NCBI GenBank assembly: GCA_965221905.1
Contig: OZ244922.1
Location: 736,001 to 800,000, forward strand
DNA from: Chloroflexota bacterium
Lineage (GTDB): Bacteria > Chloroflexota > UBA11872 > VXOZ01
Direction of reading: 5' to 3'
DNA length: 64,000 nt
Shown here piece by piece: positions 1 to 64,000 of the stretch; the first letter of the stretch is position 1, and each line of letters begins with the position of its first letter. The notes under the pieces are model-generated. The model saw only the letters and a program-made list of their open reading frames with translations, was not told the DNA's origin and did not search any database. The position numbers and the translations under genes are program-made.

Positions 1-5
1 CTAAT

Positions 6-2069
6 ATGGCCTGGCTGCCCGATTACGAAGGCGATGATCCTGAAATGCAATCTGTTTCGCAGGCGATGCGTCTCTGGCCGCTGCCTGTACTGCTCATGAT
101 GGGGCAGTCCGACCTGCGGCCGCCGGTACCGGAAGACCTGGTTGCCAGGGCAAAGAAGCTGACCGAAGAAGGCAAGCTGAACTTCACCTTCTCCACCATC
201 ACCGATTTCTTCGAAGCCGCCGAGCGGACCGGCAAGCTGGACGACCTGCCCGTTTACGGCGGTCACGCGCCGTATGGATTCTATTGCATACCGGGGTTTG
301 CGCCGCGCATCTATCTGGAGGCCCGCCATGCCGAAAACGCTCTGGCGAGCGCGGAGAAACTCTCCGCCATCCGCGCATTGGTAGGTCTAGGCGCGTACCC
401 GCGCGCTGAAATCGATCCCGCCTGGGAGGATCTCTACAACTGCCACGACCATAACGTGGGCGGCCGCCATGGCGAGCTCAACGACGACGTGCGCTACAAG
501 ACCGCCGTGCACGCCCGCATGATCGGCATGGAGATTGCCCGGGAAGCGAACGTGCAGTTTGCCACCCACGTCAACTACACGCCGCCCAGCGACGAGGCGC
601 GCACGCTGCTGGTGAGCAACTCGCTCAACTGGGACCGCACCGACGTGGTGCAGGACTACATGGAGTTTGGCGGTGACAACGTCACGGGCATTCGGATCAC
701 TGACGGGCAGGGCAACGAGATGCCGTGTCAGGTCATAAAGGCCCAGAACGCTAGTGAAGACCGCGCCGACAATGCGCGCGTCCGCCGCTCCCGTGTGGAC
801 TTTGCGTTCTTGGCGAAGGACGTGCCGTCGCTTGGTTTCAAGACGTTCTATTTGGAGCCGAGGGTCGGCGCCAGCGACCAGAATACGCGGCGTGGAACGA
901 TGGAGCACGTGGTGGAGAACGACCACTTCCGTCTGGACGTTACCAACGGCATGGTGAAGAGTTTGCAGTGGAAGCGGCCGGACGGTTCCAGCGTTGAGCT
1001 TGCCGCCGAGGCCGACCACTACTTCAACGAGGTGGTGGTGCTTGAAGATCTGCGCACGGACCTGGAAGACGCCCGGGACGAGCAAGCAATGAAAGCCGGG
1101 TATTCTGATGAGGCGCTGGCGCTGCAAGCGAGCGGCGAGAACTGGCTCTCGGGCGCCAATTTCACCGGCAGGGAATGGCGGGCCAGCGACGGCCCCACGC
1201 AGGCGCAGTGGGTTGAGCACGGGCCTATCTGGACTACGATCTGCCTGCGCAGCCATGTGCTCGGCGCGCCGATTGTGCAGAAATTACGGCTTCACAATCT
1301 TGAACCACGGGTTGACCTTATTACTTCCATCGACTGGAACGGCACGAAGAATACGCAGTTGCGAATTGCCCTGCCCTGCAACGTGCCGGAGGGCGAGGTG
1401 ACGTATGAAGTGCCGTTTGGCAACGTGGTCTTTGGCAAGGATGAGATGCCAAACACCTACCGCGGAGACGGCGCCCGCTGGGTGCAGAAGTGGCTGGATG
1501 TTTCGAATGAGGACTACGGTGTAACGCTGGGCACGAGCAACTGTGTGCACGCTATTCACGGTACGACGATCTACCCGACGCCGCTCCGCACGGCCTACTC
1601 CTGCGGCACGCCGTTCTTTGAATACCCAAACACCGGTGTGCATACCTTTCACGCGACACTGGTGCCGCATGACGGCGACTGGCGTGCGGCGAGTGCGGAG
1701 CGCGTGGGCTGGCAGCACTGGAATCCGCTGCAGACCTCCAAGCTGGCCACTGCCACGCCAATGCAGCCGTTTGCGGGCAACACGTTCCTCAACGACCAGG
1801 AGAGCTTCGTGCGCACGGACGCGCCGAACGCGGTCATCACCACCATCCAGGAGCATCCCGATCGCCCCGGCAACTGGCTGCTGCGTCTCTTCGAGGCCCA
1901 CGGCGAGGATGCCACGGTATCGCTACAACTCCCGCGCGCGGTAGAGGCCGCCTGGGTCACCAATCTCATGGGCGATCTAGGCAAAGAGCTTGCGGTCTCC
2001 GGCAGTACGGTCACGGTGCCGTTGGATGCCTATGGAATTGAAACTGTCGCCATTGCCTTTGCAACGTAA
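6..2069 (+). CDS. Glycoside hydrolase family 38 (alpha-mannosidase-like), middle and C-terminal domains; probably 5'-truncated by the window edge
   Basis: AENALASAEKL, CHDHNVGG (cf. QFHD..PG), NSLNWDR, VPSLGFKTF, YEVPFG, QKWLDVS and LRLFEAHG are GH38 hallmarks; frame is open at the window start. Confidence 0.8.
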   Translation: MAWLPDYEGDDPEMQSVSQAMRLWPLPVLLMMGQSDLRPPVPEDLVARAKKLTEEGKLNFTFSTITDFFEAAERTGKLDDLPVYGGHAPYGFYCIPGFAPRIYLEARHAENALASAEKLSAIRALVGLGAYPRAEIDPAWEDLYNCHDHNVGGRHGELNDDVRYKTAVHARMIGMEIAREANVQFATHVNYTPPSDEARTLLVSNSLNWDRTDVVQDYMEFGGDNVTGIRITDGQGNEMPCQVIKAQNASEDRADNARVRRSRVDFAFLAKDVPSLGFKTFYLEPRVGASDQNTRRGTMEHVVENDHFRLDVTNGMVKSLQWKRPDGSSVELAAEADHYFNEVVVLEDLRTDLEDARDEQAMKAGYSDEALALQASGENWLSGANFTGREWRASDGPTQAQWVEHGPIWTTICLRSHVLGAPIVQKLRLHNLEPRVDLITSIDWNGTKNTQLRIALPCNVPEGEVTYEVPFGNVVFGKDEMPNTYRGDGARWVQKWLDVSNEDYGVTLGTSNCVHAIHGTTIYPTPLRTAYSCGTPFFEYPNTGVHTFHATLVPHDGDWRAASAERVGWQHWNPLQTSKLATATPMQPFAGNTFLNDQESFVRTDAPNAVITTIQEHPDRPGNWLLRLFEAHGEDATVSLQLPRAVEAAWVTNLMGDLGKELAVSGSTVTVPLDAYGIETVAIAFAT

Positions 2070-2106
2070 AGGCGTAGATTGCTGCCATTAACATAGGACT
2101 TGAGGC

Positions 2107-2146
2107 AGGAATGAGGGAGCGCAGTCTTGCGCCCCCTCATTCCTCA
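2107..2146 (+). terminator. Hairpin after GH38 gene (putative terminator)
   Basis: aggaatgagggagcgca...tgcgccccctcattcct inverted repeat. Confidence 0.45.
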
Positions 2147-2329
2147 TGTGTCCCTATTTCTGGACGACAGTTACCGTAACTACACCCATTGAAACTGTAC
2201 GAAAAGCTCTTTGCCTATCGCCGTTCATGGTTCAGCCCAAGGACAAGCTCAGGTTAGGCACTGATTTGGCGTCTTTGATGAAGTTAGCTAAGGTACCTCA
2301 TCTCGAAGCAAAGAAGCAACTTCAGTCAA

Positions 2330-2394
2330 GAGTGTCAGTATCCGTGTACCCTTCGACCCTTCGGCAGGTTCAGGGCGAACGGATACTGACACTC
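2330..2394. repeat. Palindromic element (family D core) flanked by 15-bp inverted repeat gagtgtcagtatccg/cggatactgacactc
   Basis: Seen directly; the core ccttcgac..ggttcagggcgaacgg recurs elsewhere. Confidence 0.75.
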
Positions 2395-2399
2395 GCCCT

Positions 2400-2740
2400 C
2401 TGAGCGTTCCGGGACGGGTTGCAGTCGGAATGGTTGGAAGCGCGGGTAGGTAAGCGTGCGCCATAGCCATTCCACCGGCCCGAACTGAAAATGCCGCAGC
2501 CACCATACGCTCAACTGTATCTGGACGCCAAAGATGGCAACCGTAATTAGGAGGCCGAGCGCGGGCCCCACCTGTCCGAAGAGGCCGAAACCATAGCCGT
2601 AGAAGAGTGTGGTCGCGACAAGTGACTGCAACAAATAGTTGCTCAAGGCCATGCGCCCGACCGCAGCCAGCGGGCGCAGACGCGCTAGCCAGGCCTCGTT
2701 CTGCAACAGCAGCGTCAGCGCGGCGATGTAACTCTGCGCA
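2400..2740 (-). pseudogene. DUF418 (YeiB-like) membrane protein, C-terminal fragment only
   Basis: AVGRMALSNYLLQS...WLRHFQFGPVEWLWRTLTY matches the C-terminus of the intact paralog at 17257-18420; N-terminal part is absent and the frame runs on into a repeat. Confidence 0.75.
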
Positions 2741-2991
2741 AGTGGGACTCCTGCGACCTGGGCGTCTTGGGAGTTAGCGTATAGTAGGGTGTGATGACGC
2801 TTCTTGTTTCTACGAGCTAACGAGGTTCCTAAAATGTAAGCACGTGCTACCACAGACGGCGCGCCGGCGAACTATGACGGCCAAAAGGCGTACCGATTGC
2901 CGGCAATTACCGAGGGCGCTGGTGCGAGCATAGACGAGAATCTTGAATAAAATGTGAATGCCGGCCAAACAAGACTGAGGAGTTTATTGAA

Positions 2992-3294
2992 ATGGAGATA
3001 GAAGTCAAGCCGCGCGCGGTGCCGAAGGAAGTCGATTCGCTGCTAAAGGGCCTTGCCGCAGACCTGCCCCCGGCGGCAGCGGCCATGATGCTGTCGAATA
3101 TTGCTAATCGTGCGACTGCCGTGCTCCATAAGCTGGCGCGCGAGCAAGGCAAAGCGAACAAGGGCCAACCCAACTGGGGCCGCTGGGCCAGTCTGACCAA
3201 CGTCTCCCGTGACGCTGTGCTGCGCACGGCCACCTGCCGCGACACCACAACGCAACTGTACCAACAGGAGACTGCGGAAGACGCCGCCGAGTGA
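2992..3294 (+). CDS. Hypothetical protein (100 aa, helical)
   Basis: GAGGAG RBS upstream and genome-typical codon usage; no recognised family. Confidence 0.65.
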   Translation: MEIEVKPRAVPKEVDSLLKGLAADLPPAAAAMMLSNIANRATAVLHKLAREQGKANKGQPNWGRWASLTNVSRDAVLRTATCRDTTTQLYQQETAEDAAE

Positions 3295-3382
3295 GCCGGG
3301 TGCAGGATAAGGTCTTGCAGACGACAGGCGCTGAATGACCAACGGTTGGGACTGATCTCCTGCTTGGCGCAAAGCGTCCATG

Positions 3383-3670
3383 CCGTTCGCCCTGAGCTTG
3401 GTCAAGGGGTGAACGTACAGGAGAAACTCACTGGCGGGAGTGAAGTCTTCCCCGGCCATGCTTCGGCCCTTCGTCAAGCTCAGGACAGGCAAGCTCAGCA
3501 CTAACGAGAAAGGAGCAAGCGGGGAACGAAGCACACTGACACTCTCCTGAGCGCACAGCGCTCTCGCTTCGATAGGCTCAATACGAACGGAAGAGGAGCA
3601 GCGGGGAGCGAAGCAAACTGATACTCTCCTGAGCGCATGGCACTCTCGCTTCGACAGGCTCAAGGCAGGC
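3383..3670. repeat. Cluster of family-D palindromes plus an ~83-bp-period direct duplication (3511-3581 / 3594-3663)
   Basis: aggagca(a)gcgggga.cgaagca.actga.actctcctgagcgca...ctctcgcttcga.aggctcaa occurs twice. Confidence 0.75.
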
Positions 3671-3842
3671 AGGCTAGCGCGACCGAAGCAGGGACGATGA
3701 CCGCATTCAATTGGCGCTCTAGTGCATGAGCATTGCCGTAGGAAGTGTGCATAATCGGCCACTAAATCGCACCCGTACTGCCGCGTGCTCGGGGGTTTCT
3801 TGCAGATCTTCTCGCATGCGGCAGGCATCGTAATCCAGAAGT

Positions 3843-3851
3843 TGGTATAAT
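3843..3851 (+). promoter_or_regulatory. Extended -10 promoter (TGgTATAAT) upstream of rpsT
   Basis: Consensus TGnTATAAT ~65 bp before the start. Confidence 0.5.
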
Positions 3852-3913
3852 GGGCGAAATGAGCGTAATATGTCGTCACGACATGGTAAAGAGAGCCGAG
3901 GAGACACGAGAAA

Positions 3914-4189
3914 TTGCCCAAGAAACGTGCCGATCCCAAGCGCGCCCGTCGTCAGGAGCAGCGGCGCTTGCGTAACCGTTCCGTGCGCACCAGCTTGAAG
4001 ACCCTTAACCGGAAAGCATCGGATGCAATTGAAGAGGGTGATCAAGAAAACGCGCAGGAGGCCGTATTGCTGGCTTGCGCCCGCTACGACCGCGCCGCCC
4101 GCAAGGGTGTGATTCACACCAACAACGCTGCCAGGCATAAATCGCAGCTTGCGCGCAGGTTTAACCAGGCGTTTAGCACAGCCGGCTAG
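3914..4189 (+). CDS. rpsT: 30S ribosomal protein S20
   Basis: KRARRQ..RRLRNRSVRTSLKT...DRAARKGVIHTNNAARHKSQL; GAGGAG RBS. Confidence 0.97.
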   Translation: MPKKRADPKRARRQEQRRLRNRSVRTSLKTLNRKASDAIEEGDQENAQEAVLLACARYDRAARKGVIHTNNAARHKSQLARRFNQAFSTAG

Positions 4190-4229
4190 AGTTAACCGCG
4201 CTGCTTCAAGACCAAGTAAGAATCTTCTG

Positions 4230-4274
4230 CCTCGCGCCTACCGCTTGACGGGAAGCGCGAGGTTCGGTTTTTCT
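4230..4274 (+). terminator. Intrinsic terminator of rpsT
   Basis: cctcgcgc...gcgcgagg stem followed by a T-run. Confidence 0.65.
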
Positions 4275-4337
4275 ATGCGATCATTTAGATAGCTACCGGA
4301 ATCACGCCGGCTAGAATGTGCCTTGTCGGCGCGATTG

Positions 4338-5312
4338 CTAGCGTTTGCTGGCGATGGAGCACAACCCAATCACGAGCAGGTCCAGCGCGGTGGCCGGATC
4401 AAGCTTGCTGCGCTTGATAGCAAAGTCGGTGCGCGCGACGTGGGCGTGGATCGCTGCCAACTGGTCGACGCTGAAGCGACGCGCTTGGGAGATGACGCGG
4501 TTGACCGCTCGCGGCGGCGCCCGCGTGAGGCCGATGGCGCGCGCCACCTCATTAGGCGCCTGCTCGGTGCGCAAAGCGTGTTTGGCCCGGAGAACGAGGC
4601 GGAATTGGCGGGCAATCATCACCAGCACGTAACCGGGTTCCTGGTTCGGCAGATCGTGGAGGAGCGCCAACGCTTGCCGTCGTCTGCCGTCGGCTACCGC
4701 GTCCGCAAAGGCAAAGATGTTCGATTCCCGCGACTGCGGCACCAGCAGATGAACGTCTTCTTCGCTGATCGTGCCCGTGCGGTTTCGGTAGAGCGCTAGC
4801 TTGGCAAGCTCTTGCTCAATGGTGTCCCGGTCGGGCAGCACTGCTGCCAGGTGCTCCGCCGCACGGTGGTTAATGCTGCAGCCGAACCGGGGCGCGTTTG
4901 CTTCGATCCAGGAAACCTGCGGCGCTCCTCTGCGTTGGTCGGCAGTATCTACCGTTGCCTGCGGAAGCTCCCGCAGCGCCTTGGTGAGCGCGGTGGTCTC
5001 TCTCCCACGGGGCAAGGCATTATCCACCAGTACCAGGGCGCAGTGGTCAGGGACATGCGGTAAGTACGCGAGTAGCCCGTCGCGCAACGGCTTCTCCTTG
5101 AGGCAACGGCTCAAGAGGCCGCGCACGTTGACGAGCTTCGCGCCACCCATGAACGGCCAGGTGTCGCAGTGCACCTGCAGGGCCTCCATGTCGATGACAT
5201 CGCCATCCAAGACCACGCGATTGAGGTCGGCGATAGCCCCTATATCCGCCGCGAGCTTCGCGACTGCCTCCTGGATGGTGCCTTTGCTGTGTCCGATGTA
5301 ACAGCGGATCAT
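4338..5312 (-). CDS. holA: DNA polymerase III delta subunit
   Basis: PFMGGAKLVNV, QELAKLALY, NIFAFADAV, IARQFRL, D.AIK; convergent with rpsT as is typical. Confidence 0.9.
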   Translation of the reverse strand: MIRCYIGHSKGTIQEAVAKLAADIGAIADLNRVVLDGDVIDMEALQVHCDTWPFMGGAKLVNVRGLLSRCLKEKPLRDGLLAYLPHVPDHCALVLVDNALPRGRETTALTKALRELPQATVDTADQRRGAPQVSWIEANAPRFGCSINHRAAEHLAAVLPDRDTIEQELAKLALYRNRTGTISEEDVHLLVPQSRESNIFAFADAVADGRRRQALALLHDLPNQEPGYVLVMIARQFRLVLRAKHALRTEQAPNEVARAIGLTRAPPRAVNRVISQARRFSVDQLAAIHAHVARTDFAIKRSKLDPATALDLLVIGLCSIASKR

Positions 5313-5388
5313 CGCTGTGCCCTTCTCGATGAATGCCTATCTGGGGACAGGCCTGTGCCTGAGTCCGTTACGTTGCGTCGAATCTTCA

Positions 5389-5503
5389 TGTCGTTCCGAG
5401 CGCAGCGGCGAACCAGAGTTCGAGAAATCTAGAGCGTGAGATGTAAGATCTTCCGCCGCGGAGTTTATCCTGAGCCTGCCGAAGGGCTCCTCAGAGAATG
5501 ACA
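5389..5503. repeat. Composite repeat (family F, tgtcgttccgagcgcagcg...agaatgaca) with a nested family-D core
   Basis: Termini resemble the element at 30625-30735; internal tcctgagcctgccgaaggg. Confidence 0.6.
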
Positions 5504-5549
5504 GGTCGAGCAGCCACACTTTACTTGCGCCTGCCTTCTGTTCCACGTT

Positions 5550-6287
5550 TCAACACTGCCTCAACATCCCACCGGCAATCAGAGGCGGCACTTCCGAAAG
5601 CTGAGTGACGGTGGGAGCGGTAACCGTCTGCTCAGAGCGCGTGCGATTTAGCCAAATACAGTGCCAACCTGCCGAAATTGCACCACCAACGTCTGCCTGA
5701 GGGTTGTCCCCGATGAAGAGCAGTTCGCTGGGTTTGAGGCCCAATTCCTCAGCACTTCGTTCGAAAATCTCCCGCTGCGGCTTGGCCACACCAATGTCTC
5801 CCGAGATAACGACGGAAGTAAAATTCTCAGCAATACCTGTTCGCTGTAGCTTTTGCCGTTGCTGATTGCCGTCGCCGTTGGTGATCAGGCCCAAGGGGTA
5901 CGCCGAGAGCGCCTCAAGGCAGGGCAATACGTCAGGATAGAGCGACCAGCTATCCTCGTACAAAGCGAGGTAGCGTGCGAAAATGTCGCTCACTTCTTCG
6001 TCGGTGAGCGGCTGGCTGTCGGGTTCGGAATCTTGCTGCATTGCGAGTACCTGCTGTACCCGCCAGGTGCGCTGCGCGGCAAAGGTCAATTCACCTGCTA
6101 CATAGCGTTGCCAGCCACGCTCCGCCGCTGCATGCCAAGCGGCGGCAAAGTCTGGAAAGGCAAGCCACCGCTGCGGCTCATTCCCACCAGCAAGAAGTGT
6201 GGGATAGAGTCTGGACAACGCCGCAAGTTCGGCGGCGTCATGGTCGAGCAGCGTACCATCCAGATCAAAGACAATTCCGCGAATCAT
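5550..6287 (-). CDS. HAD family hydrolase (YjjG/YfnB-like)
   Basis: FDLDGTL, ITNG, KP, IGDNPQADVGGA motifs I-IV. Confidence 0.92.
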   Translation of the reverse strand: MIRGIVFDLDGTLLDHDAAELAALSRLYPTLLAGGNEPQRWLAFPDFAAAWHAAAERGWQRYVAGELTFAAQRTWRVQQVLAMQQDSEPDSQPLTDEEVSDIFARYLALYEDSWSLYPDVLPCLEALSAYPLGLITNGDGNQQRQKLQRTGIAENFTSVVISGDIGVAKPQREIFERSAEELGLKPSELLFIGDNPQADVGGAISAGWHCIWLNRTRSEQTVTAPTVTQLSEVPPLIAGGMLRQC

Positions 6288-6563
6288 TGATTCACCTTGG
6301 TTTTCAGTTCACGTAGGGAATTCTAACTCCAAAGAGGAAGCCGCAACGAATTGCCTTAGGCCCGGCGCTCAATGCCTTGTCTAAGTGTCAAAGCCGAATC
6401 GGCAAAATGGTTGGAAACTCTTCCTCAACATTTCAGAGAGAGAGCATCTCTTATATATGGTACATTTTGTCGGAATGCAGTAACAGTCGCTTTCAATAGA
6501 CAAGAGAGTACATGGCAGGGCCATTCGAGATTCGCGACCCGATTCATGGCTTTATCGAGTTAG

Positions 6564-7749
6564 GAAAGGTCTGAGCAAGTCGGGATATGCATCGGTTTAT
6601 GGGTATGTGCGGGATTGTGGGGTGGTTTGAGGTGTGTCTTGGCATGTGGGAGGGGCTGTTTTGGCTTTGATGCGGTCCCGTTGGAAGCGCAATACGCTCC
6701 TGGCCGTGTTTTGGGCGCACTGCTCCCGTGTCATGTTGCCAACTGGCGTGCGGCCGTCATCACATTGGTCAGCCCCAGCAGCAACGCCAGCCGTTGCCTG
6801 TTCTTGGACAGACCCCGGTAGCGCACCGTGGCGTAGCCGAAGTGCCGCTTCACCCACAGGAACGGATGCTCTACTTTGGCCCTAACCGATGCTTTGCGCT
6901 GCTCTGCCAGCGCCGCCGCGCTCTCAGGCGCCAGTTTCCGCCGCAGCCCCGGCTTGAGCGCCACCTGCCACGCTACGGCGCGCCCCTGATGCTCCGGTCG
7001 CTTCTGCACCCCCACGTACCCGGCGTCTCCCCACACCTGCTGCTCTGCGCCGTGCAGCAACGCCGCCGCTTGCGTTACGTCGTGCACGTTGGCCGATGTG
7101 GTGGTGAAGCTATGCACGAGCCCCGTCTGTGCGTCGACGCCGATGTGCAGCTTCATCCCAAAGTAATACTGGTTCCCCTTCTTCACCTGCCGCATCGCCG
7201 GGTCTCGCTCCCCCTCTCGGTTCTTCGTCGATGTCGGCGCCGCGATGATGGTCGCGTCCACTACCGTCCCCGCTCGCAGCCGCAAGCCCCGACCTGCCAA
7301 ATGCGCGTTGATCTCCGCCAACAACCCCTCTCCTAACCGGTGCTTCTCCAGCAAATGCCGAAAGTGCAGAATAGTCGTCTCGTCCGGCAGCGCCTCTGAC
7401 AGCCGCAGCCCCACGAACCGCCGCACCGGTTCTACCTCGTACAGCATGTCCTCCATCCCAGGATCGCTCAGGTTGTAGAACAACTGCACGCAGTGTATCC
7501 GCAGCATTACCGACAAGGGATACGGCCGCCGCCCCCGCCCTGGCTTGGGATAGTACGGCGCAATGCGCGCCTCCATCTCCGCCCACGGGAGCAGCGCGTC
7601 CATCCGCTCCAAGAACTTCTCCCGGCGCGTCTTGCGCTTCTTCTGCGCGTACTCCAAGTCGGCAAACGTCGGTTGCTCCATTACCCAGCTCCTCACCGTA
7701 TCCTGCTTTCTTGCTATGATACTATGCCAGGGACTTGTTCAGAGTTTTC
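6564..7749 (-). mobile_element. Complete IS5-family insertion sequence (1186 bp)
   Basis: Imperfect 18-bp terminal IRs gaaaggtctgagcaagtc (6564-6581) and gacttgttcagagttttc (7732-7749); TTAG duplication at 6560-6563 and 7750-7753. Confidence 0.93.
6731..7681 (-). CDS. IS5 family (IS5 subgroup) DDE transposase
   Basis: KRKTRREKFLERMD, LPDETTILHFRHLLE, VDATII, YFGMKLHIGVD, WGDAGY, RAKVEHPF; GAGGAG RBS before ATG 7681. Confidence 0.96.
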   Translation of the reverse strand: MEQPTFADLEYAQKKRKTRREKFLERMDALLPWAEMEARIAPYYPKPGRGRRPYPLSVMLRIHCVQLFYNLSDPGMEDMLYEVEPVRRFVGLRLSEALPDETTILHFRHLLEKHRLGEGLLAEINAHLAGRGLRLRAGTVVDATIIAAPTSTKNREGERDPAMRQVKKGNQYYFGMKLHIGVDAQTGLVHSFTTTSANVHDVTQAAALLHGAEQQVWGDAGYVGVQKRPEHQGRAVAWQVALKPGLRRKLAPESAAALAEQRKASVRAKVEHPFLWVKRHFGYATVRYRGLSKNRQRLALLLGLTNVMTAARQLAT

Positions 7750-8990
7750 TTAGATGAATGGGAGCGCGATATAGTCAATCATCCAGTGTTTCAGCGCTTG
7801 CGCCGAATTCGCCAATTGGGACTGACGGACATGGTCTATCCCGGAGCAACGCACTCTCGATTCGAACACTCGCTCGGCGTCATGCACGTTGCCACGAGGA
7901 TGTTCGAAGCGATCGTGGATCGTAGGCGGGATTTTCTTAGAGCCGCGTACAAATACGATGATGCGGGGCTTGCCCGGGACAAAAGGATTCTCAGACTAGC
8001 AGCATTGCTGCATGACGTAGGCCACGCTCCCTTCTCACATGGTGGCGAGGGCTTGATGCCGGAGATTGAAAAAGATAGGCAATTTGGGCATGAGCAATAC
8101 TCGGCTGCTATAGTCGCTAACTTGATGAGAGACGTGATTGAAAGCCATCCCCTCAATCAAAACCATGAGATAAAGGCGCAAGACATTGCAGATTTCTTAG
8201 AAGGCAAGGCATCTGTAGGTCGACGTCTGCTTTGGGCGAATCTGGTTGACGGGCAGTTGGACGCCGATCGCGCTGATTATCTCTTAAGAGACTCACACCA
8301 CATTGGTGTGACTTATGGGCACTTCGATCTGCAGAGACTGCTAACAACACGAACTGTTGTGGAGGATTCGGATCGCGGATCGCCTGCCTTAGCCGTCGAA
8401 GAAGGAGGCCTACATGCTGCCGAAGGCCTGATCATCGCGCGTTACATGATGTTTACACAGGTTTATTTTCATCGAGTTCGACGCGCGTACGACCGCCACT
8501 TGGCTGGAGCTTTGCGAATGTTGCTCGAGCAATCTGGGGGTTTCTTTCCTCCACCTATAGGCGAGAAGAATCTTGGGGAATTCATTGAGTGGGAGGATTG
8601 GCGTGTCTTGGGGCGACTTGCATCAAGAGATGGCGGTTCGGATGGAGAGATCATCCGATCTCGAAACCATGACCGCTGCGTATTCGAAACGCCCGAATCA
8701 CCGGAACTTAAGGATCGGGAGCTTCTAGCGGAAATTCGAGTGGAATTAGCTGATAGAATAAGCTTTGTAGATACAGCAGAGAAGTCCCTGTATAAGTTCG
8801 ACAACTCAGAAGTGTGGATCCTCCGCGACGCTAGGCGGGGAACGGATAGCGTCGACAGTCTTTCCAATTTGTCCTCGGTAGTTAGAGGTCTAAGGGCAGT
8901 AAATCAACGTCGCTTGTATGTGCCTATGGCACAACGTGACCACTGCCGGAAGGTCGTTGAACGTTTGACGGGAAATCGGGAGTAGTTTAA

Positions 8991-9560
8991 ATGAAAACGG
9001 ACTTACGCTTAGAATGGGAAAGATACGCGCTAATTGTAGAATTAGCAAAGCGCCTCCAAGGCAATAGCTGGCAATTTGGCAAAACGGCGCTGCAAAAGCT
9101 CATCTACCTCTTACAGGAAGTGTACAACGTAGACTGTGGCTATGAATTTCGTCTCTACACCTATGGGCCGTTCACGTCGCAAGTGTTGCAGGACCTTGAT
9201 CTGGTCGAATCGTTTGGTGGGGTCAAAGTCATCCCTAAGCGCGAGGGTCTTGATGGTTATCAAATAGAGCCAAATGGTAACTGCGAACGCGTTAAGGAGA
9301 AGGCGACAAATTATCTAGATGAAATTAGCGATGACTTAGACACACTAATCTCAGAGTATGGCCGCTTTTCTGCCAAAGAACTAGAGATGCGGGCAACGAT
9401 AGTCTTTGTGGAACGAGAGATGAATAGAGACCATGGCTCAGTATTGAGAGAGGCACTCGTGCGGGTAGTAAGCGACATCAAGCCCTACTTCACCGAGGAG
9501 GAGATTGAAGCTGCCGTGGAAGAGCTCCAAGCGAAGGGACATTTGGAGGTGGCAGGGTGA
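8991..9560 (+). CDS. YwgA-like / Panacea (SocA, DUF4065)-like protein
   Basis: GKTALQKLIYLLQ...F..YTYGPF...KELEMRATIVFV; 5 bp after the HD gene. Confidence 0.7.
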   Translation: MKTDLRLEWERYALIVELAKRLQGNSWQFGKTALQKLIYLLQEVYNVDCGYEFRLYTYGPFTSQVLQDLDLVESFGGVKVIPKREGLDGYQIEPNGNCERVKEKATNYLDEISDDLDTLISEYGRFSAKELEMRATIVFVEREMNRDHGSVLREALVRVVSDIKPYFTEEEIEAAVEELQAKGHLEVAG

Positions 9561-11335
9561 TGGATTCTAGACTGACTGGCCGTTACGCTTCTCTAGCGAT
9601 CAATGTGCCCATGCCCCCGCCGCATTGGGCGTTGTTGGAGCGGGAGTTGTTGCGGGCGCAGGAAGCTGCGTGCGCGGCGTTCTATGCCAAGTACTTCGAC
9701 GAGCGCGGCTACTTGCTTTGCATCCCGCGCTGGGGCGGGAACGACGGCCCCGACGACGCGGGTGAAAACTTGCTCAATTGGCCCATGCTCCACGCGCTCG
9801 GCGCCTCGGACAGCGTCTTGGCAATGTATAAGCAGGGCTGGGACGGACATCTGCGCCAGTATTCCGAGGCAAAGACCGTGCATGTGCCCATGGCCCGTGA
9901 AGGCATGTACTACAAAGAATTCTCCGTGATGTTCGACTGGATGCATCACGGCGAGTGGATCTCGCCGTTTATCCTGGAGCCGCTTAGTAATCCGGCAGAT
10001 CACCGCTACGAGCAGCGTATCCGCCGCTATGCCGGATTCTACATGGATGAAGACCCACAAGCACTGAATTACGACCCGGAGCATAACCTCATCCGCAGCA
10101 TGTTCAACGGCAGCCGAGGACCGATGCTGCGCAAGTCTACCGCGCTCGACTGGGCAGGCGACCCCATCGAGGTGGCGGGGCGCTTCGATGCCAAGCACGG
10201 CGAAAACAGTTTTTCCCAGATGCTCGACCACTTCCGGGACTATAACGACGTCGCGGGCGATCATCCCCTTAACCTCGCCGTCACTACTGTCGCTCTTACC
10301 GCCTTTGCCCTCACCGGCGAAGCCAAGTACCGCGACTGGATAGTCCGGTACGTGGACGGTTGGGTGGCGCACACCAAAGCGAACAACGGCATCATACCCA
10401 CGAATATTGGGCTGGATGGTTCCCTAGGCGGCGCGTGCGACGGCAAGTGGTATGGCGGCGTCTACGGCTGGGGCTTCTCCGTGATCGACCATAATACCGG
10501 CAAACTCGCGCACCGTCCGGCGTTCCAGCAACGCGCCGTCTACGGCTTTGGCAACGCGCTGCTCATGACCGGCGACCAGAGCTACCTCGCCGTCTGGCGC
10601 GAGATGCTGGATGCTGTGAATGCTAATGAGAAGATCGTTGACGGCAAGCCCACGTACCCCTACATGTACGGCGACGCGTATGGCGAAGAGGGCTGGTATG
10701 ATTTTCGGCCGGAGCCGTTTGCGGCCGGGGCCCATGAACTCTACTACCTGTCGATGGACCCGCAGGACTTGGCCCGTGCGCCGCAGGACCCCTGGTACGA
10801 CTTCCTGGCCGGCAGGAACCCCGACTATCCGGTGGAAGCGCTGCAGCGCGACTATGCGACTGTGCGGCAGCGGATAGAGAAGGTGCGGCGCGACGCTACC
10901 ACAACGGACACCCGGCTCTCCGATGATATGAACGCCTTCAATCCCGCCATTACCGACGCGCTCATCCGGCTTACGCTCGGGGGCTTCCCAACGGGACGCG
11001 AGGGCGGGCCGCTCTATTGCCGCCTACGCTACTTCGATCCTGCCCGCCGCCGTGCCGGGCTGCCGGAAGACGTAGCGGCTCTTGTCGATCACCTAACGGC
11101 CGCGGAAGTTGGCGTAACGCTCGTTAACCTCGATCCCGTGGAAGAACGCACGCTCATCGTGCAGGGCGGCGCGTATGCGGAACACCAGTTTATCAGTGCC
11201 ACGGCTGGGGGCATTACGACTGAGGTGAACGGCCCAAACCTTGTCGTCCGTCTCGCGCCCGGCGCAGGTGAGCGCATCACGCTCACCATGCAACGCTACG
11301 CGAACCAGCCGACGCTCCGATTTCCGTGGGTGTAA
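9557..11335 (+). CDS. Conserved hypothetical protein (592 aa; aromatic-rich, possibly an alpha/alpha-barrel carbohydrate-active fold)
   Basis: Long ORF with strong GC3 bias; WGGNDGPDD, DWMHHGE, RYFDP..RRAGLPEDVAALV; function not recognisable. Confidence 0.75.
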   Translation: MMDSRLTGRYASLAINVPMPPPHWALLERELLRAQEAACAAFYAKYFDERGYLLCIPRWGGNDGPDDAGENLLNWPMLHALGASDSVLAMYKQGWDGHLRQYSEAKTVHVPMAREGMYYKEFSVMFDWMHHGEWISPFILEPLSNPADHRYEQRIRRYAGFYMDEDPQALNYDPEHNLIRSMFNGSRGPMLRKSTALDWAGDPIEVAGRFDAKHGENSFSQMLDHFRDYNDVAGDHPLNLAVTTVALTAFALTGEAKYRDWIVRYVDGWVAHTKANNGIIPTNIGLDGSLGGACDGKWYGGVYGWGFSVIDHNTGKLAHRPAFQQRAVYGFGNALLMTGDQSYLAVWREMLDAVNANEKIVDGKPTYPYMYGDAYGEEGWYDFRPEPFAAGAHELYYLSMDPQDLARAPQDPWYDFLAGRNPDYPVEALQRDYATVRQRIEKVRRDATTTDTRLSDDMNAFNPAITDALIRLTLGGFPTGREGGPLYCRLRYFDPARRRAGLPEDVAALVDHLTAAEVGVTLVNLDPVEERTLIVQGGAYAEHQFISATAGGITTEVNGPNLVVRLAPGAGERITLTMQRYANQPTLRFPWV

Positions 11336-11447
11336 GAAGATAGGATGTGCCTCAAAAGTTGTCCGTTCCTGCTGAGCACTTCGACAAGCCCAGCACAGGC
11401 CTGTCGAAGCATGAACGGACATCGCGCCGTTGCCCATTCGTATCGCC

Positions 11448-12464
11448 TTACGCAGGAGAGGTCTCGCTGCTGTTGAGCAGAGCCGCCACGCGCTCGTTGA
11501 TCTTGCCGGTGACGTCCTTGGCGACGGTCTGTTGGGCCAGACGCAGGGTGCTGGCGATGGCCTTGGCGTTGGAGCGGCCGTGGGCGATGATGACGGCCTT
11601 GTTCAGTCCCACCAGTGGGGCGCCGCCGTACTCCTCGTAGTCCAAGCGCACGCGGACACGGTCGAAAGCCGGTTTTGCCAGCAACGCGCCGAGCATCGTG
11701 CGTGGGTTAGCGCGCAGCTCCGTCTTCAGCAACGTGCCGAAGAACTCGGCAGCGCCTTCCATTGTCTTGAGCGCTATGTTGCCGGTATAGCCGTCGCACA
11801 CCACCACGTCCACCGTGTCGGTGAGAATATGGCGTCCCTCGATGTTGCCGACGAAGTTGAGCGGAGCTTCCTTCAGCAGCGCGTAGGCTGCCAGAGAGAG
11901 TTCGTTCCCTTTGGTTGGCTCTTCGCCAATTGAAAGCAAGCCGACGCGGGGATTTGGCACGCCGTACACCCGAGTGGAATAGATGCTGCCCATGAGGCCG
12001 AATTGTTGGAGTTGACGCGGCTTGCAGTCGGCGTTGGCTCCCATGTCGATGAGGAGCGTCGGGTGCGTTGTACGGGCGGGAATCAGAGCGATGAGCGCCG
12101 GACGGCTGATACCGGTAATGCGTCCGAACGCCATGAGCGCCGCTGCCATCGTCGCTCCACTGTGACCGGCGCTTACTAGTGCTTTCCCCTCCCCTCCCTT
12201 TACCAGGTCGCAGGCGACACGGATTGACGACTGGGGACGTTGCCGCACAGCCGTGGCGTGATCGTGCATGGTAATAACGTCCGGCGCGTGGCGGATCGTC
12301 AGCGGCAGGTCGGCAGTGTCGTGTTTGCGCAGCTCAGCTTCCAGGAGGTCGTGTTGGCCGACGAGGATGATTGGTATGGTGGAGGAACGCGTGGCCTGTA
12401 CCGCTCCGGCAACGATTGCCTGCGGGGCTAGATCGCCGCCCATTGCGTCGAGCACGATTGCCAA
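11448..12464 (-). CDS. plsX: Phosphate acyltransferase PlsX
   Basis: DAMGGDLAP, SAGHSGA, DMGANAD, CDGYTGN, YGGAPLVG, AHGRS. Confidence 0.97.
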   Translation of the reverse strand: MAIVLDAMGGDLAPQAIVAGAVQATRSSTIPIILVGQHDLLEAELRKHDTADLPLTIRHAPDVITMHDHATAVRQRPQSSIRVACDLVKGGEGKALVSAGHSGATMAAALMAFGRITGISRPALIALIPARTTHPTLLIDMGANADCKPRQLQQFGLMGSIYSTRVYGVPNPRVGLLSIGEEPTKGNELSLAAYALLKEAPLNFVGNIEGRHILTDTVDVVVCDGYTGNIALKTMEGAAEFFGTLLKTELRANPRTMLGALLAKPAFDRVRVRLDYEEYGGAPLVGLNKAVIIAHGRSNAKAIASTLRLAQQTVAKDVTGKINERVAALLNSSETSPA

Positions 12465-12572
12465 GCAGAATCCTCCTTGTGGTTTTGTTACCCTACTGCG
12501 GCTGGCATCATTATACTACTAGGCAACGCCCTGATGAATTGTCTAGGACTAGCCCTGGCTGAGGAGCGCAGA

Positions 12573-13427
12573 ATGCAGACCCGAAAGTCCGCCAACATCA
12601 TTGGACACAGAGATGTGTATTCCGTGTCTCTACTGTGGAAGACGTTCCTTCTCTCTCTAATGCTGTTGTGCTCGCCCATAATGGCGTCAGGTTGTGCATC
12701 GCAGCAGACTACGACACTCGTTGTGTACGCCGCGTCATCACTCACGGAGGCGTTTACGGCCATCGGCGCGGAGTTCGAGGCGCGCAACGCCGACGTGCGG
12801 GTTATCTTCAATTTTGCCGGTTCCCAGGCACTCAGTACGCAGATAGAGCACGGCGCCGTAGCCGATGCCTTCGCCTCGGCAGACACCCTACACATGGACC
12901 GTTTGCAGGAGATGAATCTGCTGGCTGAAGGGCCCGTAGTCTTTGCGCAAAACCGCCTGATCGTGGTGCTGCCCGCGGCAAATCCGGCCGGGCTAACCAG
13001 TTTGGGAGACCTTGCCCGTCCCGGTGTGCGTATCGTTATCGCGCAGCAAAATGTGCCCGTGGGCCGCTACACGCGGCAGGTGCTTGCAAACCTGAGCGCC
13101 GACGCCATATACGGGAGCAGCTTTCAGGCAGCCGTGCTTGCCAACGTTCGTTCGGAGGAACTCAACGTGCGCCAGGTATTCGCGAAAGTTGTGCTCGGTG
13201 AAGCGGATGCGGCCTTCGTCTACGCGAGCGACGTTGGCGCGTCAACCGCCGACGTTGCGACCATTGAGATTCCTGAGCAATCTAATGTAGCGGCGGCGTA
13301 TCCAATCGCGCTGCTGGCGGCTTCTAAAGAGAAAGCGCTCGCGCAGCGTTTCATTGAGTTCGTGCGTTCTCCAATGGCGCAGGATATCTTGTGGCAGGCG
13401 GGACTGCAGCCGGTAGAAACGCAATGA
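12573..13427 (+). CDS. modA: Molybdate ABC transporter substrate-binding lipoprotein (start uncertain)
   Basis: YAASSLTEAF, NFAGSQAL, VPVGRY, NVRQV, GEADAAFVYASD; lipobox ASGC. Confidence 0.92.
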   Translation: MQTRKSANIIGHRDVYSVSLLWKTFLLSLMLLCSPIMASGCASQQTTTLVVYAASSLTEAFTAIGAEFEARNADVRVIFNFAGSQALSTQIEHGAVADAFASADTLHMDRLQEMNLLAEGPVVFAQNRLIVVLPAANPAGLTSLGDLARPGVRIVIAQQNVPVGRYTRQVLANLSADAIYGSSFQAAVLANVRSEELNVRQVFAKVVLGEADAAFVYASDVGASTADVATIEIPEQSNVAAAYPIALLAASKEKALAQRFIEFVRSPMAQDILWQAGLQPVETQ

Positions 13428-14284
13428 GCCGCTCGCCGTCACCGCCCTCATTCCCTCGCAAGCGGGAAGCCAGCACCCCTCGCTCCACAGGGAGTGACAC
13501 CGGTCTGCGCTCGCTCTTTCTCGTCCCAGCGCTGCTCTTCGCGGCCTTTGTGGCGCTGCCGTTGCTGGCGCTGATTCTGCGCGCCGCAATGACGGGAAAC
13601 CTGCTGCAGCAGCTTGCACAGCCGATTGTGCTGAGCGCCCTCAGGCTCAGCGCGCTGACGAGTCTGGCATCGCTTTTCATCATCGTGCTCGTCGGGACGC
13701 CCACCGCCTACTTGCTCGCACGGAGCACGTTCCCCGGCAAGCGGCTCTTGGATGTCTTGATAGATGTGCCGTTGGCGCTGCCGCCCGTGGTTGTCGGCGT
13801 TGCCTTGCTGCTTGTCTTCGGCCGCCTGGGAGTGCTGGGACGGTGGCTCCAGCCGCTCGGCATTGAGATTGCGTTCACGACCCTTGCGGTGGTGTTGGCG
13901 CAGGTATTCGTTGCCGCGCCCTTCTACGTGCGGTCGGCGAAGATCGGTTTCGCGCGGGTTGAACCGGAGCTTGAAGAGATTGCCGTCACGCTCGGCGCAT
14001 CGACCTGGCAGACGTTGCGCTACGTCACCGTGCCGCTGGCGTGGCCCGCGCTTGTGGGTGGCGCTGTGCTGAGCTGGGCGCGGGCGCTGGGCGAGTTTGG
14101 CGCTACCATTATGTTCGCCGGTAACTTCACCGGTCGCACGCAGACGATGCCCCTGGCCATCATGACGGCGTTGGAGTCCGATCTCCAGACCGCCATCGTA
14201 TTGGCGACATTGTTGGTGATAGCCACTTTTGTCGCTCTCTTTCTCTTCCGTTGGATCGGTCGGCGTTTTGGGGACGTGTGGTAG
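13424..14284 (+). CDS. modB: Molybdate ABC transporter permease
   Basis: PLALPPVVVG, WARALGEFGATIMFAGN..GRTQTMPLAI; ATGA overlap with modA. Confidence 0.93.
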   Translation: MSRSPSPPSFPRKREASTPRSTGSDTGLRSLFLVPALLFAAFVALPLLALILRAAMTGNLLQQLAQPIVLSALRLSALTSLASLFIIVLVGTPTAYLLARSTFPGKRLLDVLIDVPLALPPVVVGVALLLVFGRLGVLGRWLQPLGIEIAFTTLAVVLAQVFVAAPFYVRSAKIGFARVEPELEEIAVTLGASTWQTLRYVTVPLAWPALVGGAVLSWARALGEFGATIMFAGNFTGRTQTMPLAIMTALESDLQTAIVLATLLVIATFVALFLFRWIGRRFGDVW

Positions 14285-14300
14285 GCACCGGGCATGAAAC

Positions 14301-14426
14301 ACCCTCTCCCTCGATGGATGTAAAGACCGGGGTGAGGGTGAAACTGCCGATAGACGCGCCATTGAGGGGAAGAGCGCCAGCATTTGTTCAATCTCGGCAA
14401 GCCGCAGGTTGCAAACCTGCGCTACC
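14301..14426. repeat. Family E (ccctctccctcga..gggagagggccggggtgagggtg-like) plus family B' (gcaggttgcaaacctgcgctac) palindromes
   Basis: The same pair, in the same order, occurs at 42536-42662. Confidence 0.7.
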
Positions 14427-14544
14427 GGTCGGGAGTGGAGTGCTCTAGTGACTGCGGTCTACGGTAGGTTGATAGCTAACATGCACGCGGAGCACAAAAA
14501 GTAAGCGACTGCGAATGCACTGTGTGTGCAGAAAGGAAAGAGTG

Positions 14545-15261
14545 ATGGCTTCAAATGATACTACAGTAACGTGGCTGGGGCATGCCGCGTTCAGCATCAT
14601 GACGCCGGAAGGGAAAGTCGTGCTCATCGACCCATTTCTCTCCGGGAACCCTGTATGTCCGGCCAATCTCAAAGAACCTCAGACCGTGGACGTGATCCTC
14701 ATCACGCACGGTCACGGCGATCACCTAGGGGATGCTGTGCCGCTCGCGGCTCGCACCCAGCCGGAGGCCGTGGTTACGACGGCCGACATTTCCTATTGGC
14801 TGGGAAAGCAAGGTGTTGGTAACGTCATAGGGATGAACAAGGGCGGTACGATTCGCGTGGCCGACCTTGCCGTTATGATGGTGCACGCCGAGCACACCAG
14901 TACAATTATGGATGGCGACATGCTGATACCGGCGGGAGAGAGCGTCGGCTACGTGGTCACGTTCTCCAACGGTCTGAAGCTCTACGTCGCTGGCGATACG
15001 GCGCTCTTTGGCGACATGGCCCTAATCGGCCGCCGCTATCGGCCCGACGCGGCAATCCTGCCCATCGGCGACCATTTCACGATGGGGCCGGATGACGCGG
15101 CGGAAGCCTGCCGCTTGCTGGGCGTAAAGCGGGTCATTCCGTGCCACTACGGCACCTTCCCCCTGCTCACGGGCACGCCCGCGGCGTTCCGCGCGGCGGC
15201 GCAGGACATTGGCGACTTGGAAATCTGCGAGTTGCAGCCGGGGGAGACGATCCGCTTGTAA
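14545..15261 (+). CDS. Metal-dependent hydrolase, beta-lactamase fold (UPF0173/YtkL-like)
   Basis: WLGHAAF, THGHGDH, AGDT, LPIGDHFTMGP, PCHYGTF. Confidence 0.93.
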   Translation: MASNDTTVTWLGHAAFSIMTPEGKVVLIDPFLSGNPVCPANLKEPQTVDVILITHGHGDHLGDAVPLAARTQPEAVVTTADISYWLGKQGVGNVIGMNKGGTIRVADLAVMMVHAEHTSTIMDGDMLIPAGESVGYVVTFSNGLKLYVAGDTALFGDMALIGRRYRPDAAILPIGDHFTMGPDDAAEACRLLGVKRVIPCHYGTFPLLTGTPAAFRAAAQDIGDLEICELQPGETIRL

Positions 15262-15393
15262 TGCGGGCCAAGATTGACCTTGGTTGAGGGCAAGGCTTCC
15301 CTCTCAGGTTGTGGAAGTATTCATCGTGGACTCAAGTCATCAAAAGGGCGCAATCAAGGCCTCCTTCTCCCATCGGAGTCCCTTGGAATAATC

Positions 15394-15630
15394 CGTCATT
15401 CCGGCGAAAAGCCGGCCCCGTACTCGATACGGGGCCGGAATCCAGAGGTGAGGGGATAGTTTACGATTGCTAGCCTTCAAGCCACTCTTCACCCCCATCC
15501 CGGCCTTCCCCCATCATGGGGGAAGGGATTTCGCAAGGGTCGCCGCTGGCAGAGGGAACCAAGATCCATCTAAAATGGGAAACCAAGAGATCGCTGAAAT
15601 AGGAAGGGGCACGGCATGCCGTGCCCCCTT
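15394..15630. repeat. Repeat cluster: family C with nested hairpin (15394-15444), family E-like (~15490-15527), family A (~15604-15629)
   Basis: cgtcattccggcgaaaagccgg[ccccgtactcgatacgggg]ccggaatcca; ggggcacggcatgccgtgcccc. Confidence 0.75.
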
Positions 15631-15688
15631 TCCTAGTCGATGCTCAAGGCAGCTTTATCACGATGCTCGCAGCCGCAAACAGGAGCGC

Positions 15689-17080
15689 TTACGACTTGCT
15701 CTTGTACTCCTCCAGAATCGCCGTCATGCGCTTGGCGGCTTCGTCAAGGTTGGACTTCACCTCGCCGGGCGACTCGCCAAAGATGACCTGATGTGCCTCG
15801 CGCATGATGCCGCTGCATTCGCCGTACGTCGGCCAGTACTGGAAGTTGAACGCCAGGCCGTTGTACATGCGTTCCAGCATGAAGTCGGTCTGTATCTGCG
15901 CCTTATCCGGCTCCAGGAAGCTGTAATACTGCTCCCACAGCGTGCGGTCGGAAACCGGCAGCGGCTGACCCTGGCCCAAGGCTACCCACTGTTTCCAGCC
16001 CTCGATGCCGCCGATCCACTCGGCAAGGAACCAGGCGGTATCGTGGTCCGGATGCGATTCCGCAATCGACCACAGGTGGCCTTGGGAGAAGTGCTTCTGG
16101 TCCATGGGGCCCGCGGGATACGTATGGGCCTGCCATTCGAACGGCACGTTGCCCTCGTTACGGAAATTGATCCACCAGGGCTCGTTGCCCCAGGCGTCCC
16201 ACGTGGCATAGTACCCTTGATGCGACCCCAAGCCCTGAGCCTGGGGATTGGCCGCCGACGGCATGCTGCGGTCGGCAAACGCCATTTCTTGGTAGATGGT
16301 ATACATGGCCACGGCGGCCGGACTATTGACCAACGATTTGGTCTGGTCGTCGTCCACCCAGAAGTGTTGGCCGTAGTTCCACATCACCGCGAAGTTGTCA
16401 GAGCCGGTGTTGTTTGCAAGATTCTTGCCGCCCCAGATGTTCTCCTCCGGATTGACGGTGCGCTTCGCAATGTCGCGAAGATCGTCCATCGTCCAGCCTT
16501 CGGCCGGCAATTCCAATCCCGCGTTCTGGAAGATGGTCTGGTTGAGATAGATCAGGGTGCCGTTGAAGTCCTGTGCCGTGCCCCAGATGCGGCCTTGATA
16601 CGACATGGCCTCATGCATCGGCTGGACGTAATGGTCCAGGCTGGCAGTCGCGCTCGCTTTGACGCGATCGGTAATGTCGAGCACAAGGCCGCGCTCCACG
16701 TAATTGGACTTGAATTGCGCCCACAGGTTCCAGACGTCCGGCGGCACGCCCGCCGTAATCTGAGAAATGAGCTTGGGGTTGTACTCGGCGAACGGCGTTA
16801 TGGTCGCTTCCGCCTCATACTCACCGGCAAACGTCTCGTTGAACACGCCTAAGACGCGCACATAACGCTCGAGCACCGCGGCGTTGCCGTAGCTATTGAT
16901 GGATAGCTTCCGCACCTCTTTGGCGGGAGCCTCCTGGGCAGCCTCTTTCGGGGCCTCTTTCTTTTCCTCCATAGCCGGATCTTCGGCTGCAGGGGCGGTC
17001 TGCACCGCGCCGCATGCGGCGGCAACCAATGCGGTAGCCGCTACACCGCTGAAACGCAGGAAATTTCGTCGGGTAACCAT
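15689..17080 (-). CDS. Carbohydrate ABC transporter substrate-binding protein (Tat lipoprotein)
   Basis: TRRNFL Tat motif, VAAC lipobox, AGVPPDV, IYLNQTIFQNAGLELP. Confidence 0.88.
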   Translation of the reverse strand: MVTRRNFLRFSGVAATALVAAACGAVQTAPAAEDPAMEEKKEAPKEAAQEAPAKEVRKLSINSYGNAAVLERYVRVLGVFNETFAGEYEAEATITPFAEYNPKLISQITAGVPPDVWNLWAQFKSNYVERGLVLDITDRVKASATASLDHYVQPMHEAMSYQGRIWGTAQDFNGTLIYLNQTIFQNAGLELPAEGWTMDDLRDIAKRTVNPEENIWGGKNLANNTGSDNFAVMWNYGQHFWVDDDQTKSLVNSPAAVAMYTIYQEMAFADRSMPSAANPQAQGLGSHQGYYATWDAWGNEPWWINFRNEGNVPFEWQAHTYPAGPMDQKHFSQGHLWSIAESHPDHDTAWFLAEWIGGIEGWKQWVALGQGQPLPVSDRTLWEQYYSFLEPDKAQIQTDFMLERMYNGLAFNFQYWPTYGECSGIMREAHQVIFGESPGEVKSNLDEAAKRMTAILEEYKSKS

Positions 17081-17256
17081 GATGGCTTACTCCTTGCCTC
17101 TATTCCGATTGTCAACCCTTTGACCTACTGTTGGACTCTAACCCAGCTTTGGGCGTGCGTCAATCAAGAGAGTGGAAATTCCTGAGATCCAGTGACTTGA
17201 GATAGTTTCTTAGTCAAAGGGCTATCCCGCCATGCCCTGCAGGAGGTGGCGGCTTC

Positions 17257-18420
17257 CTATGCTGCCCCCCGCGAATCCCTTGGGCGGCGCAGCGGCTGTA
17301 GGCTTCGGTATGTAGCGACTCGCCAGAGCCACTCTGCAGGTCCGAAAAGGAAGCGACTTAGCCACGCTTGCGACCACCACACCTGCAGCGCCCACACTGC
17401 GAAGACAAACACCAAGACGCCACTTCGATTCACTGAGTCGACATCGCCTAGCAGGAGTGTCAATGTAAGCACGCCCAAAATCGTCTGCATTAGATAGTTC
17501 GTCAACGCCATCCTGCCCACAGCGCGCAGTCGCCGCTTAAGCCAATTATCGGCGCCGTTGTTCCAAAGAATGACAAGGCTCATAAATCCCAATGACGCAG
17601 GGATTGTGCCAAGACTGTTCGGCACCTGTCCTATCAGTGCAACATCTCTCGAGTAGTCCCCCAAAGCAGTAATGACAACGCCCAGCGCGGCAAGCGCCAA
17701 TCCGACGCCAAGCCCTATGGTTGCGGTCTTGCGGTAGGTCTCTACCGACTTGCTGCCATCCGTGAAGCCCATACGGTATAGCGCAGCGCCGATGAGAACC
17801 ATCCCAGGCCCGCGCACAATGTACGAGAGCCACGAAAGATAACCCAGTGTCTCGTCCTCTGCCTCCGTGGTCATCCATATACCGCCAAGCGGTGCGCCCG
17901 CATTTACAAGGGCTTGTCCGTACAGATCGCTGACTACGGACAGCATGAACACAGCCACGCCAATCGTCAGCAGCGCCTTGTTCGGCAGATTTCGCAGCGG
18001 GATCAGAATGAAGGCTGACAGCGCATAGATCATCAGCACGTCGCCGTACCAAAGCATGAAGTGGGCTATACCGATTGCCAGCAGCAAGATGTTGCGCCAC
18101 AGGTTCAGCAGTACGGCACGCCTGCCTCTCTGGGCGGCACGGTCTATGAACAGAATTATCCCCGCCCCGAACAGCAGTGAGAACATCCCCATGAACTTCT
18201 GGTCGATGAAGACCTCGCCGAAGATGCTCACAGCCCAATCCAGCCACGTCTCAGAACCGCCGGCGCTGATGTTGTGGTAAGCTGCTTCAACGAATTTGAA
18301 CGACACTGCGTTCATCAGCAAAATGCCCAACACCGCAACCCCGCGTATCAGGTCGAGGCTGGTTATGCGCGTGGGTTCGCGAACGGGACCGGAGTCAGCG
18401 GTCTGGGATCGTGCTGCCAA
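17257..18420 (-). CDS. DUF418 (YeiB-like) membrane protein
   Basis: RITSLDLIRGVAVLGILLMN, KF..MFSLLFGAG, VGRMALTNYL.Q, FGPAEWLWR. Confidence 0.92.
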   Translation of the reverse strand: MAARSQTADSGPVREPTRITSLDLIRGVAVLGILLMNAVSFKFVEAAYHNISAGGSETWLDWAVSIFGEVFIDQKFMGMFSLLFGAGIILFIDRAAQRGRRAVLLNLWRNILLLAIGIAHFMLWYGDVLMIYALSAFILIPLRNLPNKALLTIGVAVFMLSVVSDLYGQALVNAGAPLGGIWMTTEAEDETLGYLSWLSYIVRGPGMVLIGAALYRMGFTDGSKSVETYRKTATIGLGVGLALAALGVVITALGDYSRDVALIGQVPNSLGTIPASLGFMSLVILWNNGADNWLKRRLRAVGRMALTNYLMQTILGVLTLTLLLGDVDSVNRSGVLVFVFAVWALQVWWSQAWLSRFLFGPAEWLWRVATYRSLQPLRRPRDSRGAA

Positions 18421-18572
18421 TGGATCGAACTCCTTAAGCAGAATTGGGGGAATTTGCGTTTCCAGTAATAGAGGTAGGGTGCAAGTGATTTTGGCTAGTA
18501 TTGTATATGAGTTCCCTCTCTTTTGCCGCGTGGCCCAGCTAGAGGGCGCTCACATAGATTCCACTCCTTGGC

Positions 18573-20153
18573 CTACCGGCGGAAGAACGGCAGCCTTTGC
18601 CACACGGAGCGCGCTTCCGGCACACCGAGGAGCAGCGCGGAGAGGACATAGACCCATATAAGCACGGTGCCGTAAAGGACGAAGCGGACGACGGCCGGCG
18701 TACTGGAGAGCGGGACCAGCCACTGGAGTGCGCCGCTCACGCCCGCGGCGAGGAGCGTGCAAAGCAGGAGGGATGGGACGCCAGTGAGAAATCGAAAGTC
18801 CGGTACCCGCCGCGCCAGCAGCACCCACAGCCAAACGGCTTCGAGCAGCACCGCCAGCGAGATACCGAGCGCAAGGCCGCCTTGGGCTAAGGGTCGCATG
18901 AGAAGAAAGGCAAGAGCGATTCCCAGCCCCATGCTCACGATGCCGATCAGTACCGGCGTGCGCGTGTCCTTGAGCGCGAAGAAGCCACGGTTGAGCACTT
19001 CCACCGCGCCGTGTCCGGCCAGACCGACCCCAAAGAAGAGCAACGCCCATGCGGTGAGTTCGGTGGACGCAGCGTCGAACGCGCCGCGCTCGAATAGGGT
19101 AGCAACCACAAGCGGCGCAAAGAGCATGAGACCCGCGGCTGCCGGTAACAGAAAGAAGAGCACGGTGCGGACGGCCGCCGTAAGCTGCCGGGCCAGCTCC
19201 GGCGTGGGACCGTCCATAGCGGCAGCCGCGAATTGTGGGAACCACGCGCGCGCCACGGCCATGCCGAATACTCCTAACGGCAGCATCATGAGTACCCAGG
19301 CATAGTTCATTGCTACGACGACATTCGCGCCAAGCCTGGAGGCCAAGTTAATCATGATGAAAATGAGTGAGAGGTGTACCGCAAGCAGTCCTGCCATGCG
19401 AGGGACCGTGAGCTGCACCAATCGTTTCAACTCAGGCAGGTGGAGGTGAAGAACCGGCGCGTAGCCCGGTCCCAGCGTGCGAAAAGCAGGGATTTGCACG
19501 ATTATGTGCAACACGGCGCCAATCACCACGCCAATCGCTAAACCGTAGATGCCCCACCAGATTGCGAGCACGACCGCGCCCGCGATTCCGGCGAGGCTAT
19601 AGAGCAGCGGTGCAAATGCGGGTAACAGAAAGTGCTGCCGCGCGTGGAGCGTGGCAGTGAGCACTTCGCTGACGGCGAGGAAGAGGGGCGAAAACGCCAC
19701 GATGGAGATGAGGGCAACCGTGAGTTCTCGGTCCGCCGCATCGAAGCCGGGCGAAATGAGCGGCACGACCCAGGGGGCAAGCAGTATGATCACAGCGACG
19801 AACAGGGCGAGCACGATGATCAGGCCGTTGAGCACCGAACTGGCGAATGCCCGCGCCGTGGCAGCGTCATTCCGCGCCAGCATCTCGCGGTAGAGCGGGA
19901 TGTACGCGGAACTCAACGCGCCGCCCGCAAAGAGCAGGAACGCCAAGTCGGGGAGCCGGAACGCCGCTACGTAGGCCGCAAGTTCTCCCGAGGTACCGAA
20001 ACGCGCGCTAACGGCGACTTCCCGTCCTAACCCCAGCACGCGTGAGAGGACATAGCTGACCATTAGGATGGTCGCGCCGCCGGCAACCGTGCTGCCACCG
20101 GCCCTCAGCCAGGCAAACCGGCCGGATGGGGTCGGGTTTTCAGAATAAGACAT
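18573..20153 (-). CDS. murJ: Lipid II flippase MurJ/MviN
   Basis: SRVLGLGRE, AFRLPDL, GGALSSAYIP, LPLGVFG, LFERGAF, DTRTP. Confidence 0.94.
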   Translation of the reverse strand: MSYSENPTPSGRFAWLRAGGSTVAGGATILMVSYVLSRVLGLGREVAVSARFGTSGELAAYVAAFRLPDLAFLLFAGGALSSAYIPLYREMLARNDAATARAFASSVLNGLIIVLALFVAVIILLAPWVVPLISPGFDAADRELTVALISIVAFSPLFLAVSEVLTATLHARQHFLLPAFAPLLYSLAGIAGAVVLAIWWGIYGLAIGVVIGAVLHIIVQIPAFRTLGPGYAPVLHLHLPELKRLVQLTVPRMAGLLAVHLSLIFIMINLASRLGANVVVAMNYAWVLMMLPLGVFGMAVARAWFPQFAAAAMDGPTPELARQLTAAVRTVLFFLLPAAAGLMLFAPLVVATLFERGAFDAASTELTAWALLFFGVGLAGHGAVEVLNRGFFALKDTRTPVLIGIVSMGLGIALAFLLMRPLAQGGLALGISLAVLLEAVWLWVLLARRVPDFRFLTGVPSLLLCTLLAAGVSGALQWLVPLSSTPAVVRFVLYGTVLIWVYVLSALLLGVPEARSVWQRLPFFRR

Positions 20154-20230
20154 GGTGAGACCCTACGGGAAGTCGGAGAGAAGTAGGGAGAGTGATGGGA
20201 GTCCTCTAAGCAAGTGTAGAAACGTAATTC

Positions 20231-20263
20231 CCGTTCGTCCTGAGCCTGTCGAAGGATGAACGG
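20231..20263. repeat. Family D palindrome
   Basis: ccgttcgtcctgagcctgtcgaaggatgaacgg; other copies near 2221, 3383, 11370-11417, 23142, 32198. Confidence 0.75.
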
Positions 20264-20585
20264 TTGCAGGCTCGCAAAACGGAGACTCTCTTGTACTGAG
20301 CGAGGTGAGCCTTACTTTTCCTGCGCTTGAGGAAGGATCAGGCCATTTTCGGGCTATTGTCTGATAGCTCCTCGCACACAGTTGAGCCTACGCTGGGTAT
20401 GGCAGAGCGCGCCATCCGTAGGCTAATGCTAGCACAGGAATCTGCCTAAGCGCAGTATTCAGGTGAGTCGACGCATCGCAGCGCCACGGCGCAGTAGGCA
20501 AGTCAAGACGAAGCAGGATGTGGCGCGTTAGGCCTCGGTGCTCGTGGAGTCTGAATTGGGTAGCAGCGCGAGAGGGAGGTTGAGG

Positions 20586-21467
20586 CTAGGGGTGCTCGTA
20601 GGCGAGCCGCAAAATTTCGCCGAATCGCTCATCTTTCCGAAGGGGCTCGAAGGTCTCAGAATGCAAGATTAGCAGCACGGCTTTGCCGATTTCCCCGTGT
20701 GTCGAATTGTCTTTCAAGGACAACTCAAGATGGTGAAGTGCGTCCTCGAAATCGTTCCGCTGTAAGCAATATCGAGCTTGCTCAAAGTTGAGACCAAAAT
20801 CCTGGCCATCTAATGCAAGTCCAGCGCACACAGCCGCTTCGGCCTCGTCGTGCTTACCTAGACTCGCTAGCGCTTCGGCCAATTTGCTGTAGGTGCTTGC
20901 AATTGCCCTGTGCTGGCCTCCTGCAAACATCCACGACGCCAGCGAATGCGCTTTGAGCCAATCCACCTCCGCCTGTAAATGAGGCAACGCGAGCTCATGC
21001 TCGCCGATGTCACAGTATGTCCAACCAAGTAATGAGAGGACTTCATAGCTCGGCCCGCGCGAAGCTAGCTCCCGTTCTGCACACGCGATGACCTCGTCAT
21101 GACGGCCAAGGCGTCTCTGGCGCTGGAACGTGAACGGCATTACGAATTTGAATAACCCAATCCGGGCCGCCGGACCACGGTGCAGGTGAATCAACAAACT
21201 ATCAAGCTTATAGCGGAGGAGTTGAAACAGCCATTTCTTACCAAAATGCGCTCGGAGCAATTCACGATTGAGCGCCTCGACGTTACCGAGGGCTGCCACG
21301 GCCTTCTGCTCTGCAGAAGCTGGCTCCTCGCCCTGCGCTACCGACTGCTGAATAGCGTCCTCGAGGTGCGCACGCAATTCATCCCCGGCCTCTTTACGTT
21401 TCGGGAGTGGCAGTCCCGCCACTGCTTTGCGGAGAAAGCGTTTCGTTTCCGGCGTCAAGCGCGCCAT
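20586..21467 (-). CDS. HAAS/permease-prefix N-terminal domain plus TPR protein (copy 2)
   Basis: ELRAHLEDAIQ...AEQKAVAALGN; TPR helices; C-terminal FEPLRKDERF. Confidence 0.8.
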   Translation of the reverse strand: MARLTPETKRFLRKAVAGLPLPKRKEAGDELRAHLEDAIQQSVAQGEEPASAEQKAVAALGNVEALNRELLRAHFGKKWLFQLLRYKLDSLLIHLHRGPAARIGLFKFVMPFTFQRQRRLGRHDEVIACAERELASRGPSYEVLSLLGWTYCDIGEHELALPHLQAEVDWLKAHSLASWMFAGGQHRAIASTYSKLAEALASLGKHDEAEAAVCAGLALDGQDFGLNFEQARYCLQRNDFEDALHHLELSLKDNSTHGEIGKAVLLILHSETFEPLRKDERFGEILRLAYEHP

Positions 21468-21629
21468 TGATAGCCTCCATTCGCCCGCCTTCGCTAATGC
21501 AGACGACTATTGCACCAGTGCGGCAGAGCATTTCGACAAGAGAAGAGCGCCTAGTGAAAGACGTCGCCTCGGTCGGCTGCTGCCAACGCTGCGCCCAAGT
21601 TGATGATGGCCGAAAGCATGTGCGTGAGC

Positions 21630-22583
21630 TTACCTGAATGCGTGGGCCCAATCCAGGAGACGACTGAATCGCGCGTCTTCACGCAGCGGATCGAACACGT
21701 CGGCCTGCAATACTGAAAGGACAACCTTGCCGAGGTCACCAACTGTAAGATCATCGTCCAGTGAAGCTTCCAGATGTTGAAAAGCGCCGTCTATGTCTCC
21801 CCGTTTGAGGCAGTAGGTTGCCTGCTGGAAGTTGAGACCGAAGAATTCGTCATCCACCGCGAGCCCGGCGCGCACGGCCGATTCGGCTTCTCCATGCCTA
21901 CCCATGGTCTCCAATGAGATTGCCAATTGGCTGTACGCCCCAGCGAGCAACCTTTGCCTGCCGCCTATGAAATCCCATGGTCCTGAACGCGTAATGAGCC
22001 AATCCACCGCCGCCTGATTGTGTGCCAGCGTGCGCTCTTGGTAGGCTTCCGCTGCCCGCACATGTGCCTGCGCGCGTTCGCATCCGCCCGTTCTTGCGTC
22101 CCGGTTTGCCAGTTTGCGTTCGTGCGCGGCAAGGGCACTGTATGCCTCACCAAGCCTAGCGTGGATTCTGTAGCTTGGCCCCCGCGACGCGAGCTTTCGT
22201 TCCGCGCGGGCGATTGTTTGCTCTACTCGGACTCGATCGGGTTGGCTTCCAATGTTGGTCGATTCTCTTCGGCCTTTGTACCCAACCTGACCACCTGCCG
22301 ATTTTATGGCCCACTTGTAGAACTTGGAGCGGAGGAGAAAGAGTGGCCACCTGTGCCCACAATGAGAACGGAGCAATTCCCGGTTGAGCGCCGCGGCGTC
22401 GCCAAGCGCCGCTACGGCTTCCTGCTCCGCAAGCTCACGTTCGCTGCCTTGCGCTACCCGTTGTTGGATAGCGTCCTCCAGGTGCGCGCGGAGTTCGTCT
22501 TTGGCTTCACTGCGTTTCAGGAACGGCAGTCCCGCCACTGCCTTGCGGAGAAAGCGTTCCGTTTCCGGCGTCAAGGGCGCCAT
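21630..22583 (-). CDS. HAAS/permease-prefix N-terminal domain plus TPR protein (copy 1)
   Basis: ELRAHLEDAIQ...AEQEAVAALGD; TPR helices; C-terminal FDPLREDARF. Confidence 0.8.
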   Translation of the reverse strand: MAPLTPETERFLRKAVAGLPFLKRSEAKDELRAHLEDAIQQRVAQGSERELAEQEAVAALGDAAALNRELLRSHCGHRWPLFLLRSKFYKWAIKSAGGQVGYKGRRESTNIGSQPDRVRVEQTIARAERKLASRGPSYRIHARLGEAYSALAAHERKLANRDARTGGCERAQAHVRAAEAYQERTLAHNQAAVDWLITRSGPWDFIGGRQRLLAGAYSQLAISLETMGRHGEAESAVRAGLAVDDEFFGLNFQQATYCLKRGDIDGAFQHLEASLDDDLTVGDLGKVVLSVLQADVFDPLREDARFSRLLDWAHAFR

Positions 22584-22884
22584 TGATAGCCTCCACCAGT
22601 GTGTGCCAATGCTCCCGGCGTTCGGCCAGCGCCTTGTGGCCCCGCGCCGTCAGACGATAGTAGCGGCGGCGCGGGCCGCGCGGGCTGTCCTGCCAGTAGG
22701 GCTTTACCAACCCTTCAGCTTCTAAGCGGTGCAACGCGGGGTAGAGTGTGCCTTCCTTGAAGTCGAGCACGCCGTTGGTGCGTTCGCGCAGTGCCTCGGC
22801 GATCTCAAACCCGTACATGGGCCGCGCTGCCAGCAGATCGAGAAGGAGCAGGCTTGCCGTGCCTTTACGTAATTCGCGTAACAT
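22507..22884 (-). CDS. PadR family transcriptional regulator
   Basis: ELRKGT..LLLL, MYGFEI, EGTLYPALHRLE..G, PRRRYYRLT..G. Confidence 0.94.
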   Translation of the reverse strand: MLRELRKGTASLLLLDLLAARPMYGFEIAEALRERTNGVLDFKEGTLYPALHRLEAEGLVKPYWQDSPRGPRRRYYRLTARGHKALAERREHWHTLVEAINGALDAGNGTLSPQGSGGTAVPETQ

Positions 22885-22885
22885 G

Positions 22886-22904
22886 TATATAGAATATCTA
22901 AGTA
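22886..22904 (-). promoter_or_regulatory. Putative PadR autoregulatory operator (imperfect palindrome TACTTAGATATTCTATATA)
   Basis: AT-rich dyad abutting the padR start codon. Confidence 0.5.
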
Positions 22905-23404
22905 GTGGAAATAGTGCAAGCTCTTTCAGGAAGTTTCCGGGCATGTTTTCTCGTTGCTTGCCCATGCGGAAGCAGAGATTCGCGAGTTCTTTTCAGTACG
23001 ACCTGACAGATCAACGCCAAATCCTCGCTGGCTTCCCTCAGGTTGTCTTTGCCAATCGTGCTGAGCTTGCTTGTCCTGAGCATGTTGAGGGGTCCAGGTA
23101 TGAGCGGCACTGAGTTTAGACCGTCGGGCCGGAGATACTGCCCCGTTCACCCTTCGACAGGCTCAGGGCGAACGGGATAACGTAGAAGCCGAAGGTAGTA
23201 GATTAGAGTTGCACAGGCAGGCGCAAGAACAGAAAGGGTTGGCATTGAGGCCAAACGGTTAGTTTCTGTAACCTCTCGTTTTCAGTGGGAAAAGTCGGAG
23301 TCTACCCACAGAATCAACTCCGAACTCAAGCGCGGTGCCGTATAATAGGGAGCAAGAGAACTCAGCCAACGTGAGCGTTTCATGTAGCAGAGGAGGGACT
23401 GCCG

Positions 23405-24946
23405 GTGATACGGAATGATACCGCCGAGAGTGAGGGCATATCCACCACACTTGAGCCCCTAGCTCCCACCAGCGACCTGATGTCCGCTGATAAGTTGTTG
23501 AAACAGGGCCTTACCTTCGACGACGTAGTACTCATTCCCGACTATTCCGCTGTTCTGCCGAAAGACGCCGATACCCGCACGTGGCTGACCCCGACTATTG
23601 CGCTCAATATACCGCTCATCTCCGCCGCCATGGATACCGTTACCGAAGCGCGCCTGGCCATTGCTCTGGCACGGGAAGGCGGCATCGGCATCATCCACCG
23701 CAACCTGGAAATCGATGTTCAAGCTGCCGAAGTAGATAAGGTCAAGCGCTCGGAAGCCGGCATGATCGTGGACCCCATCACCTTGGGCCCCAATGCGACC
23801 GTGCGCCAGGCGGTGGACCTGATGGAGCGCTACCACATCTCAGGCGTGCCGATCACCGAGAACGGCAAGCTGATAGGCATTCTCACCAACCGCGACATTC
23901 GCTTCGAGGAGAACCTCGACCAGCCCGTGCTGAACGTGATGACTAAAGAGGGCCTCATCACGGTTCCCGTCGGCACCACGTTGGAAGAGGCCAAAGATAT
24001 CTTGCGCCATCACCGCATCGAGAAGGTGCCGGTGGTAGACGACCACTTCATGCTCAAAGGCCTAATTACGGTTAAAGACATCGCCAAGAAGATCCAGTTT
24101 CCGCTGGCGACGAAGGACGAGAAGGGACGCCTGCGCGTAGGAGTGGCGGTAGGCACGAACGTGGAGGGCATCAAGCGCGCCCAAGAGGCGGTGGCGGCCG
24201 GGGTTGACGTGCTGGTGCTGGATAGCGCGCACGGTCACTCCGCGGGAGTCATCGAGACGCTGCGCAAGCTTAAGACACTCTTCGACGTGCCGGTAATTGC
24301 CGGTAACATTGCCACGGCAGCCGCGGCGGAAGACCTCATCAAGGCCGGCGCCGACGCGCTCAAAGTTGGCGTGGGACCCGCATCCATCTGCACGACGCGG
24401 GTGGTGACCGGCACCGGCGTACCGCAAATTACGGCGATTTCCGATGTTGCCGGTGTCGCCACGCAGTACGGCGTCCCCGTAATCGCCGACGGCGGCATCC
24501 AGTATGCCGGTGACGTGGCAAAGGCGATTGCCGCGGGCGCCGACACGGTTATGATCGGTTCGCTCTTCGCCGGTGTAGAGGAGAGTCCCGGCGAGGTGGT
24601 GCTCTACCAGGGCGAACAGTTCAAAGAGTACCGCGGCATGGGTTCGATGGGCGCTATGAAGGCCCGCTCCGCCAGCCGCGACCGCTACTTCCAGGACTAC
24701 ATTGGCGAGGAGTCGAAGCTCGTGCCCGAAGGCATCGAGGGCCGTGTGCAGTACAAGGGGCCGCTTTCAGCACTGGTGATTCAACTCGTGGGCGGCTTGC
24801 GCCAGGCAATGGGCTACTGCGGCAACGCCACCATTCAGGAGATGAAGGAACACGCGCGCTTCGTGCGCATGACCCCCGCCGGTCTCCGCGAAGCCCACCC
24901 CCACGACGTCATCCTGACTAAAGAAGCGCCCAACTACTCACGATAG
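23405..24946 (+). CDS. guaB: IMP dehydrogenase (start GTG 23405 or ATG 23480)
   Basis: [18 protein letters not shown] pair, [24 protein letters not shown]; TATAAT at 23341. Confidence 0.97.
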
Positions 24947-25097
24947 GCGTTGCAGAGACATTACGGCTGCTAAGAGATCGAGTGCCGACAACTCATTCAA
25001 TTGAAGGGTTGTTTCCGGGCAAACTGTCTGAATTCTACTCTTAAGGGCCATTGTTAAGTAGAGGACACTTCTCAACCTTCTTTATAGGATTTTAGGC

Positions 25098-25850
25098 ATG
25101 CCGTCCGCGATTGAATGGACAGACGAAACCTGGAACCCGGTAACGGGCTGTACTCGCGTTTCGCCAGGCTGCGATAACTGCTATATGTACGCAATGTATC
25201 CGCGCCTGAAGGGTATGGGTGTTAAGGGATACAGTACTGCTCCAAGTGATATTCAATTGCTACCCGAGCGATTAGTCTTACCGCTAACTTGGAAAAAGCC
25301 AAGACGTGTATTTGTTAACAGCATGTCTGATCTCTTCCATTCTCGCGTTCCCTTTGAGTTTGTATTCGAGATGTTCCAAGTAATGCAGCAAGCAGCACTT
25401 GAGCGAGGCCACGAATTTCAAATTCTGACGAAGAGGCCGGGCAGAGCTGTTGCTTGGTGGAAGCAGTATGAAGCAAAATTTCCCGATGGTTGGCACCCGA
25501 ATATTTGGATTGGCACGTCGGTGGAAAACCAAAAGTACGCTCCGCGCCTTACGGTCTTGGCGCGCCTGCCGGCCCCTATCCGATTCGTCTCTGCTGAACC
25601 TTTGCTGGAACAGATCGAATTGACACCTTGGCTAAGAGACGGGACTCTTCAATGGGTGATTACAGGAGGTGAAAGCGGTAATGGCGCAAGACCCATGGAT
25701 TTGGACTGGGTGCGAAGTCTGCGCGACCAGTCAGAAGGCGCAGGAGTGGCTTTCTTCCTAAAGCAGCTTGGTGGAGTAAGGAATAAGCGTGGTGGCGATG
25801 CTGCAGTAATTGATGGCCGTCACTGGCGACAAATGCCTATAACGAACTAG
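25098..25850 (+). CDS. DUF5131 / phage Gp37-Gp68 family three-Cys (radical-SAM-like) protein
   Basis: IEWTDETWNPVTGCTRVSPGCDNCY, FVNSMSDLFH, QILTKR, SAEPLL, WVITGGESG, FFLKQ. Confidence 0.93.
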   Translation: MPSAIEWTDETWNPVTGCTRVSPGCDNCYMYAMYPRLKGMGVKGYSTAPSDIQLLPERLVLPLTWKKPRRVFVNSMSDLFHSRVPFEFVFEMFQVMQQAALERGHEFQILTKRPGRAVAWWKQYEAKFPDGWHPNIWIGTSVENQKYAPRLTVLARLPAPIRFVSAEPLLEQIELTPWLRDGTLQWVITGGESGNGARPMDLDWVRSLRDQSEGAGVAFFLKQLGGVRNKRGGDAAVIDGRHWRQMPITN

Positions 25851-25864
25851 GAACAGCAAGTTCG

Positions 25865-26716
25865 ATGTCATCTCTTTTCGGGGGTAGTTGGACCAATGAG
25901 AAACTAGAAATTCTTAGACAATATTTGGATGCCTACACCACCGCGCTCAAGAGCCAGCCCTTCCAACTCACTTACGTTGACGCTTTCGCAGGGGAGGGTT
26001 CCTACTTGGCTAATTCGGACTATCTTTCGGCGGATTATGAAGATCTCAAGGAATTTCGTGCTGGCTCTCCGCGTATCGCCTTAGAGGTTCAGGACAAGCC
26101 CTTTGATAGGCTTGTATTCGTTGAAAAGGACCCCACTCGTTGCGCATCTCTTAAGTTACTGGAGAGAGAGTTTCCCAATTGTAATATCGGCATTCGCAAT
26201 GAAGATGCCAATAGTGCTCTGCCTGCATTCTGCGCCACTCTTGGTAACTCTGAACGCGCCGTAGTCTTCCTTGACCCTTTCGCCACGCAAGTCTCGTGGA
26301 GCACAGTGCAAGAACTGGCACGGACGAAGAAGATAGACTGCTGGATCTTGTTCCCATTGATGGCAATCGCGCGCATGATGCCTACGACGAGGAATCCGCC
26401 GGATTCGTTAGCGGCACAGCTAGACAGGGTGTTTGGTGGACGCCAGTACTGGGAGGACTTCTACGGTGAATCTCCGCAACAACAATTACCAGGGTTTTCA
26501 GATAAACCCATACAAGAGAGGCTTCAAGGCAGCGACCAAATTGCCTTACGCTACCGTGAAAGACTTGAATCAGAGTTTCTAAGAGTAGCACCAACCCCTC
26601 GAACCTTTAAGAATTCGAAGAACTCTCCGATGTTCGAATTGTTCTTTGCTGCAAGCAACCCAAGAGGAGCGAGTCTCGCAGTGCCTATTGCCGATCACAT
26701 ACTGAAACACTGGTAA
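25865..26716 (+). CDS. tcmP: Three-Cys-motif partner protein (SAM-dependent methyltransferase fold)
   Basis: WT..KL..L..YL, YVDAFAGEG, GSPRIAL, FVEKD, VFLDPF; adjacent to DUF5131. Confidence 0.88.
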   Translation: MSSLFGGSWTNEKLEILRQYLDAYTTALKSQPFQLTYVDAFAGEGSYLANSDYLSADYEDLKEFRAGSPRIALEVQDKPFDRLVFVEKDPTRCASLKLLEREFPNCNIGIRNEDANSALPAFCATLGNSERAVVFLDPFATQVSWSTVQELARTKKIDCWILFPLMAIARMMPTTRNPPDSLAAQLDRVFGGRQYWEDFYGESPQQQLPGFSDKPIQERLQGSDQIALRYRERLESEFLRVAPTPRTFKNSKNSPMFELFFAASNPRGASLAVPIADHILKHW

Positions 26717-26750
26717 TGAGGTGATGTGCGACTACAAAGGGAGTATACAT

Positions 26751-28100
26751 ATGCCAAATGCGTCGCCTGTGTCCTCTCCTGAGTGGTACCTGCCCCGCAT
26801 AAGTGCGGTTAGTCCGACTGGTGCGGAGGTTGCGCTTGCCGTTGGTGAGGCGGTTGACCTCGGTGTTGAATTGGAGCCGTGGCAGACGGTGCCGTCGGAG
26901 CAAGAGTGGCAGCGGCGCGCGGAGCCGGTGCTATCTACCACGCTGACGACGCAGGACTGGAGCCGCGTGATGCTCTACATGCCGGGCGTCATCCGCGCCG
27001 ACGGCATATACAAGATGTGGTACGTCGGCACGTCCGGTCCGCCGCGGCCCGCCAACTGCCACTTGGGCTACGCCACCTCGCATGACGGCATACATTGGGA
27101 GGAGTTTCCCGGCAATCCCATCATCACCGATGAGGCCCTGCAAGACGCAGGCGGCTGGGGGCGGTGCTTTCAAAGCCCGTTCGTGCTCTACGACTTGGAA
27201 GAGCGACGCTATCGGATGTGGTTCTCCGCCCTCACCCACTATGAGGAGACCGCCGACGGCGAACTGGTCGAGATGACGCAGCAGGTGGGGTACGCCGAGA
27301 GTCCGGACGGCATCGCGTGGGAGATTCACCCGGAGCCGGTCACGCGCAGCGGGCGCTGTCCCTCGGTTATCAAAGAGGATGACGGCACCTTCACCATGTG
27401 GGTGAACGCCCGGCCTGAGGGCGACCCCGACCCCAGCGCGATTTACGGTCACACCATGCTGTTGCGCTCGCCCGACGGAATACACTGGGAAGAGATCGCC
27501 GACGTGCTCCAACCGGAGGGCATTTACAAGTCGTGCGTCTACCCGTTCGTGATGCGGGATGGGCCGAGTCTTGTCATATGGCACGGCGGGCACCGCGAGG
27601 CGCTGCGCGATGATGTGCGCTTCACGCGCGCCGAACTCGACGACGCCTACGGCGACTGGTTCGACCTCACGTTTGCGCGCTCGGCGGACGGCCGATACTG
27701 GACCGAGCGCATGGGGCATCCCGTCTTTCCGCCAAGTGCGGATAAGGACGCCTTCGATGCCCGCTATACCTCCACGCCTTACGTGCTCAAGCTGCCGGGC
27801 CGCTATGTGCTCTACTACTCGGCGCGCGACATGCAGGAGGGCTGGCTGCAGGCGGACGGCGCTTTGGGCCCCGGACGCGGCTTCGCTTACCGCCATATCG
27901 GTTACGCCACCCTCGACGCCACCGCTTACACCGATCCCACGCTCCGGTACGCGTGGTCTATTGACGGGGAACCGCTACCGGAAGGCGGGGATACTTTGCG
28001 CTTTCGCGCGCCGGAGGGCGGAACGCACTACGTCAAATGCCAAGTGGAAAACGCCAACGGTAACGCCGAGTATTCGTGGAAAGTCGTCGTTGGCGGCTAG
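26751..28100 (+). CDS. Five-bladed beta-propeller glycoside-hydrolase-like protein with Ig/PKD-like segments
   Basis: Repeated YKMWY / LGYATSHDGIHW / GYAESPDGIAW / SPDGIHW Asp-box-like blades; C-terminal YAWSIDG...VENANG. Confidence 0.72.
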   Translation: MPNASPVSSPEWYLPRISAVSPTGAEVALAVGEAVDLGVELEPWQTVPSEQEWQRRAEPVLSTTLTTQDWSRVMLYMPGVIRADGIYKMWYVGTSGPPRPANCHLGYATSHDGIHWEEFPGNPIITDEALQDAGGWGRCFQSPFVLYDLEERRYRMWFSALTHYEETADGELVEMTQQVGYAESPDGIAWEIHPEPVTRSGRCPSVIKEDDGTFTMWVNARPEGDPDPSAIYGHTMLLRSPDGIHWEEIADVLQPEGIYKSCVYPFVMRDGPSLVIWHGGHREALRDDVRFTRAELDDAYGDWFDLTFARSADGRYWTERMGHPVFPPSADKDAFDARYTSTPYVLKLPGRYVLYYSARDMQEGWLQADGALGPGRGFAYRHIGYATLDATAYTDPTLRYAWSIDGEPLPEGGDTLRFRAPEGGTHYVKCQVENANGNAEYSWKVVVGG

Positions 28101-28198
28101 TGTGCGGTCTTGCCCCTTGTCACTCCGCAATAGTTGGCCGGTCAAATGACAGGACTCACCGTCCAGTCACCGTCGTGAGAACTAGAGAAGCCCCGTGC

Positions 28199-28329
28199 CG
28201 TCATTCCGGCGAAAGCCGGAATCCATCTTCTCTTCAATGCGTCCCTGGAGTCCTGGCTCTCTGCGGGTGCGACGCAAGACTTGCATTGCAGTTTCGAGTG
28301 GGTAGGGGCACGGCATGCCGTGCCCCTAC
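28199..28329. repeat. Family C (28199-28225) and family A REP (28302-28329)
   Basis: cgtcattccggcgaaagccggaatcca; gtaggggcacggcatgccgtgcccctac. Confidence 0.85.
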
Positions 28330-28485
28330 GGACAGGCGACAGCCTATCCTCAGTGCATAAGAGCTTACATGCGAAGTACTTACCTTGCGCAGGTAAAAGA
28401 TGAAGAGAGACTGGAATCTCTTTGGCGCGGCCAGTAATTGTCGTCAGCAATGAGGAGGTTTTACCAACGGAAAGACCCTCGGCCC

Positions 28486-28995
28486 TCACTGGTTTCGAGT
28501 GTCCTCCAGATCGGACTGGATCTCCTGGATATCCGGGGGCCACGTACTCTTGATGTAGGAGAGTATTGCCCAAATGTCGCTGTCGCTGAGAGTCTCGGCA
28601 AAGCCGGGCATGTTGCTCATGTAGTCGCTGCCGACAACGGCGGTCGAGCCCCACTTGGTAACGTCGAACAGCAGCGCATCGGCGTGGTGCCAGGTGTGGC
28701 CGGTTACATCGTGGGGCGGGGCGGGCAACATGCCGTCGGCATCGCGTTCGCGCCAGTTTGGCTGGCCTTCCAGGTTTGCGCCGTGGCAACTAGCGCAATG
28801 TTGCTGGTACAAGACTTCCCCGCGCGCCACGAGCTTAGGGTTGGTTGCATCCGCCCGATTCGACGCGCCATCGCCCCAGACAAATAGCCAAAAGGCTGCG
28901 AGCCCGATGGCCGCCGCGATCAAAGCGACCGCGGCAACAACAATCATTGGACTTGCCCGCAGTCCACGGCTGGTAGCTGACTTTCCCTTACTCAT
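28486..28995 (-). CDS. Membrane-anchored monoheme cytochrome c
   Basis: N-terminal TM helix, CASCHG, PAPPHD.TGHTWHH, MPGF. Confidence 0.92.
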   Translation of the reverse strand: MSKGKSATSRGLRASPMIVVAAVALIAAAIGLAAFWLFVWGDGASNRADATNPKLVARGEVLYQQHCASCHGANLEGQPNWRERDADGMLPAPPHDVTGHTWHHADALLFDVTKWGSTAVVGSDYMSNMPGFAETLSDSDIWAILSYIKSTWPPDIQEIQSDLEDTRNQ

Positions 28996-29371
28996 TCTCA
29001 ATGCGCACCTGTGCCGGATTGATGGAAATGGATTGCGCTAATTCTCGCCTGAGCCAAAGCTCGCTCGATTGGTTGGATGCGGTATCATGCTATCTTCCTG
29101 CCACCGCGCTCATTCAAGGGTATTGTACTATGCCGGCGCAGCGCCAATACATGGGTAGGGTATTACTTGCAGCCATGACATCGAAGATGCAATGGTCTTA
29201 ACCAGGCCGATTGAAGGGCTGATCTTGCAACTTTGGCACGTGGCAGCGGACACAAGAGGACGATCTTGACAATTGAGCGGCAAGTAGCGTGGCGGCAGTG
29301 CCGCCGATGGCGTACTATACAGACAACCTGCAATATTCGGCAGTAATGGCAAACTCAGAAAGTGAGCAACG

Positions 29372-30547
29372 ATGGCGATGACGAACGGTCCGATAGGGGT
29401 AGCCGTCATTGGGTGCGGCGGTATTTCCCATCCCCATTTCGACGGGTGGCAGCGGTTGGTACGAGCCGGAGAAGCCCGTCTGGAAGTTGCCTGCGACAAC
29501 CTGCGCGAACGCGCCGAGTCCCAGGCGCAGCGGTATGGCGCCGCGGCTGCGGCCACCGACTTTGCCGAGGTAGTGCGGCGGCCGGAGGTGCAGGCCGTTG
29601 ACATCTGCTTGCCTCATCACTTGCATTTGCCCGCTATTCTGGCGGCGGCGGAGGCCGGCGTGCATATCCTCTGTGAGAAGCCGCTGGTGCTGAATATGGA
29701 TGAAGCAGTTGAAGCCATACGTGCATGCCGCGATGCCGGTGTGAAGCTCATGACCGCCGACCGCGATCGTTTCGAGCCTCCTGCCCGCGCGGTAAAGCGC
29801 ATCCTCGACGCCGGGCTCATCGGCGAAATCTATCATGTGCTGGAACGCCACCTGCTCCACAAGGATGTGCTCACCCAGGGATCCCGCGCCAACATGGGTT
29901 GGAAACTCGGCAAAGCCACGGCGGGCGGCGGCGCGTTGCACCGCGACGGCTGTTACTACATCGATACGCTGCTTTTCTGGGAAGGTAGCGGCGTGAAGCA
30001 CGTCGCGGGCGCGGAGTTCGATAGCTTTCTCTGGGAGACGGAAGAGATCGAGACCACCTCCCACGTGCTCTTTCGCTTCAATAGCGGCGCGATCGGCGTC
30101 TTTGAGATGGTGTGGTGTTTGCAGGGGCCCCAACACCGCGAGATCTTCGTGACCGGCAGCGAGGGCTACGTAAAGCTTGACGGCGGTATTGGGCATGGCT
30201 CCGATGCGACGATCACGCTCTACAGCAACAAGCTGCCGTGGCTGACGTTTGACGAGCCGCAAGTTGCCCAGGCCTTTGCCGATTGCACCTTCGAGCAACC
30301 GCACCGCAATAATCCGGAAATGGCCAATGAAAAGCTCGTGCTGAACGTACCGTATTCAGCCGGATTCCATGCGCAGGAGAAAGAGTTCCTGGCTGCTATC
30401 CGTGAAAACCGCGAACCGGAGTCCAACGGCATCGACGGCGCCCGCGCGCTGGAAGTGGTTGAGGGTGCCTACCTCGCGGCGCAAGAGCGTCGGCAGATCG
30501 AGTTTCCGCTGCGTGATTGGGAGTCGCTGCGGAGCCATCGCACGTAG
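29372..30547 (+). CDS. Gfo/Idh/MocA family oxidoreductase
   Basis: GCGGIS, HILCEKP, GGGAL. Confidence 0.9.
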   Translation: MAMTNGPIGVAVIGCGGISHPHFDGWQRLVRAGEARLEVACDNLRERAESQAQRYGAAAAATDFAEVVRRPEVQAVDICLPHHLHLPAILAAAEAGVHILCEKPLVLNMDEAVEAIRACRDAGVKLMTADRDRFEPPARAVKRILDAGLIGEIYHVLERHLLHKDVLTQGSRANMGWKLGKATAGGGALHRDGCYYIDTLLFWEGSGVKHVAGAEFDSFLWETEEIETTSHVLFRFNSGAIGVFEMVWCLQGPQHREIFVTGSEGYVKLDGGIGHGSDATITLYSNKLPWLTFDEPQVAQAFADCTFEQPHRNNPEMANEKLVLNVPYSAGFHAQEKEFLAAIRENREPESNGIDGARALEVVEGAYLAAQERRQIEFPLRDWESLRSHRT

Positions 30548-30624
30548 CCGGTCGCTCAATGGTGGCGGGGCTGTTCACTGTCTGACGTGGATGGGAGGCA
30601 GGAAGTGGTAAGGAGCGATTCGAA

Positions 30625-30735
30625 TGTCACCCTGAACGGAGTGAAGGGTCTAGAGTGACTGCAGTTGGATAGTGTAGCCCCCAGTCTTAGACCCTAGATT
30701 CTGCGAACCCTGTTCGACGCTGCGCTCGGAATCAC
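30625..30735. repeat. Family F repeat
   Basis: tgtcaccctgaacggagtgaagggtcta...tagaccctagatt...gctgcgctcggaatcac. Confidence 0.55.
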
Positions 30736-30819
30736 CTCTAAAGCCGATTCTAAACTTACAAGACGCATTCGACGCACCGAAAACGATCAGCCACGCCAAA
30801 ACCAGGAAGGGAATAGACC

Positions 30820-31827
30820 ATGCGCTATCGTCCGTTGGGTAACACAGGTCACCAGGTGTCGGAAGTCGGGTTAGGCACGTATCCGTTGGGTGGCACGCTC
30901 ATTACGAGCGGCAGCTATTGGTCGGGTCCTGCTACCTACGGCGAGGTGTCGCTTAAGACGGCGGTGGAGACGATCCATCACGGGCTGTCGCTGGGTCTCA
31001 ACTTCATCGACACCGCGCCGGTGTACTCGGAAGCTGAAGTTTACATTGCCGAGGCGCTGCGCCGGCGTCCGTCGCACCTGCGGGACATTGAAGTCTTTGT
31101 CGAGACCAAGGGCGGCGAGCATGTTCTGCCAGCCGCTGACGGCGGGCCGCCGGTGTTGGCGCGGGACTTTTCCCGCGCTGCTTTGCGCGCCAGTGTGCAG
31201 CGCAGCAAGGAGCGCCTGCAGACCGACCTTATCGAGGGTGTGTTGCTGCATAGTCCGGTCGCAGACGAAGTGGCGGAAGACCCGCTGGGTCTGCTGGTCG
31301 AGCTCCGTGCAGAAAGACACATCGGGCACATTGGCGTCTCCGCCAGCGACGTGACGGAAGCCATCCGGCTCATCGAGGAAGACGGCCGCGCGGAGATCAT
31401 ACAAATTGGGTTCAGTCTGCTCGAACCTGAACCGACCGAGCGGCTCTTGCCACTGGCGGAAGAGCGCGGCATCGGCATCGTGATCCGCTCGCCGCTCGCC
31501 TCCGGATTCCTCTCGGGCGCGCTCACGGCAGACCATGAGTTCGGGCCGGACGATCACCGCAGCCTCATACCGCGGGAACGGCTCGCCGCGCGTCTCCGAG
31601 AGGCGGAATCCTTCATGTGGCTGGTTGATGAAGGCGTTGCGCAAAGCCTGAGCGAAGCCGCCTTGCGTTACATCCTCAGCTTTTCCGGGGTAACATCGGT
31701 GATTCCCGGCGCCATGAATCCCGCCGAGCTTGAGCAGAACGTGGCGATTTCCGATCTTGGCCCCCTGCCGGAGGCGGCGCTGGCGCGCGTCGCAGAGACG
31801 CAGCGGGAGTTGGGATTGCTGAGTTAA
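30820..31827 (+). CDS. Aldo/keto reductase
   Basis: YRPLGNTG..VSEVGLG, FIDTAPVY, ETK, SPLASG.L, VIPGA. Confidence 0.93.
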   Translation: MRYRPLGNTGHQVSEVGLGTYPLGGTLITSGSYWSGPATYGEVSLKTAVETIHHGLSLGLNFIDTAPVYSEAEVYIAEALRRRPSHLRDIEVFVETKGGEHVLPAADGGPPVLARDFSRAALRASVQRSKERLQTDLIEGVLLHSPVADEVAEDPLGLLVELRAERHIGHIGVSASDVTEAIRLIEEDGRAEIIQIGFSLLEPEPTERLLPLAEERGIGIVIRSPLASGFLSGALTADHEFGPDDHRSLIPRERLAARLREAESFMWLVDEGVAQSLSEAALRYILSFSGVTSVIPGAMNPAELEQNVAISDLGPLPEAALARVAETQRELGLLS

Positions 31828-31948
31828 GTAAGCTCAAAGTCCTTGTTTAAGGCTGGCGTGTCTGAGACGGTTGCATTGCGAGTAGTGCGGAGTAGTGCGA
31901 GGAATGAGCAATTCGTCCATGACCGTGTCTGCCTAGTGCGCGAAGAGT

Positions 31949-32466
31949 GGGGGACAAGCCCCCGCGCTACAGAAGAGCGCATGGCCGTCTAATGAGCCGT
32001 AGGGGCACGACATGTCGTGCCCCTACCCATAGGACAGCCGCAATTCTATCTCGTCATTGCCACGGGAGCGGGAATCCCTCTTCCTTGCATAGGTAGACTA
32101 TCGTCTCCTGTCAGAATTGCTTGTTACATACCTCTTCGATGCCCTAGACTCCGGCGCAAGCCGAAGTGGCGAATAGCGTCGTTCGTTTAGCGGGTCACCG
32201 TTCAACCTTCGACAAGTTCAGGGCGAATGGGGTCCATGGCCGCAGCTTGACAGTCGAACGGGGGACAAGCCCCCGCGCTACGAGAAGCGCCAAGAAGTGC
32301 AACTGCAACTTTCCCAAGTCTTTGGTCTCGTAGATCAACCCGTAGGGGCACGATTTATCGTGCCCCTACTCGTAATTTGTATGTTGTTAAGGGCGCGCAA
32401 ATGAGCGAAGTTGTGAGGGCAACGCGAGGGGCGCGTCGTCCGTCAATCCGGCGCAAGCGGGAATCA
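31949..32466. repeat. Dense REP cluster (B 31949-31970, A 31999-32026, C ~32052, D ~32198, B 32260-32281, A 32342-32369, C ~32442)
   Basis: Individual palindromes read directly. Confidence 0.85.
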
Positions 32467-32790
32467 ATCTTGTCTTGCAGCCGATAGCGCTGCGCAAGCG
32501 TGAAAGAGCCCCAGGCAGCGGCCTCTTGTCTGGCGCGGCTTACAATCGCAGCCCAAGTTTGTGTACATCCAACAGGTTTGACCTCCGCTAATGTATTGCA
32601 TCAACACGGCGCTTCCGCCATAATTCAAGTTACGGATTGCCCTCAATGCATTTGGGTGAGAGAAAGGAGGACGACAACTGGCTACATACCATAAGAGGGG
32701 ATCCGACCGACGTTCCTTTCCTAACCGTGTTTGCGTGTCGTTCTTATTCACGTTTGACTTATCAAGAAAGCAAGTCGGGAGGCTAAGCAC

Positions 32791-34178
32791 ATGAAAACTG
32801 GTGACAGTGAGACCCGTTTGACGCGTCGCTCAGTGCTGTGGTAGGCGGAGGCACAATTGGCGCAATCGCTCTGGCCGCCTGTGGGCAGGCGACAATCACC
32901 GAAGCACCTGCGGAAGACGTGCCTGAGGAGAAGGAAGCAGAAGCGAAAGAGCCGGAGCCACAGGCAGAGCCCGTAAACCTAGATTGGGCGCTCTGGGGTG
33001 ACTCCACGTGGGTGGAAGCGGCGCAGGCCGGCGCCGATGTGTACACGGCAGACAACCCTAACGTCACTTTAAACGTCCTCGGCGTAAAGGACAGTCCGGC
33101 AGTCTACATTACGGCCTGGGTGGCCGGGTCCGGACCCGACATTGCGATGACGTGGGGCACGAATCTCGTCCAAGCGGGACGGGAGGGTCTGCTGCTCAAC
33201 ATGGATCCCTACATCAAGCGCGACAGCTTCCCCATGGATGACTACATTCCCTTCCAGCTTGGCGCTATGCGCTGGCCGGAGACGGGTCAGTTCGGCCTGC
33301 CTATGTACATCAACGTGTACGTGCTCTGGTACAACAAGCAGGTCTTCGAAAAGAAGGGCATGGCCTTACCCGATGACACGTGGGGCTGGGACGAATACCA
33401 GGAGGCGATGCTCAGGCTTACCGACCGCCCCAACACCGTATTTGGCGGCGTGGACGCGGGCTGGGGCCGCGGCATTTGGAAGATCATACAAAACGGCGGC
33501 ACCGTTGTTGATCCGGAAAATGATCGCCACGCCACCTTCGATAGCCCTCAGGCCATTGAAGCCATGGAGTGGGTGCACGCCCGCTTCCACCAGGACCGGA
33601 GCATGGTGCACGGTGAGGAGTGGGCGGCGCTGGACCGCAGCAAGGTCCAGGCCCTCATGCAGGGCACGCTGGCAACCTGGGAAGAAGGATCTTGGGGGCC
33701 GGGGCAGTACTCGATAGACTTCCCCGAGAATGTCGCGGACTGGGACGTGGCCCCACTGCCGCAGGGTCCGGTAGCCCGTGCTACCCAAGGCTCCATCGAC
33801 GCGTGGGTGGTTTGGGCAGGCACGAAAGACCCGGATACGGCTTGGGACTTCATGAAATTCCTGCAGACCGATACGTATCTCGACTTGCAATGCCAGATTG
33901 CCAGCATTCAGCATCCGCGTGCCTCTCTGCAGGACCGTTACATCAGCATCATGAGCGAGAACTTCCCGGCGCTCGCGGACAAGAATCTCGACGCCTTTGC
34001 GCATCCGGTGCGGGGCAAGTACGCCTGGCCGAACGGCGGCCTCTTCCGCAAAGATGCCGATGTGTTCGGCCTCCTCGCGGAAGCATGGCAGACGGCCATT
34101 GTGGAGGATAAAATCACGGTGGCGGAGGCGTTCACCGACGCCGCCAAGCGCGCCAATGTGCTGATGGCGGAGGGCTAG
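32791..34178 (+). CDS. Carbohydrate ABC substrate-binding Tat lipoprotein, with a frameshift in the signal peptide (~32838)
   Basis: GGGAGG plus ATG 32791 gives MKTGDSETRLTRRSVLW*; the rest (VGGGTIGAIALAAC...YNKQVFEKKG) is in another frame. Confidence 0.82.
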
Positions 34179-34204
34179 TAGTCCTCCACCAGCGAGAGTA
34201 TGAT

Positions 34205-34244
34205 GCTCACGTAGGGGCACGACATGTCGTGCCCCTACGTGAGC
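34205..34244. repeat. Family A REP with extended stem
   Basis: gctcac-gtaggggcacgacatgtcgtgcccctac-gtgagc. Confidence 0.88.
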
Positions 34245-34275
34245 GCGGCAGTGCTATTGCAAGGGATCGAAACCT

Positions 34276-35286
34276 ATGCTCGTTACGACCACCGGACGGT
34301 TTCCGATTGTGAGCAACGGTCAACACCCCTTGCGCGCCGCGGTCGAGGAGTGGCGGGAGCGAGAGACGCCTACGCCCGCAAGCGCGTGGCAAGACAGCGC
34401 CTTGCGATCGGTGCAGGCCGAGACTCAAGCGGAACTGCTCGCTGCGCAGGACGACGCCGGTGCGGACATTCTCGATCCCGGGTTCGTGCCCGTCCACGAC
34501 GAGTGGTTCCAAATGGCGCGAGTGGTACCTGACCTGGAAGTCGCCGCTCCGCTCCGCTACCTGGACACGAACACCTATTACCACCACTGGAAACTGGATC
34601 GGGTGCCAACACGCAGGGCAGAGAGCCCTATCGTCAGCGCCTATCGGCACGCCGCCTCACTAACCGACAGACCCATTAAGCCCACGCTCTTTGGCCCGTA
34701 CACCATTTGGGCGTATGCGGACCGGCAGGGGGAAGGCGATACGCCGGATGCATTCGCGGCGCTGGTGGACATGTGGGCGGCAGACGTCGCTGCCCTGGCT
34801 GCTGCTGGCGCACGCTTCATCCAGATCGAAGAGTCGGTAATCCTGCGCCCCAAGCATCGCGCCGACTTTCCGCTGGTTGCAAATGCCATGGAGCAAATTG
34901 CCGGTGCAGCACCGGATGCGACCGTAATCGTGCACTTGGCATGCGGCGCGATTGGCGATCTGCTCCGGCCGTTTCTCGAAATTCCCGGCCTGGGCGGACT
35001 GGGATTGGACTTCACCGACGCCTATCGCGCGCCCAATCTAGCAGCCCTCGCCGATTGGCACGGCAATGCAGTGCTTCAGGCCGGTATTGCCGACGCACGC
35101 CACTTCCGCGTCGAAACTGAAGCAGAGCTGCAGGAAACCCTAACCGCAGTCACTGCCACTGTTCCTGCGGAGAATTGCTGGGCCGCGCCGAGCACGGCAC
35201 TCCTCTACCTGCCGCGCCACGCCGCATTTGAAAAGCTTGCCACGCTGGCGCACATTGCTCATCGATTTGGCGGAAACGGGGAATAG
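34276..35286 (+). CDS. Cobalamin-independent methionine synthase N-terminal-like subunit (split MetE part 1)
   Basis: GRFP, YLDTNTYYH (cf. FDTNYHY), KPTLFGPYT, IQIEE, APSTALLYLP; no Zn ligands. Confidence 0.78.
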   Translation: MLVTTTGRFPIVSNGQHPLRAAVEEWRERETPTPASAWQDSALRSVQAETQAELLAAQDDAGADILDPGFVPVHDEWFQMARVVPDLEVAAPLRYLDTNTYYHHWKLDRVPTRRAESPIVSAYRHAASLTDRPIKPTLFGPYTIWAYADRQGEGDTPDAFAALVDMWAADVAALAAAGARFIQIEESVILRPKHRADFPLVANAMEQIAGAAPDATVIVHLACGAIGDLLRPFLEIPGLGGLGLDFTDAYRAPNLAALADWHGNAVLQAGIADARHFRVETEAELQETLTAVTATVPAENCWAAPSTALLYLPRHAAFEKLATLAHIAHRFGGNGE

Positions 35287-35288
35287 TA

Positions 35289-36284
35289 ATGAAGAATCTC
35301 CCGCTCTTACCGGTTTCCAGCATTGGCAGCTTGCCGAAACCGCCCGACCTCTTCCGCGCGGAGATGGCGCCGCTGGAGCAGCAGGACCACGCTTGGATGC
35401 GCCGCAGCCAAGAGACGGCGGTTGCAGATTGGATTGCAACCCAGGAGAAACTCGGTGTCGACGTGCTTGTCGATGGCGAGCAGTACCGGCGTTCTATGAC
35501 GACCTACTTCCTAGAAGGCTGGGGCTGCGCCGACATCGATCCGGATCCGGTGTGGGTGTTGGACAACATGTACGGCCAGCGGGCGGTCATCAAGCGCCCG
35601 GCCACCAAGCCGCGCTCGTTGCTGGTAGACTGGTACCGCTACGCTGCATCCCACGCACGGAGCGACGTAAAGGTCACGGTCACCGGCCCCTATACGTTGC
35701 GGGACTGGGTCTTCGATCTTTACTACCCCGATCGCCGGGCGGCAGTGTTGGGCTTGGCGGAGTACGTCCGTGAGGAGGTTCATGCGCTCGTGGCTGCGGG
35801 TGTGCGGTACCTCCAGATTGATGAACCGGCGTTCGTCACCCGCTACGACCAACCGGAAGAGCTAGATGTGGCGATAGAAGCCATGCACCGCATATGCTCC
35901 GATATTCCCGAGCACGTCACGGTCTTCACCCACATGTGCTACGGCGCGTTTCATGAGGTCTATCCCAAGATGCTGGAACTGCCGGCGCATGTGTTCTGCC
36001 TGGAGCTTGCGCACGTCTCGCCCGATCTGCTCGACATATTGCGCAGGCACCCGTTCCCTGCCAACCGGGGAATGGGCTATGGCGTTGTGGATGCACAGGA
36101 CCCCCGTGTAGAATCGGTACAGGAGATCGAGGCGCGCATCCGCCTGGCTCTGGAGTACTTCGCACCGGAGCAACTGTGGATAAACCCCGATTGCGGTCTG
36201 CAGGCTATTCCTTACGAATCTGCGGTGGCTAAACTGGAAAACATAATGGAAGCCACACACCGCGTGCGCCAATCGCTTGCCTAA
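35289..36284 (+). CDS. metE: Cobalamin-independent methionine synthase catalytic subunit (split MetE part 2)
   Basis: SIGSLPKP, DVLVDGE..R, GPYT, QIDEPA, THMCY, WINPDCGL (Zn His/Cys/Glu/Cys). Confidence 0.85.
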   Translation: MKNLPLLPVSSIGSLPKPPDLFRAEMAPLEQQDHAWMRRSQETAVADWIATQEKLGVDVLVDGEQYRRSMTTYFLEGWGCADIDPDPVWVLDNMYGQRAVIKRPATKPRSLLVDWYRYAASHARSDVKVTVTGPYTLRDWVFDLYYPDRRAAVLGLAEYVREEVHALVAAGVRYLQIDEPAFVTRYDQPEELDVAIEAMHRICSDIPEHVTVFTHMCYGAFHEVYPKMLELPAHVFCLELAHVSPDLLDILRRHPFPANRGMGYGVVDAQDPRVESVQEIEARIRLALEYFAPEQLWINPDCGLQAIPYESAVAKLENIMEATHRVRQSLA

Positions 36285-36312
36285 ACCTCTTCGTAGAAAA
36301 TGAAAGGCTGCC

Positions 36313-36714
36313 ATGAATAGTCGTCAGGATAGTGAGACCCTCGTGAACATCGTAGCGTGGTTGTACATTGGCCTCAGCATTCTGGGTCTCTTCGTAGCGG
36401 GCCTGGTCTTTCTTGTATTTGTGGGTATCGGGCTGTTGATGGCCGCCGCCGATGAATCGGAGGCCATGGGCATCTTGGCGGTTTTCGGCACTTTCGTTGG
36501 CGCGTTTCTGTTCCTCTTATCGGTACCGGGGTTTGTTGGCGGCATTGGGCTGCTGAAGCGACAGGCGTGGGCGCGTATCCTGGTGCTTATCCTCAGCGCG
36601 TTCCAACTGTTCAACGTGCCCTTCGGCACCTGCGTGGGGGTCTACTCCTTCTGGGCGCTGACACGGGAAGAAACCATGGCGCTCTTTGGTGAAAAGAGGG
36701 GCTGGAAAGAGTAA
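36313..36714 (+). CDS. Small membrane protein, unknown function
   Basis: 3-4 hydrophobic segments; GIGLLKRQAWAR, PFGT..G.Y..W.L. Confidence 0.75.
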   Translation: MNSRQDSETLVNIVAWLYIGLSILGLFVAGLVFLVFVGIGLLMAAADESEAMGILAVFGTFVGAFLFLLSVPGFVGGIGLLKRQAWARILVLILSAFQLFNVPFGTCVGVYSFWALTREETMALFGEKRGWKE

Positions 36715-36782
36715 GTTGCTTGCGTCTTGGCATAGTGTAAGACTGGCGAATTTCCTTACCACCTGCAGGAGGAATCATTGCG

Positions 36783-37841
36783 ATGAGTGTCAGTACACGA
36801 CCGTACATCGATCCGGTTGAGGGGCTAATCGCCCGCGCCAAACAGACCGCTGCGCCTTTGGGCCTGCCGACTACTGCTTCAGAATGGCGCGCCTGGCATG
36901 AACGCACGCTGAGACAGGTGCGGGAGATGATCGGGGCGTATCCCGATCCGGTACCGCTCAACGTGGAGGTGGTCGAGCGCCACGACGAGGGCAGCTACAT
37001 TCGGGAGAAGATTCTCTACGATAGCGAGGCCTTTGCTACCGTACCTGCCTGGCTGTTCACGCCCAAAGACATCGCGGAGGGCGAAAAGCGGCCTGCCATT
37101 CTCTGCGCGCACGGCCACGGGCGCGGCAAGGATGATCCCGCAGGTATCTTGCCCCCACAAGACGATCCCAATTACGCGCAGATGAAGGAACGGCAGTCCG
37201 GCGTAAACTATGCCCAACAGCTTGCCGAGCATGGGTATGTCTGTCTGGCCCCCGATTGGCGTGGATTTGGTGAGCGAACCGGCCCGCAGGAGTGGCGGCG
37301 CGACTCAAGAGACGGCTGCAACGCGCTCTATTTGGGGTATGGCTACCTGGGATTCCAGTTGCTTGCTCTGGACATCTGGGATGGAATGCGCGGAATCGAT
37401 CTGCTCCAAGGGCTGCCGTGCGTGGATCCGGACCGCATCGGCATGATCGGTCTTTCTTTTGGCGGAACCATGACGACTTACCTCTCGGCCCTGGACGAGC
37501 GCGTCCGCTGCGCCGACATTGTCTGCTACCTCAGCACGCTTGAGGACGCCATCGGCCATCGTGGACGGGGCAACACCTGCGGTTCGCAATTCGCCCGCGG
37601 CCTGCTGACCTTTGGCGACATTGCTTCCGTGGCCGGACTAATAGCCCCGCGTCCCTGCCTCGTGGAGGTTGGCGAACTTGATGACTGTTTCGTCAAGGAC
37701 GACGCACTGCGCTGCTACGCTGACGTGGAACGCATCTACGCCGCCGCCGGCGCTGGCGATAGACTCGACCTGGACCTTCATCCCGGCGGACACGCTTTCA
37801 GCGGCGCGAAAGCGTTCGACTGGTTCGCGAAGTGGCTGTAA
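36783..37841 (+). CDS. Alpha/beta hydrolase (dienelactone hydrolase / acetyl-esterase-like)
   Basis: CAHGHG, PDWRGFGER, GLSFGG nucleophile, LIAPRP, GGHAF. Confidence 0.9.
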   Translation: MSVSTRPYIDPVEGLIARAKQTAAPLGLPTTASEWRAWHERTLRQVREMIGAYPDPVPLNVEVVERHDEGSYIREKILYDSEAFATVPAWLFTPKDIAEGEKRPAILCAHGHGRGKDDPAGILPPQDDPNYAQMKERQSGVNYAQQLAEHGYVCLAPDWRGFGERTGPQEWRRDSRDGCNALYLGYGYLGFQLLALDIWDGMRGIDLLQGLPCVDPDRIGMIGLSFGGTMTTYLSALDERVRCADIVCYLSTLEDAIGHRGRGNTCGSQFARGLLTFGDIASVAGLIAPRPCLVEVGELDDCFVKDDALRCYADVERIYAAAGAGDRLDLDLHPGGHAFSGAKAFDWFAKWL

Positions 37842-38125
37842 GACGGGTCTTGTAAGAAGAGAACAGCTTACGCTCACGGGAGCGCAATGGGGTTGCGTAC
37901 GATAGGGCGGTCGCCGCTTCGTCACCAAGCCTAATAGGACGTGGTGGAGTATGCAGCGGCGATAGGCTGTGCAGCACTTAGCCGTCACTCTCGCGCACGG
38001 GTAATCCGACCGCTCTACCCGGTATGCACATCGTCCACTGCGGGGGACAAGCCACCGCGCTTCGGTGCTGCATACTTGCATAGCAGCGACCGCTGGCGCC
38101 GGCGGCGTGGGCAAGCCGAGAGTGC

Positions 38126-39424
38126 CTACCTATGCCCCGCGCCATCACGCAGTATGGGCGCTTTCGTTTCCGCCAGCCTTTCGAGCAACGCCGCGCCGGT
38201 CCCGCCCGCGTCGTACTGCCGCAAGGTTCGCCCAAGCGCCTCAGCCCGTTCGCGCATTGCGACTGACATTAGCGCGGTCTCGATTGCCGCGCGCAGCGCC
38301 GCGCTCGAGACGCTGTAGGGGTCAACGGACGTGCCGGCGCCGAGCCACCGGATGCGCTGGGCGTTGTCCGGCTGGTCGTCTGCAAACGGCACGACGACGG
38401 CGGGTTTGCCGTGCAACAGCGTGCCCAGCGTGGAACTCACTCCGCCGTGATGCAGGACGATTTGCGCTTTCGGAATGATAATGCTGTTCGGCACGTAGCG
38501 CTCCACGCGCACGTTGCCAGGCGGGGTAGGCAGGTCTGCAAGGTTGCCGCCAGTGGTCACGACTACGTCCGCATCGAGTCCGCGCGCCGCTTCGAACAGC
38601 GTGCTGAAGAATGACGATTGGTAGACACTCTGAACCGTGCCGATAGTGGCATAGACAAGTGGGCGGCCGCTTGGCAGGGCTTCCAGCCACGCGGGTTCCG
38701 CGTAGTCTTGGGGGCGGTCCCAGAGGGAAGGGCCGACGAAATGCACAGCAGGCGGCCAAGAGGGCCGGGGGTATTCGAACTCCGGCGGCGTCAGCGCAAG
38801 CACCAGGTACGGAGAGATGGTGCTTTCTAGGTAACTGTCGCGGATCGGCGGCAGGCTGAATTGGGCGCGAATAGCGTTGAACTGGCGGTCGTGCCGGCGG
38901 GCGGCAAGGCGGAACAGCCGCCGGAGAAGCGGCGCAGCAAGGCGCTGGAGCGGATTGGGAGGGTAGGTAAGGCCCAATCCGTAAGGATGCGCGTTCATGC
39001 TATCCAGCAGCCCCGGCACCACGGTTGTGGTAGCCCAGGGTAGGCCGCTAATGTCCGCCACGATGCTCGCGGGGTGCGTAAAGGCGTCGAAGACGAGCAC
39101 GTCCGGCTGAAATGACGCCGTAACGTCCAGCACCTCTTGGGCGATGCTCGCGGCGAACGGAAACATGACCTCGCGAATCATGAAGTTCAGGCGTTTTAGG
39201 CCGCGCAGCTTGCCCATCTCCGGCCACCACTTTTGAATAGCCTCTGCCGATGCATCCGGCCCCACCGGGAAGAATTGCGTGACCAACGGCCCTACGGTCT
39301 GCGCCATGTTCGGGCCGGTGGCGTAGCCCACGGCGTTGCCCCGTTCCATCAGCGCTTGCACGATGGGGAGCGTTGGATTTACGTGCCCGGAGGCAGGTAT
39401 CGAGACAAAGAGAAAGCGTGGCAT
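38126..39424 (-). CDS. GT1 glycosyltransferase (MGT/UDPGT family)
   Basis: GHVNPTL, HFVGP, YATIGT, HHGGVSS, DQPDNA. Confidence 0.92.
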   Translation of the reverse strand: MPRFLFVSIPASGHVNPTLPIVQALMERGNAVGYATGPNMAQTVGPLVTQFFPVGPDASAEAIQKWWPEMGKLRGLKRLNFMIREVMFPFAASIAQEVLDVTASFQPDVLVFDAFTHPASIVADISGLPWATTTVVPGLLDSMNAHPYGLGLTYPPNPLQRLAAPLLRRLFRLAARRHDRQFNAIRAQFSLPPIRDSYLESTISPYLVLALTPPEFEYPRPSWPPAVHFVGPSLWDRPQDYAEPAWLEALPSGRPLVYATIGTVQSVYQSSFFSTLFEAARGLDADVVVTTGGNLADLPTPPGNVRVERYVPNSIIIPKAQIVLHHGGVSSTLGTLLHGKPAVVVPFADDQPDNAQRIRWLGAGTSVDPYSVSSAALRAAIETALMSVAMRERAEALGRTLRQYDAGGTGAALLERLAETKAPILRDGAGHR

Positions 39425-39818
39425 CTAATTTCGTTCCAAGGGCAGGCTTTAGTAACTTGCGGTCTCGCCAGCACTGCATATTAGTCGCCAGGCGAAACTG
39501 CCATAGTACAATAGTAGCAAAGGTGGCGGCAGGCAAGATGACCGGCCCCGGCAATGCGTGAGAGCCGAGACACCCATATCAATCACAGGGCAGATTTTCC
39601 GAGGCTCAGCCGAGCAAGCGGGATGAAACTGAAATGACAAAGATTCGCCCGCACCCCCGTATCGAGTGCGGGAAAGGCTCTAGTCCTTTCCCCGAAGAAG
39701 AGGGGAATGTTTGTGCCCTGCCTGGGAATTTCAACGGTCTTTGGCAGCGTGAACCTAGGCTTGCCCAAGAAGCGATGCAGGCTTCAAACCTACGCTACTG
39801 CAATCGCGAGTGCGCGGC

Positions 39819-41171
39819 ATGAATCCCACGTCCCTTGACGGTAAGGCGCGCCATGGCACCGAGGACCTTTCCGCCTGCCGGGCCGTGGTGATGGGGCTGG
39901 GACTGCATGGCGGCGGCGTTGGCGTGGCGCAATACCTGGCGGCGCAGGGCGCTGCCGTGACGGTAACTGACCTGCGGGATGAGGAGACATTGCGCCCATC
40001 GCTGGCAGAGCTGGAAGGCCTGCCGCTCCGATTCGTACTGGGACGCCACGAGGAGAAGGACTTTCAGCACGCGGACCTCGTGGTGCGCAATCCCGCTGTG
40101 CCGCTTGATTCACCATACCTGGCGTTGGCGCGGAAGGCCGGTGCCCGCATCGAGATGGAAAGCAGTCTTTTCATAAGGGCGTGTCCCAGCCCTTACATTG
40201 CGGGCATTACGGGCACGAAAGGCAAGACCACGACCACAGTGCTGCTTTCCCAGATGCTGGCTGCCGCCGGTTACCACGTCATTACCGCCGGTAACTTGCG
40301 AATCTCGATGCTGAGCCAATTACCGGCAATCGGCGAAACTACCCGGGTGGTGCTGGAGCTTTCGAGTTGGCAATTGGAAGCCTTCGTACCTCATGCGTAC
40401 AGTCCGCCGCTGGCTGTGGTGACGAACGTGCTGCCCGATCACCTGAATCGCTATGCCGGCATGGATGACTATGCCGCCGCCAAGGAGATTAACGTGCGCT
40501 ACCAGCGTCCGGACGATGTGGCTGTCCTCAACCGGGGCAATGCCTACACCCGGCAATTCGGCGCGCGCGCGCCGGGCAAGGTGGTGTGGTTTTCAGACCA
40601 AGTCATGATTCCTGGGGAAGCAGATTCGCCTGTTCGCGGCGCCCACCAGCGGGAGAACATGGCCGCGGCGAGCGCCGCGGCGCGGGTGTGGGGCGTGGGC
40701 GATGCTGCTGTTGCGTCGGTGGTGCAGAATTTCACCGGTGTGCCGCATCGGCAAGAGCTGGTGCGGGAATGGCGCGGCATCCGCTTCATCAATGACACCA
40801 CCGCTACCATGCCCACCGCGACGGTTGCCTGCATCGAGAGTGTTCCCGGGCCGAAGATTCTGCTCCTGGGCGGCGCGGACAAGAAGCTTGATTTCACGGG
40901 ACTGGCGCAGGCGCTGCGCGTTCATCAAGACGCTATTCACGGTATTGTGCTCTTGGAAGGCAGCGCCACAGACCGGTTGGCAGAAAACTTGCCCCTCCCC
41001 GTCGCGGGCCGGTATCAAGACCTGGCAGAGGCGCTCACGCAGGCTGTAGCACTCGCCCGCGCCGGAGACGCGGTAATCCTCTCGCCGGGCTGCGCTTCTT
41101 TCGGCATGTTCCAGCACGAGTTCGAGCGCGGCGAGGCCTTCCGCAAGTGGGTCTCAGCGCTGCATGAGTGA
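39819..41171 (+). CDS. murD: UDP-MurNAc-L-Ala:D-Glu ligase
   Basis: GLGLHGGG, ITGTKGKTTT, ELSSWQL, DHLNRY, HRQE, INDT, LSPGCASFGMF..ERG. Confidence 0.96.
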   Translation: MNPTSLDGKARHGTEDLSACRAVVMGLGLHGGGVGVAQYLAAQGAAVTVTDLRDEETLRPSLAELEGLPLRFVLGRHEEKDFQHADLVVRNPAVPLDSPYLALARKAGARIEMESSLFIRACPSPYIAGITGTKGKTTTTVLLSQMLAAAGYHVITAGNLRISMLSQLPAIGETTRVVLELSSWQLEAFVPHAYSPPLAVVTNVLPDHLNRYAGMDDYAAAKEINVRYQRPDDVAVLNRGNAYTRQFGARAPGKVVWFSDQVMIPGEADSPVRGAHQRENMAAASAAARVWGVGDAAVASVVQNFTGVPHRQELVREWRGIRFINDTTATMPTATVACIESVPGPKILLLGGADKKLDFTGLAQALRVHQDAIHGIVLLEGSATDRLAENLPLPVAGRYQDLAEALTQAVALARAGDAVILSPGCASFGMFQHEFERGEAFRKWVSALHE

Positions 41172-41308
41172 CCAAATATGTCCGGTCACCTAAGCGAGAC
41201 CAGGCAAACCCAAGTGGCAGCATCGACAAGGTAACTACCAAAGTGGCGCTACGCACCTTGCGCAACGGCTAGCCAAGAGCATTAGACATTAGCAGAAACG
41301 GAACGCGT

Positions 41309-42523
41309 ATGAGCACAACTGTCATTCCCGGCTACGATTACTTTGGCGGCATTCACCCGGAAACCGCTACCGTCGCCAACTATCTGCGTTTTCTCGGGGT
41401 AACCGATCCGGCAACCGGCAAGCCGTTCAGCGAGGCCATGCTCTTCGGCATTGCAGGGGGCTTGGGAGCGTGCTATATCCTGTGGGAGTTCAAGGAATAC
41501 AACCGTCCGGCCATAGTGATTGGCTTCCAGCACCAGTTCAATTATCCGGTGCGCTATGTCGCGCAGCTCTGTGAACGGATTGGCATCTCGCCGGAGTTTC
41601 ATGAGACTGGTGGTGTGAAGAAGGCGGGTAAAACGCTCACTGATGCACTGGCGGCGGGCATGCCCGCAATTCTCTGGCTCGAGCGGGAGCTGCTCGACTA
41701 TTACAATCGCGATCCGGATGACACGGGCGGGTTTAGTTGGGTTGTGACCGCCTGCGGTTACGATCCTGCTGCAGACACATTTACGATTGACGATACGGGA
41801 GTGCGGCCGTTTACGGTGCCGAGCGGGTCGCTTGTCACCGCCCGCCAGCGTATTCCTTCTTTCAAGAATCGCCTGCTGCTGCTCTCGCCGCCGGGGTCCA
41901 TTGACCTGCCGGCTGCCATCACCACCGGTATTCAAGGCAACATCGATTACCTGGGGTCCAAGTCGACCTCGTTCGCTCTGCCCACGCTGCGCAAGTGGGC
42001 GCGGCTACTGACGGATACGAAGAACGCCAAGGGCTGGCCCACGGTGTTTGCCGGCGGCAAATGCCTGTTCTCAGGCTTGGTTTCGATCTACGAGGGCATC
42101 ATGCATGAAGGCAACGACGGCACGGCTCTGCGGGGCATGTACGCTGACTTTCTGACGGAAGCCGCCTTGATTCTAAATTCTCCGGCGCTCAACGACGCCG
42201 CAGCAGAATACCGTGCGCTGGGCGCAAAGTGGCGGGCGCTCGCGGATACGGCGCTCGACCCGTCGGTCGCGCCCCTCGCCTCCGCCCGCGCGGTGCTCGA
42301 CCAGCGGGAGGCAGCAATCAAGACAGGCGGGGACGATCAAGCGGACACGATCGTGGCTCTCGGCAAGGAACTCGAAGCCATGCGCCCAAGCGCGGACGCC
42401 GACTTTCCGCGTGACGAGGCGTGGATCAGCGATCTCTTTGCACGAATGCAAGCGCAGCTCAACGACATCTATGCGCATGAAACGGCGGCGCTAGATATGC
42501 TCCGAACCGCTTTGAACGAGTGA
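41309..42523 (+). CDS. BtrH N-terminal / DUF4872 family protein
   Basis: PFSEAMLFGIAGGLG, CGYD, ALRGMYADFLTEA. Confidence 0.72.
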   Translation: MSTTVIPGYDYFGGIHPETATVANYLRFLGVTDPATGKPFSEAMLFGIAGGLGACYILWEFKEYNRPAIVIGFQHQFNYPVRYVAQLCERIGISPEFHETGGVKKAGKTLTDALAAGMPAILWLERELLDYYNRDPDDTGGFSWVVTACGYDPAADTFTIDDTGVRPFTVPSGSLVTARQRIPSFKNRLLLLSPPGSIDLPAAITTGIQGNIDYLGSKSTSFALPTLRKWARLLTDTKNAKGWPTVFAGGKCLFSGLVSIYEGIMHEGNDGTALRGMYADFLTEAALILNSPALNDAAAEYRALGAKWRALADTALDPSVAPLASARAVLDQREAAIKTGGDDQADTIVALGKELEAMRPSADADFPRDEAWISDLFARMQAQLNDIYAHETAALDMLRTALNE

Positions 42524-42535
42524 TGGCGAACTAAG

Positions 42536-42765
42536 CCCCCTCTCCATCGAGGGAGAGGGCCGGGGTGAGGGTGGGTTTCAACGATACCGCACAAGTAAGT
42601 GAAATTCGATTACAGCGATGGTCTCCCAGCAGGCGGCCGCAGGTTACAAACCTGCGCTACCGGAATTAGTGCAGCCTAGTGGAAGTCGCGTTTCTGGCGC
42701 CGCCAGTCAGAGCGGGAGCAACATCGCCACTGGCACACGTCATTCCCGTTTGCGCGGGAATCTCT
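42536..42765. repeat. Families E, B' and C palindromes
   Basis: ccccctctccatcgagggagagggccggggtgaggg; gcaggttacaaacctgcgctac; cgtcattcccgtttgcgcgggaatc. Confidence 0.7.
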
Positions 42766-42861
42766 CGTCTCCGACTCGGGCGCGAGAGTGAACCCCGCAC
42801 TACCGTTCGTCTGCGCCCCACGCGCCTGCCGCGGCTTCATATGTGCGAAGTGCAGCGTATC

Positions 42862-43521
42862 CTAGCCACGCTTGACGCCAATTGCGATCTTGGCCGGTAG
42901 GCCCCAGAGCTTCTCATTCTCACTGTGCACTACTTGAAAACCGGCTTTCTTGAGTGCTTGTTCCACGTAGATAGGCCGGCAGTCGATGTATTGGGGCATG
43001 CGTTGGTGCATCCACTCATAGAGCCGCACCATCAATGAGGTCCCGTCTTCCCGCGATAGGCTCACCACGCCCAGCCTGCCGTTGGGCTTCAAGACCCGCT
43101 TGATTTCGCTGAGAACTATTGGGATTTCAGGCGTATCGAACAGTTCGAGGGTAAAGCTCATGAAGGCAGCGTCGAAGTCTTCACCCGCGTTGGGCAGGTC
43201 TGTCGCATCTCCGCAACTGAGCGAAACCCTCTCCAGCAACCCCGCTCGGGCAAGCCGCCGTTGGCTCACCTCCAGCATGCCGGGTGAGAGGTCCACGCCG
43301 CACACGCGGCCTTCCTTACTCACAGCCCCGGCGATTTGCATCAGACTGTGTCCCGTGCCGAAGCCGATTTCCAAGACGGCTTCACCCTCTGCGATGCCTA
43401 ACCGCGCCAATGCCTTGTTGCGCAGTCGTTTCTCGAAAGCTCCGGCAAAGAGGTCGTACGAGCGGCTCATCCTGTCGTAGCTCGCTCGCGCCTGTGCCTT
43501 GGTTCGGGATGCGCGTAACAC
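42862..43521 (-). CDS. Class I SAM-dependent methyltransferase (UbiE-like)
   Basis: VLEIGFGTG, GVDLSPGM, GDA..LP, RVLKPNG. Confidence 0.9.
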   Translation of the reverse strand: MLRASRTKAQARASYDRMSRSYDLFAGAFEKRLRNKALARLGIAEGEAVLEIGFGTGHSLMQIAGAVSKEGRVCGVDLSPGMLEVSQRRLARAGLLERVSLSCGDATDLPNAGEDFDAAFMSFTLELFDTPEIPIVLSEIKRVLKPNGRLGVVSLSREDGTSLMVRLYEWMHQRMPQYIDCRPIYVEQALKKAGFQVVHSENEKLWGLPAKIAIGVKRG

Positions 43522-43761
43522 AACACCGCTTTCTGGAAGAGTTCCCGCTCAACCTACCGCATGGACGCACTCGTGAGTTCAGTATGCCATGCACACACAT
43601 TGCGAGGGCTCTTTCGCCGCGATACGATGTGGCGGGCAGTTAGCTAGAGGTCACTTTCCGTCGGACAGTGGCATGGCTAGGGGTAGCAGTTCTGCGTGAT
43701 CACGCCTATCAGGCCTCATCCGAGAGAGCGGAGTCCTCCGCTCGTGTCTGGCGTGGTCAAT

Positions 43762-44889
43762 CTATGTTTCGCCCCTCACCGTCGCGCTCTCAGACTCGAC
43801 GCCTGAAGCCATGAGCTGCTCCTGCTCGATCATGATCTTGAGCGCGGTGTAGACCAGAATGTCGAGCGACAAGCCCCAAAGTGCCGAGAGCTCAGATTCC
43901 AGGAACGTGAATACCTGTATCACAAAGATGCTTACCAGTATGCTGTGCACAAACCAGCGGTAGGCGGCAAGACGGGAACGCTTGAGTTGGAAGATGCCAA
44001 ATAGCGTGAGTATGCCGGAAACCGCCACTGAACCGAGCGTGGCAATGCCCGTGAAGCTTAGCTGAAATGTCTCGACGTCGCTGGCAAGAATTCCGACCAG
44101 TGCAACGAGCAACACTATTGCTATCTGGACAAAGGCGCGCACCAGGAAGAATCCAACAAGAATCGGCCTGAACCAACGCGAGAGCACTACACGGCTATAG
44201 AGGCTTACGGCAAAGTCCCGCGCCCGAAAATAGAAGCTCATGTCCGGTACCGGCTGCGGTTCGATGGACTGCACAAACGCGCTTAGGCCTTGGACGATTG
44301 GGTCCGACTTGTCGGACTTTGCAAGCAGATCGAGCGTAGTGCGTTTGGTCTCGGCGTCGAGCGGTCTGCCGGCGGCCAGTTCCAATTGGTTGAACGCGTT
44401 TGCCAGCGCCTCTGTTGGCCCCGGCGCCTGCCGTCGAAAGGCTTCGAGCACCAGAAAGATCGCGATGAAGATAATGTAGATTAGGCCGATGGTGGGCTCG
44501 TAGAAATAGTTGTTGTCGCTGGTGATGAACTTGCCCAACTCGTCGATGAAGGCGCCGAACCCAATACCTCCCAGAATGGCGGCGAGCCGCTGGGCCACTC
44601 GACCCAACGCGGCAAACAACAGGAGCAAGGCCACAGTCATGAAGAGGCCGCCCCAGAGCATGTGGGCTATGTGCAGTCCATCGCCGCCCAACTGAGGGTA
44701 ACCTGTAGCCGCCAGAAACCCGCGAATCGCCAATACCGACGCTATACCAGCGACGAGGAAAAGCTCGATGAGTTCCGGGGCGTCGCTATTGCGAACGAAG
44801 AAATGTCTTAGTTGCACGAAGCCTCCCAGTGTGTGCGCCACTCCAGACACTCGGTACAGGAACAGAGCCAGGCATTGGCCTGCTACCAT
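43762..44889 (-). CDS. Conserved multi-TM membrane protein, unknown function (start uncertain)
   Basis: TGYPQLGG..LHIAHMLWGG, GFG.FIDELGKFITSDNNYF; many TM segments. Confidence 0.75.
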   Translation of the reverse strand: MVAGQCLALFLYRVSGVAHTLGGFVQLRHFFVRNSDAPELIELFLVAGIASVLAIRGFLAATGYPQLGGDGLHIAHMLWGGLFMTVALLLLFAALGRVAQRLAAILGGIGFGAFIDELGKFITSDNNYFYEPTIGLIYIIFIAIFLVLEAFRRQAPGPTEALANAFNQLELAAGRPLDAETKRTTLDLLAKSDKSDPIVQGLSAFVQSIEPQPVPDMSFYFRARDFAVSLYSRVVLSRWFRPILVGFFLVRAFVQIAIVLLVALVGILASDVETFQLSFTGIATLGSVAVSGILTLFGIFQLKRSRLAAYRWFVHSILVSIFVIQVFTFLESELSALWGLSLDILVYTALKIMIEQEQLMASGVESESATVRGET

Positions 44890-45110
44890 GGCGAGAAACC
44901 GATGCCCTGCATATGCGCATGGTGTTTCTCACCCCTTACTGAATGTATACACCTGAAACCTTACCAGAATTCCTTGCCCACTTTCTCTTCTCGCTCTGTC
45001 GCCGAGGCATTCCAGAAAATCTATCTTGCCCAGGGCATCGTGGCAGCGTATGCTAGAAAATGCGAAATAGGCACGCCGGTCAGCGAAACGAGCGATAGGA
45101 AATCTCCCAA

Positions 45111-47825
45111 ATGAGTCCCACCAACTCCAAGACCCCCGCCGATTCGCTTGTTCTCATTGACGGACACTCTATCGTCCATCGGGCGTTTTTCGCGGTGCCG
45201 AAAGATTTTACGAGCGCATCCGGCGAACTGACCAACGCGGTCTTTGGCTTCACGAACACGCTGCTCCATGTAATCAACATGATCAAGCCCAAATATGTCG
45301 TGGTAGCCTTCGATCTCCCCGGCCCCACTTTCCGACATGAGCAGTACGCCGAGTACAAAGCGACGCGTCCGGAAGGCGATCCGCTGCTCTATCAGCAGAT
45401 GGACCGGGTGCGGCAGGTGGTGGAGACCTTCAGCATCCCGATCTTTGCGGTTCCGGGTTACGAGGCCGACGACGTGCTTGGCACCCTATCGCGCCAGGCA
45501 GCGGAACAGCAGATCCCTACCTTTATCGTGACCGGCGACACCGATGCCTACCAACTCGTCGACGACGTGGTACACCTGCTCGTGCCCCGGCCGCGCTCAG
45601 GCGAACTGGCTGAGGTTGGCCCCAAGGAAGTTGCGGCGCGCTTTCAGGGACTCTCCCCCGCGCAGGTGATCGACTATAAGGCTCTTGTGGGTGACACCTC
45701 CGATAACGTGCCCGGCGTGCGCAGCATTGGCGCCAAAACCGCCGGCACGCTTTTGCAGAAATACGGCGACATCGATGGCATTCTTGAGCATGCATTTGAA
45801 CTGCCCGCGCGTCAACAGAAGGCGCTCGCGGAGGATGGGGAGCAGCTTGCGCAGAGCCGCGAACTCGTGACGATTGTGCGGGACATGGAGATTACGCTCG
45901 ATCCGGCAGAGAGCGAACTGGACAACTACGACCAGGATCAGGTGCTTGCCTTATTCCAAGAATTGAGTTTTCGTTCGCTGCTCGATCGCCTGCCAAAACC
46001 AGCCGCCGTATCCACTGGGCAGGCCATGCTCTTTGGCGAGACTGCAACTGAGGCTCAGGCCCAGGTTCTTACCGAAGCCGGCGCGATCGAGAAACTATGC
46101 GCTACCCTGCGTGACGTCGGCGAGGTGGCCGTCATGCCTGTGCTCGAGCCCGATCCGCCTTCCTGGCCTCTTTTGCGGGGATTAGCGATTGCCTGGGGCG
46201 GCAATGAGGCTGCCTATGTAGACGTTACGGAGGCGGCAGCACTCCAGGCCATTGCGCCGGTGCTGGCCGATGCGCACATCCCCAAGATCGTATTCGACGC
46301 CAAGACGCTGAGCTTAGCGCTTCTCGCCCATGGCGTCGGCGTGGCCGGTGTGGTGTTCGATTGCCACCTGGCCGCCTATTTGGCCAACGTGACCGGCACT
46401 CGCTCCGCCACGCTGAAAGATATCGTCTTCGACGTTCTCGGCGCGACCATGGAGGCCGTGGACGATCTCCGCGACCGTAAGAAGTCCCTGGCTGCTGCCG
46501 ACAGCGAAACTCTAGCGCAAGCGGCCGCCCACGAGGCGGAGATACTGCTGTCGCTCCACGCAACACTCAGCAAAGACCTCGACGAGCGAGACGTGCGAAA
46601 GCTCCACGACGACCTCGAACTGCCGCTGGCGACGGTGATCGCGCAAATGGAATTCGCGGGCATCGCCGTGGACGTGGACATACTGCAAAGCCTCACTGCA
46701 GAGATGGCTGAGCGCATTGGAAAGATCGAAATCGAGATTTACAAAGATGTGGGGCATGAATTCAAAATCAATTCGCCAAAGCAACTCGGCGATATTCTCG
46801 TCAACGAGCTTGGCATCCCGCTCACCAAGAAAACGAAGACCGGTTACTCAACCGATTCCTCGATCCTGGAACCGCTGCGGAGCGCGCATCCTGTTGTCGA
46901 TCACGTATTGGAGTACCGCCAGCTTACCAAGCTGAAGTCCACGTATCTCGACGCCCTGCCAACGAAGGTGAACCCGCAAACCCGGCGCATCCACACCTCA
47001 TTTGAGCAGACCGGCGCCGCCACGGGACGGCTCTCATCAAACGATCCCAACCTGCAAAACATTCCCATCCGCACCGACGAAGGACGGAAGATACGCAAGG
47101 CGTTCGTGGCGGGTGCTCCCGACCAAGTCTTGCTTGCCGCCGACTACTCACAGATCGACCTGCGCGTGCTGGCGCACTTGAGCCAAGACGAAGAACTTTG
47201 CAGAGCGTTCCGCAACGAAGAGGATATCCACACCTTTACCGCCAGCCAGCTCTTCGACATTGCGATGGACGGGGTAACGGCTGCCATGCGGCGCACGGCG
47301 AAGACGGTGAATTTTGGCATCATCTACGGCGTGACGGCCCACGGTCTGGAGCAGCGCACCGACCTTGACTTCAAGGAAGCAGCGGAATTCATCGAGAATT
47401 ACCTGAATACGTATGCGGGCGTGCGTGAGTATACGGATAAGACGAAGCAGTTTGCCTACGAGCACGGCTACGTGGAGACGCTGCTGGGACGCCGACGCTA
47501 CTTGCCGGAGCTCCAGGCCTCCAACTACAACGTGCGCCAGGCCGCCGAGCGCATGGCGATCAACATGCCGGTGCAGGGCACGTCTGCCGACATTATCAAA
47601 GTGGCCATGCTGCACGTGGCCGACCAACTAGCGGCAACCGGGCTCCCGGTACGCATGCTGCTGCAGGTGCATGATGAACTCGTTTTCGAATGCGATGCGG
47701 CGGTAGTGGATGCGTGCGCCGATTTGGTGGTGCCGCTCATGGAAAACGCCGTCACGCTCCACGTGCCGGTGAAGGTGGATGCCAAAGTGGGCGCAAGCTG
47801 GGACGATATGGAGCCGCTGACGTGA
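45111..47825 (+). CDS. polA: DNA polymerase I
   Basis: IDGHS..HRAF, EADD, GDTSDNVPG, TGRLSS.DPNLQNIP, DYSQI, AKTVNFGIIYG, QVHDEL. Confidence 0.98.
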   Translation: MSPTNSKTPADSLVLIDGHSIVHRAFFAVPKDFTSASGELTNAVFGFTNTLLHVINMIKPKYVVVAFDLPGPTFRHEQYAEYKATRPEGDPLLYQQMDRVRQVVETFSIPIFAVPGYEADDVLGTLSRQAAEQQIPTFIVTGDTDAYQLVDDVVHLLVPRPRSGELAEVGPKEVAARFQGLSPAQVIDYKALVGDTSDNVPGVRSIGAKTAGTLLQKYGDIDGILEHAFELPARQQKALAEDGEQLAQSRELVTIVRDMEITLDPAESELDNYDQDQVLALFQELSFRSLLDRLPKPAAVSTGQAMLFGETATEAQAQVLTEAGAIEKLCATLRDVGEVAVMPVLEPDPPSWPLLRGLAIAWGGNEAAYVDVTEAAALQAIAPVLADAHIPKIVFDAKTLSLALLAHGVGVAGVVFDCHLAAYLANVTGTRSATLKDIVFDVLGATMEAVDDLRDRKKSLAAADSETLAQAAAHEAEILLSLHATLSKDLDERDVRKLHDDLELPLATVIAQMEFAGIAVDVDILQSLTAEMAERIGKIEIEIYKDVGHEFKINSPKQLGDILVNELGIPLTKKTKTGYSTDSSILEPLRSAHPVVDHVLEYRQLTKLKSTYLDALPTKVNPQTRRIHTSFEQTGAATGRLSSNDPNLQNIPIRTDEGRKIRKAFVAGAPDQVLLAADYSQIDLRVLAHLSQDEELCRAFRNEEDIHTFTASQLFDIAMDGVTAAMRRTAKTVNFGIIYGVTAHGLEQRTDLDFKEAAEFIENYLNTYAGVREYTDKTKQFAYEHGYVETLLGRRRYLPELQASNYNVRQAAERMAINMPVQGTSADIIKVAMLHVADQLAATGLPVRMLLQVHDELVFECDAAVVDACADLVVPLMENAVTLHVPVKVDAKVGASWDDMEPLT

Positions 47826-48549
47826 AAATCCTGATTACGGCCGGCGCATCCGCGCTGGCGCAAGACCTGGCGGAGTCGCTATCCAAAGAACACAGCGTAC
47901 GCCTTACTGACGTGGTGGATGCAAGCAGGCATTGGCCGTTTGTGCGCTGCGTCTCGGCCACGACGAAGAGACCGACCGGCTGGTGGCAGGGGTGGACGTG
48001 CTCATTCACCTTGCGGCTTCCTATTCTGAGTACGCTGAAAGTACAACCGACAATTCGGAAGTCTCCGCGAACCGGCTGATCGACTACCAGACTCGCTGCA
48101 CCTACAACCTCTTGCATGCCGCCAGCGAGTCCGGTGTGTCGCGCTGCATCTACGCCAGCAGCTTGCCTTAGTTTGCACGCTGCGATGACGATTGGGCCGT
48201 CAACGAGCAGTGGCGGCCCCGTCCTTCCACCGAGCCGCCGGTTCTGGCGCAGCACTTGGGAGAGTTCGTGTGCCGGGAGTTCGCGCGGGAAAGGCGCATC
48301 GCCATCACCTGCCTGCGCTTGGGGAATCTCGGCCGGCCAAATGACAAAGCGGAGCAGCCATCAGGCCCGATGTGGCTCTCGCATGATGATGCCGTGCACG
48401 CTTTTGAGTGCGCATTGGCAGCCCCGGCGGAGCCGTGGGCAATTTATCATATCCGGTCGGCGATTTCAGGTGCGCAATTCAGCATTGGCAAAGCGCGGGA
48501 TGGGCTGAAGTATGCTCCAGAAAATGAGAATAGCGGGAGCAAAACATGA
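47822..48549 (+). pseudogene. NAD-dependent epimerase/dehydratase-like gene, disrupted
   Basis: MKILITAG...VRLTD, frameshift ~47951, in-frame TAG 48169-48171, then continues ...CLRLG; paralog of the next gene. Confidence 0.8.
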
Positions 48550-49265
48550 AGGTGCTGATTCTCGGCGGCGCGGCGCGTCTGGGGCCCTACGTGGTCCGCG
48601 CTCTCGAAAACGAGCATTCGCTGCGCGTCACCGACATCCTGCCTATCGAGACGCCGCATGAGTTTCAGCGCGTGGACATCGCATCTCCCGATGACGTGCT
48701 CCGCGCGGCGGAAGGCATGGACGCTATTGTCAACTGCTCCGTGGTCCGTCCTGACCGCCAGGTTGCGTTCGACGTGAATACGCGCGGGTGCTACAACATG
48801 ATGCAGGCAGCCGTTGCGCATGGTATTCCGCGGGTGATCAACACCGGCCCGCACTTCACCATCGAGGGAGACACGTACACCACATTCGACTACGAGATCA
48901 GTCCCGACGTGCCGCCGCACCCCAGCACGAATCTCTACGCGCTCAGCAAAGGGCTGGGGCAGGAGATCTGCAAGGTCTTTACAGAGAACTACGCCGTTTA
49001 CGTGCTCTGCTCCCTCTTCTTCAGCTTTCGCGACCACGACGCGCCGGAGCCGGGCAGCGACCATCTGTTCGCTATCACGTGGCGTGATGCCGCCCAGGCT
49101 ATTCGCCTGGGACTTACCGTAGACCTGGCGACGCTCCCCTCCCGCTGCGAGGTCTTCAACATCCTCGCGGACCTGCCGCACCAGCGGTTTTCAAGTGAGA
49201 AGAACAAGCGCCTGCTTGGCTTCACCCCGCAGGACCGACTCGAAGCCATGTGGCGTCGCCGCTAA
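48546..49265 (+). CDS. NAD-dependent epimerase/dehydratase (uronate dehydrogenase-like)
   Basis: LILGGAARLG, LRVTD, YALSK. Confidence 0.85.
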   Translation: MKVLILGGAARLGPYVVRALENEHSLRVTDILPIETPHEFQRVDIASPDDVLRAAEGMDAIVNCSVVRPDRQVAFDVNTRGCYNMMQAAVAHGIPRVINTGPHFTIEGDTYTTFDYEISPDVPPHPSTNLYALSKGLGQEICKVFTENYAVYVLCSLFFSFRDHDAPEPGSDHLFAITWRDAAQAIRLGLTVDLATLPSRCEVFNILADLPHQRFSSEKNKRLLGFTPQDRLEAMWRRR

Positions 49266-49355
49266 GGCGAGCGGCGCAGGCGCACCGCGATTCGACTATT
49301 GCGCATTCAGCACCAAGCCGAATTGGTTAGTTTTGGAAGAGGCGCAACAAACGGA

Positions 49356-49397
49356 TAATCATGTAGGGGCACGACATGTCGTGCCCCTACATGATTA
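49356..49397. repeat. Family A REP with extended stem
   Basis: taatcat-gtaggggcacgacatgtcgtgcccctac-atgatta. Confidence 0.88.
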
Positions 49398-49471
49398 GCG
49401 CGCGCCGCAGAACGGGCGCGGCACAATTCTTCGTCCAATAAACCTTCGATATTCTTCGGCCAGAGTTCGCC

Positions 49472-50440
49472 CTACGCCCAGTAAGCGGTGCCGGGTTGCT
49501 CGAAGATGAGGATATCCTTGAGGAACTTGACCCCCTTCTCCAGGCCCTCGTTGGATGACATCAGGCTGTCCTCGTGCTCGATAGAGAGCACGCCGTCGTA
49601 GCCGACGAGCCGCAACTCGCTCACGATGTCTTTCCAGTAGCCGTAGTCGTGGCCGTAGCCGACGCTGCGGAAGAGCCAGGAGCGGTTCTTCTCGTCGGTG
49701 TAGGGCTTCGTGTCCAGCACGCCGTGCTTGGCAGCGTTTAAGGAATGCACCTTGGTGTCCTTGGCGTGGAAGTGATAGAGCGCGCCGGCCTCGCCAAGCT
49801 CGCGGATCACGGCCACTATGTCGCAGCCCTGCCAGAAGAGGTGGCTGGGGTCCAGATTCGCGCCGATCTCCGGCCCGCAGGCATCCCGCAACTGCAGGCA
49901 GGTCTCCGAATTGTAGACCACGAAGCCGGGGTGCATCTCCAACGCAATGCGTGCGTCATGCTCACGCAAGAAGTCTGCCTCTGCCTTCCAGTAGGGAATG
50001 ACCTTCTTTTCCCACTGCCACTCCAAAATCTCCAGATAGTCCGTCGGCCATGGGCAGGTAACCCAGTTTGGATACTTCGAACCGTCCGAATCGCCGGGGC
50101 AGCCGGAGAATCCCACCACCGTCTGCACGCCCAGCTTATGGGCGAGTTGAATGGTCTTGCGCTGGGTCTCGGCGTGGGCGCGCGCAATCTTGGGGTTGGG
50201 GTGCAATGGATTGCCGTGTGCGGAAAGAGCGCAGATGTCCATGTCACGGCTATGCACGGCCTTGAGAAATGCGTCGCACGCCTTATCGTCCTTGAGCAGC
50301 GCGTCCGGATCGCAGTGAGCATTGCCGGGATAGTTGCCGCAGCCGATCTCTACTGACTGCACGCCCAAATCGCGCAGGTAGTCCAGCGCCTTTTCAAAGG
50401 GCAAATCGCCTAACAACACCGTCAATACGCCGAGTTTCAT
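49472..50440 (-). CDS. Sugar phosphate isomerase/epimerase (TIM barrel, IolE-like superfamily)
   Basis: HGNPLHP, EMHPG, DPSHL.WQG, HAKDT, SIEHED. Confidence 0.92.
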   Translation of the reverse strand: MKLGVLTVLLGDLPFEKALDYLRDLGVQSVEIGCGNYPGNAHCDPDALLKDDKACDAFLKAVHSRDMDICALSAHGNPLHPNPKIARAHAETQRKTIQLAHKLGVQTVVGFSGCPGDSDGSKYPNWVTCPWPTDYLEILEWQWEKKVIPYWKAEADFLREHDARIALEMHPGFVVYNSETCLQLRDACGPEIGANLDPSHLFWQGCDIVAVIRELGEAGALYHFHAKDTKVHSLNAAKHGVLDTKPYTDEKNRSWLFRSVGYGHDYGYWKDIVSELRLVGYDGVLSIEHEDSLMSSNEGLEKGVKFLKDILIFEQPGTAYWA

Positions 50441-50539
50441 TAGTCGTGCCTCCTGCTCTCGCAATTGTTCAAAACGGTACCTGAATCCTGCGACAACCTA
50501 TCGTCTTCGTTCGGTTCCAGCATTCAATGCTGTGTTTGA

Positions 50540-50902
50540 TCATGATGCCAAAGGAACTACCTTTGATCTGCGAATAGTAGTGTCACGCGTAAGTAAAGGA
50601 ATACTGTGCACTACGCTGGTTGCAGCGATGATCTCGTCCGCAGGATCGCTTCTAAAGTCGAGACGGGTTGAAGCACGCGCAACATCGAGGTCAATCGGCC
50701 ACACATGCAGGCGGTTAAGAAGGCGTGCCACTCGTCGGTCTTCAAAATCCAACTGAATTCGGCCGAGCTGAACGAGCTTGGCCAGTTCCCACAAGACGAT
50801 AGACGAGATTGACCAACGGCTGCGCGCCAACAGGCTTTGCTCACTCGCGTGTAGCTCGCCGTCAAGTGCACATAATAAGATGTGCGTATCAAGATTGATC
50901 AT
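50540..50902 (-). CDS. vapC: PIN-domain toxin (VapC family)
   Basis: LDTHIL, S.I..WE, DPADEII.AT, LLTRD. Confidence 0.9.
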   Translation of the reverse strand: MINLDTHILLCALDGELHASEQSLLARSRWSISSIVLWELAKLVQLGRIQLDFEDRRVARLLNRLHVWPIDLDVARASTRLDFRSDPADEIIAATSVVHSIPLLTRDTTIRRSKVVPLAS

Positions 50903-51113
50903 CTGCGTCCCAGCGGAGACCGGTGGTGAATATGTCTCCCTTGATCTTTAGCTTACCCCGCAGGCTGCCAATAAGGTCGCCATCATTAGTTTCGTAAGGT
51001 ATTACGCGTGCTACCGGCTTGCCTCGCTTGGTGACGATTAGGCCATCGGCGTCTAGATTGTCCAGCAATGCCAAACACTGTTCCTTGAACTTTGCGGCTC
51101 CAATCTCTTTCAT
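50889..51113 (-). CDS. Phd/YefM family antitoxin
   Basis: AAKFKEQCLALLD, VTKRGKPVARVIP; overlaps vapC. Confidence 0.9.
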   Translation of the reverse strand: MKEIGAAKFKEQCLALLDNLDADGLIVTKRGKPVARVIPYETNDGDLIGSLRGKLKIKGDIFTTGLRWDADDQS

Positions 51114-51295
51114 GGTTTCCTCCTTCCATATAGACACATTATATGACTAGATGCAAAATATGTCCATATTAACGCAAGTAAAACTTTCCCATTCGATGGT
51201 CACATGTTGCATGCCAGAGCGGGGCACGAGGCCCCGCGCTACAAAGATGAGGTCGCCGTATAGGCGAACAGTGCAAATGCTGAGTTACGCTGCTC

Positions 51296-52492
51296 CTAGT
51301 ATTGAATTGGCACTAAGGCACCGCCATTGCTCGCCGACTCGAGCACCGCGTCGCAGATTACGGCAGCCCGGTAGCCGTCCTCAAAGTCAGCACCGTAGGG
51401 CGCGACCTCTGTGTCGTTCACGATGGCGTCCAGCAGGTGGGTGAACTCGTGGACGAAGGTATGCTCCCAGCCGATGATATGGCCGTGGGGCCACCAGTAC
51501 TTCCAGAAGGGGTGGTCGGCCTCGGTGACCAGCACCCGGCGGAAGCCCTGGGCATGGCCGCCCGGTTCGCTGTCGCTCAGATGGACTTCAAGCTCGTTCA
51601 GACGCTCCAGATCGAAGACGATGCTTCCCTTGGAACCGTTGATCTCGATGCGCTGGTGGTTCTTACGCCCATTGCCATAGCGGCTGGCCTCCAGGGTGCC
51701 GATTGCGCCGTTCGCGAATTGCACTAGCGAAACGAACGCATCGTCCACGTCCACAGTGTCCCGTCCGCCGTCGTCGGTGGGACGCTCTTTGATGAAGGTT
51801 TGCGTGAGACCTGAAATTGCCGTTGGCTCGCCGACGAGGAAGCGCGCGAGATCGATGATGTGGGCGCCCAGGTCGCCGAGCGCGCCGCTGCCCGCGATGT
51901 CCTTCTTCAAGCGCCAGACCATGGGAAATTGCGGGTCCATGATCCATTCTTGCAGGTAGACGGCCCGGAAGTGGTAAATCTGCCCCAATTCGCCTCTCTC
52001 GATCATTTCGCGCGCCAGCCGCAAGGCCGGTACAAAACGGTAGTTGAAGGCGCAGGCGTGCTTGACGCCGGCTTTCTGAACAGCCTCCAGCATGCTCTTG
52101 GACTCTTGGGCCGTGCGCGCCAGCGGCTTCTCGCAGATGATGTGCTTGCCGGCCTCGGCAGCGGCGATGCAGGGCTCGGCGTGGGTGTCGTTCGGCCCGC
52201 CGTTGTCGAATAGCTGGATGGCGTCGTCCTTTATGAGGTCGCGCCAGTCGGTGCAATAGCGCTGGAAGCCATAGCGCGTCGCGGCATCCCGCACCGCAGC
52301 CTCGTTGCGTCCGCAGATCGATACGAGCGCGGGCACGGCCGGCAGCGGGTCCACCATATAAGGAATCTTGCGCAGGGCGTTGCTATGGGCCTTGCCCATG
52401 AAGGCATAGCCCAGCATCCCCACGCCAATCACCGGTACGTCCTTCCGTCCGGACGACTGCCCCATGGTGACGAAACCAACGTCTTCAGACAT
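51296..52492 (-). CDS. Gfo/Idh/MocA family oxidoreductase
   Basis: GYAFMGKAH, CEKPLA, FNYRF, GALGDLGAHIID. Confidence 0.94.
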   Translation of the reverse strand: MSEDVGFVTMGQSSGRKDVPVIGVGMLGYAFMGKAHSNALRKIPYMVDPLPAVPALVSICGRNEAAVRDAATRYGFQRYCTDWRDLIKDDAIQLFDNGGPNDTHAEPCIAAAEAGKHIICEKPLARTAQESKSMLEAVQKAGVKHACAFNYRFVPALRLAREMIERGELGQIYHFRAVYLQEWIMDPQFPMVWRLKKDIAGSGALGDLGAHIIDLARFLVGEPTAISGLTQTFIKERPTDDGGRDTVDVDDAFVSLVQFANGAIGTLEASRYGNGRKNHQRIEINGSKGSIVFDLERLNELEVHLSDSEPGGHAQGFRRVLVTEADHPFWKYWWPHGHIIGWEHTFVHEFTHLLDAIVNDTEVAPYGADFEDGYRAAVICDAVLESASNGGALVPIQY

Positions 52493-52587
52493 AGCATTCC
52501 TCCATCTTTGCTCGTAGGTAGTTGAGGTAATGGTGACTCTAAGGGAGCCTGTTCGTCAATGGTGCGGCGAACAAGCGGTACTGGGAC

Positions 52588-52743
52588 CGTCATTCCGGCG
52601 AAATGCCTGCCCTGTACGCGATACGGGGCCAGAATCCATCCATGATACTCGCGGTTAGTAGCGTAGCGCGGGGGACAAGCCCCCGCGCTACGGTGCAGAT
52701 TAGTAGCAGAACAGCTCGTCATTGCCGCGTATGCGGGAATCCA
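52588..52743. repeat. Family C with nested hairpin, full family B REP (52663-52691), family C
   Basis: gtagcgcgggggacaagcccccgcgctac; further B copies at 38041 and 51217. Confidence 0.82.
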
Positions 52744-52868
52744 ACTTCTGTGTTTAGCGGGATTCTTGCTTCAACCGAGGAGTCGAAGACCCACGCTGCC
52801 CTGTAGCGAGGAACGGTTTGCCAGGTACTCGGGAGTTCATTAGTGCAATCACCAGCAGATTGGTTACC

Positions 52869-53843
52869 CTATTCAGAAAACGACGCGAGCACGGCGTCCC
52901 AGGCTACCTCGGAAGCGAGCACACCGAGTACGTACTCATTCAGGCCTTGGTCGTATGCTAATTCGTTCGTGGTTACGGCGTAGAGCACGTCACCGTCGGA
53001 AATGGTGTGCAGCGGCTCGATGGCGCGCGCCATTGACGTATGCACGTGGCGGGCGAGTTGACGGAGCGACCATCCGCCCAGGATTTGGTTCGTGACCACC
53101 ACCGTGAGCGTTGTATTGCCATGCGGTGGCGGCAGTCCGGCGTCGGCCACCCGCGGGCGCTCGCCGGTACGCGGGTCCAGCGAGCCGCGCACCACGCGTC
53201 CCTGACGGTCTACGATGGCGCCGACGGCATTCACCACTGTGAAGACGGCAACTTTCACACCCTTGACTTCACGAAACGCGCCGCCTTGACCGGCGTGCTC
53301 GCTGCGGAAGGGCTTCTGCAGCCACTTGCCTACCGTCGCCGAGCGGCCCGCGCCGCGCGCACCGAGCGGAAATACCCCCGGTTGTGCCGCCGCGAGCGCC
53401 GCGCGGCCGAGGGCTTTATCGGGGTAGACTGCGTTATCACGCGGGCCGAAGTCATAGATGATCGCGCCGGAGACCAGGGCGATGTTGCCCCAATGGGGAG
53501 AATAGTTGTGCCGGGCGAGCAGTCCAGCGGCCACGCCTGTGGCTGCTTCCAGACCGTAGAACGAGCCGCCGGCCAGGCAGATAGCGTCCAGCTTGCCCTC
53601 CCCGTTTTGCAGCGCCTCAGTATACAGTGTCGCATGTGCCCCGCCGCGAATGTCCACGGCAGCCACGGCCCCATGGTCGAAGTCAAAGACCGTGCAGCCT
53701 GTCGGGCCGGCCTCATACTCGGCAACGCCGATTGCCAGGCGGGGAAAGTCGAACGTGAGCGTCGGACCGCTAAACTCGGTCTGCGGCACGAGCGCAAGGG
53801 AGTCGTTTGAGAGCAGGGGCTGTTTGGTGTCTTGGTCTGACAT
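52869..53843 (-). CDS. P1 family (DmpA/S58-like) peptidase
   Basis: PTGCT, DIRGG, LAGGSFYGL, VNAVG, GNTTL, DGDVLYA. Confidence 0.88.
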   Translation of the reverse strand: MSDQDTKQPLLSNDSLALVPQTEFSGPTLTFDFPRLAIGVAEYEAGPTGCTVFDFDHGAVAAVDIRGGAHATLYTEALQNGEGKLDAICLAGGSFYGLEAATGVAAGLLARHNYSPHWGNIALVSGAIIYDFGPRDNAVYPDKALGRAALAAAQPGVFPLGARGAGRSATVGKWLQKPFRSEHAGQGGAFREVKGVKVAVFTVVNAVGAIVDRQGRVVRGSLDPRTGERPRVADAGLPPPHGNTTLTVVVTNQILGGWSLRQLARHVHTSMARAIEPLHTISDGDVLYAVTTNELAYDQGLNEYVLGVLASEVAWDAVLASFSE

Positions 53844-54085
53844 GCACTTTCCTCTTACAGGCACTAATTCGCTCTAGGTGAATGGTAAATCAATGAAGGG
53901 AATCTAAAGAACGGGCAGGGCGAAGGGCGTGGACAACTCGTGTCCCGGAGCACCGCGCCTGGAGTGCAAAAAAAGTGAGGTGCTCCCAGGGATCAGTATC
54001 ATTACGGCATCGAAGGATCTCCACAAGAGCATCATAGCACCCAGCGCGTTCAGCAGGGCTCTGCGAGCGCAGGCCGATCCATTCC

Positions 54086-55672
54086 TTAACTGTTAGGGTC
54101 TTTGATTGCAAGCTGCCGTACGATCTGCTGCATGGCGTCGCCGTAGCGCTGCTGGGAGAATGCCTTGCTCCGCTCTTGTGCCGCCGCGCTGAGGCGCGCG
54201 CGTCGTTCGGGATGTTCTATGAGCTGCTGGGTGGCGGCGACGAGTTCGGCAACTGTATCCCAGAGAATGCCGTTTTCGCCTGGCGTTATGACTTCGCCTA
54301 CCCCGCCCTTGCCGACTGCCAGCGGCACCGCGCCGGCGGCCATCGCCTCGACGACGCTGATGCCAAAGTGCTCCACACGCAGCGGCTCTTTCTCCTCGTT
54401 CACGCCGAAACCGGCCGCATGCCAGTAGAGGCTTGCCTGAGCGGATAGATTCTGGAGTGTGGCGAAGTCCGCGTTGGCGTGAAGGGTCACGGGTAGGTCC
54501 TGAGCCATTTTCTGAACTTGGGCGAAGAAAGCGCGGTCTGCCGGTTTCTCACCGACGGTACCGACGAGGTGAAGTTCCCAGTTCTGCACCCCACTGGCGA
54601 CCAACGTGCGAAAGGCATCTATGAGCACGTCTTGGCGCTTGCAATGCTCGCCGACAAAGAAACGTCCGGTGGAGAGGATGATGGGATGCTTGACGCCGGG
54701 TGCGAAGCTCGTGGTGTCAACGGGCGGATAGAGGAACTCGCTCTCCGCGTCCCAGAAGCGCCGGAGCCACGAGGCTGTAAAGGCTGAATTGGCGAGTATG
54801 AGGTCGTAGGTGTCTAGGTAGTCCATCTCGGTTTCTTGCAGTATCGTCCGTGCCCGTAACATCAGCCGGGGCAGATTGCGCTCGAACAGGCGCCTGAAGA
54901 AGCGGCTGAGGGTAGTGCCTGCGGTAACTTGGCTGATGGCGATACCGAGCGGGCGGCGCTCTTCCGGTGTGGAGGGATCAGGCTCCACAACATCGCTTTC
55001 GACATCGATGGTCACGCGTTCGGCCTGGCTCAATTCGGATGGGACCCGTAGTGTGAGCAGGCGGAAATTGCCTGCAGACGGCGCCACATCAACACTTGCG
55101 ATCTCTGTGCCCTGCGTGGCAAAGCGGGCGCGAAGCGGAACCGTTCCGACAAAGTTACCAACCGCAAATTGCACGGTTACACCACGCCTGCCTCCGGGCA
55201 CGGAGAACCCGGCGCGGCGGCCCATGGAACGGTACCAGCCAACGTCTACCAACTCCATACCGTAGAATCCGTACTCATAACGCACCCGGCCCAGGCGAGC
55301 CGCGCACCATTGGACGAGATGTTGCGTTAGCTTCGCACACGGGGAAAGGTCGCGCGGGAGCGGAAAGTAGATGAAGAGGATGCTGGCGGGCGCGCGGCTC
55401 GGGATGTTGTCCATGTGCGAGCCGTTGATGAAGAGGTCGTACTCCGCAGTAAGCGCTTCAAGTTCTGAGTAGGGGAGGTCTGGGATTACGCGCAGCCCAA
55501 CGTCCGAGAGATCGAGGTCAAAACGCTGGGCGACTGCTGAAAGGTCTGTAGGATTGGTAGTGATGAACGTAACGTCGTGGCCGTCGGCGGCGAGCGCCTG
55601 CGCGGCGGACCCCGTTTGCCGCTCGCCACCGCCCTGCGTCTGCAGCCATCGGTTGAAGATACCTATACGCAT
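54086..55672 (-). CDS. GT4 glycosyltransferase with internal beta-rich insert
   Basis: GGGER, ANSAFT, YPPVD, GRFF, KRQD, EHFGISVVEAMAAG. Confidence 0.88.
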   Translation of the reverse strand: MRIGIFNRWLQTQGGGERQTGSAAQALAADGHDVTFITTNPTDLSAVAQRFDLDLSDVGLRVIPDLPYSELEALTAEYDLFINGSHMDNIPSRAPASILFIYFPLPRDLSPCAKLTQHLVQWCAARLGRVRYEYGFYGMELVDVGWYRSMGRRAGFSVPGGRRGVTVQFAVGNFVGTVPLRARFATQGTEIASVDVAPSAGNFRLLTLRVPSELSQAERVTIDVESDVVEPDPSTPEERRPLGIAISQVTAGTTLSRFFRRLFERNLPRLMLRARTILQETEMDYLDTYDLILANSAFTASWLRRFWDAESEFLYPPVDTTSFAPGVKHPIILSTGRFFVGEHCKRQDVLIDAFRTLVASGVQNWELHLVGTVGEKPADRAFFAQVQKMAQDLPVTLHANADFATLQNLSAQASLYWHAAGFGVNEEKEPLRVEHFGISVVEAMAAGAVPLAVGKGGVGEVITPGENGILWDTVAELVAATQQLIEHPERRARLSAAAQERSKAFSQQRYGDAMQQIVRQLAIKDPNS

Positions 55673-55754
55673 AGCAAGGTTAACTCTTACCCACGTGGAT
55701 GCCTGAATATTAGACTTTGGAGCGATTCTAGCGTAAAGGTGCGCAGAGCGCCGC

Positions 55755-56864
55755 TCACTGTGTATCGAAGCGGTCGGGAGAAAACGGCCGCAGCGGCGCG
55801 AGGTCGCCGCCACGAATGGCGTTGCACATGAGCTGAGCAGTAATCGGGGTGAGCAGGATGCCGTTGCGGTGGTGGCCGGCGGCGACCCACAGTCCCGGCC
55901 GGTGCGCGACCGGCCCCAGCAGCGGCAAGCCGTCGGCGGGCGTGGGGCGCAGGCCCACGCCGAAATGATGTACCCGCGCGTCGGCCAAATTAGGCGCGAG
56001 CTTGTGCAGCACCTTGACGAGAAAGGCCACGCCTCCGGGCGTATTCTCGCGCTCGAACCCCGCGTCCTCTTCCGTAGCGCCAACGACAATGCGCCCGTCC
56101 TGCTTTGGCGCCAGGTAGCCGCCTGCGCCGAAGGCGACGCGCTGCAGCGGACGGTTGTAGGTCTCCAGCACCATCACTTGGCCCCGGGTTGGTTTCAACG
56201 GCAGCGCAATGCCGAGGTGATCTCCGAGCAGGCGGCTCCACGCTCCGGCGGCAATCACAACGTGGTCGGCGTGCACGGACCCGGCAGCAGTCTGCACCCC
56301 GGTAACACGTTCACCGGCGGTGATGAAGCCATGCACGGGGGTGTACTCGTGTATTGTCACACCCTGGGCGACGGCTGCCAGCGTCAGCACGTGCATGAGT
56401 TGCGGCGCGTACACGTGGGCGTCGTCTTTAAAGAGTACGGCGCCGCGGGCGATTGTGTTGAGCAGCGGCTCTTCCCGGCGCAACGCCTCGGCATCGAGCC
56501 AGGCGACGTGCTGACCTCGCTCGGCAAGTGCTTTAGCCCGCCTGGAGTGAAAGTCCGCTTGCTTCCCACCGAACACGACGGTGAGCGCGCCGGAACGCGT
56601 GTAGGTGGCGTCCAGGCCGGTGGCGGCTTCGAGCTCAGCCGTGAAGTCCGGATAGAGTCGGGCCGACTGCACGGAGAGATTGAGGACGTGATCGCCGCGG
56701 TCTCCCTCTACGCCGGATCCCAGTATGCCGGCGGCAGCGATACGGGCCTGGCCGCCCACGCGTTCCTTCTCGAATGCGGCTACCCGCACACCGGACTTTG
56801 CCAGCGTGTAGGCAATGGCGCAGCCGATGATCCCGCCGCCAATGATGGCTACCTCAGTTGTCAT
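55755..56864 (-). CDS. thiO: Glycine oxidase
   Basis: IIGGGIIG, AAAGIL, AAGAWS, RGQ, GLRP, GHHRNGILL.P; in thi operon. Confidence 0.94.
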   Translation of the reverse strand: MTTEVAIIGGGIIGCAIAYTLAKSGVRVAAFEKERVGGQARIAAAGILGSGVEGDRGDHVLNLSVQSARLYPDFTAELEAATGLDATYTRSGALTVVFGGKQADFHSRRAKALAERGQHVAWLDAEALRREEPLLNTIARGAVLFKDDAHVYAPQLMHVLTLAAVAQGVTIHEYTPVHGFITAGERVTGVQTAAGSVHADHVVIAAGAWSRLLGDHLGIALPLKPTRGQVMVLETYNRPLQRVAFGAGGYLAPKQDGRIVVGATEEDAGFERENTPGGVAFLVKVLHKLAPNLADARVHHFGVGLRPTPADGLPLLGPVAHRPGLWVAAGHHRNGILLTPITAQLMCNAIRGGDLAPLRPFSPDRFDTQ

Positions 56865-57235
56865 GGGTGAAGTTCATTCGGTTTCTTTCGCTTCGGACGT
56901 TTGGATGATTCGTGTTCGCCCGTATTGACGCCATTGGGAGCAGTAACGTCGGAAGGTATTTCATCATCCTGCTGACTGCTGCCGCCGCCAACCATGCGGA
57001 CGATCTCTACCACATCGCCCTCTTGCAGGAAAACCTGCCGGTGCTCGTTGCGGCGGACTACCTCTTGGTTCACGGCAACGGCGATGAACCGCGTTGGCAC
57101 GTCGTTCTCCTCAAGAAAGGCAGACAGCGCCGTGCCTGAGGGTAATCGGCGTTCTTCCCCGTTTACGGTTATGCGGATGCCTTCCGCTGGTGCTTGAATG
57201 TGCGCAGGCGGGGTGGCCTCTTCTTCCCTCGTCAT
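56861..57235 (-). CDS. thiS: Sulfur carrier ThiS with N- and C-terminal extensions
   Basis: ITVNGE...AVAVNQEVV...LQEGDVVEIVRMVGGG followed by ~30 more residues. Confidence 0.88.
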   Translation of the reverse strand: MTREEEATPPAHIQAPAEGIRITVNGEERRLPSGTALSAFLEENDVPTRFIAVAVNQEVVRRNEHRQVFLQEGDVVEIVRMVGGGSSQQDDEIPSDVTAPNGVNTGEHESSKRPKRKKPNELHP

Positions 57236-57948
57236 GAGGATTGCACCTGTCGCTGTCCGGTAAGCGCCTCGATCAGGTGGCGAGCGGCCGCAGAGGTGTC
57301 GGTTGCCCGGAGCAGTGCGCCAATCACGGCCACGCCGTGCGCGCCCGCTGCCATCACTGCCGGCGCGTTCTGCGCCGTAATGCCACCGACGCCGATGACG
57401 GGGATGTCAATTTCCGCCTTTACGTCGCGCACCAATTGTGGCCCCGCGGGAGTGCATCCCGGCTTGGAGTCCGTCGCATAGATCGTCCCAACTTGCACAA
57501 AGTCTGCACCTTGGAGCTCGCTGAGCGCGGCGACCCTGACGCTGTGCGCCGAACACCCCAGCAGCATGTGCTCTCCCAGCAATTGCCGGGCAGACTCAAT
57601 CGGCAGGCCGTTTTCAGGCAGGTGCGCCCCGTCTGCGCCCACGGCGAGGGCGACGTCCACGCGGTCATTGACGATCAGAAGCGCGCGGCCTTGAGTGACC
57701 CGCCGGAGATAAAACGCCAGCGCGAAGAGGTCTCCGGCAGGCAGTCCTTTTTCCCGTAACTGTACGACGTTCACTCCGCCTGCAATGCCCGCACGCACCC
57801 GTTCTACGAGCATCCTCGTAGACTCGATTTTCGCTATCTCAAGGCTGCTAAGACCCCTGAGCTCCGGCACGTGTGCCGCCGCGCTAAGGTCCGGCGCGTC
57901 GAGGCGCGTGATGAGCGTGAGACAGGGGTATGGCAATTGGGGTTTCAT
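57232..57948 (-). CDS. thiE: Thiamine-phosphate synthase
   Basis: VQLREK, NDRVDVA, GAHL, SAH, T.SKP, GGIT. Confidence 0.93.
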   Translation of the reverse strand: MKPQLPYPCLTLITRLDAPDLSAAAHVPELRGLSSLEIAKIESTRMLVERVRAGIAGGVNVVQLREKGLPAGDLFALAFYLRRVTQGRALLIVNDRVDVALAVGADGAHLPENGLPIESARQLLGEHMLLGCSAHSVRVAALSELQGADFVQVGTIYATDSKPGCTPAGPQLVRDVKAEIDIPVIGVGGITAQNAPAVMAAGAHGVAVIGALLRATDTSAAARHLIEALTGQRQVQSS

Positions 57949-57967
57949 GCGGCGTGAACGAGTCGCG

Positions 57968-58744
57968 CTAGGCGTGGACGACTCCAGCTACAGGACTGCT
58001 GGGCGTGGCGAATTTCTGCTGCGCGATGCGCCCGGCAAGGTAGGCTTTGCGGCCGGCTTCTACACCGAGGCGGAAGCCTTCCGCCATGAGCACCGGGTCT
58101 TCTGCACGCGCAATCGCCGTATTGATGAGCACGGCGTCCGCGCCAATTTCAAGCGATAGTGAAGCTTCGGACGGCACACCGATCCCGGCGTCCACGACGA
58201 CGGGTACGCTCGCCTGCTCGACGATCAGTTCGATCTCTTCCCGCGTAAAGATGCCTTGGCCGGAGCCGATGGGCGAGCCGAGCGGCATTACGGTGGCACA
58301 GCCCACGTCTTCCAAGCGCCGCGCCAGGATGGGGTCGGCGTGGATATACGGCAGCACGACAAAGCCGTCTTTGACAAGCGCCTCGGCGGCATGGAGCGTA
58401 TCCACCGGGTCCGGCAGCAGCGAATCCGGGTCCGGCTGCACTTCGAGCTTTACCCAGTCCGATCCGGTCAGTTCGCGTGCCAGCTTGGCCGTAACGACGG
58501 CCTCGTCCGCGGTGCGCGCGCCGGCCGTATTCGGCAGAATAGTGTAGCGCTCCCAATCGATGTGGTCGAGGATCGTCTTTTGCGTCGGATTGCTGAGGTC
58601 GAGGCGCCGTATCGCCACCGTGATGATCTCGGCGCCCGACGCCTCGATTGCTTGAATCATCTCCTCAGGCGTGCGGTACTTGCCCGTGCCGATCATCAGC
58701 CGCGACGTGAATTGCTTTCCCGCTATCTCAAGCGCGTCTGTCAT
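57968..58744 (-). CDS. thiG: Thiazole synthase
   Basis: [39 protein letters not shown]. Confidence 0.97.
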
Positions 58745-58819
58745 TGTCGTTCCTTTTCCACATGGTGCGGGTAGATTAGAAGGAGACTGCCTGCCTCTCG
58801 CGCCCTCTCTTCCCCGCAA

Positions 58820-58856
58820 AATACAAAAACCGCTTCACAGTGAGGAGAGCGGTTTG
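58820..58856 (-). terminator. Intrinsic terminator (expression platform of TPP riboswitch)
   Basis: Minus strand aaaccgct...agcggttt followed by ttgtatttt. Confidence 0.75.
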
Positions 58857-58876
58857 CGGCAATGTCTTCGTGTTCT

Positions 58877-58970
58877 GCCGCTTCCCTCCGCTGGGATGAT
58901 CCAGGTCAGGTTCCAAGGGTTGCCCCTGTCTGTGGCAGAGGGCTCTCAGCCATGCGGCTCCCCTAGCGGC
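58877..58970 (-). ncRNA. TPP riboswitch aptamer
   Basis: Minus strand gccgcTAGGGGagc...CTGAGA...ACCCttgGAACCTGAcCtGGATcATcCCaGCGgAGGGAagcggc, upstream of thiG. Confidence 0.95.
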
Positions 58971-59180
58971 CCTAGTGGCGGAATACGGTATGCGCCAGTA
59001 AGACGGTTCCAGTATACCATGCGGTGCAGGCGGACTGGGAGTGCGTATAGAATGAAACGACGAAGTGCGAAGGAAGTGACCGGTGGCGCATGTTGCGTTG
59101 ATTGCGCACCTGCCGCATTGTTCGTACTCCAGCGTTGGTTGTGGCGCGGGATATGGACTAACAAGAGAGGAGCGGTGTAT

Positions 59181-60176
59181 ATGGATATGGTGAACATCGG
59201 TCTTGCGGGCACAGGAGGCATAGCGCAATCGCACGCGCGCGGGTTGGCATCCGTTCCCCAGGCGCGGATTGTGGCCGCGGCAGACGTGGATGAAGCAGCC
59301 GTGCACGCATTCGCCGCTGCGCATGACGTGGCGCACGTCGATACTGACTACCGCGCCGTTCTGGACAACCCGGCGGTAGATGCGGTCATCATCTGTCTGC
59401 CCCATGCGCTGCACGGTGAGGCTGCCATGGCTGCGGCGCAGGCCGGCAAGCACGTGCTCTCCGAGAAGCCGCTGGGCGTATCCGTAGAAGAGTGCAGCGC
59501 CATCATCGCCGCCTGCCGGGAAGCCAACGTGAACCTGATGGTCGGTCACACCCATCGCTTCATGTTGGAGCACCTGCGGGCGCTGGAGTTGCTACGCGAG
59601 GGGGCGATCGGAGACGTGCTCCATATTCACGACTCCATCACTGGCGCTACCCGCCATAAGGATCTGGGCTGGCGGGGTGTGCGGGCGCTGGCCGGCGGCG
59701 GTGTGTTTATGGATAACGGCGTGCATAGCGCGGACCGGCTGCGCTGGTGGATCGGGTCGGAGGTGACGGCGGTCACCGCCAACATCGGCCACTACGGCGC
59801 GCGTACCGAGGGGGAGGATTTCGGTGTGGCGCACCTCGAATTTGCCAACGGCGCGAGTGCGACGATGGAAATCTCGTTGATTGCGGCACCCGCCATGGGC
59901 CGCTGCCGCGCCGAGGTGACGGGCTCAGCAGGGGCGATGGAGATCGCGACGTGGCGGCATCTCAAGGTGGCGGGTGCGGATGACCAGGAATGGGAAACAA
60001 TGACGTTCCCACGCGATCGCAGCCAGTTCGTGCGGGAGGACGGCGAGTTCGTGGCGAGCATCTTGGAACAACGCGCGCCGCTCGTCACCGGCGAGGACGG
60101 CAAACGGGCCGTGGCCATCGTGCAAGGCATCTATCAAGCGGCAGAGAGCGGCGAGCGGGTGTGCTTGCACGAATAG
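59181..60176 (+). CDS. Gfo/Idh/MocA family oxidoreductase
   Basis: GTGGIA..H, HVLSEKP, GHTHRF, GGGVFMDNGVH. Confidence 0.93.
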   Translation: MDMVNIGLAGTGGIAQSHARGLASVPQARIVAAADVDEAAVHAFAAAHDVAHVDTDYRAVLDNPAVDAVIICLPHALHGEAAMAAAQAGKHVLSEKPLGVSVEECSAIIAACREANVNLMVGHTHRFMLEHLRALELLREGAIGDVLHIHDSITGATRHKDLGWRGVRALAGGGVFMDNGVHSADRLRWWIGSEVTAVTANIGHYGARTEGEDFGVAHLEFANGASATMEISLIAAPAMGRCRAEVTGSAGAMEIATWRHLKVAGADDQEWETMTFPRDRSQFVREDGEFVASILEQRAPLVTGEDGKRAVAIVQGIYQAAESGERVCLHE

Positions 60177-60246
60177 GCCGTGTAGACATCAAATCTCTAC
60201 CCAGTGCCCGAGCGGGGACTAGCAGCAAAAGTCGGCACTCCCAGTC

Positions 60247-60273
60247 CGTCATTCCGGCGAAAGCCGGAATCCA
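60247..60273. repeat. Family C palindrome
   Basis: cgtcattccggcgaaagccggaatcca, identical to 28199. Confidence 0.85.
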
Positions 60274-60376
60274 TCCTTGCCAGTTGCGCGAGAACTTTCT
60301 ACCCAAGGTTTTGTGAAGGCTGCTCGGTTGGCTGAGGAATCCCTTGCCTGTATGGCCGCAGGTTGTGCAACCCTCG

Positions 60377-61780
60377 TTACTGTTCCCTAAGCATCTGCCC
60401 CACGGCGCAGGTGTCGCAGCGCTTCTCGCGGCACCAGGTATGGTAGACGTGGAGCAGCCCCTGCTGGCGCGCGGCCGTCATGGGCACGAATTTTGGCGGC
60501 AGGCCGAATACGTCGTCGCGCATGCTTCGGATGAGGCGGTTCGCGCCGCCCGCCGGCGCGTGACGCAAGCAGGCGATGGCCCAGTCGGAAACGCTGGAGT
60601 CGCCGGTATGCTCACCAAGAGCGAACATGAACGGCAGCATGACATTTATAAGAATTTCCCTGGCGCGCTCCGTGCCAATCAGGCTCTGTGGCGCGCCGCG
60701 CAACGGCACCCCAAAGTCACAATGCGTGGCCCAATAACGTGAGCTCGACGCCGGTAGTGCGAACGCATTGGTAATCCGATGGAGCAATTGCGGCCACGGC
60801 GGGCCGTCGCGGAGGTTCAGGCACGCTTGTACCGGACCGGTCTCGGCCAGCCGCGCGCAGAGGTGTCCCGCCGCTGCCACGCGCCGCGCAGGGGCGTTCG
60901 TGGGGCGCACGCCGCCGCGCACCCAGGCTGTGGCTGGCAGCGCCGGTTCCAATTGGTAGTTCCCCCACAGGCTTTCAAGCTCCTGCATATGCGCATGGTC
61001 GGCGGCGGTAGGGGCACGGCATGCCGTGCCCTTGCGCGGGGAAGTGCCGCGTTGGGAGGGCAGGAGGCCGGCTGCGCCGAGGAAGAGCGCCTCGCCGCGC
61101 AGAGCCGCATTGGCCTTGCCGCGCAGGATCGCCTCAACTACCGGCCACGGCAAGCCCGCACTGAGCCGGCGGAAGGGCTCGCGGTTCTGGCTGTAGCCGA
61201 GGGCATCGAGCAGGGCGGCATAGAGCGCCTGCTCCGGCCCAATTTGTTCGATGGCGGCCAACATCTGCGCCGCTTTCTTGCGCACGCGGCGTTCGCCCAA
61301 CGTTGCGAAGAGCATGCCGACGGTCATGGCGTCGCTCTTGGTGTGGAGGTCGGAGCAGGGCTGAAACGACGGGAGTCGTTGCGCCGCATACTGCTCCGGC
61401 ATACCGTCAGGAAAGTACGGCGACAGCGCCAGCGTGCGCAGCGGTCCGCCGCCAATCAACCCGTCGTCTTCCCACACCACGTGGAGCATGACGTTGTGGT
61501 ACGCCGGATCCGCCGCGTGTCCGTGCGCCCGCCAGGCGGAAGCGTTCGTATGGACTTCCACGTGGCCATGCCGCAACCTGCGGCCGTCCAAGGCCATGAT
61601 GGCGTCAAGGAAGTCGGGCCCCGGACCAAGATTGCGCCGTCCCGGATAGACGACCTGGATCCGCTCACCGGCCGTAGTTGGGAGAAGCTTGGCGCCCCAG
61701 GGGCACGCCTGCCACAGTTGCGCGACGACCTCTTCGCGTAGCGTTTGCGCCGAGGCAGCAGTGGGTGCGGAAGTAAGCAT
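60377..61780 (-). CDS. DUF2851 family protein
   Basis: PG..N..PGPDF, GHVEVH...W..HGH..DPAY.NV.LHVV, LGYSQN, RPTN.P, QGLLH, C...RC..C. Confidence 0.88.
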   Translation of the reverse strand: MLTSAPTAASAQTLREEVVAQLWQACPWGAKLLPTTAGERIQVVYPGRRNLGPGPDFLDAIMALDGRRLRHGHVEVHTNASAWRAHGHAADPAYHNVMLHVVWEDDGLIGGGPLRTLALSPYFPDGMPEQYAAQRLPSFQPCSDLHTKSDAMTVGMLFATLGERRVRKKAAQMLAAIEQIGPEQALYAALLDALGYSQNREPFRRLSAGLPWPVVEAILRGKANAALRGEALFLGAAGLLPSQRGTSPRKGTACRAPTAADHAHMQELESLWGNYQLEPALPATAWVRGGVRPTNAPARRVAAAGHLCARLAETGPVQACLNLRDGPPWPQLLHRITNAFALPASSSRYWATHCDFGVPLRGAPQSLIGTERAREILINVMLPFMFALGEHTGDSSVSDWAIACLRHAPAGGANRLIRSMRDDVFGLPPKFVPMTAARQQGLLHVYHTWCREKRCDTCAVGQMLREQ

Positions 61781-61993
61781 AGAGAAGAAAAGTAAGCGCG
61801 GCAAGCCATTCGTGCTAGCACAACTATACCATGGATTGTGACACAGCCCGGCTTGGCAGTCTAGCAGGACGCGAAAACCTAGCGAGACCGGGCCGACATT
61901 GTGAGGCCGCGCGGCAGGCTCTGCGACACCAAATATGGGAGTGACGGGGCAGCTACGCAATCTGTAAGAGTGAGCCTTAGTTGCGACCCCGCT

Positions 61994-62035
61994 AAAATAA
62001 GACGCACGCGTGGGTTTTCCCACGCGTGCGTCTTT
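61994..62035 (-). terminator. Terminator of the SBP gene
   Basis: Perfect 16-bp stem aagacgcacgcgtggg/cccacgcgtgcgtctt plus T-tract on the minus strand. Confidence 0.75.
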
Positions 62036-62057
62036 CGCCATATGCGTCGCTATCGGG

Positions 62058-63455
62058 CTAGAAATCTACGACAGAGTTCTCCAACGCCTCGTCCAGCGCC
62101 TGCTGCACCTGCGTGTTGCCGTCGGCGAGCGCTTCCGGCACGGTCTTCTCGCGGTTCCAAATCGAGCTGGCCATACGCACGTGAATGCCGATGATGGCGC
62201 GTCCGCCCGGGGCGCTGACCACCCACTGGGCACCATCCATCTCGCGCGCGCCCTGGATGCGCAACGGGTCGCCCTGGGTAAATTCCGGGCTGGTAGCGAC
62301 CGACCGGCGGGCCGGCAAGCTATCGCGCACGTCGTTGAAGCGGCGGTCATTGGGCTCCAGGAAGAGCCACTCGAGGAACTTGAACGCCCCGTCCGGGTTG
62401 TTGGAGCCTTCGGGCATGATGTGCGCGCCGCCGCCGCGATAGGCCGCGGGCGAGCCGCCTTCCGCCACCGGATACGTATCCACGCCAATGTTGATCTTCG
62501 CGAAGTTCTCCTCATACGCCTCGAAGCGGGTGATGTTCATCACGTCGGTCCACATGGCGCAACGGCCGGTGGAGAAGAGGTGTTGATGCCGCTCGTCGCC
62601 CCTGAACTCATTCATGGCGTCCAGGCCGCCCTGCAGGTCGAAGAAGCGCAACGTCAAGTCGAACGCGGTAACCATCGTCTCGTTGTCGATGGTGGACGTC
62701 AACTCATCATCGCTGAGCAGGCGGCCGCCCTGCTGCCAGAAGGGCACCAGCCACCAGACCAGCGAGCTGTTGCCGTACCAGAATCCGAGACGCTGGGTAA
62801 TGTCGCCTTCTTTCTTGAGCGTGCGCTGGATTGCCGCGTCGAGCTCGTCCCAATTCGACGGCCCACTATCCGGATCGAGACCCACTTCTACAAAGACGTC
62901 TTTGTTGTAGAAGTAGGTAAAGACGGTGGGCGCCCAGGGCAGCCCGAACCAGTGGCCGCGGTAGGTCGAGTCGTAGACGACGCGCGGATAGTAGTCATCT
63001 GCGTCGATCACCGTCGAGGCCTTGACATAATTCGTGATGTCGGCGGCGATGCCGCGAACCCCAAAGTCCTTCGGCAAGTACGCGTCGATATATGAAATAT
63101 CCGGCGGAATGCCGCCAGCGACCACCGTGGGCAGCTTGTTGATGGTGTCGCCATAGGTGGTGACGATCACGTTGACCTTCTCGCCGGGGTTGGCCTCGTG
63201 GAACTCGTTGACGATTTCCTCGCCGATGCCCTGCACCCAGTTACTGCCGCCTATGTCGATGGCCCAGAAGTTCACGGGCAACATCTCTTCCATCGGCATT
63301 TCTTCCGCCTTCATGTCGTCGGACTCGGGCGCGTCCGCCGGGGCCGTCATGCCGGCCTCACCGCACGCAGCGAAGAGTAGCGTAGCACCGACCGCTGCGC
63401 CACTGCCTGCTAACATGCGACGACGCGTTGTCTGCAATGCGATATGATTCTCCAT
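62058..63455 (-). CDS. Carbohydrate ABC substrate-binding protein (Tat lipoprotein)
   Basis: TTRRRML, FAAC, AGGIPPD, FYNKDVF..VGLDP..GP..WDE. Confidence 0.88.
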   Translation of the reverse strand: MENHIALQTTRRRMLAGSGAAVGATLLFAACGEAGMTAPADAPESDDMKAEEMPMEEMLPVNFWAIDIGGSNWVQGIGEEIVNEFHEANPGEKVNVIVTTYGDTINKLPTVVAGGIPPDISYIDAYLPKDFGVRGIAADITNYVKASTVIDADDYYPRVVYDSTYRGHWFGLPWAPTVFTYFYNKDVFVEVGLDPDSGPSNWDELDAAIQRTLKKEGDITQRLGFWYGNSSLVWWLVPFWQQGGRLLSDDELTSTIDNETMVTAFDLTLRFFDLQGGLDAMNEFRGDERHQHLFSTGRCAMWTDVMNITRFEAYEENFAKINIGVDTYPVAEGGSPAAYRGGGAHIMPEGSNNPDGAFKFLEWLFLEPNDRRFNDVRDSLPARRSVATSPEFTQGDPLRIQGAREMDGAQWVVSAPGGRAIIGIHVRMASSIWNREKTVPEALADGNTQVQQALDEALENSVVDF

Positions 63456-63699
63456 CTGTAGCGAAACCTCCTGCCAAGTAGGCATTATTTCGAACGCAGA
63501 CACTGCCTTGTGAGATGACGGGCCACCAGTCGACCGTACCTGTTGCCATCTCCACCAGGAGACTAAAGCATGCGCTGTAGCTCCTAGACGGCTTGAACGA
63601 AATTGTAGCGTTATTAACGACGTGGTGTCAAGGGTATGGACACTGCGATATCCTTTCGAAGCAGCGATTTCTCATCGTACGGCAATGAATGAGAGGCGT

Positions 63700-64000
63700 T
63701 TACGTGGCCTGCTGGAGCGCCGCAATTTCACTCTCAGTGAGCGCGCGCCCGTACACGCGCACGTCGGCCATGCTGCCGTTGAAGTGGTCGTGCTGCCCGA
63801 GGCCGATGCGGAGCGGCCGATCATTCGTGAGGTCGCCGGGAAAGTGCGTCTCGCAGGCGGACTCCGCCACCTGGATCCCGTCTACGTAGAGCCTGAGTTT
63901 GTTCGATTTCCGGACAGCGGCCACGTGCCGCCAGCCGGGGGCAAGGGCGTGGTCGTACGTGGCGTTGGCACCGGCGTCCAGCGCGTAGACACGGCCCGAC
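63700..64000 (-). CDS. LamG-like (concanavalin fold) domain protein, C-terminus only
   Basis: WRHVAAVR...LYVDG...LRIG...F.G.MADVRVY.RAL...EI. Confidence 0.8.
   Translation of the reverse strand, partial: SGRVYALDAGANATYDHALAPGWRHVAAVRKSNKLRLYVDGIQVAESACETHFPGDLTNDRPLRIGLGQHDHFNGSMADVRVYGRALTESEIAALQQAT

Follow-up and report, generated by a model that had tools for sequence, protein, structure and literature searches.

An HD hydrolase gene interrupted by an IS5-family element and its DarG-like partner in a Chloroflexota genome: a copy of a widespread candidate toxin-antitoxin or anti-phage pair

Within the window analysed here (64,000 nucleotides of a Chloroflexota genome; contig OZ244922.1, positions 736,001 to 800,000), two adjoining genes stand among housekeeping genes, the first broken and the second intact, and the question is what such a pair does and why its enzyme has been lost. 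The first-pass annotation had proposed a candidate dNTP-depleting toxin or defence module, composed of a SAMHD1-like HD hydrolase and a partner that restrains or senses for it. The AT-richer, two-gene character of the cassette on which that proposal drew is evident: GC content is 0.47-0.51 across positions 8001-9500, compared with 0.59-0.64 in the flanks, and the HD gene and the partner gene are separated by 5 nt, as had been described (Table 1). The stop codon of the partner gene overlaps the GTG start (9557) of the next gene. The neighbouring genes are holA, a HAD hydrolase gene, a 592-aa gene and plsX, so that the surroundings are those of housekeeping functions and not of a defence island. 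The proposed -10 element near 6458 found no support, as neither of the two promoter sites returned by a scan of positions 6250-9700 lies there; 2.2 such sites are expected by chance, and no promoter or terminator in the scanned region rose above chance. Contigs X15 and X16 from RNA libraries of one study cover parts of 7827-9700, a coverage that carries no information on strand, level or a single transcript; the lack of coverage upstream of 6756 is equally uninformative.

Table 1. Features of the cassette and of the inserted element (positions in the window)
Feature	Position	Strand	Description
HD gene 5' stub	6512..6563	+	Gene start at 6512 (MAGPFEIRDPIHGFIE); start codon and codons 1-16, after which the gene is split; ends in TTAG (6560-6563), the site targeted by the IS
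IS5-family insertion sequence, 1186 bp	6564..7749	-	Transposase profile, inverted repeats, TTAG duplication
IS transposase ORF	6731-7696	-	IS5-type DDE transposase
IS terminal inverted repeats	~6564-6581 and 7732-7749		Imperfect, 81% complementary
IS target duplication TTAG	6560-6563 and 7750-7753		
HD gene remainder	7750..8985	+	Codons 17-427 and stop; predicted SAMHD1/EF1143-type HD catalytic domain and C-terminal HD_assoc_2 region
Partner gene, intact, 189 aa	8991..9560	+	Predicted DarG-C-terminal / Panacea-like fold

The HD gene was knocked out freshly by a recently active IS5-family element. The first-pass annotation had recognized a broken enzyme of 427 aa when reconstructed, without naming the cause. 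The transposase of the inserted element matches the IS5-family model NF033581 of NCBIfam at 329.7 bits (cut-off 140), in addition to Pfam DDE_Tnp_1 and DUF772, and the element shows the terminal inverted repeats, the 4-bp target duplication and the multicopy presence of its family: the genome contains 11 copies at ~100% identity, and YTAG duplications surround 9 of the 10 copies checked. In a sister genome (G005) the corresponding region lacks the element, its alignment overlapping by 4 bp at the empty site, and carries an intact HD gene of 427 aa; the IS-less joint 6559->7750 was also seen in one contig of run X3. The N-terminus encoded by the stub, MAGPFEIRDPIHGFIEL, is identical in the intact G005 allele and agrees with the family consensus. 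From the stub, the reading frame enters the IS and terminates within a few codons, and no intact HD coding sequence is present in this genome.

Judged by its sequence, the first gene encodes a SAMHD1/EF1143-type HD hydrolase in which every catalytic motif of the type is present, in keeping with the earlier assignment. The protein matches Pfam HD (2.6e-11, 44.3 bits, cut-off 22) and HD_assoc_2 (4.7e-11), and sequence searches of the PDB return 2HEK (2.1e-46), EF1143 (2O6I, 4e-38) and SAMHD1 (8.4e-26, i.e., about 1e-25). The metal-binding H...HD...D signature reported for gene 1 is complete (RFEHS, LLHDVGH and DADRADYLLRD), the GHAPFSH and HEQ segments align with the same motifs in SAMHD1, EF1143 and 2HEK, and residues H56, H104, D105, H108, H113, E116, H130, D187, D189 and D192 are invariant over 35 homologues. 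The GHxPFSH motif and the HE dyad are known from the SAMHD1 literature to provide additional catalytic His/Glu residues. The enzyme is most likely a dNTP triphosphohydrolase, like the biochemically characterised dNTPase EF1143 (PMC3190883). The models of defensive dGTPases do not claim it: its scores lie below the cut-offs of NF041026 (25.6 bits vs 400) and NF003701 (26.7 vs 383), and the PADLOC dGTPase model matches (E 3e-10) over positions 48-145 of 395 alone. Defensive dGTPases of the stand-alone kind were reportedly described by Tal et al. in 2022 (preprint 10.1101/2021.04.26.441389). These enzymes (PADLOC dGTPase, NCBIfam antiphage_dGTPase) and human SAMHD1 probably share the dNTP triphosphohydrolase chemistry of the HD superfamily with the window protein; the defensive dGTPases, however, form the Dgt branch and act alone, whereas the window protein falls in the EF1143/2HEK/YdhJ branch and has an obligate neighbour.

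That neighbour, the product of gene 2, appears from its predicted structure to be a divergent relative of Panacea, akin to a stand-alone C-terminal domain of DarG, and not a Pfam-defined member of the family. The LQKLIY, YGP and LEMRAT motifs noted in the first-pass annotation are all present, and its Panacea-like label was borne out by profiles and fold, although the Pfam model SocA_Panacea (PF13274, DUF4065) yields 21.0 bits, below its cut-off of 25.7; among the 42 members of the partner family, 11 match this model at E <= 0.01 (best 4.3e-5). The DarG profiles match through their C-terminal parts only, i.e., positions 161-328 of 329 in the PADLOC model (E 1.2e-12) and 170-338 of 338 in that of NCBIfam (33.7 bits vs a cut-off of 250). 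The AF2 model of the partner (pLDDT 91.9) has the fold of the toxin-binding C-terminal domain of DarG, since the top Foldseek match, and the only significant one among solved structures, is 7YK3_B/D (E 7.8e-5, probability 1.00, 198 columns), with a TM score of 0.68 in both directions over the whole length. The relationship is visible by fold, as a PDB sequence search with the partner gave a match at chance level alone (E 0.55). A search of the ESM Atlas returned clusters without names and one, at a score of 0.90, with PF13274 in 13% of its members, which we treat as a lead only. JGI annotates the partner family as 'uncharacterized protein YwgA', the name through which it would be linked to the ywfO-ywgA pair of B. 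subtilis cited in the first-pass annotation. Proteins with DUF4065 are homologous to the C-terminal domain through which DarG binds and inhibits DarT (PMC13621843). The pair shares with DarTG the partner fold, the C-terminal DarG match and the position of the putative toxin gene in front, but it has neither the DarT ADP-ribosyltransferase nor the macrodomain, and an HD hydrolase takes the place of the toxin.

The two genes form, as far as their comparison across genomes indicates, a co-inherited unit. In 35 of 44 loci the partner is immediately preceded, on the same strand, by an intact HD gene encoding 422-466 aa; the gap between them ranges from -16 to +24 nt across these 35 loci, while the flanking genes vary from locus to locus. 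Loci with the pairing carry at least 12 phylum-level labels, and the distances among HD proteins correlate with those among partners (Mantel r 0.82, a value reached by 0 of 999 permutations). This layout conforms to the published pairing criteria for Panacea (PMC8832971). A natural fusion of HD protein and partner (P0121) was also observed.

Among 16 relatives in the genus, 6 have the cassette at this site (G003, G004, G005, G006, G016 and, on a short contig, G014), and in the 10 other genomes nothing separates the HAD gene from the 592-aa gene. Across the Chloroflexota, the partner is encoded in 13 of the 301 genomes covered, and in 6 of the 171 genera. The pair is thus far from core and syntenic in all relatives, the pattern that the first-pass annotation had set against its own proposal, and we infer that the cassette is a horizontally acquired, patchily inherited two-gene operon of a widespread family. 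The genus contains three paralogous lineages of the pair, with up to two pairs per genome. Amino acid identity is 43-68% in the C-terminal region of the HD protein and 58-77% in the partner, compared with 85-98% in flanking genes, such that the former two evolve much faster than the latter; the alleles at this single site are likewise swapped and fast-evolving. The partner in the window is 100% identical to that of G005. Between G004 and G005 the partner is 97% identical, whereas the HD protein is 68% identical (48% in its C-terminal region); the near-identical partner of G004 thus sits beside a divergent HD protein, and tight co-adaptation of the two is not evident.

The first-pass annotation called the system uncharacterised, which holds in the experimental sense but not for the pairing, since Dataset S1 of Kurata et al. 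2022 (PMC8832971) already assigns HD-domain proteins (CDD YdhJ) to a predicted toxin cluster, pT33/T34. The rows concerned, marked as untested, have the toxin-then-antitoxin order, overlaps of -4, 0 and -17 nt, and hosts among the Clostridia such as Ammonifex, Desulfofundulus and Caldicellulosiruptor (PMC8832971). The terms 'HD domain', 'dGTP' and 'phosphohydrolase' do not occur in the main text of the same paper. The layout is the same as here, with the HD gene directly upstream of a DUF4065-type gene, and our loci include related Bacillota; the comparison covers listing and layout. The partner in the window scores below the Panacea threshold, and the window copy is disrupted. The window pair is accordingly an added member of an HD-plus-DUF4065 pairing already listed as predicted. 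CapRel was rejected as a model for sensing by Panacea, because it senses through a pseudo-zinc-finger antitoxin domain and the CapRel paper mentions Panacea for flanking ORFs only.

A second point of comparison is Clover, composed of the HD dNTPase CloA and the nucleotidyltransferase CloB (bioRxiv 2025, PMC12265719). As in the arrangement proposed here, the product of a neighbouring gene restrains the HD dNTPase effector against self-toxicity, and defence proceeds by dNTP depletion (PMC12265719). The restraint is of a different kind: CloB is an enzyme that makes the inhibitory nucleotide p3diT (PMC12265719), whereas the partner in the window, which matches no nucleotidyltransferase family in Pfam, NCBIfam or PADLOC and thus no Pol-beta-type enzyme, lacks such a signature and, in its modelled structure, resembles a protein-binding antitoxin domain.

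The neighbourhoods of related loci provide a defence context. Three loci (L056, L063 and L068) place the pair inside BREX type 3 operons, where it begins 6 nt downstream of BrxC and precedes PglXI; a fourth (L067) has part of this context, with BrxC upstream of the pair. In G041 the order reads BrxF, BrxC, [HD, partner], PglXI, [PsyrT-like, PsyrA], [PDC-M55C/HEC-05-like], BrxH, PglZ, BrxA. Other loci adjoin SIR2/ThsA-like, DpdA, nSTAND3 or Fic genes, restriction-modification genes of types I and II, or ParE/ParD, integrase or transposase genes; at L065, an ORF combining a macrodomain with a Panacea-like part adjoins the partner. BREX type 3 embedding is thus seen in related loci, but the copy in the window lies outside such an operon, in its housekeeping surroundings, and the neighbours are ordinary or polysaccharide genes at about 25 of the 38 loci. 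By a crude count (PADLOC HMM threshold 1e-10), 22 of 127 flanking ORFs are PADLOC-positive, compared with 4 of 48 other ORFs of the window, a difference that is not significant (Fisher P 0.16).

Loss of the HD gene recurs. In paralogue C, this genome and G004 share one deletion in the HD gene, which in G005 is interrupted by a TAA and in G006, at a different site, by a TGA; the partner frame is open in 10 of 10 copies; in other phyla the HD gene is inactivated at L065, L087 and L094, again with the partner frame kept. With its paralogous HD gene deleted and no further HD copy found in the genome, the organism of the window retains two orphan partners and zero intact HD genes, and the module is dead in this genome. 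The first-pass annotation took loss of the enzyme beside an intact partner to fit a toxin-antitoxin pair. The recurrence agrees with this, but the asymmetry is indistinguishable from that expected from gene length, with 4 of 4 events in the HD gene within the genus (P 0.23) and 7 of 8 overall (P 0.24), and loci outside the genus were located via the partner, which biases the sample toward intact partners. The orphan partners are constrained (dN/dS 0.25-0.32), which hints at a role beyond the neutralisation of a cognate HD protein but falls short of proof of an HD-independent function; the partner gene in this genome and G004 looks mosaic, being near-identical by the deletion junction with a dS of 0.35 overall.

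Taken together, we find it somewhat probable that the pair is a toxin-antitoxin-like module for dNTP depletion, dead in this genome, and the family is a widespread candidate toxin-antitoxin or anti-phage system. Gene 2 is translationally coupled to gene 1, and the partner would bind the HD enzyme and hold it inactive. Loss, titration or displacement of the partner, for example in phage infection, would free the enzyme, which would then drain the dNTP pool and stop DNA replication. Tight coupling, BREX type 3 embedding and repeated loss of the HD gene form a comparative context that speaks for a toxin-antitoxin or defence function.

The alternative that survives best, although we consider it unlikely, is housekeeping control of the dNTP pool, in which the HD protein would be a hydrolase of the YdhJ/YwfO type, either an ordinary dNTPase or one that sanitises nucleotides, the partner a regulatory or adaptor subunit, and the IS insertion the decay of a dispensable gene, with no part in genetic conflict. 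Against the toxin-antitoxin-like reading, known enzymes of the SAMHD1/EF1143 type serve housekeeping or immune functions under allosteric control and are not classical toxins. HD_assoc_2 proteins occur widely enough to be present in B. subtilis and 8 further genomes of the 14 used as controls, and the YwgA name, the mostly non-defence neighbours with their non-significant enrichment, the purifying selection on orphan partners and the failure to find the pair on plasmids or phages all accord with such a role. It is difficult to reconcile, however, with the sporadic occurrence (6 of 171 genera, and presence or absence at a fixed site within one genus), the foreign GC content, the swapped and fast-evolving alleles and up to two paralogous pairs per genome, the tight insertion inside BREX type 3 operons beside another embedded toxin-antitoxin module, or a partner with a single structural relative, an antitoxin domain that inhibits a toxin.

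Less probable still is a selfish addiction pair without an anti-phage role, in which the partner would neutralise a toxic HD protein. Such a pair would be maintained through post-segregational killing or simply as genomic junk, and its orphan partners would serve as anti-addiction immunity against incoming copies. The toxin-then-antitoxin order, the overlapping stop and start codons, the patchy spread, the listing as a predicted Panacea-type pair and the retention of partners after HD loss, two of them in one genome, would suit this explanation; yet searches with the partner found no relative in collections of plasmids, phages and viral contigs, in which addiction modules would commonly be expected, and the BREX embedding alongside PsyrTA-like genes points to defence. 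A role for the partner chiefly in DNA binding, as a winged-helix regulator of its operon or of other genes and not as an inhibitor of the HD protein, is very improbable: weaker Foldseek matches to winged-helix proteins (RTP, MarR and AdcR/ZitR; E 0.04-0.2, TM 0.2-0.35, partial coverage of the model), the constraint on partners that have lost their HD gene and the tolerance of the G004 partner for a 68%-identical HD protein would allow it, but among solved structures the DarT-binding domain of DarG alone matches significantly and over the full length, and strict adjacency, translational coupling across phyla and correlated divergence exceed the needs of a regulator. Since toxin binding and autoregulation are combined in many antitoxins, the inhibitor and regulator readings can overlap.

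A more specific version of the toxin-antitoxin-like reading, which we put forward tentatively as a possibility, is an anti-phage system in which a DarG-C-terminal/Panacea-like protein would clamp a SAMHD1-like dNTPase and release it on infection. Such a pair could act as a second line within BREX type 3, with the fast-evolving C-terminal region of the HD protein or the partner as the phage sensor, and surviving partners might neutralise incoming or paralogous HD proteins.

Depletion of dNTPs is an antiviral strategy common to animals (SAMHD1) and bacteria (dGTPases, Clover), and how cells keep dNTP-depleting enzymes from self-harm is a current question. The family lends itself to testing, with small genes, intact alleles to draw on and BREX-embedded versions that suggest natural contexts; the copy in the window is a clean natural knockout with an intact allele in a sister genome, and a pointer to the distribution of the family. 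If the toxin-antitoxin-like reading is true, the family would add a solution based on a protein antitoxin, using the fold by which DarG silences DarT, and, in an anti-phage role, would represent a protein-based counterpart to the nucleotide-based restraint of Clover.

The cassette consists of two genes on the same strand, a SAMHD1-like HD hydrolase gene (the HD gene) and a gene for a 189-aa partner, inside a patch of lower GC content (0.47-0.51 over 8001-9500, compared with 0.59-0.64 around it), and its layout agrees with the AT-richer two-gene unit described in the first-pass annotation. The -10 box placed there near 6458 was absent from a consensus scan, in which the region nowhere rose above chance. 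All 16 genus relatives have the downstream 592-aa protein, conserved at 88-97%, and it has no family match in Pfam or NCBIfam. Elsewhere in the window, at 25098-26716, two neighbouring ORFs give E ~1e-80 with the PADLOC candidate models PDC-M41B/PDC-M30B and PDC-M41A; they may encode defence functions or be housekeeping genes of similar sequence.

Features of the HD-partner cassette and of the second orphan partner in the same genome (window coordinates unless a locus is named)
Feature	Position	Strand	Remark
HD gene, 5' part	start 6512 (MAGPFEIRDPIHGFIE)	+	broken off after codon 16
IS5-family insertion sequence, 1186 bp	6564-7749	- (transposase)	interrupts HD gene
IS5-family transposase	6731-7696	-	329.7 bits on NCBIfam IS5-family model (cut-off 140)
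HD gene, remaining 411 codons	7750-8985	+	codons 17-427 plus stop
Partner, 189 aa	8991-9560	+	5 nt past HD stop
592-aa protein	9557-11335	+	GTG start overlapping partner stop
Second paralogous partner, intact	L036 (G000:C1:200000-214000), ~5894-6466	-	HD gene reduced to its last ~83 codons

The insertion sequence has imperfect terminal inverted repeats and is flanked on either side by a duplicated TTAG. The genome holds 11 copies of this element (in the window and ten other places, L002-L010) at 99.9-100% identity, and YTAG duplications flank nine of the ten copies checked; this shows that the element moved not long ago and points to a recent transposition burst. The empty site is preserved in the sister genome G005, which aligns to 3493-6563 and 7750-14285 of the window with a 4-bp overlap and carries an intact HD ORF of 427 aa (99.5% identical to the 411-aa piece in the window), followed by a partner with 100% identity to that of the window. 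Since contigs of one public sequencing run (X1) span both junctions and in a contig of a separate study (X3) 6559 runs straight into 7750 with no element between them, the insertion is recent and not universal.

The assignment of the first gene to the SAMHD1-like HD hydrolases is borne out by matches to Pfam HD and HD_assoc_2 and by its solved relatives, of which the best by sequence is the Aquifex protein 2HEK (2.1e-46, residues 6-408); others are Enterococcus EF1143 (2O6I, 4e-38), 2Q14, 9MR6 and SAMHD1 (~1e-25). EF1143 is a characterised dNTPase (PMC3190883). The segments RFEHS, LLHDVGHAPFSH, HEQ and DADRADYLLRD align on the corresponding motifs of SAMHD1, EF1143 and 2HEK, and the HD motif residues are invariant across 35 homologues. 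Membership in the Dgt-type defensive dGTPases was rejected, as the protein scores 25.6 bits on NF041026 (cut-off 400) and matches the PADLOC dGTPase model only at positions 48-145 of 395.

Scanning one genome per species for the pattern recovered 44 loci, which carry at least 12 different labels at phylum level (among them Chloroflexota, Thermodesulfobacteriota-type 'Deltaproteobacteria', Omnitrophota, Nitrospirae, Bacillota, Planctomycetes, Acidobacteriota, Latescibacterota, Spirochaetes, Goldiibacteriota, Armatimonadota and Kiritimatiellia). At 35 of them an intact HD gene (422-466 aa) immediately precedes the partner in the same orientation; the spacing is -16 to +24 nt, commonly an ATGA overlap. 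Four loci end at contig edges (L054, L058, L080, L091), three of these with a partial HD gene running up to the edge; three have a broken or missing HD gene beside an open partner frame (L065, L087, L094), and two are fragments (L092, L093). Divergence of the HD protein and of the partner is correlated (Mantel r 0.82, with 0 of 999 permutations as high). Within the genus, G003, G004, G005, G006 and G016, and also G014 (a short contig), have the cassette between a HAD-hydrolase gene and the 592-aa gene; in ten other genomes these two genes are directly adjacent and the cassette is absent, so that the site is polymorphic for its presence. The first-pass annotation had named a pair core and syntenic in all relatives as a ground for rejecting its proposal; the pair is not core, the partner profile being matched (E <= 1e-10) in 13 of 301 phylum genomes and 6 of 171 genera. 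The HD gene and its partner are one unit, and an accessory one. We consider it probable, if modestly so, that the pair is a toxin-antitoxin-like module for dNTP depletion. What the analysis establishes is what the two proteins are, how their genes are arranged and where they occur; enzymatic activity, toxicity, binding and the trigger are inferred.

Three paralogous lineages of the pair occur in the genus, at different loci. The alleles at the window's site are old and mosaic: between genomes, identity is 74-82% in the catalytic half of the HD protein, 43-68% in its C-terminal region and 58-77% in the partner, compared with 85-98% in the flanking genes. At this site, G004 (L032/L052) and G005 (L031/L051) share 97% identity in the partner and 68% in the HD protein (48% in its C-terminal region), and DNA similarity is lost between ~8474 and 9011 (window positions), so that the enzyme gene alone looks to have been swapped as an allele.

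The neighbours of the pair (two ORFs per side at 38 loci outside the genus, 127 ORFs in all) were compared with Pfam and PADLOC. In L056, L063 and L068 a BrxC/PglY gene (Pfam DUF6079) ends 6 nt before the pair and PglXI comes after it; in L067 BrxC lies upstream. The extended contig of L056 (L111/L112, G041 C59, 30000-66000) reads BrxF, BrxC, the HD-partner pair, PglXI, a small ORF, a PsyrT-like gene with PsyrA, a PDC-M55C/HEC-05-like module, BrxH, PglZ and BrxA. This BREX type 3 operon is complete and houses three modules: the HD-partner pair separates BrxC from PglXI, and the other two lie between PglXI and BrxH. Within it the pair has the kind of internal position that a known toxin-antitoxin defence module also takes. 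Elsewhere the loci adjoin a SIR2/ThsA-like gene (L058), DpdA, PDC-S05 and an integrase (L059), a type II (L090) or type I (L094) restriction-modification system, nSTAND3 (L093), Fic (L087), an ImmA-like protease (L080), ParE or ParD (L071, L075), and at other loci integrases and transposases. PADLOC matches were found for 22 of the 127 flanking ORFs (17%), compared with 4 of 48 control ORFs (8%) at the same threshold, which is no significant enrichment (Fisher P 0.16); the controls were 48 of the 51 window ORFs, the transposase, HD gene and partner being excluded. Neighbours are ordinary in about 25 of the 38 loci, and no relatives of the partner were found in plasmid, phage and viral-contig collections. 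The defence signal therefore derives mainly from the BREX embedding and not from bulk enrichment. The window's own cassette is flanked by housekeeping genes. That the pair is an ordinary dNTPase of housekeeping metabolism and its regulatory subunit we judge unlikely.

Apart from the insertion in the window, the HD gene of paralogous pair C, another HD-partner lineage elsewhere in the chromosome, has been lost at least three times. In the window's genome and in G004, codons 1 to ~369 are deleted with an identical junction, so that upstream sequence is fused to the final ~83 HD codons and the partner; in G005 a TAA lies inside the QRLRHINQL motif, and in G006 a TGA occurs at another position. 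The pair C partner frame is open in all ten copies. As a result of the insertion and the deletion, the window's genome is left with two orphan partners, and none of its SAMHD1-like HD genes is intact. Beyond the genus, L087 retains the last ~40 HD codons and the partner beside an IS66 fragment, and in the HD gene of L094 a stop codon replaces that of an invariant Trp and there is a frameshift as well. In L065 (3592-5579) a 47-codon HD stub precedes a macrodomain-plus-Panacea-like (DarG-like) ORF, beside which no DarT was seen, and then the HD-type partner, i.e., two Panacea-type genes stand in tandem in place of the HD body. Loss of the enzyme with an intact partner, put forward in the first-pass annotation from the window alone, thus recurs, and fits a costly or toxic enzyme with a harmless or protective partner. 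The pattern falls short of strong evidence, since gene length alone gives P 0.23 for four of four events falling in the HD gene and P 0.24 for seven of eight, the non-genus loci were found via the partner, and the partner of L091 is itself frameshifted. The dN/dS of orphan partners (0.25-0.32, compared with 0.11-0.22 for partners in intact pairs) may hint at an HD-independent role, and only hint, because the orphan partner gene of the window's genome and G004 looks mosaic. Such losses could also be expected of a selfish addiction pair and nothing more, which we hold to be improbable for a pair that recurs in BREX slots.

The Panacea-like (DUF4065/SocA) character proposed for the partner holds, as that of a divergent relative. 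DUF4065 proteins are described as homologues of the inhibitory, DarT-binding C-terminal domain of DarG (PMC13621843). It scores 21 bits on Pfam SocA_Panacea, under the 25.7 cut-off (E <= 0.01 is reached by 11 of 42 family members), and in the PADLOC and NCBIfam DarG models it matches the C-terminal half. A confident AlphaFold2 model built from 42 sequences (pLDDT 91.9, pTM 0.89) showed significant similarity, among solved structures, only to the DarG chain of M. tuberculosis DarTG (7YK3; E 7.8e-5, probability 1.00, TM 0.68 both ways). The partner is accordingly a stand-alone relative of a toxin-binding antitoxin domain, with neither macrodomain nor DarT. That it acts mainly as a winged-helix regulator is highly improbable, the winged-helix matches being partial and at E > 0.04. 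The JGI name 'uncharacterized protein YwgA' is attached to more than 10 among 120 relatives listed, a tie to B. subtilis YwgA by annotation only. The ywfO and ywgA genes are presumably adjacent in B. subtilis; our control genome of that species contains HD_assoc_2 and gave no match to the Panacea model. A 507-aa database protein (P0121) runs from the HE motif of the HD protein onward, in frame, into a full partner sequence, a natural read-through fusion without the N-terminal HD motifs; it may be genuine or reflect a pseudogene called as a gene.

Literature joining Panacea, DUF4065 or YwgA with HD dNTPases yielded no study of such a pair, and the terms 'HD domain', 'dGTP' and 'phosphohydrolase' are absent from the main text of the Panacea paper (Kurata et al. 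2022, PMC8832971). In rows of its Dataset S1, the predicted toxin of cluster pT33/T34 is an 'HD domain-containing protein' (CDD YdhJ); the toxin gene precedes the antitoxin gene, the overlap values are -4, 0 and -17 nt, the hosts are several Clostridia, and the entries are marked untested. Going by these rows, the HD-DUF4065 pairing is already catalogued, though not examined. By analogy with the C-terminal domain of DarG, which inhibits DarT, the partner of a toxin-antitoxin-like module would bind the HD dNTPase directly and inhibit it; its loss or displacement would free the enzyme, which would then deplete dNTPs. The closest functional analogue is Clover, whose dNTPase is restrained by a nucleotide from its neighbour's product (PMC12265719); unlike in Clover, the neighbour here has a predicted protein-binding fold. 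The function first suggested for the cassette is now better grounded, as a plausible proposal. The interest lies more in the HD-partner family than in the window's copy, which is an inactivated member of this predicted family.
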